Positions 1 to 26,397 of a DNA stretch of 26,397 bases are shown here, in pieces. This DNA comes from Anaerolineales bacterium UBA6128 (GTDB lineage: Bacteria; Chloroflexota; Anaerolineae; UBA1429), in assembly GCA_002423325.1 (NCBI GenBank), contig DIVQ01000020.1, positions 1,888 through 28,284 of the forward strand, given 5' to 3'. The stretch's first letter is position 1. Each line of letters begins with the position of its first letter. The notes below the pieces were generated by a model that worked only from the letters and a program-made list of their open reading frames with translations, made no database searches and had not been told where the DNA came from. The position numbers and the translations under genes were made by a program.

Positions 1-998
1 ACCTGGGCCGCCCCAAGGGCAAGGTTAACGAGTCCATGCGCATGGCGCCGGTAGCCGCGCGCCTAAGCGAACTGCTCGGGCAGGCCGTCAAGACCGTGCC
101 CGACTGCATCGGCCCCGAGGTAACTAAGGCTGCCGCCGGACTCAAGGCTGGCGAGGCATTGTTGCTCGAAAACCTGCGCTTCTACCCTCAGGAAGAGGGC
201 AACGACCCGGAGTTCGCCAAGCAGCTCGCCGCCCTGGCCGACGTTTATGTCAATGACGCCTTTGGCACGGCACACCGCGCGCACGCCTCCACTGCCGGCG
301 TGGCCGCCTACCTTCCCGCCGTGGCTGGCCTCCTGATGGAGAAAGAGATCGAGTTCCTGGGCGAAAAGCTGCGCAACCCCTATCGACCCTACATCGCCAT
401 CCTCGGTGGCGCCAAGATCTCGGACAAGATTGGCGTGATCGAGAACCTGCTGCACAAGGCGGACGCGGTGCTGATTGGCGGAGGCATGGCGAACACCTTC
501 CTCAAGGCGCAGGGCTACAACATGGGCGAGTCGCTGGTTGAGGAGAGCGCCCTGCAGACGGCCGCCGAGCTTTTGGCGCGCGCCGGTCGCCACATCATCC
601 TGCCGGTGGACCTCGTCATTGCCGACGCTTTCTCAGAGCAGGCCCAGACGCGCATCGTGCCTGTGGACCAGGTGCCTGCCAAGTGGCGCGCGCTCGACAT
701 TGGTCCGCTCTCCATCGGCCGTTTGCAGGAAAAGATCCGCTTTGCGGCTACCATCGTCTGGAACGGGCCAATGGGCGTCTTTGAGATGGCCCCGTTCGCT
801 GAGGGCACCTTTGCCGTGGCCCGTGCGATGGCCGAGTCCAAGCACCTCACGATTGTCGGCGGCGGCGATTCGGCGGCAGCCGTAGCCCAGGCCGGCGTGG
901 CCGACAAGATCAAGCACATCTCCACTGGCGGCGGCGCGTCGCTCGAGTTCCTGGAAGGCAAGGAACTGCCAGGCATCGCTGTGCTGGCGGACAAATAG
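1..998 (+). CDS. pgk: phosphoglycerate kinase, 5'-truncated by window edge (codon phase starts at nt 3; about 60 N-terminal residues missing)
   Basis: The translation from nt 3 reads [18 protein letters not shown]... The GRPKG Pgk signature, the [16 protein letters not shown] segment and the C-terminal [28 protein letters not shown] are all diagnostic. TAG stop at 996-998. Confidence 0.9.
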
Positions 999-1020
999 CG
1001 CACAACACACAGGAGCGACC

Positions 1021-2004
1021 GTGAGCAGTCGGATCAGACGTCTCGGAGTGCTGACCAGTGGGGGCGACAGCCCCGGCTACAATCCCTGCGTGCGCGCGGT
1101 CGTACGGGCCGCCCTGCACCAGGGATGGGAGGCGTGGGGCGTCAAGCGGGGCTATGCAGGGCTGCTGCGCGGCGAGATTGTGCAGCTCAACAGCCGCTCG
1201 GTCAGCGGCATCATTGCCAACGGCGGCACGTTCCTGGGTGCCTCGCGCAGCGCACACTTCGACTCGCCTCAGGGCATGCGCGAGGCCCTGCGTAACCTCA
1301 ACGAGATCGGCATCGACGCGCTGATCGTGATCGGCGGCGATGGCAGCCTGCGCGGGGCGCTGGCGCTGGAAGAAGCCGGCATCCCCACCGTCGGCATCCC
1401 CGGCACTATCGAGAACGACGTCCCGGGCACCGACATGGCCATCGGCGTCGATACCGCACTCAACACGGCGCTCGACGCGATGGACCGCATCCGAGACACC
1501 GCCACTTCACACCAGCAGGTGTTCATGATCGAGATGATGGGCGCCCGCTCGGGATACCTGGCCCTGGTCGCCGGCATCGCTGGCGGTGCAGAGATGGCCT
1601 GTATCCCCGATGTGCCCTTTACCCTGGAGCAGGTCGAGCGCGAAGTCGCGGCTGCCTATGTGCGAGGCAAAAAGCACTGCATCATCACGGTGGCCGAAGG
1701 CGCCGAGCCGCACGCCGCCGAGATCGCCGCGTACCTCGAAGCGCACGCCGAACAGACCGGTTTTGGGGTGCGACTGAGCACGCTCGGGCACATTCAGCGC
1801 GGTGGATCGCCCATGGCCTACGACCGCATTCTGGCCACGCGCTTTGGGGCTGCGGCCGTCGAGCATCTCAGCCAGGGGCACCACGGCCTGATGGTCGGCA
1901 TCATCGACGGACAACTCTGCACCACACCTCTCAGCGAGGTGACGACCAGCCTGCGCGCCATCGACGTGGAGCAACTCGGCTTTGCCGGCATCCTGGCGCG
2001 CTGA
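1021..2004 (+). CDS. pfkA: ATP-dependent 6-phosphofructokinase (327 aa), GTG start
   Basis: Motifs GVLTSGGDSPGYN, IVIGGDGSL, GIPGTIENDV and MGARSGYLAL are present. AGGAGC sits 8 nt upstream of GTG 1021, which lies 22 nt after the pgk stop. TGA at 2002-2004. Confidence 0.9.
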   Translation: MSSRIRRLGVLTSGGDSPGYNPCVRAVVRAALHQGWEAWGVKRGYAGLLRGEIVQLNSRSVSGIIANGGTFLGASRSAHFDSPQGMREALRNLNEIGIDALIVIGGDGSLRGALALEEAGIPTVGIPGTIENDVPGTDMAIGVDTALNTALDAMDRIRDTATSHQQVFMIEMMGARSGYLALVAGIAGGAEMACIPDVPFTLEQVEREVAAAYVRGKKHCIITVAEGAEPHAAEIAAYLEAHAEQTGFGVRLSTLGHIQRGGSPMAYDRILATRFGAAAVEHLSQGHHGLMVGIIDGQLCTTPLSEVTTSLRAIDVEQLGFAGILAR

Positions 2005-2036
2005 CACCCTCTGCGACAAACCAATACACGCAAAAA

Positions 2037-2062
2037 GGGGCGAACGGACTGTTCGCCCCTTT
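2037..2062. terminator. bidirectional rho-independent terminator between convergent pfkA and gpmA
   Basis: GGGGCGAAC (2037-2045), loop GGACT, GTTCGCCCC (2051-2059) and then TTT. An A-run precedes the stem (aaaaa 2032-2036), so it can work on both strands. Confidence 0.6.
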
Positions 2063-2109
2063 ACTGTGCACAGATTGGCTGCGCGACGGTCGCCCGCGCG
2101 CCCCCGGCA

Positions 2110-2859
2110 CTACTTTTTGCGCTTGGCCTGCGCCGCCACGGCCGCGGCCGCCTTGGCTGCCGCCTCGGGGTCTCCCAGGTAATAGTGCTTGATCGGCTTG
2201 AGATCCGCATCAAGCTCATACACCAGCGGGATGCCCGTGGGGATGTTGAGGCCAACGATCTCTTCATCCGAGATATCGTCCAGGTACTTGACAAGTGCAC
2301 GCAGACTGTTGCCGTGCGCCACCACCAGTACGCGCTTGCCCGCGAGGATCGCGGGCGCGATCGTCTCGTGCCAGTAGGGCAGCATGCGCCGTACCGTGTC
2401 CCTCAGGCACTCTGTGGCCGGAACATCCTCGGGCGCCATGTCGGCGTAGCGCGGGTCGTGACGTGGATGGCGTGGGTCATCGTCTGTCAGCGCTGGCGGT
2501 GGCACATCGTAGCTGCGCCGCCACACCAGCACCTGGTCGTCGCCATGCAACGTGGCGGTCTCTGCCTTGTTCAGGCCCTGCAGGGCGCCATAGTGACGCT
2601 CGTTCAGCCGCCACGACCTGTACACCGGGATCCACATCGCGTCCATCTCTTCCATGATGATCCACAGCGTCTTGATCGCGCGCTTGAGCACCGACGTGTA
2701 GGCCACGTCGAACACATAACCGTCATGCTTGAGCAGATTGCCACCGTCGGTGGCCTCCTGCACGCCCCGCTCCGTCAACCCAACATCGGTCCAGCCTGTA
2801 AAGCGGTTCGACAGGTTCCAGACGCTCTCTCCGTGCCGCACCAACACCAGCTTGTACAT
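2110..2859 (-). CDS. gpmA: 2,3-bisphosphoglycerate-dependent phosphoglycerate mutase (249 aa from [15 protein letters not shown])
   Basis: The LVRHGES, RFTGW and [10 protein letters not shown] motifs and the Ala/Lys-rich C-terminal tail are typical of GpmA. The ORF-track ORF 2110-2904 extends 15 codons further upstream; the ATG at 2859-2857 is chosen by homology with the GpmA N-terminus. Confidence 0.88.
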
Positions 2860-2955
2860 CGTCTCACTCCGTTCGTGTAAAGTCCATCCTGACATGCGCT
2901 GCAAGCTATTGTGCCCCGGCCGGCCCGGCCTGTCAAAACCGCCGCCTGCCGACGC

Positions 2956-4229
2956 CTATTCCTCATCCAGCAGGCGTCGCTCGCCCTGCAGGCTGCGCAG
3001 ATGCGTCAGGTCCTGCGTCGTCTCTATGACGCCACGGTACTTGCCGTCCGGCGAACGCACCGCCGCATAGTGGATGTAGACAAAGCGCCCGCCCATCTGG
3101 ATCCAGAATTCGGCCGAGTCGCGTGTGCCCTGACGCAACTCCTCGATCAGCTTGTTGACCACGTGCACGCTGGCCGGCGGATGGCAGTTCTGAACCTTGC
3201 GGCCAATGATCTGTGGCGTGCGCGCAAAGACGCGCTCCGCGCCCTGCGAGTAGTAGCGCACCGTGTCGTTCTCGTCGACGAAAGTAACGTCCACTGGCAG
3301 CCGCGCCAGCAGCAAGTTGACCTGCTCGGCCGTCAACACGCCGGTATCCAGGTTGAGCGCGCCCGTGGGCGCCGCACCGGTGGGCGCCGCGCCCGTGGGC
3401 GCCGCACCGGTGGGCGCCGCGCCCGTGGGCGCCGCACCGGTGGGCGCCCCGTAGGCAGACGCAGGCAGGGCGGCCGCCTCTACGCCCTGCGGCTGCCACT
3501 GGTCGCCCGGCTGCACCAGGCAGTAGCCAAACTCGTCGCTTTGCTGGCGGATGGCCAGCCATTCGGCATCACTCAGCACCTTGAGCGCGGTGGGGAACAG
3601 GATGTGCTCCTGCTTGTAGATCAGTCCTTCGATGGCGGCAGCCAGCGGCTCCAGCGCCGCGCGGATGGCTGCGGCATCGCCCGCGCCCACCGCTGCGTGC
3701 AGCGTCTTCAGGTGGGACGGATGTCATCCTGGATGCCCCACATCACCGTCGATGGCCCGCTCACGCCGTGGCGCTCCAGCACGGGGAACAGCAGGTTCTC
3801 CAGGCGGTCGTAGGCGCGCGTGACCTCGCTCAGTTGCCGGGTGTGGGTGCGCGTGCGCGCCAGGGCCTCGGGCGCGGGCAACTGCGCCACTACCTCCTTG
3901 AGCAGCTTGAGCACCTCGGCGGCCGCAAAGTTCTCATACTTCCAAGTGTGCACGGGGTGGCCGGGGGTCATCTCGGGGCTGGTCTGCCCGTCGAGCGACT
4001 CCCGAAAGACCGACACGTGCACGTCGCACAGCGCCTGCACGTCCTCGGCGGGCAAGCCTTCGCTGATCAGTTCCTGCTCGATGCGCGCGATTTCAACCGC
4101 GCTGACGTCACCCACCAGCGTCCGAAAACGGCCTTTGACCTCCTCGACGTCACCCCCACTGTGCAGGTCGAGGATCATGGACTTGACCGCCTGTTTGCGT
4201 TTCTCGCTATTGTTGATATGCTCGCTCAT
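2956..4229 (-). pseudogene. DUF438 domain protein with C-terminal PAS-like domain, interrupted by a 1-nt frameshift near 3708-3726 (N-part 4229..3708, C-part 3726..2956)
   Basis: The N-part reads MSEHINNSEKRK...GPSTVMWGIQDDIRPT*, which is the DUF438 N-terminal pattern. The C-part continues in another frame as ...HPSHLKTLHAAVGAGDAAAIRAALEP... through a PAS-like C-terminus (VDVTFVDENDTVRYYSQGAERVF...). The two frames overlap over 3708-3726 and differ by 1 nt. RBS GAAGGGAG lies before ATG 4229. Confidence 0.6.
3359..3448. repeat. perfect 30-bp x3 tandem repeat (unit gcgcccgtgggcgccgcaccggtgggcgcc), in-frame inside the DUF438/PAS gene, encoding (APTGA)6
   Basis: Read directly from the sequence: units at 3359-3388, 3389-3418 and 3419-3448. 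The minus-strand translation is APTGAAPTGAAPTGAAPTGAAPTGAAPTGA. Confidence 0.9.
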
Positions 4230-4351
4230 GCTGCTCCCTTCAGAAAACCAGTATCTCTGTACTACTATATCATTATAGCAGCGTGCGCAGCGGCTGTATG
4301 TGACGACGGTCACAGTACGCCGCGAACCCTGACCGATCGAAGAGGAACCCC

Positions 4352-4525
4352 ATGCGCGACCCGCGTTGTTGGCGCGAAGTGTTTATCCGTGGCGGCATCA
4401 TGACCATCGTAGCCGCTACGAGCTACTTTTTCCTGAACGCACCAGCCCTGATCTGGCTGCTGCCGGTGGTCATCGGCGCGCTGGTGGTGCTGCGCTGGAC
4501 TCTGCGCCCCCCGGATGAGCCCTAG
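4352..4525 (+). CDS. small hydrophobic protein, 57 aa (MRDPRCWREVFIRGGIMTIVAATSYFFLNAPALIWLLPVVIGALVVLRWTLRPPDEP), absent from the ORF track because <60 aa
   Basis: GAGGAA RBS at 4341-4346, 5-6 nt before ATG 4352; TAG at 4523-4525. Two predicted TM helices. Divergent from the DUF438 gene and convergent with the fucosidase gene. Confidence 0.4.
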   Translation: MRDPRCWREVFIRGGIMTIVAATSYFFLNAPALIWLLPVVIGALVVLRWTLRPPDEP

Positions 4526-4551
4526 CGGCAGCACTCCAAGAACGGACGGCA

Positions 4552-5820
4552 TCAGGCGGTTGGCTCAGCCTCTCGCTGCTCGAGAATCGGCGTCACGATG
4601 CCCTGCGGGACCCCCGTCGTAAAGTTGGCCAACCCGGCGGCATAGCTGATCGCGCGCGGCTCGCCCTCCACCTCGATCACGATGACCGTGTCGATCGGGT
4701 TAAGCACCTTGGCTGGCAGGTTCTTCAGGAACAGACGGTCGCCGTTCTGCTCAAAGGCCACGTCGTCGCCCGTCTCCAGCATGTGCACCGACTGGACGCG
4801 GTTGGCGAAGCGGCTGAAGGTCGCCTCGCGGCCTGGCCAGCGTTCCGTATGCGCATAGACACTGCTGCCCTTGACCGTGAACGGTCCCCACATCGAGCCC
4901 AGTTCGGGCGCGCGTGTGGTGCCATACACCGAGGCGCCGTTCTTCTCCAGCCACGCCCCCACCTGGCGCAGAATCTTGACAGAGGCCGTGGGCACGGTCC
5001 CGTCGGCCTTGGGGCCGATATTGAGTAAAAAGTTGCCGCCGCGCACGCTGCACTGCACCAGCGTCTTGACCACACGCCAGGGGCTCTTCCAGGCAACATC
5101 TCGTGCGCTATAGCCCCAGTTCTCGTTGAGCGTCATGCACGCCTCCCAGGCGCGGCCCTCGCCCTCGGGCTTGATCTCCTGCTCGGGCGTGCCGAAATCC
5201 TCCGGCGTCTGGCTGCGGTTGTTGATCAGGATGCCCGGCTGCAAGTCGCGCGCCATGGCATTCAACGCCTCAGCGCGCCAGTCCTCGGCCGACCCCGGCC
5301 AACCGCCGTCGTACCACAGGATGTCGATCTTGCCATAGTCGGTGCAGAGTTCGCGCACCTGCGCGTGCACATAGTCCGCCATGGCCTTCCAGCCCTCGGG
5401 GTCCTTGGCCGCGCCGGTAAAGCTGGCGGGATAGCGCCAATCGAGCAGCGAGTAGTACAGGCCGACGGGCATGCCTCCGCGGTGACAGGCCTCTACATAC
5501 TCGCGCACCAGATCGCGCTTGGGGCCGAGTTTGGTGGCCGTGAACTCGGACACTTGGCTATCCCACAACGAAAAGCCATCGTGATGTCGGGTCGTGAGCA
5601 CCATGTATTTCATCCCGGCTGATTTGGCCAGGGCCACCCATTCATCCGGGTCGTAGCGCTTGGCGGTGAACTTGTCCGCGTAGGGCGCGTACTCGTCGTG
5701 CGGGATGTGCTCCTGGTACATCACCCACTCGCCGCGCGCCAGCACCGCATAGACGCCCCAATGGATGAACATCCCGAAGCGTGCCTGCTTCCACCACTGC
5801 AACCGATCGACGCAATCCAT
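4552..5820 (-). CDS. alpha-L-fucosidase, glycoside hydrolase family 29 (422 aa)
   Basis: The N-terminal WWKQARFGMFIHWGVYAV, HHDGFSLWDS and a GH29-like catalytic core. ATG at 5820-5818; TGA at 4554-4552. Confidence 0.85.
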   Translation of the reverse strand: MDCVDRLQWWKQARFGMFIHWGVYAVLARGEWVMYQEHIPHDEYAPYADKFTAKRYDPDEWVALAKSAGMKYMVLTTRHHDGFSLWDSQVSEFTATKLGPKRDLVREYVEACHRGGMPVGLYYSLLDWRYPASFTGAAKDPEGWKAMADYVHAQVRELCTDYGKIDILWYDGGWPGSAEDWRAEALNAMARDLQPGILINNRSQTPEDFGTPEQEIKPEGEGRAWEACMTLNENWGYSARDVAWKSPWRVVKTLVQCSVRGGNFLLNIGPKADGTVPTASVKILRQVGAWLEKNGASVYGTTRAPELGSMWGPFTVKGSSVYAHTERWPGREATFSRFANRVQSVHMLETGDDVAFEQNGDRLFLKNLPAKVLNPIDTVIVIEVEGEPRAISYAAGLANFTTGVPQGIVTPILEQREAEPTA

Positions 5821-5910
5821 GTCCCTGCCCCCCCCTTCGTATCACGTCTACCCAGCTATGCTAGCGCGGAACGGGAGGCTGTCAACCACGCCTCCGCGGC
5901 ACCGCTGGGC

Positions 5911-5938
5911 TTGACGCCTGGGTGCCCGCCTCTACAAT
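5911..5938 (+). promoter_or_regulatory. sigma70-like promoter for zupT: TTGACG (5911-5916), 16 nt, TACAAT (5933-5938)
   Basis: Near-consensus hexamers with a 16-nt spacer, about 60 nt upstream of zupT ATG 6000. Confidence 0.45.
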
Positions 5939-5999
5939 ACCACGCAGCGATCGCGACGCGCGCCCGGTTGGGCGTGACCGCGCGTCCACAGGAGGTCTC

Positions 6000-6794
6000 A
6001 TGCTCACCTGGCTTGCCAGCCTGCCCCCCGTGGTTCAGGCGCTGTGCGCCACCCTGTTCACCTGGTTCGTTACCGCGATGGGCGCCCTCCCCGTCTTGTT
6101 CACCAAGACGGTCAGTGACAAGCTGCTCGACACCATGCTCGGCCTGGCCGCCGGCGTGATGATCGCCGCCAGTTTCTGGTCGCTACTGGCGCCCGCCATC
6201 GCGATGTCGAACGGCTCGTGGGCACCCGCGGCCGTCGGCTTTCTGCTGGGAGGCGTGGTGCTGCGCATCATAGACGTGCTGCTGCCGCACCTGCACCCAG
6301 CCGGTGCGGAGGTGGAGGGCCTGCACACCTCCTGGCGCCGCACCACGTTGCTTGTGCTGGCCGTCACGCTGCACAACATCCCCGAAGGCCTGGCCGTAGG
6401 CGTGGCCTTCGGCGCTGCGGCCAGCGGCATTCCCGGCGCCGACCTGGCCGGCGCCATCGCGTTGGCCATCGGCATCGGCCTGCAGAACTTTCCCGAGGGC
6501 ATGGCCGTGGCCATGCCGCTGCGCGGCGAGGGACTGTCGCGCCGCAAAGCCTTCATGTGGGGGCAGTTTTCGGGCATGGTGGAGCCAATCGCCGGCGTCC
6601 TGGGTGCCTGGGCCGTGCTCACGATGCGCTCGCTGCTACCCTACGCGCTGGCCTTTGCGGCGGGCGCCATGATCTTTGTAGTCGTGGAAGAGCTCATCCC
6701 CGAGGCGCAGAGCAAGGGCAACTCGCACCTGGCGACCGCCGGCGCGATGCTCGGCTTTGCAGTCATGATGATCCTGGACGTCGCCCTGGGCTGA
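6000..6794 (+). CDS. zupT: ZIP-family zinc transporter ZupT (264 aa from [10 protein letters not shown])
   Basis: AGGAGG RBS at 5990-5995. Eight predicted TM helices; [10 protein letters not shown] and [10 protein letters not shown] are ZIP signatures. The upstream part of track ORF 5922-6794 is unlikely to be translated. Confidence 0.85.
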
Positions 6795-6820
6795 TCCAGA
6801 CGTCCCACGGGAGGTGCGGA

Positions 6821-8968
6821 ATGGCCACGCCGAAACCAGAGCTGCTCACCAACGCGCACCTGTCGCTCGCGTTCGAGCCGACCACGGGCGCGCTGCTCAG
6901 CATCCGCAACGCCCACTCCGGCGGCGAAATGCTGCGCGCTCGCAGCGCCCAACGCGGGCCGTTCGCCATCTACCACCGGTTCCACAGCCCCTACGCCGAA
7001 CTCGGCCCCGATACCTCTGCGCACCGCGCCCACACGGAGCCGGCCGACATCGCCGGCGCCGTCTTCAGCCCCGCGACGGCTCTCCCGGCGCGCTTCGCGC
7101 GCACTGCCACGCCCGACGGCGAGACGCTCAGCGTCACCTACTCAGACGCCAACGGGCAATGGCGCGCCCAGCTGACCGTGGCGCTCCCGCGCGACCAGTC
7201 CACCAGCCGATGGGGGCTACGGCTCACCAACCTGGGCACCGAACCGGCCGACTATCTGGGCGTGTTCCCGCTGTTGCCCGGTGTCCGCCTGGGAAACAGA
7301 CGCCGCAACCGGATGATGGTCGCCAACAACGCCGGCTACATCACGCCATTATGGGCGACTCGCGGCGGCGTCTATGGCGATGCAGCGCAGGTCGGCATGC
7401 AGTGGGGCTGCGTCTTTGATGACGATCCCGCCGGCGCGCACGATGCCCTCGCGTTCATCGTGCGCGACCCCGATCTCCGACGCAAGGCGATTCTGTACCA
7501 GCGCCCCGACATCGCTGTGCGCTACTATCCGCCACGCACGCTGCAGCCGGGCAAGAGCGTGACATTCCCCGATGTCGACCTGCTGGTCTACACGGGTGAC
7601 TGGAAGCCGGCCGCGCAGGCTTACCGCGCCTGGTTCGAGCCAGCCTTCCCGCAACGCCCGCTGCCCGGCTGGGTGCGCAACCTCACCAACTGGCGCGGGC
7701 GCTGGTTCTGGCGGCGCGGCCAGGAAATCCCGCCCGAGTACACCGTCGCCGAGACCGTGGCCGACCACCTGACGAGTTTTCGAGAGCTCCCCGACGTCTG
7801 CCGTGGCGGACCGGGAACGCTGTACGAGTACGCGTTCTGGGGGCACGGCTGCATGGGCAGGGAACGCTGCGGCCGCACCCAGGTGCACACCGACGGTGAT
7901 TATGTCATCCGCGAGGACCTGGGCGGAGCCGAGGCCTTGCGTGACGGCATCGCCGCGCTGCATGCGCGCGGCGAACGCTTTCTCTTTTACGTGGAGGCCT
8001 ACCTCTGCCCCAAAGAGAGCGACCTCGTCCGCCACGGCCCCGGCCTGGAGTGGCAGGTGATGCACGCCGACGGCGGCACCGCCGGCCCCTACGACAGCGA
8101 GGGCAAGTGGGTGCACATGTGCCCCGGTGCAGCGGGTTGGCAGGACCACCTGGCAGAATCGTGCGCGCGCCTGCTGCGCGAGACTGGCGCCGATGGCGTA
8201 CGCTTGGATTCGCTCGGCTTTTACGGCTTTCCGTGCTACAACCCGGCGCACCAGCACGCAAACCCGTGGGACTATAACGCGTGGGTGATGACGCTGCTGG
8301 ACAAGGTGGCGCGCGCCACGCGCGCCGTCAACCCCGACGCGTACCTGATGACCGAGGCCGGCCCCGACTTTTTCTCGCATCACTTTGATGGCGCCCTGGC
8401 CTCGCCCTCGGGCCCCGGGCGCATCGCCGTCAGCCGCGATGTGGCCCCCATGCGGATCGCCGTGCCCGGCTACGCGCTGGCGGTCTACAGCGCCGCGGGA
8501 CCGGTGGCGGCGTCGCTCATGGGCTACCCGGGCGGCTGCGGCGGCCGCAACTTGGACGCGCGCTTCTACGAGCTCGACCGGCTCTGGCGCACGGCATCGG
8601 CGCCGGTCTATCCGATCGTGCGCTGGGGCGATGCCGCGCACGACAACCCCACAGCCAGCCGCGCGGACGTGGCCCTGCGGCGCTTCTCCCAGGGCGAGGT
8701 GGACGTAGTGGTGGGCGCGCGCCCGCGCTATCTGGACGACTACCCGCACGATCCGCCCCCCAACGATTGGCTGCGCAACACCAACGTGGCGCTCAAGCGC
8801 AACCGCGTGACCATCGAGGTGCGCGTGCGCCACGCAGGCTGCGCAACGCGGCGCGTAGAGCTGTGTGACGTGCTTCGCCAGCGAACGCGCATAGTGCCCT
8901 TCCGGGTCGAGGGGGATGAGGTGGTGGTCGAGGTGGACGCGAACTGGTTCTGGCTGCGGCTGGCCTAG
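6821..8968 (+). CDS. hypothetical 715-aa protein, possibly a glycoside-hydrolase-like TIM-barrel enzyme (GH-H/amylase-like motif GADGVRLDSLGF)
   Basis: GGGAGGTG RBS at 6808-6815, ATG 6821 (MATPKPELL). The track ORF 6218-8968 shares this frame but its upstream part overlaps zupT and is rejected. The GVRLDSLG (region-II-like Asp) and LMTEAGPD motifs suggest a glycosidase; the function is not assigned. Confidence 0.65.
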   Translation: MATPKPELLTNAHLSLAFEPTTGALLSIRNAHSGGEMLRARSAQRGPFAIYHRFHSPYAELGPDTSAHRAHTEPADIAGAVFSPATALPARFARTATPDGETLSVTYSDANGQWRAQLTVALPRDQSTSRWGLRLTNLGTEPADYLGVFPLLPGVRLGNRRRNRMMVANNAGYITPLWATRGGVYGDAAQVGMQWGCVFDDDPAGAHDALAFIVRDPDLRRKAILYQRPDIAVRYYPPRTLQPGKSVTFPDVDLLVYTGDWKPAAQAYRAWFEPAFPQRPLPGWVRNLTNWRGRWFWRRGQEIPPEYTVAETVADHLTSFRELPDVCRGGPGTLYEYAFWGHGCMGRERCGRTQVHTDGDYVIREDLGGAEALRDGIAALHARGERFLFYVEAYLCPKESDLVRHGPGLEWQVMHADGGTAGPYDSEGKWVHMCPGAAGWQDHLAESCARLLRETGADGVRLDSLGFYGFPCYNPAHQHANPWDYNAWVMTLLDKVARATRAVNPDAYLMTEAGPDFFSHHFDGALASPSGPGRIAVSRDVAPMRIAVPGYALAVYSAAGPVAASLMGYPGGCGGRNLDARFYELDRLWRTASAPVYPIVRWGDAAHDNPTASRADVALRRFSQGEVDVVVGARPRYLDDYPHDPPPNDWLRNTNVALKRNRVTIEVRVRHAGCATRRVELCDVLRQRTRIVPFRVEGDEVVVEVDANWFWLRLA

Positions 8969-9011
8969 CCTGGGCCTTGTGGGCGTCGGTCGCGGTTCAT
9001 GTTGCCGCGTA

Positions 9012-9033
9012 GGGGCGGCTCGCGAGCCGCCCC
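9012..9033. other. perfect 22-bp palindrome GGGGCGGCTCG|CGAGCCGCCCC (11-bp stem) with no U-tract
   Basis: Read directly; it lies 44 nt after the 715-aa gene stop and just before the first zupT-3' remnant. It may be a terminator hairpin or a recombination site. Confidence 0.4.
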
Positions 9034-9047
9034 CCTACAACCCCAGG

Positions 9048-9108
9048 CATGCTGTACCTTAGCCTGGGCTTTGCCATCATGATGATCGTCGACGTCGCCC
9101 TCGGGTGA
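9048..9108 (+). pseudogene. degenerate remnant of the zupT 3' end (..LSLGFAIMMIVDVALG*)
   Basis: Compare with zupT 6744-6794 (..[15 protein letters not shown]). Same orientation, and ends with TGA at 9106-9108. Confidence 0.55.
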
Positions 9109-9140
9109 GCATACTGTTCAAAGCCCGCTTGTGCCACCCG

Positions 9141-9158
9141 CTGCAACAAGAGTTGCAG
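9141..9158. promoter_or_regulatory. inverted repeat CTGCAAC-aaga-GTTGCAG flanked by direct repeats GCCCGCTTG (9123-9131, 9159-9167), upstream of the acquired membrane-protein gene
   Basis: Read directly; it is 45 nt upstream of ATG 9203 and is a possible operator. Confidence 0.3.
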
Positions 9159-9202
9159 CCCGCTTGCAAGTGCATGCCCAAGCGGCCGCCAAAGGAGCGC
9201 GC

Positions 9203-10798
9203 ATGTTGAGGCGAGACCGTGTTACCGTCGGAGTGCTGGCGACGCTGGGCGTGTGTGCCTGTACCTTGCACCTGTATGGTACGCGCCAAGGCATCGGCCT
9301 CAACGCCGACGCGCTGATTCACCTCGAAGCAGCCAGCAATCTCGTCAAGGGCAATGGCCTCGTCCATGGCCCAGCCGCTCGGCCTCTGACGCACTTCCCG
9401 CCGCTGTATCCAACTATCCTGGCCTTCGTGGGCGTCATGCTGAGCGTGGAACTTCAACAAGCCGCCCGTCTGCTCAATGCTGTGCTTTGGGGAGCGAACA
9501 CCTTTTTGGTGGGCTCTATCATCTACCGCCTCAGCTGCCAAAGTATGTGGCTCGCGGTGCTAGGCGCTGCACTAACGCTGTCATCACCCGCCCTGCTCCA
9601 AGTCCATTCGGCAGCGCTCTCAGAGCCCCTGTTTATCTTGACCGCGTTTCTAGGTCTATACATGCTAACACTCTATGCCACGCGTAGGCCCCCCCGGCTT
9701 CTACAGATCGCCGCTCTCATAACCAGTCTGGCTCTGCTGACTCGCTACATAGGAGGCGTGCTTGTCTTTACTGGCAGCCTATGGCTGCTAGCGGCACGAG
9801 GCCGTTCATTTGGCAGGCGTCTCGCGGATGGTCTCCAGTTCGGGCTGATCGCTAGCCTACCACTGGCAGCGTATACCCTCTACACATCACGGATCACGGG
9901 AAGCATAGCGAACAGAAGCCTGCTCTGGCATCCGATCACCATGGGCCATGTGCGTCAGGCACTCGGCACGCTATCGGTGTATGCGTTGCCGGCGGCCACG
10001 CCCTCATTCACTCGGGGGTTGGCGGTGCTGGGCATGATGGCCGCCTTGGGCCTCTGCATCGCGATGCTGCGTGAACACGCCCCCTCCGAGGGCAATCTGC
10101 TCTCCCGATCAGCGTGCCGACGCGACCTGATGTTATTCGGCTCCTTTGCCATCTGGTACATGCTCGGCTTGCTTGTCTCGATTTCTACCTTTGACGCGAA
10201 TACGCCCCTTTCGAGCCGCATCCTGATACCGATCCTGGTTGCGTTCCTCGTCTTTGCCCTTGGAGGCGTCGGCCTACTGACGCACGCGCACAACCGGACG
10301 GTGCGCATCCTGGGCTTGCTTCCTTTTATGGTGTTGACTGCGCTCTATGCGACTGCTTACTGGCCCAGAGTGCAGGACATGCATCTCAACGGGCAGCGTT
10401 ACTCTGGCGCGCGCTACGAATCCTCGGCGCTGGTGCAGGCCATCCGCGAGCTCTCTGCAAACACGCCGCTGCTCACGAACAATTCGACCGTTCTTTATCT
10501 GATGACGGGACATGAATCCTCCCAGCTGCCCTGGAAGTACAAACCCACCACACTTGAGCCCAATGCCAACTACCGTAAATGGGTGGAGCGTGCGGTCGAG
10601 CAATTGCGACGCCAGGGCGGCCTGATCGTGTATCTCACGGTGGATCCCACACCGCGCTGGCAAGTGAAGCTAAGCGAACTGCGCGAAATCGCCTCAATGG
10701 AAGTCATCCTCAGCACAGACGAGGGTGTGCTATTGCGGCCGCTGCCTCCGGATGCGGGCCGCGCGGGCAGCGAGACGCCGGTCAGATCCTTACCCTGA
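9203..10798 (+). CDS. polytopic membrane protein (531 aa), GT-C-fold (ArnT/PMT-like) glycosyltransferase-like: N-terminal 10-12 TM helices plus a soluble C-terminal domain
   Basis: AAGGAG RBS at 9192-9197, ATG 9203. GC is lower and codons are atypical (cta, tta, ata, ttt) relative to its neighbours. A GT-C assignment is by topology only. Confidence 0.65.
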   Translation: MLRRDRVTVGVLATLGVCACTLHLYGTRQGIGLNADALIHLEAASNLVKGNGLVHGPAARPLTHFPPLYPTILAFVGVMLSVELQQAARLLNAVLWGANTFLVGSIIYRLSCQSMWLAVLGAALTLSSPALLQVHSAALSEPLFILTAFLGLYMLTLYATRRPPRLLQIAALITSLALLTRYIGGVLVFTGSLWLLAARGRSFGRRLADGLQFGLIASLPLAAYTLYTSRITGSIANRSLLWHPITMGHVRQALGTLSVYALPAATPSFTRGLAVLGMMAALGLCIAMLREHAPSEGNLLSRSACRRDLMLFGSFAIWYMLGLLVSISTFDANTPLSSRILIPILVAFLVFALGGVGLLTHAHNRTVRILGLLPFMVLTALYATAYWPRVQDMHLNGQRYSGARYESSALVQAIRELSANTPLLTNNSTVLYLMTGHESSQLPWKYKPTTLEPNANYRKWVERAVEQLRRQGGLIVYLTVDPTPRWQVKLSELREIASMEVILSTDEGVLLRPLPPDAGRAGSETPVRSLP

Positions 10799-10820
10799 CA
10801 TGCCGCGGCGCAGGCGCGCG

Positions 10821-11012
10821 GGGCACCCGGGCTGTCCTGACGATGCGCGCGCTGCTGCCCTGCGCGCTGGCCTTTGCGGCGGGCGCCATGATCTTTGCAG
10901 TGGTAGAGGATCTGATTCCCGAGGCGCAGAGCAAAGGCAACTCGCACCTGTCCAGCGCTGGCGCGATGCTGGCTTTGCGATCGTGATGATCCTGGGCGTG
11001 GCCCTGGGGTGA
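10821..11012 (+). pseudogene. approx. 190-bp degenerate copy of the zupT 3' end (last ~63 codons), with a 1-nt deletion causing a frameshift
   Basis: It reads ..[47 protein letters not shown], then shifts frame to ..FAIVMILGVALG*. This is about 85% nt identical to zupT 6611-6794. A lone A of zupT (6750) is missing after 10978. Confidence 0.65.
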
Positions 11013-11020
11013 GGCGCGGC

Positions 11021-12001
11021 TCATACCTGGGCCGAGCTAGCCGCCTCCACGCCCTGCTCCAGCAGCGCCAGCAACGCCTCGGCCGTCTGGGCCTCCATCA
11101 GCCGGGGACGCAGGGCATTGGCGCCCTCCAGCGTCGCCACGTACTTGACGACGAACTTGCGAAACAGCATCAGTCCCTGCGTGTCGCCATAGTAGTCCTG
11201 CATGGCCGCCAGGTGACGCCGAATCAGCGCCAGCCGCTCCGACCAGGGCACGTCCCCCAGGTCGCGCCGCGCCAGGATCCAGGGATTGCCCACCGCACCA
11301 CGCCCGATGAGCACGGCCGCGCAGCCGGTCTGCGCCTTGATGGCCTCGATGTCCGCTACCGTGCGCACATCCCCGTTGGCCAGCACGGGCACGCTCACAC
11401 GTGCGACCACCTCGCCAATGGCCCGCCAATCGGCCACGCCGCTGTAGCCCTGCTCCTTGGTGCGGCCGTGCACCGAGATGGCGGCCGCGCCGCTCTCCTC
11501 AAGGATGTGCGCCACCTCCAGATAGTTGCGCGTGGTGTCGTCCCATCCCAAGCGAATCTTGCAGGTTACCGGCACCGGCAGCACGGCCACCAGGCGACGG
11601 ACGAACTCGCCCAGTTGCAGCGGGTCCTGCAGCAGCGCCGCGCCGCGTCCGCGGTAGAACACGCGCCGCGCGGGACAGCCGGCGTTGAGGTCCATGATAT
11701 CGGGCCGCAGCGCCATCAGCGCCTCTGCGGCCGCTACAAGAGTATCGGCTTGCCTGCCCAGCAACTGCAGCGCGATGGGACGCTCTTCCGAAGCGAACTC
11801 GACCAGCCCAGACGTGCGCCGCGGGTTACGCAGCACGCCCTCATCGAGCACGCAGGGCAGAAAACTGAACGCCGAGCCCATCTCGCCGCACAGGGTACGA
11901 AACGGCAGATCCCCGTAGCTGGCCATGGGCGCCAGGATCAGGTCGCCGTAGATTGGCACCTTGCCGATGTGCAATTGTGGGAGCCGACGCGGGTCAGACA
12001 T
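11021..12001 (-). CDS. dus: tRNA-dihydrouridine synthase (Dus family)
   Basis: DLNAGCP motif, a TIM-barrel FMN fold and a HGRT segment. GGAG RBS before ATG 12001-11999 (the track starts 2 codons earlier, at GTG 12007). Confidence 0.85.
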   Translation of the reverse strand: MSDPRRLPQLHIGKVPIYGDLILAPMASYGDLPFRTLCGEMGSAFSFLPCVLDEGVLRNPRRTSGLVEFASEERPIALQLLGRQADTLVAAAEALMALRPDIMDLNAGCPARRVFYRGRGAALLQDPLQLGEFVRRLVAVLPVPVTCKIRLGWDDTTRNYLEVAHILEESGAAAISVHGRTKEQGYSGVADWRAIGEVVARVSVPVLANGDVRTVADIEAIKAQTGCAAVLIGRGAVGNPWILARRDLGDVPWSERLALIRRHLAAMQDYYGDTQGLMLFRKFVVKYVATLEGANALRPRLMEAQTAEALLALLEQGVEAASSAQV

Positions 12002-12035
12002 GCTCACTCCATTCCAAAACCCCAGTGTAACACAG

Positions 12036-12061
12036 CGGACGCCCCGATGCCGGGGCGTCCG
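12036..12061 (-). terminator. hairpin CGGACGCCCCG-atgc-CGGGGCGTCCG downstream of the flotillin gene, with a weak U-tract
   Basis: 11-bp perfect stem 25 nt after the flotillin stop; a GTTTT on the minus strand follows only after 16 nt. Confidence 0.4.
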
Positions 12062-12085
12062 CCACTCTCAGGTCCAGCTGCCGTC

Positions 12086-13552
12086 CTACGGCTTGGGCGC
12101 CTCGTCCGTCTTGGCCTCGGCGGGCTTAGCTTGCTCAGGCAACGGCTGCTCGGCGTCGGCCTTTTGCATCTTGCCCAGATAATCGGGCAGTTCGAGCCCC
12201 GCGATGCGCGCCACCTCGTGCATGGGAGGCAGAACGCCCACCAGCTTTTGCCCGAGGTTGCTCAGACCGCCCTCCCCCGAACCGCTGTCCCAGACCACAA
12301 CCTTGTCCAGCGGGAGGTTCTGGATGGCCTTGGCCTGCACGTTGGCCACGTCCACCAGGCGCTCGATCACCAGGAACGACGATGCCTGCGACGCACCGCC
12401 CGCCGCCTGGGTGAGCTGCTGATAGCCAGCGGCCTTGGCGGCCAACACGGCCTGCGTGCCCTGGGCCTCGGCCTGCATGCGCAGCAACACGGATTCTGCT
12501 TCGCCCTTAGCGATGCGCACCCGTCGTTCGCGCTCGGCCTCGGCGGCGATGACCACACTCTCCTTGTTGGCGTCGGCGGGCACAACAATCTCGGCCTGCA
12601 AACGCGCCTGCTCGCGCTGGGCGCGAGCACGCTCAGCCTCCGCCTGCGCCATTTCCTCGGCCACGCGGATGGCGCCATCTGCCCTGCGGGCAGCCTCCTG
12701 GCCCTTCTGGCGCGCGGTCTCTTCGGCGACCTTCATCTGCGCCTCGTACGCTGCCTTCTTGGCCTGGTTCTCGGTCTCCAGCTGTACGGCCTCGGCGTCA
12801 TAGGTCGAGGTCACTTTGCGGCGATCGCGCTCGGCCTCTTTCTCGCCGATCATTGCCAGCGCGTCCGCCGCGGCCACCGACGTGCGGCGGTCGCGTTCGC
12901 GCTCGGCGACGCCTGTCTGCCCCAGCTTTTCCTGCTCGGCGACGTCGATGAGCGCCTGGTTGACCGCTTCGGCGGCGGCCTTTTTGCCCAGCGCCACGAT
13001 ATAGCCGCTCTCATCCTGAATGTCGCGGATGTTCACGTTGATCGCCGTGACGCCGATCTTTTCGAGCTCGGTGGACACCGCCTCGTTCACCTTGCCCATG
13101 AAGGCCTGGCGGTCGCGGTTGATCTCCTCGATACCCATGGTGGCGATCACCGCACGCATCTGGCCCAGGATGATGTCCTGCGCCTGATCACGGATCTGCA
13201 CTTGTGACAACCCCAGCAGACGCACGGCCGCGTTTTCCATCAGCCCGGGATCGGTCGAGATGGCCGCCGTCACCGTCGTGGGCACAGAGACGCGGATGTT
13301 CTCGTTCGACAGCGCGTTGGTCAACTCGATCGGCACCACGAAGGGCTCCAGGTCCAGGTAGGCATAGTCCTGCAGCACCGGCCATACGAACGCTGCGCCG
13401 CCATGAATGGTGCGCGCCGCGCCCTTGCCGGTCTTGCCGTAGATCACCAGAATCTTGTTGGACGGGCAGCGTTTGTAACGTCCCACCAGGGTCAGGAACA
13501 GTGCAATCACGATCAACGCCAGAATAAAGGCGAGGATCACTCCAGGGGGCAT
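12086..13552 (-). CDS. flotillin-family SPFH/band-7 protein (YqiK/FloT-like, 488 aa)
   Basis: N-terminal TM helix, an SPFH domain, and a long Ala/Glu-rich coiled coil (EAQ/AEA repeats). AAGGAG RBS before ATG 13552. Confidence 0.85.
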   Translation of the reverse strand: MPPGVILAFILALIVIALFLTLVGRYKRCPSNKILVIYGKTGKGAARTIHGGAAFVWPVLQDYAYLDLEPFVVPIELTNALSNENIRVSVPTTVTAAISTDPGLMENAAVRLLGLSQVQIRDQAQDIILGQMRAVIATMGIEEINRDRQAFMGKVNEAVSTELEKIGVTAINVNIRDIQDESGYIVALGKKAAAEAVNQALIDVAEQEKLGQTGVAERERDRRTSVAAADALAMIGEKEAERDRRKVTSTYDAEAVQLETENQAKKAAYEAQMKVAEETARQKGQEAARRADGAIRVAEEMAQAEAERARAQREQARLQAEIVVPADANKESVVIAAEAERERRVRIAKGEAESVLLRMQAEAQGTQAVLAAKAAGYQQLTQAAGGASQASSFLVIERLVDVANVQAKAIQNLPLDKVVVWDSGSGEGGLSNLGQKLVGVLPPMHEVARIAGLELPDYLGKMQKADAEQPLPEQAKPAEAKTDEAPKP

Positions 13553-13571
13553 CGTTTTCTCCTTTCGTCGA

Positions 13572-14198
13572 CTAGGACTCGGACTCTTCGACCTCGATCG
13601 TTACACTGTCCACCAGTGCAACGACGCGCACGGAAGTTCCCGCCGGCAGACGCTCACCCGTTCGTGAGCGCGCCTTGACGAACTTGATGGTGTTGCCCAC
13701 CAGCACGCGCACCTGCCCAACGCCATTCTCGGGGATATCCAGGTAGACCTGACCCGAACGACCTACTGCGGTATTGAGCTTGGCGGTGCCCTCTTCGGTC
13801 AAGCGCGGCAGGAACCAGAAGAAGAGCGCAACGACCAGCAATCCGGCAACACCCCACAGCACTGCTCGCAGTACAGCCCACCACTGCGCGCCATCCTGCT
13901 GCAGGTACAGCGCCCCCGCCCAACTGAACAGCGTGCCAAACGCGAGCAGCGAGCGTATCGACAGCAAGCGGAAAGTGGCCAGCCCGGCAGCCTCCTGCGC
14001 GTCCATACCGCCGGCGTCGCCGTCGCCCAGGTCCAGATCCTCGCCGACCTCGACGCCGCCCTCGGCGTCGACCGCCTCCACACCACCGAGAGCAGCCACT
14101 GATGACACGAGCTGCCAGATGAACAGCGTGCTGAAGAACACCGCCGCCACAAAGAATCCCTGGCTCAGGCTCGAGAGTGAGCTCCACCAAGTCAACAT
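13572..14198 (-). CDS. NfeD-family (YqiJ/YuaF-like) membrane protein, partner of flotillin
   Basis: AGGAGGG RBS before ATG 14198 (MLTWWSS...). TM helices, an acidic G/D-rich loop and a C-terminal OB-fold-like region (VRVLVGNTIKFVKARS). Its stop lies 20 nt upstream of the flotillin start. Confidence 0.75.
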   Translation of the reverse strand: MLTWWSSLSSLSQGFFVAAVFFSTLFIWQLVSSVAALGGVEAVDAEGGVEVGEDLDLGDGDAGGMDAQEAAGLATFRLLSIRSLLAFGTLFSWAGALYLQQDGAQWWAVLRAVLWGVAGLLVVALFFWFLPRLTEEGTAKLNTAVGRSGQVYLDIPENGVGQVRVLVGNTIKFVKARSRTGERLPAGTSVRVVALVDSVTIEVEESES

Positions 14199-14332
14199 CG
14201 GTTCCCTCCTCGCTCCACTCAAGAGGCCTTGACTCTGCCTTGCGCCCAACACATCCACGGGGCGTACGCCCGACACACAGTATAGCCGGCGGGCACGTTC
14301 GGGTCAACCGCTCGCGTCACCGCCAGCGGGCG

Positions 14333-14848
14333 TTACTCCTTGCGATCGCTGCGCATCCCGCGCACCTCATCCAGGATGCCCTGCAGGATATCGGGTACAT
14401 CCTCATGCCCCAGCGGCTGGCTTGGCACGCTGCTCTCGGCGGCAGGCCGCTGGCGATGCACCTGCGCCATAATGAGCTCGCGGACCTGCTGATAGTTGGC
14501 CAGCCCTGTAAGCGTCGACTCGGCCGCAGTCTGCTGGCTGAACCCGGCGGTATGCACCTGCAGCGTGCCGATGCCAAACAGCCGATCGAAGGGGCCGCGC
14601 TTGAGCGCGACGTTGGTCACCATACGATAGGGCACCACATCCTCACTGCGGGTCAGAATCCCGCGTCGCACCACCACCTCATCGTCTCGCAATTCGTAGC
14701 TGATCGAGCGACAGTAAGGCAGAATGAGCGCGCAGGCGATGATGATCCAGACAGCGTTCGCGGCGAGAAAGATGGCGACATAGGTCCAGCCTGCCCCGGG
14801 GACCAGGCCCAGGAACGCATACGGGAGAAAGCCGAACACGAACACCAT
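14333..14848 (-). CDS. bacterial PH-domain (bPH_2/DUF304, YdbS-like) membrane protein
   Basis: Two N-terminal TM helices followed by a PH-like domain. First gene of the putative PH-NfeD-flotillin operon. The alternative GTG start at 14854 is 2 codons upstream. Confidence 0.7.
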   Translation of the reverse strand: MVFVFGFLPYAFLGLVPGAGWTYVAIFLAANAVWIIIACALILPYCRSISYELRDDEVVVRRGILTRSEDVVPYRMVTNVALKRGPFDRLFGIGTLQVHTAGFSQQTAAESTLTGLANYQQVRELIMAQVHRQRPAAESSVPSQPLGHEDVPDILQGILDEVRGMRSDRKE

Positions 14849-15041
14849 CGCCACCCAGATAGTGTACTTGGTCGCGAGTTTGGGGCTGGGTTTGAAGACG
14901 CGATCAGTCGTCGTGCACCTCCTTACGGCGCGTCACGAACACAGACGCTCCCATGCCAGATTACCATGCCGCTGCGCTGCCGGCAAGCGGCGGTGCCAGA
15001 GGGGAACAGCCATCGTCCGCAAGCCCGCCTGCAAAAGCGCC

Positions 15042-16142
15042 TCAAGCAGTCGTCGAAACTTCCTGTCCGGGGTGCGCACGGGCCATCCGTACACAGTTGC
15101 CGCCGTCCAGCTTGGCTCTGTACATCGCGCGGTCGGCCGACTCAATCAGTCGCTCCGTGTCGGGGTCACTGCCCGGCTGCCACACGGCCACGCCCACGCT
15201 CACCGTGACGCTCAGCTTGCTGCCGGCAACGGGAAACGCCGCCGCCCCCAATGCATCACAGATGCGCTCAGACAGCGCGCGCGCCTGTGTTGCCGAGGTC
15301 CCCGGAGCCAGGATGGCGAACTCATCGCCTCCATAGCGCGCCACCGCGTCCGCACGCCGCACATGCTCAAGCAGGAATTCGCCGATCTGCCGCAGCAACT
15401 CGTCGCCTGCAAGGTGCCCGAGGGTGTCGTTCACGACCTTGAGCCCGCCCTCGTGGTCAACGTCCAGCATGATCAGCGCCAGGTGCTGCTCGTAGCTCAG
15501 CGCGCGGCTGATCTCTACCGTCAGCAGGTCATCCAGGTGTCCGCGATTGTAGAGCCCTGTCACGCCGTCGCGCACAGCCAAATCGGTGGCGCGCGTGAAA
15601 AGGCGCGCGTTGTTCAGCGCCACCCCCGCGGCCCGAGCCAGGGATTCGAGCGCGTCGAAAGCCTGTCGGCCGGCTGCCACCCTGCTACCGCAGGCCAGCA
15701 GCGCCGCGCCGATCCTCAGCTCTGGCGTCTCGAGCCGCACGGTGCGCACGACGGTTCGGTCGGACGAGCACCCGGCCGCGGCCGGCGCGGCGGTCAGATC
15801 GACCACGTGGATACTCTCCTGCGAGGGGCGATCGCGGGGATCGAGAGCATCGAGCAGCCGCGCGATCATCGCCGCGCACTCTGGCGCGCTGACATTTCGA
15901 TCCGCCCCGCAGAACAGGCTCGGCCCGTCGGGGCTGAATGGCGCGAGCAGCAGCAGCCCGGCCATGCCGCAGCCCGGCAGACTCAGCGCCGTCCGAATCA
16001 GGACGCGCGCGATGTCATCGGAACTGTGCCCCGCCGCGAGAGCGTCGGCCACAAGCCCGAGGTGCTGCAGGCGCGCATCGCCGTCAGCCGACAACCACGC
16101 GCGGTCATCGTCGCTCGGTGCCGGCGCCCGCTTACCCGCCAT
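15042..16142 (-). CDS. diguanylate cyclase, with an N-terminal GAF-like sensor and a GGDEF domain (366 aa)
   Basis: GLYNRGHL, LDVDHEGGLKVVNDTLGHLAGD and RYGGDEF (intact GG[D/E]EF) with RxxD-like context. The N-terminal ~190 aa are assigned as GAF-like by position only. Confidence 0.8.
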   Translation of the reverse strand: MAGKRAPAPSDDDRAWLSADGDARLQHLGLVADALAAGHSSDDIARVLIRTALSLPGCGMAGLLLLAPFSPDGPSLFCGADRNVSAPECAAMIARLLDALDPRDRPSQESIHVVDLTAAPAAAGCSSDRTVVRTVRLETPELRIGAALLACGSRVAAGRQAFDALESLARAAGVALNNARLFTRATDLAVRDGVTGLYNRGHLDDLLTVEISRALSYEQHLALIMLDVDHEGGLKVVNDTLGHLAGDELLRQIGEFLLEHVRRADAVARYGGDEFAILAPGTSATQARALSERICDALGAAAFPVAGSKLSVTVSVGVAVWQPGSDPDTERLIESADRAMYRAKLDGGNCVRMARAHPGQEVSTTA

Positions 16143-16167
16143 CCATCTGCCTCGTGTCCACGGCGCG

Positions 16168-16848
16168 TCAGCGCGTCAGCACTCGGACGCCCTCAGCACC
16201 GGCTACGATCACGACGTTCGCGATGCCAAGAAACAGGCCCGTGCTGACCACGCCCGGGATGGCATGCAGCACGCATTCCAGTTCGCGCGGCAAAGCAATG
16301 CCCTCCGTCCAGCGGCAATCGATGATGCAGTGCCCCTCATCCGTGGCAAAGGGCCTGTCACCCTCCATACGCGGCGCGGTCTCAGCCCCCGTGCGCGCAA
16401 TCGCCGCCTCAGTGCTGCGCCAGCCAAAGCGCACCACCTCGACCGGCAACCAGGAGCGCTTGCCCAGTCGTGTCACCAGCTTGGTCTCGTCGACGACGAT
16501 GATCTCCTGACGGCTGGCCGCGGCGACAATCTTTTCACGCAGCAGGAAGCCGTGCCGCCCCTTGATCAGATCGAGTCGTGGGTCCACTTCGTCGGCCCCG
16601 TCGATCGTCACGTCGATACGCGGGTGCGCATCCAGCGTCGTCAGCGGGATGCTTTCGGCGCGCGCCAGCGCCTCCGTCTCGTTGGACGTGGCGACCGCCA
16701 CGAGGTCGCCAAGCGTGCCCTGCCTCAGTCGCGCGGCAATCTGCAACGTAGCGTGGCGCGCCGTGGTGCCACTGCCGAGACCCACGACCATCCCGCTCTG
16801 CACCCACTCTACCGCCCGGAGTGCAGCGGCTCGCTTCAGTTCTTCCAA
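16168..16848 (-). CDS. rpiA: ribose-5-phosphate isomerase A, probable TTG start
   Basis: GLGSGTT, DGADEVD and KGRHGFLLREKI motifs. There is no in-frame ATG/GTG between the upstream stop and MEELKRAAAL; the TTG at 16848-16846 is the first start. Confidence 0.8.
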   Translation of the reverse strand: MEELKRAAALRAVEWVQSGMVVGLGSGTTARHATLQIAARLRQGTLGDLVAVATSNETEALARAESIPLTTLDAHPRIDVTIDGADEVDPRLDLIKGRHGFLLREKIVAAASRQEIIVVDETKLVTRLGKRSWLPVEVVRFGWRSTEAAIARTGAETAPRMEGDRPFATDEGHCIIDCRWTEGIALPRELECVLHAIPGVVSTGLFLGIANVVIVAGAEGVRVLTR

Positions 16849-16908
16849 GGTGATCGCCTCGATGCGTGATCGCGTGAGCCGCCCGGACGGCGCTGCGCAC
16901 GCTGTCAG

Positions 16909-18819
16909 CTAGATCTCGCGCCGGCCCAGTTCCATCGCCAGCCCCAGGTAGCCGAGAGTGGCCTCACTCACCTGTTCCAGCGCCACATACTCGTCGACCA
17001 CGTGGGCCAGCCACTCTTCCCCGGGGCCAAAGCCCAGGCACCACACACCCGCCGTGGACAGGTGCCCGCCATCAGTCGTAAACTTCCAGACGCCCACGTC
17101 CAGAGCGCGCCCAAGTGCGCACTCGGCGACCTGCTGCGCATGCAGCAGACGCGGATCATCAGGCGCCACCACAAAGGAGGAGAATGCGCTCAAGGGCGTA
17201 CGCACCAGGCCTGTGTAGCTCACCACGGGGCGCTTGGCCGGCGCGGCCGTGGCCACCACGCCGGGATCGCAGGTCTCTGCCAGCAGGCGATCGACCAGCG
17301 CCTGCGCTTGCTCCAGCGTCTCACCGGGCACGTTGCGCCAGTCGAGATGCACCACCAGCTCGGAAGGGATGACGTTGCTGCTCGTCTGGTCGATGCGGCT
17401 CAGCGTCGGCGCTGCGGTGCTGGCGCCGAAATCGGGATGTTGCGCCATGGGCGCCTCTTGCAGCGCCAGCAGGAAACGCGCCATCGAATAGTAGGGGTTG
17501 ATCGCGCGCTCAGGCGCACTGGCATGCCCCGAGCGCCCGCGCCAGGTGAGCACCAGATCAAAGCGCCCGCGGTGGCCGCGACGCAACGCGTTGCCGGAGG
17601 GCTCGCCGATAACGGCCAGATCAGGGTGCAACCAGGTGAGCAGGTGCTGCATGCCAAAACCGCCCGCCTCTTCGCCCACCACCGCCGCCACATAAACGTC
17701 ACCCGCCGGCACCAGCCCCGCCTGGCACATCAGCCCGCCGGCGCAGACTTGCGCGGCCAACGCCCCCTTGGTGTCCGTGGCGCCTCGTCCCCACAGCCGT
17801 CCGGCGCTGATCTCGCCGTCGAACGGCCCGTGCTCCCAGCGCGAGACGTCGCCCGGGTCTACAATGTCCATGTGCGCGTTCAGACAGGTGGTCAGACCAT
17901 CACCGCCGCGCACACGCCCGACCACGTTGCCGATCTCGTCGCGCCACACATCGTGGTAGCCCAGCGCCAGCATCTCGGCCTGCACCAGGTCGGCCACCTC
18001 ACGCTCCTGACCCGACAGGCTGGCCTTGCTGACCAGCCGCTGCGCCAGGCCGTACAGGCCCTCGCGCGCCCCATCCACAAGCGCTCGCAACTCCCCTGAC
18101 ACTGACCCTCCGTCATCGTTCATGACTCGCCCCGCGCGCTGCTCTGTCGCGTCAGCACGCGCTGCGCCGCTGCCGCGCCCGCGTCGTGGGGGCGGGGCCA
18201 CGTCGATCAGCTGGTAGCCATAGCTGTTGATCACCTCGGTCTCGCCGACGCGCGTGATGCGTTCTGCGTCCAGGCGATACACATGCGTGTGCCCGTGCAG
18301 CAGATAGCGCGGCTTGAACAAGCGAATGAACCAGTGCAGCGCCGGGAAGCCCTGATGGCACAGATCCTCGCAGTCGTGAACGCCACGAGGGGGCGCATGC
18401 GTCACCAGAATGTCGAGCGCTCGTCCGTGGACCATGCGGTTCCAGAGCAGCCTCGGCACCATGCGCCACATCTGCAAACGCATGCCCAGGTCGCTGTACT
18501 GGTGCGGCCCGGGGCGGTAGCGAATCGAGCCCTCCAGCCCGCCGATCAGCAGGCCGTTCTGGCGTACCACCCTCCCATGCAGGTTGGTCCCCCCTTCAGG
18601 CTCCACCTTGATGTCTTCGTGCCCGAAGCGTCGCTGTACCGCGTTGTGGTTGCCAAATACGTACAAGAGCGGCTTGTTCAATACCGAGACGATAAACTCC
18701 ATATAGTCGAAGGGCAGGTCGCCGCAGCTCACTATCAGGTCGACGTCCTTGAAGCGCGTTGCTGCAACCGGACTGTAGACCAGCTCGTGGACAGTATCGG
18801 CGACGGCCAGGATCTTCAT
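16909..18819 (-). CDS. single 636-aa ORF fusing an N-terminal calcineurin-like metallophosphoesterase (aa 1-~210) to a C-terminal M20 peptidase/deacylase (ArgE/DapE/YgeY-like, aa ~233-636)
   Basis: MPP motifs: SCGDL, GNHN and GHTH. M20 motifs: HMDIV, GRGATDTKG and VGEEAGG. The two are joined in-frame by the linker PPPRRGRGSGAARADATEQRAGRV, with an internal Met at 18123. Confidence 0.7.
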   Translation of the reverse strand: MKILAVADTVHELVYSPVAATRFKDVDLIVSCGDLPFDYMEFIVSVLNKPLLYVFGNHNAVQRRFGHEDIKVEPEGGTNLHGRVVRQNGLLIGGLEGSIRYRPGPHQYSDLGMRLQMWRMVPRLLWNRMVHGRALDILVTHAPPRGVHDCEDLCHQGFPALHWFIRLFKPRYLLHGHTHVYRLDAERITRVGETEVINSYGYQLIDVAPPPRRGRGSGAARADATEQRAGRVMNDDGGSVSGELRALVDGAREGLYGLAQRLVSKASLSGQEREVADLVQAEMLALGYHDVWRDEIGNVVGRVRGGDGLTTCLNAHMDIVDPGDVSRWEHGPFDGEISAGRLWGRGATDTKGALAAQVCAGGLMCQAGLVPAGDVYVAAVVGEEAGGFGMQHLLTWLHPDLAVIGEPSGNALRRGHRGRFDLVLTWRGRSGHASAPERAINPYYSMARFLLALQEAPMAQHPDFGASTAAPTLSRIDQTSSNVIPSELVVHLDWRNVPGETLEQAQALVDRLLAETCDPGVVATAAPAKRPVVSYTGLVRTPLSAFSSFVVAPDDPRLLHAQQVAECALGRALDVGVWKFTTDGGHLSTAGVWCLGFGPGEEWLAHVVDEYVALEQVSEATLGYLGLAMELGRREI

Positions 18820-18874
18820 GGGTCATCGTCCTGCTCGGGGCCGTGTGCGCTGTGGCGCAGGCGACTGTATGACG

Positions 18875-18902
18875 ATTATAGCGCCCCGTCGGCCCCGCGC
18901 AA
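18875..18902 (-). promoter_or_regulatory. minus-strand promoter candidate TTGCGC-16-TATAAT for the fusion gene
   Basis: Reverse complement of 18897-18902 and 18875-18880; about 50 nt upstream of ATG 18819. Confidence 0.3.
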
Positions 18903-18967
18903 GTGGGGCATGCTCGACGCCTTCACGCCGCGGCGACGTGCTCCGCAGACAGCCGCACAACCGCAAC

Positions 18968-18995
18968 TTGAAGCCGACGCGCTTTGGCGTACAAT
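18968..18995 (+). promoter_or_regulatory. promoter candidate TTGAAG-16-TACAAT for lspA-rluD
   Basis: Read directly; 50 nt upstream of the lspA start. Confidence 0.4.
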
Positions 18996-19045
18996 CAGGA
19001 CATCGATCAATCACGAGCCAGACACACACAACGAGGGAGCCAACG

Positions 19046-19576
19046 TTGCAACGCAAAACCGACCGGCGCGGCCTGTTCCTGTTCGGCCTCGCCCTGCTGA
19101 TCATAGTCCTGGACCAGTGGAGCAAGACCTGGGTGCGGGCCAACCTGGCGCTCAACGAATCATGGATGCCGATCGCCTGGCTCGACCCCTTCGTGACCTT
19201 TACCCATATCCACAATACAGGTGTAGCCTTTGGCATGTTGCAGAACCGCGGCATTCTGTTCGTCATCGTCAACCTGGTCGTTGTCGCCGCCATCATCGCC
19301 TACTACTGGCGCATCGAGTCCAACTCGTGGCTGCTGCGCATCGCACTGGCCCTTGAGCTGGGCGGCGCGATCGGCAACCTGATCGACCGCCTGGCCCGCG
19401 GCTATGTCACCGACTTTGTCAATGTGCGCTTTTTTGCCGTTTTCAACGTCGCCGATAGCTGCATCACTGTGGGCGCTATCCTGCTGGGCATCTATGCCTT
19501 GTTTCTGGATCGCGATCAGCCGGAGGTGGCTGCGCAGGCCATCTCGGCTGACCAACCTACGCAGGACGCTGACTGA
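19046..19576 (+). CDS. lspA: lipoprotein signal peptidase II, probable TTG start
   Basis: The protein reads LFLFGLALLIIVLDQWSK...NTGVAFG...FNVADSCITVGAILL. A GAGGGAG RBS lies 7 nt before TTG 19046. There is no in-frame ATG/GTG near the N-terminus. Confidence 0.75.
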   Translation: MQRKTDRRGLFLFGLALLIIVLDQWSKTWVRANLALNESWMPIAWLDPFVTFTHIHNTGVAFGMLQNRGILFVIVNLVVVAAIIAYYWRIESNSWLLRIALALELGGAIGNLIDRLARGYVTDFVNVRFFAVFNVADSCITVGAILLGIYALFLDRDQPEVAAQAISADQPTQDAD

Positions 19577-19579
19577 GCC

Positions 19580-20494
19580 ATGACTCAGGAGCAGGTGTGG
19601 CGCGTCGAGGAGTCCGCTGAGCGGCTTGACCGCTACGTCGCTGCGCACTGCCCCCAACTGACGCGGTCGCGGGCACAACGCCTCATCCGCGAGGGGCGTG
19701 TGACGGTCAATGGCGCCACCGTGACGCCCAGCTACCTGCCGGTGCCCGGCGACCTTGTGCAGGTGAGCATCCCGGCGCCCGCATCCCCGACGCCCCAACC
19801 CGAGGCATTGCCCCTCGAGATCGTGTTCGAGGATCGTCATTTGCTCGTCGTGAACAAGCCTGCCGGACTGGTGGTACATCCGGCGCCCGGGCACCCCTCC
19901 GGCACACTCGTCAACGCGTTGCTGGCCCATCGGCCGGAGGTCAATGCAGCCGATCTCGACCCGACGCGTCCCGGCATCGTCCATCGTCTGGATCGCGACA
20001 CCTCCGGTCTGATAGTGGTGGCCGCCAACCGCGAGGTGCAGGCCGCCCTGCAGGCCCAGTGGAAGTCGCGCAAGATCGTCAAGCGCTATCTAGCCCTGGT
20101 CTACGGCCGCGTCGAGCCACCGCAGGCCACCATCGACGCGCCCCTCGGACGCGACCCCGCACATCGCCAGCGCATTGCCGTCCGCGAGAGCGGCGGGCGC
20201 GCCGCGCGCACCAGCTATCAGGTGCGCGAGCATCTCGCGCAGGCCACATTGCTGGAGGTGCTGCTCCACACCGGACGCACACACCAGATCCGCGTGCACC
20301 TTGCGTCGGTCGGCTATCCGGTCGTCGGCGATCGGGTCTATGGGCCGCGGCGCCCAACGATTACAGCGCCGCGCCAGATGCTGCACGCCTGGCGCCTGTC
20401 CTTTACGCACCCGGTCACGGGCGCGCTGCTGGCGCTCGAGGCGGACCCGCCGCCCGATTTCGACACGTTGCTGCAATTGCTGCGTGCGACCTGA
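19580..20494 (+). CDS. rluD: 23S rRNA pseudouridine synthase, RluA family with an N-terminal S4 domain (RluD-like)
   Basis: S4 domain (LDRYVA...RSRAQRLIREGRVTVNG); the HRLDRDTSG catalytic motif; HTGRTHQIRVH. It starts 4 nt after the lspA stop. Confidence 0.8.
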   Translation: MTQEQVWRVEESAERLDRYVAAHCPQLTRSRAQRLIREGRVTVNGATVTPSYLPVPGDLVQVSIPAPASPTPQPEALPLEIVFEDRHLLVVNKPAGLVVHPAPGHPSGTLVNALLAHRPEVNAADLDPTRPGIVHRLDRDTSGLIVVAANREVQAALQAQWKSRKIVKRYLALVYGRVEPPQATIDAPLGRDPAHRQRIAVRESGGRAARTSYQVREHLAQATLLEVLLHTGRTHQIRVHLASVGYPVVGDRVYGPRRPTITAPRQMLHAWRLSFTHPVTGALLALEADPPPDFDTLLQLLRAT

Positions 20495-20518
20495 TCCGAA
20501 CGCCGAGCCGCCCACAGA

Positions 20519-20542
20519 GCGGACGGCCGGCCGCGCCTTTTT
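20519..20542 (+). terminator. rho-independent terminator after rluD: GCGGaCGGCC/GGCCGCGC stem then CTTTTT
   Basis: Read directly; the T-run overlaps the -35 of the next promoter. Confidence 0.5.
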
Positions 20543-20568
20543 ACAGCCCGTGCGGTTTGCGCTACACT
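20540..20568 (+). promoter_or_regulatory. promoter candidate TTTACA-17-TACACT for the DUF362 gene pair
   Basis: Read directly; 37 nt upstream of ATG 20605. Confidence 0.35.
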
Positions 20569-20604
20569 GTGCGGGCAAGACGTCGAACCTATCGGAGGGC
20601 ACTG

Positions 20605-21828
20605 ATGACGGACAAAGAGTACCGCGTCCGAGCGGTACGCTGCGATCACCTCACCGAGGACGAACAGGTCTACCAAGCTCTACGCCGCGCCACCGATCCT
20701 CTCGATCGCTCCTGGGATGTGCTGACGCGCGCCAAGCGCATCACCGTCAAGTTCAACCAGGCCTGGGCGCCCGAGCGCAGGGTTGTGATGGACGGCCAGT
20801 CGCAGGAACTGGTCAGTGAGAAGGTGGCCCGCGCCGTCCTGCGCTTGCTGCGCGAGCGCACCAGGGCCAACATTGCCTGTGTCGAGATCTCGACCGGTAT
20901 GCGTTATCCCGCGCAGTTCGAGAGCTTTATGACGCTGCTGCCCGTGTTGCGCGAGTTCGATGTCCCAGTGATCGACGGCAACCGGCCGCCCATGCGCGTC
21001 TGCCAGGTCCCGGGCGGCGGCAGCATGTTCAAGCAGTACACACTGCCCTCGTGCGTCGTCGACACGGACGCCTTCATATCGGTCTCCAAGCTCAAGAACC
21101 ACCGCTTTATGGGCGTCACCGCCTGTCTCAAGAACCTGTTCGGCCTGCCGCCGCTCGAGCCTCTGGGGCGCTATCGCGGCTATTTCCACCACTTTATGCG
21201 CCTGCCGAACGTGCTGGTGGACCTGGGTCAGATGGCGCGGCCCGCGCTCAACATTGTGGATGCGCTCGTGACGCAGGCGGGCTCGGAATGGCACGGACAG
21301 GGCCGCGTCAGCGATACGCTGATCGCCGGTGACCACGTTATCGCCACCGATGCCTGCGCCGTTCACCTGATGGGCTATGACACACGCGCCGACTGGCCCA
21401 CCGAGCCCTTCGGCAGCGACAACAACTGGCTGATGATCGCCGAACGTTGCGGGTTCGGCACGGCGCGTCTGGAGGACGTCGACTTTCGGTCCGAGGTGCA
21501 GGCGCCCATCGGCCAGTTCTTCCGCGAGGAATGGGTCCCGCGAGCGCGGCAGATCAGTTGGCGCCGCACCATGTCGCAGCAGGCGCTCTATTACCGCGAC
21601 CACCCCGAAGAGTTCGCCCAGTATGCGGGCGAGTACATGCTGCTGCAGGACCGTCAGGTCGTCTGGCACAGCCGAGACAGCAACCCCGGTCAAAGCCGCA
21701 CCGCCCTCTCGGCACAGAACGAGGACAGCGGCATGTGGATGAAGTACGTCGATCCCGATGAGGCCGAGGGAGAACACTATGAGGTCTATGAGCGTGCGCT
21801 CAGTCACCTCGACGAACTCGGCCTGTAG
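20605..21828 (+). CDS. DUF362-domain protein, paralog A (407 aa), with a ~100-aa C-terminal extension
   Basis: GGAGGG RBS. The DUF362-like motifs are KLKNHRFMGVTACLKNLFGLPP, NIVDALVTQAGSEWHGQG and IAGDHVIATDACAVHLMG. The track ORF 20059-21828 has an untranslated-looking upstream part. Confidence 0.7.
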   Translation: MTDKEYRVRAVRCDHLTEDEQVYQALRRATDPLDRSWDVLTRAKRITVKFNQAWAPERRVVMDGQSQELVSEKVARAVLRLLRERTRANIACVEISTGMRYPAQFESFMTLLPVLREFDVPVIDGNRPPMRVCQVPGGGSMFKQYTLPSCVVDTDAFISVSKLKNHRFMGVTACLKNLFGLPPLEPLGRYRGYFHHFMRLPNVLVDLGQMARPALNIVDALVTQAGSEWHGQGRVSDTLIAGDHVIATDACAVHLMGYDTRADWPTEPFGSDNNWLMIAERCGFGTARLEDVDFRSEVQAPIGQFFREEWVPRARQISWRRTMSQQALYYRDHPEEFAQYAGEYMLLQDRQVVWHSRDSNPGQSRTALSAQNEDSGMWMKYVDPDEAEGEHYEVYERALSHLDELGL

Positions 21829-21901
21829 TGTGGAACGCGTGGCACCAAGCAGGGGCCGCTGAGCCTCTGACATATCAAGGTTTGGGGGAGTCAGCCGTCA
21901 G

Positions 21902-23125
21902 ATGACCGCAAAACACGATTACCGCGTCCGCGCAGTGCACTGTGACCACTTGGCCGATGAGGAGACGATCTACCAGTCCCTGGTGCGCGCCACCGATCCG
22001 CTCGACGCGGCTTGGGCCAAACTCGAGACCGCCAAGCGCATCGGAATAAAGTTCAACCAGGACTATAACGTCCTGCGTGTCTTTGAGAGCAACTATCAGG
22101 AGCTTGTGAGCGAACCGGTGGCGCGCGCCGTGTTGCGCCGGCTGCGTGAGCGCACCAGCGCGGAGCTGATCTGCTCCTCGATCAGCGTCTTTCGCAAGGA
22201 ACAGTCTCACGAGCCGGACGCCTCCGAGCATCTCGGCCAGTTGCTGCGCGAGTTCGGCGTGCGGTTCGTGGCGGGCGACCTGCCCCCGCACAGCACGGTA
22301 CAGGTGCCCGGCGGCGGGCAAATGTTCCGCCAGTACCTCCTGCCCACCGAATCCGTCGATGTTGACGCCTTTATTTCGGTCGCCAAGATGAAGAACCACG
22401 CCTTTATGGGCGTCACGGCCTGCCTCAAGAACCTCTTTGGCCTGATGCCCATGGAGCCGCACGGCCGCGCGCGCCAGTATTACCACCACCTGGTGCGCAT
22501 GCCCTACATGCTGGCCGACATCGGACGTATCTTTAGCCCGGCGCTCAACATCGTCGATGGCCTGGTGGGGCAGGCCGAGCGCGAGTGGGGCGGCCAGGGG
22601 CGCATCGGCAACTGCCTCATCGCCGGCGACAATGTCATTGCTACCGATGCCTGCACCGCGCACCTGATGGGCCACGATCCCGAGACCGACTGGCCCAACG
22701 AGCCCTTCCTGCGCGACCGCAACGCGCTCAAGACCGCCGCTGAGGGCGGCTTTGGCAGCGTCAACCTGAACGAGATCGATTGGCAGTCAGAGGTCGTCAG
22801 CCCGGTAAACCAGTTCTTCTGCCAACAGGTGGACTCATCCGAGACCACCATCAGTTGGCGACGCACGACCTGCGAGCAGGCGCTGTATTACCGCGACCAT
22901 CGCGAGCAGTTCGCCCAGTACGCCGGTGAGTATATTCTGCTCTACAAGAACAAGGTGATCTGGCACAACACGAACAGCAACTTTGGGGGCAGCCGTCGCG
23001 ACCTGGCAGCTGATGACCCGACCAGCGCGATCTTTATGAAAAAGGTCGATCCGGAGGAGGCGGAGGGCGAGCACTTTGAGGTCTACGAGCACACGCTCGA
23101 GCAGATGGAGGCCCTGGGCCTCTAG
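21902..23125 (+). CDS. DUF362-domain protein, paralog B (407 aa), about 55-60% identical to paralog A
   Basis: GGGGGAG RBS. It has the same motif set (KMKNHAFMGVTACLKNLFGLMP, NIVDGLVGQAEREWGGQG, IAGDNVIATDACTAHLMG) and the same C-terminal tail (..KVDPEEAEGEHFEVYEH..LGL). Confidence 0.7.
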   Translation: MTAKHDYRVRAVHCDHLADEETIYQSLVRATDPLDAAWAKLETAKRIGIKFNQDYNVLRVFESNYQELVSEPVARAVLRRLRERTSAELICSSISVFRKEQSHEPDASEHLGQLLREFGVRFVAGDLPPHSTVQVPGGGQMFRQYLLPTESVDVDAFISVAKMKNHAFMGVTACLKNLFGLMPMEPHGRARQYYHHLVRMPYMLADIGRIFSPALNIVDGLVGQAEREWGGQGRIGNCLIAGDNVIATDACTAHLMGHDPETDWPNEPFLRDRNALKTAAEGGFGSVNLNEIDWQSEVVSPVNQFFCQQVDSSETTISWRRTTCEQALYYRDHREQFAQYAGEYILLYKNKVIWHNTNSNFGGSRRDLAADDPTSAIFMKKVDPEEAEGEHFEVYEHTLEQMEALGL

Positions 23126-23248
23126 TCGTCGCAAGTCGCAGCCGTCACCCACGGCTCTGGCAGGCTTCTGCGCAGAGCAGCTAACGGATAGCCCAAATGG
23201 CCGCAGCCAGGCTATGGCGAGCGATCAGGGCATTTGAAGGGAGACCAG

Positions 23249-23938
23249 ATGAAAGCCAAGCGCGTTATTCTGAGCCTGTTTGGTGTGGCAGCCGGCGCCG
23301 CCGGCGCCTACCTGGCCGCCCAGGCCTACCGCGAGGCCAGGGCCAAGTGCCCACCCTTTCGGCGCACGACGTACCGCACCAGCAGCGAGCTGATCGAGGA
23401 TTTCCGCTTCTTCTGGGACAATCCGGCCGTGCTGACCGAGATGCGTGCCAATACGCGCATCACACCCGCTTTTGGCGAAAAGCTGATGCTGGCCGTCAGC
23501 GGGGTGCGCGGCTGCCGATTCTGCGGCAGCCTGCATAGCCGCACAGCAGAAGCGCTGGGCGTCTCGCAGGCCGAGGCCAGCTCGCTGTTGCGCGGCGAGA
23601 TCGCCGGCGGCACCGTCGAGGAGGCCCCCGCCGTCTTTTTCGCGCAGCACTATGCCGAGAACGACGGCGAACCTGAGGCCGATATGGTGCGCACCCTCGT
23701 GCAGTCCTACGACGAACGCACCGCCCAGGACGTGCTCAACTATTTGCGTCTGTTTGACATGGCCAACCTGCTGGGCAACACCCTGGACGCCCTGTTCAGC
23801 CGCTGTCTTGGCAAGCCCTCGGCCGACACCACGCTCAAGGACGAGTTGGCGATCGTAGCTCTCGCGACGTTTGGTATCGGCCCCCTGCTGCCTGTGCTGG
23901 TGGCCCGCGCAAAACTGCAGGGCATCGTGCAGCTGTAG
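23249..23938 (+). CDS. carboxymuconolactone decarboxylase / AhpD-like family protein with an N-terminal signal/TM segment and a C-terminal hydrophobic segment
   Basis: GAAGGGAG RBS. The CMD-family motif GCRFCGSLHS (CxxC...H). The track ORF starts 5 codons earlier at a TTG. Confidence 0.65.
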   Translation: MKAKRVILSLFGVAAGAAGAYLAAQAYREARAKCPPFRRTTYRTSSELIEDFRFFWDNPAVLTEMRANTRITPAFGEKLMLAVSGVRGCRFCGSLHSRTAEALGVSQAEASSLLRGEIAGGTVEEAPAVFFAQHYAENDGEPEADMVRTLVQSYDERTAQDVLNYLRLFDMANLLGNTLDALFSRCLGKPSADTTLKDELAIVALATFGIGPLLPVLVARAKLQGIVQL

Positions 23939-23963
23939 CGCGCCCGCCCTGCTCGTGGCCCCA

Positions 23964-23992
23964 GGCCAGCCTGACATCAGGCTGGCCTTTTT
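23964..23992 (+). terminator. rho-independent terminator: GGCCAGCCTGA-ca-TCAGGCTGGCC plus TTTTT
   Basis: 11-bp perfect stem followed by a T5 run, 26 nt after the CMD-family gene stop. Confidence 0.65.
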
Positions 23993-24006
23993 GCCTAGTC
24001 CGATAC

Positions 24007-24035
24007 TTGACATGTGTCTGATGACATGTTATAGG
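24007..24035 (+). promoter_or_regulatory. promoter candidate TTGACA (24007-24012), 17 nt, TATAGG (24030-24035) for the ArsR-ATPase operon
   Basis: A consensus -35 and a 4/6 -10. Two copies of the palindromic hexamer ACATGT (24010-24015, 24024-24029) lie within the spacer. Confidence 0.4.
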
Positions 24036-24036
24036 T

Positions 24037-24048
24037 GAGCAATTGCTC
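24037..24048. promoter_or_regulatory. perfect 12-bp palindrome GAGCAATTGCTC between the -10 and the RBS; candidate ArsR/SmtB operator
   Basis: Read directly. ArsR-family repressors bind inverted repeats that overlap the core promoter of their own operon. Confidence 0.35.
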
Positions 24049-24066
24049 AACTATAGGAGTGTTGAG

Positions 24067-24399
24067 ATGGGAGATTCGTGGCAGAGCGCGCAGGGCACCG
24101 GACAGGCCGGCTTGCTGGACGAAGGACGCGCAGCCGACCTGGCCGAGATTTACGGAGCGCTCGCCGACCCCACGCGCCTCAAACTGATCGCCGCCCTTGC
24201 CGAGTCCGAGTTGTGCGTCGGCGATCTGGCGGCCCTGCTGGGTATGTCCATCTCGGCGATCTCACACCAGCTGCATCTGCTCCGGCGGATGCGCATCGTT
24301 CGGCGTCGGCGCGAGGGACGGCACATCTACTATGCGCTGGACGATGAGCATGTTTTGGCACTGTTCCGCGCGGGCCTGAGCCACATCGAGCACACGTAG
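24067..24399 (+). CDS. ArsR/SmtB-family metalloregulator (110 aa from MGDSWQ..), with a predicted alpha5 Zn/Co-type site
   Basis: AGGAG RBS at 24055-24059. The HTH is LCVGDLAALLGMSISAISHQLHLL. The C-terminal DxH-x10-H-x2-H (DDEHVLALFRAGLSHIEH) matches the CzrA/SmtB alpha5 metal site. The alpha3 site, ELCVGD rather than CVC, appears degenerate. Confidence 0.85.
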   Translation: MGDSWQSAQGTGQAGLLDEGRAADLAEIYGALADPTRLKLIAALAESELCVGDLAALLGMSISAISHQLHLLRRMRIVRRRREGRHIYYALDDEHVLALFRAGLSHIEHT

Positions 24400-24439
24400 A
24401 GATACTGACACCAAGCCAGACGATTTGCGGGTGAGTACC

Positions 24440-26397
24440 ATGGCAGACAATCAGACTGACGAACATACCTTTCACATCAGCGGGATGGACTGCCCCGACT
24501 GTGCCGCGAGCCTCGAAAAGGCGGTTCGCGCCCTGGCCGGCGTGGCCGATGCCAGCCTGAGCTTTGCGACGGCCAAGCTTACCGTCAGGCCCGCGTCGGG
24601 CGCCGACGTCACTCAGCGCGTGGTCGCGCTGGCCGAGTCGCTCGGCTATGTCGCCACGCCGGAGGGCAGCGCTCCCAGCGACGCGCCAGCCGGAGCGCTG
24701 GCCTGGCTGGCCACGCATCGCCGCAATGCCCTGATGCTGCTGGGCGCTCTGCTGCTCGTCGCGGGTTTGGTCGCCCGCGGATTCGGCGCCCCGGCGGTGC
24801 TTTCGCGTGTGCTGTACGGGCTCGCCATCCTGTCCGGCGGCGTTTATGTGGCGCGCGCCGGTTTGATCGCGCTGGTCAAAACGCGCAGCCTGGACATGAA
24901 CGCGCTGATGACCCTCGCAGCCCTCGGAGCCATGGCCGTCGGCGAGTTCGAGGAAGGCGCGGTGACGGTACTGCTCTTTTCCTTCGGCGAGTTGCTCGAG
25001 TCCTACTCGATGGACCGCGCGCGCAATGCGCTGCGCGCCCTGCTCAAGCTCGCCCCCGCCGAGGCCACCCGCCTCAATACGCCGCACCAGCACGACGACG
25101 AGGACGATGACGACGACGGACACCACGCCGACGTCGCCTGCTCGCTCGAGCCCGGCGGCTGCTGTGCCTGCAACGCGACCAGCGCCGAGGAGCGCGTGCC
25201 GATCGGCGCGCTGCGCGTCGGTGACCGCATCCTCATCCGACCGGGCGAGCGGGTCCCAATGGACGGGCGCATTCTGGAGGGGCGCTCGGGGCTGGACCAG
25301 TCGCCCATCACGGGCGAATCGCTGCCCGTCGACAAGCGCGAAGGCGACGAGGTCTACGCCGGCAGCGTCAACGGCGCGGGCGCCCTGAGCGTGCAAGTCA
25401 CACGGCTGGCCGAAGACAACACCATCGCGCGCATCATCCGCCTGGTGGAGGAGGCGCAGGCCCAACGCGCTCCCTCGCAACGCCTGGTGGACCGTTTTGC
25501 GCGCGTCTACACGCCCATCGTCATCGGCCTGGCGCTGTTGATCGCCGTCATCCCGCCACTGGTCGGTTGGGGCGCGTGGTCAGAGTGGGTCTACCGCGCG
25601 CTGGTGCTGTTGGTGATCTCGTGCCCGTGCGCGCTGGTCATCTCGACGCCCGTAACGATTGTCAGTGCGCTGGCCCGCGCGGCCCGCGCGGGCGTGCTCA
25701 TCAAGGGGGGACGCCATCTTGAGGCACTGGGAGATCTGCGCGTGGTCGCCTTTGACAAGACCGGCACCCTGACGCGCGGCCAGCCAGTGGTCATCGGTGC
25801 CACCTGCGAGTTGGACGGTCAACACAGCGCGTGCGAGCGCTGCGATGACCTGGTAGCCCGCGCCGCCGCCCTGGAGAGCCGCTCCGAGCACGCCCTGGCA
25901 CGTGCGGTGTTAGCCTGGGCCGATGCGTTGGGCGTGTCTCAACGCTATGCCCCTGCGCAAGAGGTTACTGCCTGCGCCGGGATGGGCATCGAGGGGCTGG
26001 TGGACGGTCACAGGGTGCGCATCGGCAACCATGCCTTTTCGCATCGCGAAGGCGAGGCGCACGTGCCGTTGTGCGCGGGGGTCGAAGAGGCTGAGCGCCA
26101 GGGACAGACGGTGCTCGTGATCCACGACGAGACCGCCGACGAACGCTGCTACCTGGCCGTTTCTGACACACTGCGCGAGGGAGTTCCCGCCATGCTGCGT
26201 GGCCTGACGCAAGCCGGGATCCGGCACACCGTGATGCTCACCGGCGACAACACCCACATCGCCGAGACAATCGCGCGCGAGGCCGGCATCGACGAGGTCC
26301 GCGCCGGGTTGCTGCCGGAGGACAAAGTGGGGGCCGTCGAGCAACTGGGGGCGCAGCATGGCGCACTGGCCATGGTGGGGGATGGGGTGAACGACGC
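24440..26397 (+). CDS. P1B-type heavy-metal translocating ATPase (Zn/Cd/Pb-type), 3'-truncated by the window edge
   Basis: N-terminal HMA domain GMDCPDC; a transmembrane CPC motif; DKTGTLT phosphorylation site; GDGVNDA. There is no stop to the end of the window, so it is absent from the ORF track. GGGTGAG RBS before ATG 24440. Confidence 0.9.
   Translation, partial: MADNQTDEHTFHISGMDCPDCAASLEKAVRALAGVADASLSFATAKLTVRPASGADVTQRVVALAESLGYVATPEGSAPSDAPAGALAWLATHRRNALMLLGALLLVAGLVARGFGAPAVLSRVLYGLAILSGGVYVARAGLIALVKTRSLDMNALMTLAALGAMAVGEFEEGAVTVLLFSFGELLESYSMDRARNALRALLKLAPAEATRLNTPHQHDDEDDDDDGHHADVACSLEPGGCCACNATSAEERVPIGALRVGDRILIRPGERVPMDGRILEGRSGLDQSPITGESLPVDKREGDEVYAGSVNGAGALSVQVTRLAEDNTIARIIRLVEEAQAQRAPSQRLVDRFARVYTPIVIGLALLIAVIPPLVGWGAWSEWVYRALVLLVISCPCALVISTPVTIVSALARAARAGVLIKGGRHLEALGDLRVVAFDKTGTLTRGQPVVIGATCELDGQHSACERCDDLVARAAALESRSEHALARAVLAWADALGVSQRYAPAQEVTACAGMGIEGLVDGHRVRIGNHAFSHREGEAHVPLCAGVEEAERQGQTVLVIHDETADERCYLAVSDTLREGVPAMLRGLTQAGIRHTVMLTGDNTHIAETIAREAGIDEVRAGLLPEDKVGAVEQLGAQHGALAMVGDGVND

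Follow-up and report, generated by a model that had tools for sequence, protein, structure and literature searches.

DNA has been inserted between a ZIP-family metal transporter gene and the gene for a DusB-like tRNA-dihydrouridine synthase (Dus) in the window, by which we mean the whole 26,397-nucleotide stretch from Anaerolineales bacterium UBA6128 that was analyzed. The intact ZIP gene is followed by co-oriented, 5′-truncated orphan ZIP 3′ ends with other genes interleaved. On balance, we lean toward a model in which the ZIP–Dus spacer is a hotspot of gene gain and loss in this Chloroflexota (Anaerolineae-like) lineage, and the fragments are displaced, decaying ZIP 3′ ends produced by homology-anchored, recombinase-independent insertion. 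How the DNA recombined, which donors it came from and in what order the events took place are inferred from the features collected in Table 1 and from comparison with related genomes.

Table 1. Features of the ZIP–Dus interval and its anchors, in window coordinates.
Feature	Position	Strand	Evidence
Intact ZIP-family metal transporter gene (264 aa)	6000..6794	+	Pfam Zip 7e-26
ZIP 3′ segment repeated downstream (last 68 codons + stop)	6590..6794	+	Local alignment
Central near-identical tract of ZIP and fragment 3 (62 nt; partner 10840-10901)	6621..6682	+	Third-position differences
Cargo gene 1, DUF6259/GH66-like putative glycoside hydrolase (715 aa)	6821..8968	+	Pfam DUF6259 2e-17, Glyco_hydro_66 2e-7
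Half copy of spacer repeat K (TAGCCTGGGCCTTGTGGGCGTCG...)	8966..8995	+	Read directly from the sequences
Ancestral ZIP–Dus spacer piece (palindrome H + start of next spacer repeat)	9005..9064	+	Similarity to L083/L084
Junction J2, TAGCCTGGGCTTTGC	9060..9074	+	Three-way comparison of window, L083 spacer and ZIP genes
ZIP fragment 2, last 14 codons + TGA of a ZIP gene	9064..9108	+	Alignment to ZIP 6750-6794
Cargo gene 2, polytopic membrane protein (531 aa), weak PMT/PMT_2 (GT-C, ArnT-like) match	9203..10798	+	Pfam
ZIP fragment 3, pseudogene copy of last 68 codons + TGA	10809..11012	+	Alignment to ZIP 6590-6794
DusB-like tRNA-dihydrouridine synthase gene, intact, convergent on ZIP	11021..12007	-	Pfam Dus 2.5e-72; TIGR00737 DusB 2e-83

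Results

Two cargo genes lie between conserved anchors

The left anchor of the interval has an aggagg ribosome binding site upstream of its ATG at 6000. A preliminary description labeled this gene zupT; it belongs to the ZIP family and scores 147 bits with the NCBIfam ZupT equivalog model, under the 252-bit cut-off. Dus is the conserved right-hand anchor of the variable interval. It scores 280 bits with the TIGR00737 DusB model, slightly under the 293-bit cut-off, and its stop codon lies at the equivalent position in relative L085.

Between the anchors are the two cargo genes that had been described, a glycosidase-like gene and a low-GC membrane-protein gene. The DUF6259 gene has its own ribosome binding site, begins 26 nt past the ZIP stop codon and looks native in composition (GC3 = 0.87). 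The window and L082 versions of this protein both stop at about residue 710, and homologs are about 805 aa long. The second gene encodes a protein that matches Pfam PMT and PMT_2 at 3-5e-4, which is under the cut-off, and its closest homologs among 5.8 billion proteins searched are 30–35% identical (top match 35%), some of them annotated as ArnT-like. With a GC content of 0.60 and a GC3 of 0.70, compared to 0.82–0.88 for the GC3 of its neighbors, the PMT-like gene is an orphan that is foreign by composition. The lower GC that had been noted for the membrane-protein gene is thus borne out; the DUF6259 gene is native-like and shared with L082.

Three co-oriented copies of the ZIP 3′ end are present

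Formal alignment of the copies, compared to shuffled sequences, recovered all three ZIP 3′ ends in one orientation, each with a terminal TGA, and placed both fragments far above chance. Fragment 3 is about 85% identical to the ZIP 3′ segment over 204 nt, with a local score of 248 (shuffles 22 ± 2.8). It carries the 1-nt deletion reported for it, a frameshift between 10970 and 10971 that corresponds to ZIP position 6752, and it is longer than the 10821–11012 originally given, beginning about 10 nt past the PMT-like stop codon and ending 8 nt short of the Dus stop codon. Fragment 2 encodes LGFAIMMIVDVALG followed by the stop and matches the window ZIP gene at 38/45 nt (84%) and the L085 ZIP gene at 39/45, with a score of 55 (shuffles 21 ± 2.6, maximum 33). 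An extent of 9048–9108 had been proposed for this copy, of which the additional 15 nt (9048–9063) are not ZIP and match spacer sequence of the relatives. When the ZIP 3′ end was searched against the window with BLAST, only fragments 3 and 2 were found (E = 3e-61 and 4.5e-9), the next-best being a 22-nt chance match (E = 1e-3). Neither blastn nor tblastn found ZIP 5′ remnants in 6795–11020. The fragments start at different ZIP positions, −204 for fragment 3 and −45 for fragment 2, and no block that all three have in common exceeds 8 nt.

Fragments 2 and 3 and their junctions are not an assembly chimera, because two further assemblies are 100% identical here: JGI 3300002498 over window positions 8142–16798 and Logan SRR5323160 over 8166–10892. 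The intact ZIP gene and the ZIP–DUF6259 junction are present only in the ENA contig.

Relatives carry empty and intermediate haplotypes

The insertion that had been proposed is borne out by empty sites in related genomes. In L083 and L084 the GGDEF, bPH_2, Band7, Dus, ZIP, fucosidase and PFK neighborhood is kept in full, there is one ZIP gene and no array, and ZIP is directly convergent on Dus with 163 nt between them. The same holds in L085, the closest relative by Dus, as far as its contig shows: the contig includes only ~220 nt of the ZIP 3′ end, followed by a 336-nt spacer and Dus. All three share the order ZIP-s1-H-s2-Dus. In L082 the order is ZIP-DUF6259-48 nt-Dus with no ZIP repeat, and its DUF6259 ortholog, at the same site, is 78% identical to that of the window. 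L082, L083 and L085 lack the PMT-like gene. No PMT-only haplotype (ZIP-PMT-fragment 3-Dus) was found, and a ZIP-DUF6259-x-H-K... haplotype was not observed. No homologous PMT-like or DUF6259 cassette was seen elsewhere, PMT-like homologs being at most 35% identical; a DUF6259 homolog is located in an unrelated sugar-utilization cluster.

The flanking genes give the tree ((window,L085),(L082,L083)). Dus is 85% identical between the window and L085, Dus and Band7 are 92–94% identical between L082 and L083, and identities across the pairs are 79–84%. DUF6259 occurs in one member of each pair, and both copies end at the same position; therefore, allelic exchange at this locus is required. Between the window and L082, dS is 0.68 for DUF6259 and 0.75–0.96 for the flanking genes. 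L083 and L085, which belong to different clades, have the same s1-H spacer straight after ZIP (~93% identical, by eye). Of the native spacer (s1-H-s2, 163–336 nt in relatives), 8 nt remain between fragment 3 and Dus.

These haplotypes could also be read in reverse, with the full arrangement ancestral and the empty sites of the relatives arising by secondary deletion between direct ZIP repeats. Direct repeats do promote RecA-dependent deletion, and a DUF6259 dS nearly as deep as the clade split means that DUF6259 at least may be ancient here. We nevertheless consider this highly improbable, as deletion between ZIP repeats would not recreate the s1-H spacer common to L083 and L085, the PMT-like gene, confined to the window lineage, is unameliorated, and the neutral branch lengths discussed below, on small counts, suggest that fragment 3 postdates the split from L085.

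Fragment 2 is joined to a piece of ancestral spacer

The region between the DUF6259 gene and fragment 2 retains pieces of the ZIP–Dus spacer. The half copy of K overlaps the DUF6259 stop codon, K-related copies are found in the ZIP–Dus spacers of L083 and L085, and a 10-mer of the half copy, TAGCCTGGGC, is seen again at 9060–9069. The next piece is 87% identical to the L083/L084 sequence 35 nt past the ZIP stop codon. It contains palindrome H (9009–9038), the perfect 22-nt core of which (9012–9033) is present in a single copy in the window and in each of L083, L084 and L085, in every case within the ZIP–Dus spacer; in L085 it likewise lies downstream of the ZIP end. The H stem is present in the predicted fold and a T tract is absent; we consider H to be probably an old bidirectional terminator hairpin. 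At J2, the start of a spacer repeat (TAGCYTGGSCC) is fused to ZIP position −45 (ATGCTGGGCTTTGC) over a shared 6-nt CTGGGC, which would make J2 an illegitimate join at microhomology.

ZIP and fragment 3 form a recombination mosaic

The ZIP pieces are 81–90% identical to one another and 75–82% identical to the next relative, L002. Judged by sequence, all of them belong within this genus-level gene pool, and none appears to be an element-borne mimic. Eight derived sites group fragment 3 with the window and L085 and set them apart from L082/L083. The 17–19 private substitutions of fragment 3 are distributed 4/6/7–9 over the codon positions and include L>R, W>R, Y>C and D>G, with position-2 changes at 6/17 compared to 0/14 in functional lineages (p = 0.02). 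Comparison with the relatives shows fragment 3 to be a pseudogene of the window's own ZIP lineage, evidently decaying neutrally. At 19 private changes over 204 nt (0.093 per site), compared with about half of the window–L085 dS of 0.5–0.6, the neutral branch lengths, drawn from small counts, point to an origin of fragment 3 later than the split from L085.

Divergence between ZIP and fragment 3 is uneven. Within the 62-nt tract is an exact 35-nt block (6644–6678 = 10863–10897), and third positions differ at 1/20 sites inside the tract and 18/48 outside it (p = 0.007). Informative sites unite ZIP with fragment 3 at 4/4 inside and 0/5 outside. Functional gene pairs have no inside/outside contrast of this sort. 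Outside the tract, fragment 3 is nearest to L085 at third positions (0.26) and the intact ZIP gene is nearest to L082 (0.19), with the two differing from each other by 0.38, compared to 0.19–0.26 for species pairs of the group. The leftmost 31 nt of fragment 3 are unusually diverged (private changes 8/31 vs 10/112, p = 0.027). The contrast between the tract and its surroundings shows the pair to be, on alignment evidence, a recombination mosaic, and 6621–6682 is a candidate crossover or gene-conversion tract. A further discontinuity is found within the intact gene: the last 68 codons have a dS of 0.34 against L082 and the preceding 96 codons 0.88 (Fisher p = 0.006 against L082, p = 0.11 against L083), with the change point where fragment 3 begins. 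A search for reciprocal parental arms around the crossover gave a mixed pattern, from five informative sites outside the tract.

The same comparisons bear on a lineage-specific tandem duplication, or duplications, of ZIP or its 3′ end, in which extra copies were mostly deleted or replaced and cargo was acquired independently between them. All fragments do group with the ZIP clade of the window, the topology of the H-K/ZIP(−45) joint matches that of a tandem-duplication novel joint, and duplication followed by drift is not strongly contradicted by a pairwise synonymous:nonsynonymous ratio of 18:13 (expected ~0.75, p ~ 0.07, by hand). The excess of third-position differences outside the tract over those between species, and the lack of any shared derived site there, argue against a duplicate formed recently in situ. 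The model would also call for several independent and precise deletions, each of which spared the neighboring genes. We regard tandem duplication as unlikely, and the decayed array of tandem zupT paralogs that had been offered as the alternative to insertion lacks support, given the single ZIP gene of the syntenic relatives L083/L084 and the absence of 5′ remnants by blastn and tblastn.

The evidence does not support an integrative element

The preliminary description read the repeats as a classic attL/attR footprint. Under that reading, which we think unlikely, one or two small islands would have integrated in the ZIP 3′ end via an integrase core within ZIP, carrying a replacement ZIP tail, with the integrase genes later deleted or acting in trans. 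Direct repeats of a gene 3′ end do bracket DNA missing from relatives, the exact 35-nt block within a near-identical tract with diverged arms resembles an integrase att site, the PMT-like gene is compositionally foreign, and the divergence over the first 31 nt of fragment 3 is such as an element-derived arm might have. However, the 4.2-kb interval has no recombinase, excisionase, transposase, tRNA or phage-like gene, and each "island" is one ordinary gene. No Pfam or PHROG match to a recombinase or transposase was found in the window ORFs scanned, in keeping with the original observation that the window has no integrase, and there is no recombinase among the gene calls on the 4 kb further upstream. 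Fragment 2 lacks the 35-nt block, and a core longer than 8 nt is not common to the three copies, although a short one could have been lost to decay; the left edge of fragment 2 is a microhomology fusion to a host spacer repeat instead of an att core. The DUF6259 gene has diverged alongside its flanks, and in L082 it occupies the same site without a repeat. The "replacement" ZIP tail is inside the allelic diversity of the host group, and no homologous cassette was seen elsewhere for either cargo gene.

Insertion of a transposon or IS element was rejected: there is no transposase, no terminal inverted repeats surround either cargo gene, and the duplications are 45 and 204 nt, compared to target site duplications of 2–15 bp.

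Discussion

A model of homology-anchored insertion

We propose that DNA from related genomes, in which a ZIP 3′ end was followed by a different downstream gene, used the conserved ZIP 3′ end as a homologous anchor. Entry would have been either by Campbell-type single crossover of a circularized fragment or by homology-facilitated illegitimate recombination, with one homologous end and one microhomology join. Each event would leave ZIP complete, place new cargo behind it and push the resident tail downstream as a 5′-truncated direct repeat. Because fragment 3 adjoins Dus and comes closest to L085, which the flanking genes place as sister to the window, it most likely represents the native ZIP tail, and the 62-nt tract would then be the crossover or conversion tract. 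Fragment 2 would have been made when DUF6259-bearing and PMT-bearing haplotypes were joined at the CTGGGC microhomology. The model assumes an extra deletion, in which the spacer between fragment 3 and Dus was lost. A complete left copy and a 5′-truncated right copy flank the insert and share a tract, as in a Campbell-type single crossover, and J2 provides a candidate for the illegitimate junction at short GC-rich microhomology expected of displacement.

Several observations weigh against this model. Neither donor haplotype was observed, and the event order is a reconstruction. The reciprocal pattern of a simple single crossover, with the left arm of ZIP and the right arm of fragment 3 native, is not clearly seen. 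The drop in dS is significant against L082 and not against L083, and slow synonymous change in the ZIP 3′ end may be all that it reflects. An exact core with diverged arms also fits an integrase att site. Further, because dS against L082 is 0.68 for DUF6259 and 0.34 for the ZIP 3′ end, joint transfer of the two from a donor resembling L082 is not obvious. The first entry of the foreign PMT-like gene into any genome is not accounted for by homology-anchored insertion.

We have also considered that an unrecognized recombinase acts in trans on a core at 6644–6678, or that homology-anchored capture is selected in Anaerolineae, such that the ZIP 3′ end is a recurrent landing pad with cassettes serially stacked in an integron-like manner. 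We view this as quite improbable. If true, the orphaned ZIP tails would permit later RecA-mediated excision and the spread of cassettes as circles.

As we favor it, homology-anchored insertion makes this locus a clean case from nature of single genes entering a bacterial chromosome without mobile-element machinery and leaving datable pseudogene scars, the intermediates being preserved as empty, single-insertion and double-insertion haplotypes in related uncultured Chloroflexota. It also carries a caution: when foreign DNA is flanked by direct repeats of a gene 3′ end, the repeats are usually taken as att sites, and here the evidence favors recombination that is homology-anchored and illegitimate. 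The locus implies no new system, protein family or mechanism, and it would be a genomic scar of a well-documented, fairly ordinary sort.

Comparison with known systems

Integrase-mediated islands and prophages may insert into a gene end and restore that end. The ZIP locus resembles them in the partial gene-end duplication around DNA absent from relatives and in the exact core for one repeat pair. It differs in that its cargo consists of single ordinary genes, its repeats start at different positions and one junction is at microhomology. Integrases specific for dusA reportedly target the 5′ end of that gene. The Dus neighbor of the ZIP locus is coincidental in this regard, since, unlike dusA-type islands, the locus has no integrase, the target is the ZIP 3′ end, and Dus is DusB-like and intact.

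At O-antigen and capsule loci, variable gene content is exchanged by homologous recombination in conserved flanks. ZIP and Dus likewise bracket content that is discordant with the flank phylogeny among close relatives. Unlike the ZIP locus, O-antigen and capsule loci normally swap cleanly, without serial fragments of a flanking gene.

In E. coli, single crossovers of circles with a lacZ-end fragment yielded 109–950 bp duplications of the gene end (Amarir-Bouhram et al. 2011, PMC3240628). The ZIP locus has the same layout of complete left copy, insert and 5′-truncated direct duplicate, and its 204-nt scale is within that range (PMC3240628). Integration of this type also predicts a shared crossover tract. 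The experiment used a plasmid and identical homology, whereas the ZIP copies are ~15–19% different outside the 62-nt tract, the locus retains no trace of a replicon or vector, and fragment 2, at 45 nt, falls below the experimental range.

Kirchberger et al. 2017 (PMC5361080), citing Jackson et al. 2009 on rhs, explain strings of orphaned 3′ regions at Rhs, CdiA and T6SS effector loci by homology-facilitated illegitimate recombination. The displaced ends in those arrays encode non-homologous toxin domains, and immunity genes under selection are retained as passengers, whereas at the ZIP locus displaced and retained ends are homologous, the passengers are an unrelated putative glycosidase and a GT-C-like membrane protein, and the anchor is a housekeeping-type metal transporter with no apparent selective logic for stacking. 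The architecture is shared: an intact gene is followed by same-orientation, 5′-truncated 3′ ends displaced together with genes of the earlier state, there is no integrase, and the conserved part of the gene would serve as the anchor while the other end is joined illegitimately (PMC5361080).

Truncated copies of the ZIP 3′ end lie between ZIP and Dus

The interval between the intact ZIP metal-transporter gene (zupT in the preliminary description) and the tRNA-dihydrouridine synthase gene Dus holds two cargo genes and two partial copies of ZIP, designated fragments 2 and 3. Fragment 3 aligns to ZIP 6590-6794 over 204 nt at ~85% identity with one 1-nt deletion, and the alignment scores 248 compared with 22 ± 2.8 in shuffles. 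The shorter fragment 2 matches ZIP 6750-6794 at 38 of 45 nt, scoring 55 compared with 21 ± 2.6 (shuffle maximum 33). When the whole window was searched with the ZIP 3′ end, these were the only matches (E=3e-61 for fragment 3 and 4.5e-9 for fragment 2), bearing out the repeats first noticed in the sequence. No part of the 5′ two-thirds of ZIP turned up elsewhere in the window in DNA- or protein-level searches. The source is a high-GC, Anaerolineae-like member of the Chloroflexota. The nearest ZIP genes in species-representative genomes are from Chloroflexota and Anaerolineae MAGs, at 74-81% identity.

Features of the ZIP-Dus region and its flanks (window positions)
Feature	Coordinates	Strand
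GH29 alpha-L-fucosidase	4552-5820	-
ZIP-family transporter	6000-6794	+
DUF6259/GH66-like protein	6821-8968	+
Fragment 2 (partial ZIP copy)	9064-9108	
PMT/ArnT-like membrane protein	9203-10798	+
Fragment 3 (partial ZIP copy)	10809-11012	
DusB-like tRNA-dihydrouridine synthase (Dus)	11021-12007	-
Band7/SPFH protein	12086-13552	-

An in-frame ATG precedes fragment 2 and creates a 19-codon ORF at 9049-9108 (MLYLSLGFAIMMIVDVALG, then stop); a convincing ribosome-binding site was not found upstream, and the ORF is probably fortuitous. Elsewhere in the window, a perfect tandem repeat at 3358-3448 (30 nt x 3, alternatively a 15-nt period x 5.6) lies within a minus-strand PAS-domain gene (~2986-3690), where an in-frame 10-aa repeat is expected.

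The JGI 3300002498 assembly is 100% identical to the window over 8142-16798, as is the Logan SRR5323160 assembly over 8166-10892. These assemblies extend across fragment 2, the PMT-like gene, fragment 3 and Dus. The junctions of both fragments are therefore not artefacts of assembly, and a chimera was rejected from 8142 rightwards. For intact ZIP and its junction with DUF6259 the only coverage is ENA ERZ27315036 k141_4139, a metagenome contig of 41.9 kb whose right-hand 26.4 kb make up the window. The Logan contig stops within the 35 nt that are exactly the same in fragment 3 and ZIP, where a short-k-mer assembly graph would be expected to break. Both contigs also break inside DUF6259, at most 25 nt apart (8142-8166), which suggests that strains in the sampled populations differ upstream of these breaks, possibly as alternative haplotypes.

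Relatives carry empty and intermediate forms of the interval

Four syntenic relatives (L082 to L085) were found by homolog searches with Dus and DUF6259, followed by context look-ups. In L083 and L084 (Dus 80% aa identity to the window) the gene order is GGDEF, bPH_2, a hypothetical gene, Band7, Dus, ZIP, fucosidase, His_Phos and PFK, with a single ZIP convergent on Dus across a gap of 163 nt. This is an empty site, the outcome that the preliminary description had proposed to look for in related genomes. The closest relative, L085 (Dus 87% aa), has a contig of only 1.6 kb that reads ZIP 3′ end, a 336-nt spacer and Dus. L082 (Dus 79%, DUF6259 78% compared with the window) reads ZIP, 28 nt, DUF6259, 48 nt and Dus, and its interval contains neither the PMT-like gene nor a ZIP fragment.

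After the ZIP stop, the empty sites have a 35-nt segment (s1), then a palindrome, H (GTAGGGGGCGGCTCGCGAGCCGCCCCCTAC), then a repeat-rich spacer (s2). The H core is found exactly once per genome, always in the ZIP-Dus spacer, which makes it an orthologous landmark. At 9005-9064 the window has H plus ~30 nt from the start of the next spacer, after DUF6259 and directly before fragment 2. Secondary deletion of a once widespread insertion from the relatives is very improbable, as it cannot recreate the s1-H spacer common to L083 and L085.

We also considered what H might be. Its single copy per locus, always in this spacer, led us to reject a REP or MITE element; an attC/integron site was rejected because, on inspection, its ends do not fit the R''/R' consensus and H is already in the empty sites. 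By eye, the s1-H spacer is ~93% identical between L083 and L085, whose coding DNA is only ~80% identical (segments compared: L083 reverse complement 2873-2967, L085 reverse complement 218-290, window 9005-9064), and the 22-nt perfect palindrome is kept in all three. The s1-H segment may be a selected bidirectional terminator or small RNA. A consensus promoter/terminator scan returned nothing at the junctions, H is without a T tract, and 8960-9115 as a whole does not fold exceptionally (z=-1.4).

Among 80 loci of ZIP relatives in GTDB genomes, none has this neighbourhood or extra ZIP 3′ fragments, which leaves them uninformative on synteny, and a metagenome scan with Dus reached a best identity of 65%. 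In the contexts of more distant Dus and DUF6259 homologs adjacency to ZIP is not conserved, so these do not tell which state is ancestral. Two unrelated genomes, a Chloroflexota MAG (L014 9152-9937) and Halanaerobium saccharolyticum (L022 7923-8714), carry another, distant ZIP paralog (29-34% identity) close to and upstream of the ZIP ortholog; these tandem pairs are genuine, but are ancient paralogs and not fragments.

Fragment 3 is a decaying ZIP tail from the window's own clade

At the nucleotide level, the window and L085 share 85% identity in Dus, L082 and L083 share 92-94% in Dus and Band7, and comparisons across the two pairs give 79-84%, yielding the tree ((window,L085),(L082,L083)). 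Within the 204 nt, identity among the four functional ZIP tails is 88-96%; for fragment 3 it is 81-85% against these tails and 75% against the next relative, L002. We withdrew a reading of pairwise dN/dS (0.22) as divergence under selection, since one lineage is functional and duplication with drift predicts ~0.5, and used polarised site patterns in its place. Eight sites join fragment 3, the window ZIP and L085 against L082 and L083, placing fragment 3 in the window's own clade. Its private substitutions (17 when the four other sequences must be identical, 19 by a looser count) are spread over codon positions as 4/6/7-9 and include radical replacements and a frameshift, so fragment 3 is a neutrally decaying pseudogene. 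Private position-2 changes number 6/17, compared with 0/14 in functional lineages (p=0.02).

The similarity between ZIP and fragment 3 is mosaic. Third-position differences are 1/20 inside 6621-6682 (exact identity at 6644-6678) but 18/48 outside (Fisher p=0.007), and the outside divergence exceeds that of any species pair in the group (0.19-0.26). The contrast is absent from functional pairs (p=0.35-1.0), and slow evolution of the tract is therefore not the whole explanation. Inside it, ZIP and fragment 3 have in common four derived alleles found in no relative; outside, 0/5 informative sites unite them, and the nearest sequence to fragment 3 is L085, the window's sister by flanking genes, while that nearest to the intact ZIP tail is L082. 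Relative to L082, ZIP dS falls from 0.88 in the preceding 96 codons to 0.34 in the last 68 (6590-6794; p=0.006), at the codon where fragment 3 begins; relative to L083 the contrast is a weaker trend and not significant (p=0.11). This drop reflects either recombination or unexplained synonymous constraint. Taken together, the mosaic and the dS drop are suggestive, at small site counts, of fragment 3 being the resident ZIP tail and the present tail having come from a related donor, in which case the 62-nt tract would mark the crossover or a subsequent conversion. A decayed tandem zupT array, the alternative first offered for the repeats, is quite unlikely: the deep divergence at third positions beyond the tract contradicts it, there are no 5′ remnants, and the relatives have no paralogs.

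The two cargo genes differ in age

DUF6259 is present in one member of each pair (the window and L082). Its dS between them is 0.68, close to the 0.75-0.96 of the flanking genes, and its composition is native (GC3 0.87), so the gene is old at the ZIP-Dus locus; its patchy distribution implies that the spacer was exchanged allelically between lineages. Both copies end at the same residue, which we had considered proof of a single insertion through a common C-terminal truncation, an argument weakened by ~710-aa members elsewhere in the family (P0162). In the window, DUF6259 is one gene away from the GH29 fucosidase, and on an unrelated contig a 57% identical homolog adjoins a GH95 (fucosidase-family) gene and ABC sugar permeases (L095 8001-12827), which hints that these proteins act on fucosylated glycans.

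The PMT-like gene is a recent foreign acquisition. It is in none of the relatives, the closest of 5.8 billion proteins has 35% identity to it, and its GC3 of 0.70, compared with 0.82-0.88 in all eight neighbours tested, confirms the atypical composition suspected earlier.

Homology-anchored insertion is the proposed explanation

Recombinase families, as the preliminary description had stated, and transposase families are absent among the window ORFs scanned and in the 4 kb upstream. A tRNA scan and an Rfam search of 5700-11300 at a permissive threshold were both empty, and thus reveal no RNA-gene integration target or known riboswitch. Neither cargo gene matched PHROGs or has a phage relationship, and neither is surrounded by terminal inverted repeats.

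The left edge of fragment 2, junction J2 (9060-9074), reads TAGCCTGGGCTTTGC. The spacer repeat is TAGCTTGGCCCCC in L083 and TAGCCTGGGCCTTG in the window's own copy at 8966; at J2 it runs into ZIP position -45 (ATGCTGGGCTTTGC) with the overlap CTGGGC. Judged by its sequence, J2 appears to be an illegitimate, microhomology-mediated join and not an att core. About 10 nt separate the PMT-like stop from fragment 3, whose own end is 8 nt short of the Dus stop, and the native 163-336-nt spacer is absent between fragment 3 and Dus.

Serial insertion at the ZIP 3′ end, as initially proposed, is upheld by these data; its attribution to an integrative element leaving attL/attR is not, and we consider it unlikely. 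Att sites would account for the exact 35-nt core and for the unusual divergence of fragment 3 in its left arm (private changes 8/31 compared with 10/112, p=0.027), however, the defining recombinase is missing, and the model fits poorly with J2, with the differing start points, and with a native-like DUF6259 that has no repeat in L082.

The simplest account is homology-anchored, recombinase-independent insertion between related genomes carrying different genes after ZIP. The ancestor would have been ZIP-s1-H-s2-Dus, with DUF6259 entering early between the ZIP stop and H and later being exchanged among lineages. The PMT-like gene would have entered a related haplotype, pushing out the resident 204-nt tail, and the two haplotypes would then have fused at J2, leaving the 45-nt tail behind. 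We infer this order of events and the donors; a PMT-only haplotype was not seen, and an extra spacer deletion must be assumed.

The topology to be explained is a complete ZIP, then cargo, then a 5′-truncated ZIP tail, and two mechanisms would give it. One is a Campbell-type single crossover with a circularised fragment that bears a ZIP tail; in experiments, such crossovers of gene-end fragments gave 109-950-bp duplications of the gene end (PMC3240628). The other is homology-facilitated illegitimate recombination, proposed for T6SS and Rhs loci, where orphaned 3′ regions occur in strings (PMC5361080). The locus is a fresh example of an already known type of scar, displaced gene 3′ ends at a recombination hotspot, and one that is well documented by intermediate haplotypes in relatives.

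Follow-up and report, generated by a model that had tools for sequence, protein, structure and literature searches.

On the minus strand of the window, by which we mean the whole stretch of DNA analysed (26,397 nucleotides), lies one continuous ORF of 636 amino acids in which a calcineurin-like metallophosphoesterase (MPP) half precedes an M20 metallopeptidase/deacylase half, as read from the ORF list and the codon coordinates (Table 1). It is present exactly as the first-pass annotation had described it, Pfam searches confirmed both domains, and its product is identical to protein P0001 of contig ena:ERZ27315036:k141_4139. rpiA and a GGDEF cyclase gene follow downstream, again as had been stated. 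The window further encodes PGK, PFK, His_Phos_1, fucosidase, ZIP, DUF6259, Dus, Band_7 and bPH_2 proteins, together with rluD, two DUF362 genes, CMD and ArsR. Since lspA, rluD, DUF362, rpiA and bPH_2 aligned to their relatives over the full length and in a single frame, the contig is not visibly frameshift-prone.

The operon promoter should lie in the 226-nt divergent intergenic region (18820-19045), the minus strand of which yielded no consensus sigma-70 site. Likewise, the minus strand showed neither a promoter nor a terminator consensus between the MPP and M20 halves or near their junction, and no Rfam family was detected within the window.

Table 1. Features of the fused ORF and of its neighbouring genes.
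Feature	Coordinates	Strand	Basis
Fused ORF, both enzymes	16909..18819	-	ATG 18819-18817, TAG 16911-16909
MPP part, residues 1-214	18178..18819	-	tblastn of relatives' MPPs ends at 18178
Linker, residues 215-239, putative translated MPP-M20 intergenic spacer	18103..18177	-	No homology to relatives
Out-of-frame TGA, the MPP stop in the event of a +1-nt shift upstream	18152..18154	-	Codon coordinates
GGAGGG, Shine-Dalgarno-like motif of M20, inside the fused ORF	18106..18111	-	Conserved in junction alignment
GTG codon 240, orthologous start of standalone M20 genes	18100..18102	-	L001 M20 residue 1 aligns to 18102
Putative M20 (ArgE/DapE/YgeY-like) deacylase, residues 240-636 and stop	16909..18102	-	PF01546 and PF07687
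rpiA (ribose-5-phosphate isomerase A)	16168..16848	-	Next gene, same direction; 226/226 aa aligned, 85% to L001
GGDEF diguanylate cyclase	15042..16142	-	PF00990, 145.9 bits; last gene of conserved run
lspA (signal peptidase II)	19046..19576	+	Divergent upstream neighbour; 176/176 aa aligned, 87% to L001

The MPP and M20 halves

Orthologues of the MPP half are standalone proteins 202-257 aa long. The half itself scored above threshold with PF00149 (Metallophos; residues 1-181, 32.2 bits against a gathering cutoff of 21.5) and also matched PF12850 (29.3 bits, cutoff 27). The canonical metal motifs I to V of MPPs are D-x-H, G-D-x-x-D, G-N-H-[DE], H and G-H-x-H. In a family alignment of 61 sequences, D8, G33-D34, G56-N57-H58, H141 and H175-G176-H177-x-H179 were invariant, whereas the motif-I His position was variable (H, D, N or V). 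The motifs quoted in the first-pass annotation are thus real and invariant in all 61 members, but the full set of motifs that it had claimed is slightly generous because the His of motif I (DxH) varies within the family. Small standalone calcineurin-like phosphoesterases (PF00149) share motifs II-V and a size of about 210 aa with the window MPP; they differ from its family in the motif-I His, which is not conserved here, and in the usual partner, which for the window family is elsewhere a DUF4032-like protein.

When modelled alone with AF2, the MPP half reached a pLDDT of 92 and a pTM of 0.90 and was predicted to adopt the four-layer alpha/beta-sandwich MPP fold. The best 29 Foldseek matches against the PDB at E<=1e-3 were all MPPs (1uf3, 2yvt, Dbr1, MPPED2, SbcD, GpdQ and LpxH among them), and the fold is common to TT1561 (1uf3), aq_1956 (2yvt), MPPED2 (3rl3) and Dbr1 (5k78) with a Foldseek probability of 1.0 and a TM of about 0.6. 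By contrast, identity to solved MPP structures was just 12-19%, and searching PDB sequences with a profile of the MPP family yielded nothing at E<=0.01, so that the family has no sequence-level PDB relative even by profile. The fold search offered no substrate clue because it returned generic MPPs only. A lone weak generic match to the defence-system protein PDC-S10 (34 bits) was dismissed as not meaningful. We describe this half as a small putative phosphoesterase.

The M20 half matched Peptidase_M20 (PF01546; residues 312-627, 81 bits, cutoff 24.6) and M20_dimer (PF07687; residues 415-518, 60.7 bits, cutoff 21), and it is full length because residues 248-630 cover positions 10-394 of the 399-position NCBIfam YgeY model. 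Standalone proteins 370-399 aa long share 84, 83 and 75% identity with it, and in the full-length AF2 model it showed a pLDDT of 95-99 and opened with a helix at residues 240-250. The first-pass annotation had placed its start near Met233 (residue ~233), which did not hold, as codon 240, a GTG, is where the M20 starts. The co-catalytic ligands of M20 enzymes are His, Asp, Glu, Glu/Asp and His, with a Glu as general base (H67, D100, E134/E135, E163 and H349 in DapE). H316, D318, D349, E383, E384, E406 and H606 were invariant across 46 aligned M20 sequences, and the motifs quoted earlier proved real, aligning with HMDVV, GRGATDMK, VGEEVG, IGEPT and LPHQVDEYV of the DapE structure 7uoi. The window M20 shares with ArgE/DapE/YgeY enzymes such as 7uoi a two-domain, full-length build with a dimerisation domain, as well as the metal ligands and catalytic Glu (H316, D349, E383/E384, E406, H606); unlike them, it carries an N-terminal MPP extension that was found in no other member.

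Assignment to narrower M20 subfamilies was rejected. Scores fell below the equivalog cutoffs for YgeY (NF009555 / TIGR03526; 246.2 against 321 and 190.1 against 321.5, respectively) and below the curated cutoff for the ArgE/DapE subfamily (TIGR01910; 175.9 against 217.6). The YgeY family is genomically associated with xdh/ygeW/ygeX and SDMH accessory genes (PMC2276186), and the xdh/ygeW/ygeX/SDMH marker genes were absent within 26 kb. Judged by its sequence, this half is an ArgE/DapE/YgeY-like putative amidohydrolase.

The junction in the window and in its relatives

We compared the junction with the MPP-M20 loci of L001 and L002 (Logan contigs), L003 (GCA_012515565.1, JAAYYC010000328.1), L004 (ERZ27247100, k141_402038), L092 and seven GTDB species representatives. 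Two separate genes in the relatives had been named beforehand as the outcome that would count against a fused enzyme, and MPP and M20 were indeed two genes in all 11 syntenic relatives; among the 12 MPP-M20 loci, only the window's own contig was fused. The relatives with 84, 83 and 75% M20 identity were split and had the order lspA | MPP-M20-rpiA-GGDEF, as in the window. By tblastn, the unfused Chloroflexota pairs (L001-L004 and L092) are 64-85% identical to the window in MPP and 75-85% in M20, and they share with it the gene order and the GGAGGG and GTG start of M20. They differ in having either two to three in-frame stops in a spacer of 51-75 nt or a TGA overlapping the GTG, neither of which is present in the window. 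In L001 and L004 both genes lie in one frame, with two and three in-frame stops, respectively. In L003 and L092 the MPP frame crosses the entire spacer to a TGA that overlaps the M20 GTG (GTGA stop/start overlap); two independent assemblies thus show natural stop loss in the spacer, and the overlap implies translational coupling.

The 75-nt spacer of the window has no in-frame stop, and the position of the TAG of L001 is occupied by CAG. An open frame of 25 codons is unremarkable here because about 63% of spacer shuffles stayed open in the fused frame (P ~0.63). The out-of-frame TGA that the first-pass annotation had reported at 18160-18158 actually lies at 18154-18152, and two further out-of-frame TGAs were found at 18122-18120 and 18115-18113. 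Programmed frameshifting and stop-codon read-through were ruled out, since the ORF is continuous and contains neither an in-frame stop nor a frame change to bypass.

Several properties set the linker apart from the domains that it connects. Residues 215-239 have no homolog among the relatives. GC content at codon positions 1, 2 and 3 was 0.81, 0.70 and 0.70 in the linker compared to 0.72, 0.46 and 0.82 in the domains, and the resulting GC3-GC2 difference of 0.00 was below that of every 27-codon window of both domains. The linker thus lacks coding GC periodicity and has a non-coding-like composition. At its downstream end, GGAGG(G/A) was kept in five of five aligned junctions, 2-3 nt ahead of the GTG, and the M20 gene calls of L001, L002, L004 and L092 start at this same GTG. 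What had been described as an R/G/A linker would accordingly be a translated intergenic spacer that still holds the ribosome-binding site and start of M20. Examples of tryptic peptides that span it are ADATEQR and VMNDDGGSVSGELR.

In the AF2 prediction, residues ~205-239 had no secondary structure and the pLDDT was below 50 across residues 194-236, so the linker is predicted to be disordered. The full-length run was built on M20 rows only and the MPP was modelled separately; in the full-length model the MPP half has a low pLDDT because alignment depth was missing there, which makes no statement on foldability.

L001, the nearest relative, is about 80% identical to the window in DNA; the alignment of 3.7 kb has 27 gap openings, and the spacer of L001 differs by several indels in addition to the TAG-to-CAG change. 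Because the spacer alignment is ambiguous at this distance, a one-indel origin relative to a reference is not assignable. Of the earlier proposal that two adjacent genes had been merged by a 1-nt indel, the two-gene merger is borne out in substance by the split arrangement in all relatives, but none of the available references lets it be reduced to a single indel.

Origin and meaning of the fusion

A second fusion was sought in several collections, as had been suggested, and none was found apart from P0001. P0001, the protein of this contig, was the only one among the 120 best full-length matches to carry both Pfam families, and all 120 of the best matches to the MPP half were proteins of 202-257 aa; this word-indexed, MPP-only search missed the fused protein itself, and the absence rests also on the other searches. 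No match covering both halves occurred in the best 150 among 1.84 billion representatives. The cluster of P0001 has one member. In collections clustered at 50% identity, a fused protein may go unnoticed when its representative is unfused, which is what happened to the window protein. The exact junction 26-mer had zero matches in JGI metagenomes, and a protein scan of the same metagenomes returned only M20s at 24-31% identity and no independent copy of the junction, which is known from one metagenome contig, assembled from short reads with MEGAHIT and deposited as a MAG as well. The MPP+M20 fusion is thus a singleton, and its standing as an established multidomain architecture is not supported because it does not recur in independent genomes and its linker is not evolving as coding sequence. 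The novel bifunctional enzyme envisaged in the first-pass annotation finds no support in that sense.

We conclude that two ordinary neighbouring genes are joined on a single metagenome contig because the first has no stop codon, either by a recent chance fusion or by an error in the assembly. The explanation that we place first, with the balance for and against it about even, is a lineage-specific, recent, in-frame fusion of operon neighbours via loss of the upstream stop codon. The ancestral order would be that of the relatives, with lspA diverging from MPP, short spacer, M20, rpiA and GGDEF. The ancestral MPP would have stopped a few codons past its conserved '...YGYQ.I.. PP.RR' end and the M20 would have started at its own GTG behind GGAGGG, the two nearest arrangements being already frame-matched. 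In the window, CAG stands where L001 has TAG, and small indels within a stretch rich in GC and of low complexity would have put the TGA out of frame. With no in-frame stop in the 75-nt spacer, a ribosome starting at the MPP ATG would translate this spacer into 25 disordered linker residues and carry on into the M20. The product would be an MPP-linker-M20 protein of about 70 kDa, whose metallo-hydrolase domains would fold and act independently; free M20 would probably also be made from the internal ribosome-binding site and GTG, and free MPP would not. We infer expression and folding of the fused protein as well as internal initiation, and the fusion itself would be neutral or nearly neutral rather than a bifunctional design favoured by selection.

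Alternatively, the real genome may have two genes, and a 1-nt (or 3n±1) indel error or a strain-chimeric consensus may have removed the MPP stop in the MEGAHIT contig, a reading that we take seriously while leaning against it. It accords with the single short-read assembly, with the failure to find an independent copy of the junction in JGI metagenomes or protein clusters, with the split genes of all 11 syntenic relatives, and with a linker whose composition, ribosome-binding site and GTG are those expected of an untranslated spacer. The junction is GC-rich and of low complexity (GCGGCAGCGGCGCAGCGCG) and carries extra bases compared to relatives, and errors of strain-mixed consensus tend to arise in such places. 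In simulated single-base changes at each of the 99 positions of a junction stretch, 80 deletions and 87 insertions gave an MPP whose length (222-238 aa) lies in the range of natural ones, and 48 of the 99 insertions gave the 222-aa MPP ending at the TGA at 18154-18152. However, indel errors are rare per base in Illumina/MEGAHIT contigs and the target is smaller than 100 nt, five genes nearby are free of frameshifts relative to their counterparts, and L003 and L092 display genuine read-through of the same spacer. Moreover, no single error relative to known sequence explains the spacer, because it differs from that of the nearest relative by several indels as well as the TAG-to-CAG substitution. 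At the level of sequence, a very recent real mutation and an artefact would look the same.

It is highly improbable that the fusion was fixed for channeling or co-regulation by an MPP and an M20 acting on one substrate or pathway, for example by phosphoester and then amide hydrolysis. MPP-M20 adjacency with short or overlapping junctions does recur in the Anaerolineae clade (seven GTDB species and five metagenome contigs), and the coupling implied in L003 and L092 fits a joint role, yet in the second-closest MPP relative (73% identity), and also in L012 and L029, rpiA directly follows MPP and M20 is absent. The adjacency thus appears dispensable in a near relative and the pairing looks incidental. 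Across three phyla, 55 of 84 loci have the DUF4032-like protein and not an M20 as the conserved, overlapping partner of the MPP. All catalytic residues are kept in both halves and the disordered linker, at ~25-35 residues, leaves steric room for two folded domains, as the structure model suggested earlier was to check, but the linker has no coding signature, the internal ribosome-binding site and start are intact, no second fused example was present in the collections searched, and no description of an MPP+M20 combination was found in the literature. If the junction is correct and the protein is made and kept, this would be the only known covalent MPP-M20 link, and there is a very slim chance that it hints at a common phosphorylated, N-acylated metabolite in the Anaerolineae clade.

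Stop-loss fusions of adjacent genes are known as 'Rosetta stone' composite proteins, from which functional linkage is classically inferred when they recur across genomes. As in those cases, same-strand, same-frame neighbours are joined in the window and the former spacer would be translated as a linker. In contrast to them, the window fusion is a single case with a spacer that still resembles non-coding DNA, and it therefore carries little functional-linkage information. The mechanism itself is textbook and not new, and a singleton is no evidence of function; the label 'bifunctional MPP/M20 enzyme' should be withheld from the fused ORF until it is confirmed at the read level. The MPP family is the more interesting by-product, being widespread in Chloroflexota, Spirochaetota and Actinomycetota, lacking a sequence-detectable solved relative and usually being translationally coupled to the DUF4032-like protein. 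If real, the fusion would be a snapshot of how a multidomain enzyme originates, in which a single stop loss joins co-transcribed, same-frame neighbours, what was spacer turns into a disordered linker, and the new ORF retains as relics the start codon and ribosome-binding site of the gene downstream.

Domain content and linker of the fused reading frame

The first-pass annotation had described an in-frame fusion of a calcineurin-like metallophosphoesterase (MPP) with a complete M20 deacylase, upstream of rpiA and a GGDEF gene. Such a reading frame was indeed present, both domains were recognized by Pfam (see table), and the two genes were found downstream. The M20 half is full length, since residues 248-630 matched positions 10-394 of the 399-position NCBIfam YgeY model, and its catalytic residues H316, D349, E383/E384, E406 and H606 are intact and family-invariant. 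The same applies to D8, GD33-34, GNH56-58, H141 and HGHxH175-179 of the MPP half; the "full set" of MPP motifs claimed previously is slightly too wide a term, the motif-I histidine of canonical MPPs not being conserved in this family. Two positions had to be corrected: an out-of-frame TGA placed at 18160-18158 lies slightly downstream, as tabulated, and the M20 part starts not at Met233 but at codon 240, a GTG at which alignments of orthologous M20s open.

Features of the fused gene, its junction and related loci
Feature	Position (strand)	Residues	Detail
Fused ORF	window 16909-18819 (-)	1-636	636 codons, uninterrupted
Calcineurin-like phosphoesterase PF00149		1-181	Pfam, 32.2 bits against a cutoff of 21.5
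Complete M20 enzyme		312-627	Pfam; M20 dimerisation domain at 415-518
Linker	window 18177-18103	215-239	75 nt
Out-of-frame TGA	window 18154-18152
GGAGGG motif	window 18111-18106		within linker
GTG of M20	window 18102-18100	240
Junction state i	L001, L004		same frame; 2-3 in-frame stops within 51-75-nt spacer
Junction state ii	L003:4890-4896, L092:1762-1765		MPP crosses whole spacer, ends at TGA overlapping M20 GTG (GTGA)
Junction state iii	window		same frame, no stop
GGDEF protein	window 15042-16142 (-)		366 aa
DUF362 paralogs	window 20605-21825, 21902-23125 (+)		tandem, 407 aa each
MPP directly followed by rpiA, no M20 (near relative)	L091:95-1047		MPP 73% identical
DUF4032-like protein, example	L079:4753-5685
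M28-like peptidase, example	L034:5721-6620		PF04389, 41 bits
TPR protein, example	L014:2578-3945		455 aa

The linker is a former intergenic spacer, ribosome-binding site included, as judged from alignment ends, the GGAGGG motif, composition and predicted disorder. Alignments of orthologous MPPs stop at residue 214 (18178), and GGAGGG is kept 2-3 nt before the M20 start in all relatives. GC content by codon position was 0.81/0.70/0.70 in the linker vs 0.72/0.46/0.82 in the two domains, the difference between GC3 and GC2 being below that of every 27-codon window inside either domain. No homolog of the linker DNA was found, nor any promoter or terminator consensus between the two halves, nor an Rfam element. 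An open frame across this spacer is unremarkable, 63% of its shuffles being free of stops in that frame. When the full-length protein was modelled with AlphaFold, the first helix of the M20 fold began precisely at residue 240 and this fold had pLDDT 95-99; residues ~205-239 are devoid of secondary structure and 194-236 have pLDDT below 50; the MPP domain modelled alone reached a pLDDT of 92 and a pTM of 0.90, with confidence dropping past about residue 206. In steric terms the linker can accommodate two domains that fold on their own, which is what the suggested structural check had asked.

Fused and split relatives

When 5.8 billion protein clusters were searched with the full-length sequence, the matches listed included a single fused protein, P0001, which is the window contig's own product and the sole member of its cluster (sources NCBI and ENA); the other 119 listed matches, some of them 84, 83 and 75% identical, had M20 alone and were 352-432 aa long. 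With the MPP half as query, more than 4,800 relatives were retrieved, the best 120 all being 202-257 aa long and without an M20 domain. In an exhaustive phmmer search of 1.84 billion representatives, the best 150 matches covered residues ~243-634 or ~1-210, never both, and the longer MPP matches carried Usp or unassigned sequence. No fused protein besides P0001 emerged from these searches. This lack is weaker evidence than it appears, because P0001 was missed by the word-indexed MPP-only search and is absent from the representative set at 50% identity, so that unfused representatives may conceal fused members; a synteny survey was added for this reason. The same MPP family also occurs in P0316 and P0330 (793 and 803 aa), where the MPP stands at the N-terminus, followed by about 450 unassigned residues and, at the C-terminus, by tandem Usp domains.

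Contigs encoding the nearest M20 and MPP relatives (L001, L002, L003, L004 and L092) share the order lspA (divergent) / MPP - M20 - rpiA - GGDEF, and in all of them MPP (219-242 aa) and M20 (396-406 aa) are two genes. Among GTDB species representatives the MPP family was found at 80 loci; M20 lay directly downstream in seven, all from Anaerolineae and within the 12 best matches, and none of these was fused. Orthologs were hence split in all syntenic relatives found. The three junction states observed indicate that the MPP C-terminal tail and the spacer are evolutionarily fluid, and the window junction is one small step from states in independent assemblies. L003 and L092 are independent assemblies from a sister lineage; in both, the read-through MPP has the conserved tail ...EPGGGALA.ECEQADAERSEGR and the GTGA overlap implies translational coupling. 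The L003 M20 is called at 370 aa by NCBI, probably from too late a start, since its L092 ortholog and 90% cluster mate has 406 aa.

In the surrounding genes, the GGDEF protein of the window has no receiver domain, and its positional counterparts in L004 and L092 are response-regulator-GGDEF proteins of 488-492 aa; the two kinds resemble each other in the C-terminal part alone, at only 45-49% identity, so the sensory N-terminus has been swapped. The DUF362 paralogs match a single DUF362 protein of L003 at 79% and 56% identity, and L003 keeps the arrangement.

Origin of the continuous frame

Split relatives and a spacer-like linker uphold the proposal that two adjacent genes had merged, although comparison with the nearest relative, which differs by more than one base, does not reduce the merger to a 1-nt indel. 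For the cause, a real stop loss giving a young fusion of two neighbouring genes is the reading to which we assign about an even chance. Five neighbouring genes align full length to relatives in single frames, what separates the spacer from that of the nearest relative (80% identical in DNA) is not one base but a TAG-to-CAG substitution together with several indels, L003 and L092 document natural read-through, and with the stop gone the frame would be expected to stay open. An assembly error that created the continuous ORF is a tenable alternative, at somewhat less than an even chance: the contig (ena:ERZ27315036:k141_4139, 41.9 kb, deposited also as a MAG) is a metagenome assembly of short reads in the style of MEGAHIT, the fused form is a singleton with no second, independent copy of the junction in the collections searched, the junction is low-complexity and GC-rich with extra bases relative to relatives, and an MPP of normal size (222-238 aa) results from 80 of 99 deletions and 87 of 99 insertions of one base within it. 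Estimated from Illumina indel error rates and lineage-specific fusions, prior rates are low and comparable for both events. The "novel bifunctional enzyme" offered as one possibility in the first-pass annotation is not supported, and a bifunctional enzyme kept by selection is very improbable, given the singleton, the split relatives and the weak MPP-M20 link.

Association of MPP with M20 and proposed working of the gene

MPP and M20 are functionally linked only weakly, if at all. After P0122, the second-closest MPP at 73% identity, and likewise in L012 and L029, rpiA directly follows MPP without an M20 gene, so M20 is a variable insertion in an otherwise conserved gene run. The window M20 scores below the curated YgeY and DapE-ArgE cutoffs and, unlike YgeY, has none of the defining xdh/ygeW/ygeX/SDMH genes in its context. 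The MPP model matched only generic MPPs (TT1561, aq_1956, Dbr1 and MPPED2; TM about 0.6, identity at most 19%), and no PDB relative was detectable by sequence. In 55 of 84 loci (Spirochaetota, Actinomycetota and Chloroflexota; L013-L085 subset), the gene downstream of MPP codes for a ~310-aa protein that matches DUF4032 weakly, at 25 bits where the cutoff is 23.8, and the median distance of -3 nt implies stop/start overlap. The two form an uncharacterised conserved gene pair, the partner being absent from the window.

Two further neighbours were seen in Spirochaetes. L034 and 10 further Treponema/Spirochaetaceae loci encode an M28-like peptidase (MH clan, to which M20 also belongs) about 1.8 kb past MPP, with the DUF4032-like gene and a PdxK-like kinase in between; this could simply reflect synteny, or else a second, loose association of MPP with a metallopeptidase. 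In 35 loci the gene immediately upstream of MPP (median distance 6 nt) encodes a TPR protein whose C-terminus carries an Mrr_cat restriction-endonuclease-like domain.

Transcription would run from the 226-nt lspA-MPP divergent region through MPP-M20-rpiA-GGDEF, and ribosomes starting at ATG 18819 would produce a fusion of roughly 70 kDa. The internal ribosome-binding site and GTG are kept within the continuous ORF, and some ribosomes would probably initiate at GTG 18102 and also make free M20. Dimerisation of M20 through its lid domain, as in DapE and ArgE, would place a pair of MPP domains in one assembly; the MPP and M20 active sites, both intact, presumably act independently of each other. 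Taken singly, the halves are unexceptional members of known superfamilies, and their composite is a singleton architectural variant.

Follow-up and report, generated by a model that had tools for sequence, protein, structure and literature searches.

Tandem DUF362 paralogues from an Anaerolineales bacterium combine a LarA-like core with a conserved C-terminal module

Two adjacent genes of Anaerolineales bacterium UBA6128, here called A and B, encode paralogues from a distinct DUF362 subfamily that is described by no curated model or paper found in our searches. The subfamily is real and widespread in Chloroflexota and allied phyla, and the conserved C-terminal module that distinguishes it is standard architecture of this large group and is not peculiar to the locus studied here. 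Judging from a structure prediction for B, the first ~300 residues of the two proteins fold like the N-terminal cofactor-binding domain of LarA-type racemases, a relationship that is distant. Our tentative reading, to which we assign a probability of roughly 0.4, is that A and B are specialised versions of a LarA-like enzyme whose substrates are hydroxy acids or sugar acids, and that they are isoforms with different preferences and not obligate partners. The window referred to below is the whole 26,397-nucleotide stretch of DNA that was analysed.

The gene pair and its operon

Gene A (20605..21828) and gene B (21902..23125) lie on the + strand and were delimited by ORF, BLASTP and Pfam analyses. 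The initial annotation had predicted two genes of 407 aa each and 55–60% identity for their products; the ORFs occur exactly there with those lengths, and BLASTP aligns the proteins over their full length with 230 of 409 positions identical (56%, E 3e-165). At the DNA level, identity is 65%. B lies near the family consensus, while A is the divergent copy: it carries four changes, R271S, D311V, E325Q and R366T, that set it apart from about 112 of 114 family members, and the same positions are altered in its orthologue in the related locus L009 (S271, I311, Q325 and H366). All core invariant residues are nevertheless retained in A. GC3 is 0.83–0.84 in the + frames of both genes, and the long antisense ORFs over them are shadows. 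A and B are probably soluble cytoplasmic enzymes.

Membership of DUF362 (PF04015) is clear. Pfam matches cover aa 70–253 in A (20812..21363, + strand; E 5.2e-26, 92.4 bits) and in B (22109..22660, + strand; 88.6 bits), spanning HMM positions 18–199 of 200 against a gathering threshold of 24 bits, and the match in B contains K164-N-H166, K176-N177 and H195-H196. The motifs that had been quoted earlier as a DUF362 set can all be found, and they coincide with columns that do not vary across the family. Generic DUF362 proteins have ~250–400 aa and are often fused to 4Fe-4S ferredoxin domains, whereas Pfam and the sequence itself reveal neither a Fer4 domain nor a CxxCxxCxxxC-type cysteine cluster in A or B. 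The cysteines of B (positions 14, 91, 174, 238, 251, 307 and 324) form no CxxC, and Cys14 is the sole invariant cysteine of the subfamily. An inspection for Cys/His ligands of an Fe-S site, as had been proposed, thus gave no Cys-rich motif, and an Fe-S or ferredoxin-type DUF362 identity was rejected for both proteins.

The pair sits in a compact gene cluster. A sigma-70-like promoter candidate (TTTACA-17-TACACT, 9/12 matches; 20540..20568, + strand) lies in the 110-nt gap after an RluD-like gene and is the single match in 20300–24500 (1 per 4.2 kb); the idea that the pair has its own promoter is plausible, but the site by itself is not significant, its frequency being about that of shuffled sequence (0.7 ± 0.9 matches). 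Gene A is preceded by a Shine-Dalgarno sequence, GGAGG, 6 nt before its ATG (20594..20598, + strand), and the ATG of gene B by a Shine-Dalgarno-like GGGGGAG (21884..21890, + strand); the 73-nt gap between the two genes holds no terminator. Downstream, as the initial annotation had noted, follows a gene for a CMD/AhpD-like protein of 229 aa (23249..23938, + strand, from the ATG at 23249 with GGGAG upstream), which exceeds the cutoffs of both Pfam CMD (25.8 bits, cutoff 23) and TIGR00778 (28.8 bits, cutoff 27.8), carries the motif CRFC...H within GCRFCGSLH and has an N-terminal hydrophobic helix. An intrinsic-terminator-like hairpin (23963..23998, + strand; 11-bp stem with 8 GC pairs, followed by a T-run) closes the unit, and no terminator was found within the unit upstream of 23963. 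Genes for an ArsR regulator and a heavy-metal P-type ATPase come after this hairpin. Comparison with other genomes shows orthologues of A and B in relatives with the same RluD-A-B-CMD order (L009 and L011), and the CMD orthologue at the same place in L011 is 79% identical. Because a Shine-Dalgarno sequence precedes each gene, no terminator intervenes before 23963 and the order is kept in L009 and L011, A, B and the CMD-like gene look like one operon, in which the CMD-like gene, whose product may be membrane-anchored, is probably co-transcribed with A and B.

A conserved subfamily with an additional module

DUF362 proteins that carry the C-terminal module comprise more than 2,000 clusters at 90% identity and occur in 319 GTDB species, mainly Chloroflexota and Gemmatimonadota. 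They make up ~2% of DUF362 clusters at 50% identity (109 of 5,248 at E<=1e-30). No NCBIfam model exists for the subfamily; the best match, Npun_F2552, scores 38–46 bits against a cutoff of 500. A literature search returned no functional study of DUF362, PF04015 or DUF5678, and none of the 14 papers in which DUF362 is mentioned gives it a function, in keeping with the earlier statement that DUF362 lacks an established function. Over 114 sequences from 87 loci, with every tandem copy included, 54 positions are invariant. Residues invariant across DUF362 as a whole are K50, N52, D155, K164, H166, K176, N177, R191, H195, R199, D206, D219, E228 and D249, and this polar core is conserved in 50 subfamily representatives, in 23 module-less representatives from outside the subfamily and in A and B themselves. 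A metagenome scan with protein A for further loci of the window's lineage recovered just relatives at 52–55% identity.

What sets A and B apart from generic DUF362 proteins is the extra ~100 aa at the C terminus (aa ~306–407 of A, 21520..21825; aa 306–407 of B, 22817..23122; both + strand), predicted in B as helix, helix, beta-hairpin, short helix, strand and helix. Both the comparison of A with B and that of 70–114 homologues show the module to be conserved, and it is missing from more distant DUF362 representatives, in which the profile match stops at about position 300; the earlier claim of a conserved extension absent from ordinary DUF362 proteins is borne out. It is rich in charged and aromatic residues that are invariant, the set being W319, R321, Q326, W354, H355, S364, R365, K380, D383, E388, E390 and Y395. 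Foldseek finds no PDB fold match for the isolated module, LarA-type or other, and a PDB sequence search with the C-terminal profile gives no matches. The profile search that the annotation had recommended yields only a sub-threshold resemblance to DUF5678 (PF18929), the full-length proteins scoring 12.0 and 12.3 bits and the module alone 14.7 bits, where the gathering threshold is 23.2 bits. This weak match lies at aa 335–358 in A. Of 20 subfamily members, 12 show it at E<=10, the best with an E-value of 3.7e-4, and in these the hairpin YAGEYILLQDGEVxWH fits HMM positions 1–24 of 49. DUF5678 proteins are small and only half of their model is matched, whereas the module of A and B has double that length and is invariably joined to DUF362. 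A stand-alone family of the C-terminal module was considered and rejected, the short matches being fragments or chimeric calls. The annotation had also envisaged that the extension might be a standard part of a characterised subfamily: it is standard in a large subfamily, but not in a characterised one.

Some gene neighbourhoods in the subfamily hint at a substrate class. Acid-sugar dehydratase-like MR_MLE genes and/or DHDPS-family genes occur within 6 kb in 29 of the 87 loci, usually as direct neighbours in the same orientation; they do so in several distinct clades and with differing arrangements, and one such neighbour exceeds the NCBIfam cutoff for galactonate dehydratase. The counts lack phylogenetic independence. 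Two thirds of the 87 loci, the window included, have no sugar-acid genes nearby. Neighbours in other clades are of quite another kind and include an ABC permease-UbiA fusion, a class IV aminotransferase, a sulfatase, and MscL with GAF kinases. In L002 and L003 the second gene upstream is unannotated and encodes 411–417 aa; considered as a hidden paralogue, it proved to be unrelated.

The LarA-like core

LarA-type structures are the sole significant PDB fold matches of the AlphaFold model of B (pLDDT 92.9, pTM 0.93). The top 16 Foldseek matches are all LarA or its homologues (E 3e-5 to 2e-2, probability up to 1.00), the best having an E-value of 2.7e-5, with 240–280 aligned columns, an identity to LarA of 12–16% and a TM-score of ~0.35. 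In hhalign, residues 6–258 of B align with 25–270 of LarA (E 1.8e-4, probability 49%). DUF362 and DUF2088, the N-terminal domain of LarA, share Pfam clan CL0471 (PMC11770544). Since the clan is shared with the LarA N-terminal domain and LarA-type proteins are the only significant PDB matches, DUF362 is not an orphan fold. Pfam reports no DUF2088 match in A or B at E<=1, and PDB sequence searches gave two chance-level matches with B alone (E 0.63 and 1.9) and none with a 70-sequence profile.

Key residues of LarA have been assigned as catalytic His174, cofactor-tethering Lys184, second catalytic His108, nickel-ligating His200 and phosphate-binding Arg75 (PMC11770544). Two profile-profile runs match H166 and K176 to His174 and Lys184, the histidine and lysine being 10 residues apart in either protein, although both alignments are weak (E 0.16 and 1.8e-4). 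Counterparts of the other three residues are missing or unclear in A and B. Arg75 aligns with Q65/E66 of B, which are not conserved as basic residues, K50 and N52 lying in the preceding loop; His108 aligns with R98 in a variable loop of low pLDDT, with no conserved histidine; and the His200 loop corresponds to a 13-residue gap in the hhalign alignment. The invariant H195 of B stands 19 residues after the lysine (16 in LarA) and, judging from the sequence, could substitute for His200.

The likeness to the LarA superfamily (DUF2088; PDB 5HUQ, 2YJG, 9EIA, 6D6Z and 9Q3J) therefore comprises clan, N-terminal fold and His/Lys spacing. Beyond aa ~300, nothing aligns meaningfully with LarA. In LarA, the C-terminal domain supplies the substrate-binding residues Tyr294, Gln295 and Lys298; the whole of that domain is absent from A and B and is replaced by the unrelated small module. 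Sugar acids are substrates of some LarA superfamily proteins, in parallel with the neighbourhoods of the DUF362 subfamily: characterised homologues include sugar-acid 2-epimerases, for example gluconate 2-epimerase members (PMC11770544).

Proposed function and competing explanations

In the reading that we favour, the LarA-fold core of ~300 aa holds the conserved polar constellation, with H166 and K176 aligned to the catalytic histidine and the tethering lysine of LarA, and the ~100-aa alpha/beta module would close over the active site and bind substrate as a lid. The enzymes may isomerise, epimerise, or oxidise or reduce a hydroxy-acid or sugar-acid-like metabolite with the help of a bound cofactor, which could be of pyridinium type or a metal. 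A and B would then be isoforms that differ in substrate or stereochemical preference, a view taken because B is consensus-like and A is changed at four otherwise invariant positions.

The initial annotation had instead suggested a heterodimeric system, and A and B could together make up an enzyme or binding complex that is obligately heteromeric, with A as a modified, partly degenerate subunit. Several features suit such a complex: the genes follow one another in the same orientation with 73 nt between them and are probably co-transcribed, the A-then-B order is kept in relatives, and four near-invariant residues are missing from A, whose core is retained. In a large Anaerolineae clade, moreover, the upstream copies group apart from the downstream copies with strong support (bootstrap 100/100/100/86), and their order is fixed. 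The pair is also old. Each of the two genes has separate orthologues in relatives, at 72–80% identity, and A and B are not sister branches of the family tree (6/100 bootstraps); these observations, with the DNA divergence, rule against a recent local duplication, which the annotation had entertained along with absence from relatives, and establish the diverged tandem pair that it had described as long-separated paralogues. Copy number, however, speaks against an obligatory partnership. Tandem arrays of two or three copies occur in 28 of the 87 loci and a single copy in the other 59, and some loci hold one paralogue type only, either a lone upstream-type copy (L088) or a lone downstream-type copy (L037, L044, L053, L048, L079 and L086). 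The arrays combine types variously (alpha-beta, alpha-gamma, beta-gamma, alpha-delta and alpha-beta-gamma), a pattern more readily explained by interchangeable isoforms than by a fixed partnership, and every copy keeps the full, catalytic-looking set of invariant polar residues. Because single copies of either type occur, an obligate heterodimer is unlikely.

Two further explanations concern chemistry. A and B may be true nickel-pincer nucleotide (NPN) enzymes, with NPN on K176, H195 as nickel ligand and H166 as single acid/base, that racemise or epimerise a 2-hydroxy or sugar acid. The exclusive fold match to LarA-type structures, the identical His/Lys spacing, the DUF362-wide invariant histidine close to the LarA distance beyond the lysine, and sugar-acid dehydratase neighbours reminiscent of the known gluconate 2-epimerase members all point in this direction, and NPN use is known from LarA homologues that have a single catalytic histidine (PMC12611868). 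We consider the proposal doubtful, given that conservation does not extend to the positions of Arg75 and His108, the His200 loop cannot be aligned and the LarA C-terminal domain is lacking. The subfamily loci also differ from LarA systems in linkage: homologues of larA, larB and larE were found neither within ±10 kb of the 87 loci (larB/larE in 0/87) nor in the window, using LarA and LarE queries checked against the PDB and the 7MJ0 chain sequence for LarB. Furthermore, the K/H motif is DUF362-wide and extends to ferredoxin-fused proteins of anaerobes, so it may serve a different ligand. A redox or detoxification role of the pair together with the AhpD/CMD-like thiol protein, with Cys14 and the histidine cluster as a metal or redox site and a possible link to the ArsR/heavy-metal ATPase genes, would draw on the operon structure kept in L011, the AhpD-type CxxC...H motif of the CMD-like protein, the invariance of Cys14, H166 and H195, and the ArsR and P-type ATPase genes downstream. 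We regard it as highly improbable: a CMD homologue is present in just four of the 87 loci and adjacent in two, making the link specific to the window's lineage, a strong terminator separates the CMD-like gene from the ArsR/ATPase genes, A and B themselves have no CxxC or Fe-S motif, and genomic context across the family points elsewhere. The isoform reading of A and B as LarA-like enzymes remains our preferred one. A bolder extension of it, distinctly unlikely in our estimation, is a new enzyme class that joins a LarA-type cofactor domain to a previously unseen substrate-binding lid; here a nickel-pincer or pyridinium cofactor tethered to K176 would epimerise or isomerise sugar acids and feed enolase-superfamily dehydratases in Chloroflexota catabolic clusters, with the tandem alpha, beta, gamma and delta paralogues representing different stereochemical specificities.

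DUF362 is a large family, with more than 5,000 clusters at 50% identity matched by the profile, and a sister family of the nickel-pincer racemases. The subfamily described here offers a tractable entry to it through 54 positions that are invariant across phyla, a LarA His/Lys motif and a unique extra domain, and the presence of about a third of its loci in recognisable sugar-acid catabolic clusters provides concrete candidate substrates. Should A and B turn out to have a commonplace hydrolase-like or binding role, the result would be no more than a well-annotated pair of hypothetical proteins. If the new enzyme class were real, it would provide the first function for any DUF362 protein, and nickel-pincer chemistry would then occur in a second branch of clan CL0471. 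If these proteins are enzymes with a LarA-like or new cofactor, they would supply DUF362 with a function and add an extra carbohydrate-acid step to the metabolism of Chloroflexota and Gemmatimonadota, most of which are uncultured.

The tandem pair and its surroundings

Genes A (20605-21828) and B (21902-23125) are neighbouring ORFs on the + strand that each encode a 407-aa protein and have a Shine-Dalgarno sequence on their 5' side. The proteins align end to end with 56% identity (230/409, E 3e-165), with 65% identity at the DNA level, and both match Pfam DUF362 at aa 70-253 (92.4 bits for A and 88.6 bits for B; cutoff 24). GC3 in the two frames is 0.83-0.84, and long antisense ORFs opposite A and B have the mirror-image GC3 pattern seen in shadow ORFs. 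Public gene calls concur with the ORFs found here; the source contig in the ENA metagenome is 41.9 kb long. The pair is, therefore, real. The initial annotation described it as a tandem same-strand pair of 407-aa DUF362 proteins with about 55-60% identity, which is what we find, and all of the DUF362 motifs that it quoted occur in A and B on family-invariant columns.

The promoter-like site (20540-20568) that had been assigned to the pair as its own promoter is present in the 110-nt gap before A, but the count of such sites is not above chance. From A onward, no terminator is predicted before a strong terminator-like hairpin at 23963-23988, directly after the CMD/AhpD-like gene that had been reported to follow the pair, so that A, B and this gene probably form one transcript. 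The CMD/AhpD-like gene (23249-23938) starts at ATG 23249 with a GGGAG Shine-Dalgarno sequence, as in the public gene call; its longest ORF reading starts at TTG 23234. Its linkage to the pair is confined to the lineage of the window. Its product, hydrophobic in an N-terminal helix and again in a C-terminal segment, may be membrane-anchored, which would be atypical of AhpD/CMD proteins. The hairpin sets this unit apart from a metal-resistance unit (24043-26397, + strand), which consists of an ArsR/SmtB-type metalloregulator and, downstream of it, a heavy-metal P-type ATPase (HMA, E1-E2 ATPase, HAD) that overruns the window end.

Carbohydrate-active genes at 4552-8968 lie ~12-16 kb upstream on the same contig and have no linkage to A and B. 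This region holds a GH29-type alpha-L-fucosidase (4552-5820, - strand), a ZIP-family transporter (5922-6794, + strand) and an overlapping putative 916-aa ORF with DUF6259 and GH66-like similarity (6218-8968, + strand), given here at its longest reading. On the - strand, a 636-aa fusion (16909-18819) has the unusual combination of an N-terminal calcineurin-like metallophosphoesterase and a C-terminal M20 peptidase with a dimerisation domain.

A DUF362 subfamily with a novel C-terminal module

A search with B returned 2,192 clusters at 90% identity. Nearly all of the best 120 have 404-424 aa, with 96-100% coverage of B and 58-80% identity, and their database names, where given, are only "DUF362 domain-containing protein" or "hypothetical". 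A profile search against 1.84 billion representatives gave 5,248 DUF362-like clusters; 109 match at E<=1e-30 (~25 of these are full-length proteins of ~400 aa), and in remoter DUF362 proteins the match ends at about position 300. The extension thus represents ~2% of DUF362 diversity. The C-terminal part had been noted as an addition to canonical DUF362 proteins. This is borne out by its conservation and by where the match to remoter proteins ends, but the extension marks a whole subfamily rather than this locus. Among 114 sequences from 87 non-redundant loci, 54 positions are invariant, 12 of them within the module (aa 306-407). In an AlphaFold2 model, the module consists of a long helix, short helix, beta-hairpin, short helix, strand and helix. 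Its hairpin has a sub-threshold but consistent similarity to DUF5678 (12/20 members, best E 3.7e-4, HMM positions 1-24 only). Apparent free-standing copies of the module are fragments or chimeras.

With one genome per species in GTDB, 319 stretches code for a relative, and every one of the best 80 comes from a MAG, chiefly of Chloroflexota (Anaerolineae, Caldilineales, Thermoflexus, Litorilinea, Ktedonobacterales), with Gemmatimonadota, Latescibacterota, one Planctomycetota and one bin labelled Hadarchaeota. The latter (locus L056; CAZUNO010000009.1, 99-kb contig) has a full-length member with 58% identity in a bin labelled as the archaeon Candidatus Hadarchaeota; all other family matches are bacterial, and this exception is due either to horizontal transfer or to a binning/labelling error. 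The subfamily is conserved, widespread and undescribed, and its C-terminal module is novel. Databases carry its genes merely as DUF362 or hypothetical, and a search of the available literature library for the function of the DUF362 family found no paper that treats it.

Ordered paralogy and sugar-acid gene neighbourhoods

A and B each have their own orthologues (P0050 and P0053 for A, 72-73% identity; P0001 and P0002 for B, 79-80% identity), and short contigs from relatives preserve the gene orders RluD-like-A-B (L009) and A-B-CMD (L011). In a neighbour-joining tree, A groups with L009 and B with L011, each with 100% bootstrap support, and an A+B clade occurs in 6% of replicates only. The duplication is thus old, in line with the duplicated, diverged pair of the initial annotation. 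Two or three tandem same-strand copies occur at 28 of the 87 loci; the other 59 have one, some cut by contig ends. A large Anaerolineae clade contains four paralogue groups (bootstrap: alpha 100, beta 100, gamma 100, delta 86) in a fixed order, with alpha upstream and beta, gamma or delta downstream, in alpha-beta, alpha-gamma, beta-gamma, alpha-delta and alpha-beta-gamma arrays. Duplications arose independently elsewhere (e.g., the L075 pair, 100% support). Tandem paralogy is, therefore, recurrent and ordered. The initial annotation suggested a heterodimeric enzyme or binding system. An obligate partnership is made unlikely by the single-copy majority, by loci with one paralogue type only and by an invariant polar set kept in every copy; with the mixed arrays, these features suit a small isoenzyme family better, although copies may form a facultative hetero-oligomer. 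A is the family outlier: R271 (S), D311 (V/I), E325 (Q) and R366 (T/H) are replaced in A and its orthologue alone and are identical in the remaining ~112 sequences.

No universal partner gene was found across the 87 loci. MR_MLE (enolase superfamily) and/or DHDPS-family genes lie <=6 kb away in 29/87 loci (16/28 multi-copy versus 13/59 single-copy loci). These genes are mostly direct neighbours on the same strand, and the association recurs across several unrelated clades and gene orders. The MR_MLE neighbours resemble galactonate, mannonate or gluconate dehydratase, one exceeding the galactonate dehydratase cutoff, and the DHDPS-family neighbours are nearest to 5-dehydro-4-deoxyglucarate dehydratase. 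Embedding in sugar-acid catabolic clusters is thus frequent. The fullest cluster comprises aldo-keto reductase, URO-D-like, MFS, copy 1, copy 2, DHDPS-like, MR_MLE, PhnP-like MBL and fructosamine-kinase-like genes. A conserved Anaerolineae cluster (L022, L027, L047, L055, L060, L062-L064, L066, L068, L070, L078, L090; e.g., L062:3000-14200) has these same kinds of genes around its DUF362 copies, the kinase being fructosamine-kinase/APH-like, and at times a PFL-like glycyl-radical enzyme in addition; it looks like an undescribed pathway for sugar-derivative catabolism. Nickel-pincer-dependent aldo-keto reductases were described in 2026 (PMC13524815), so the aldo-keto reductase of the cluster may be of interest. 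Neighbours in other clades include a sulfatase with MR_MLE, MscL with MBL and GAF kinases, and an ABC system with a permease-UbiA fusion and a class IV aminotransferase or amidase. This 562-aa fusion of an ABC permease (BPD_transp_1) and a UbiA prenyltransferase (L002:3737-5428, L003:3938-5626 and 11 further loci) lies 3' of genes for NMT1-type binding proteins and ABC ATPases; it is found repeatedly 5' of single-copy subfamily genes in Caldilineales-like genomes.

Relationship to LarA and proposed function

The AlphaFold2 model of B (70-sequence alignment) has pLDDT 92.9 and pTM 0.93. Its core (aa 1-300) has significant PDB fold matches only to LarA lactate racemases and LarA homologues (5HUQ, 6C1W, 8EZF, 2YJG, 9EIA/9EID, malate racemase 6D6Z/7S91, 9Q3J/9Q3K; E 2.7e-5 to 2e-2, 240-280 aligned columns, 12-16% identity), in agreement with Pfam clan CL0471, which holds both DUF362 and DUF2088 (LarA) (PMC11770544). 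Profile-profile alignments used the exact LarA sequences from the PDB. With a narrow profile, the alignment is confined to the active-site motif, "KMKNHAFMGVTACLKNL" on "GFIESHFFAGFSGGRKSV", which equates H166 with LarA His174 and K176 with LarA Lys184. A broader 74-sequence DUF362 profile gives the same correspondence (B 6-258 versus LarA 25-270, E 1.8e-4, probability 49%). In LarA, the nickel-pincer nucleotide is attached to Lys184 and held at its phosphate by Arg75, with His200 as a nickel ligand and His108 and His174 as the acid/base pair (PMC11770544). In B, by contrast, Arg75 falls on Q65/E66, His108 on a variable, low-confidence loop and the His200 loop in an alignment gap. The core is thus LarA-N-like, with the His/Lys motif, and keeps the LarA cofactor site in part only. 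An invariant His, H195, lies 19 residues past K176 and is conserved across all DUF362. Metal or Fe-S ligands had been suggested as a check; A and B contain no Fe-S motif, and Cys14 is the only invariant Cys.

The motif, the fold and the existence of LarA homologues with a single catalytic His (PMC12611868) make use of the nickel-pincer cofactor a possibility. The absence of the Arg75, His108 and His200 features weakens the case, as does the lack of lar gene linkage: no larA, larB or larE homologue occurs within 10 kb of any of the 87 family loci. We propose that A/B-type proteins would be enzymes for substrates of the hydroxy-acid or sugar-acid type, that the C-terminal module may serve as a substrate-binding lid, the role of LarA's own C-domain, and that A and B could be specialised isoforms. 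The new element is an additional domain on a DUF362 protein of the LarA clan, in a context that lends itself to testing. Any mechanism is hypothetical; the subfamily itself offers a sound and clearly bounded way into a large family that has no assigned function.
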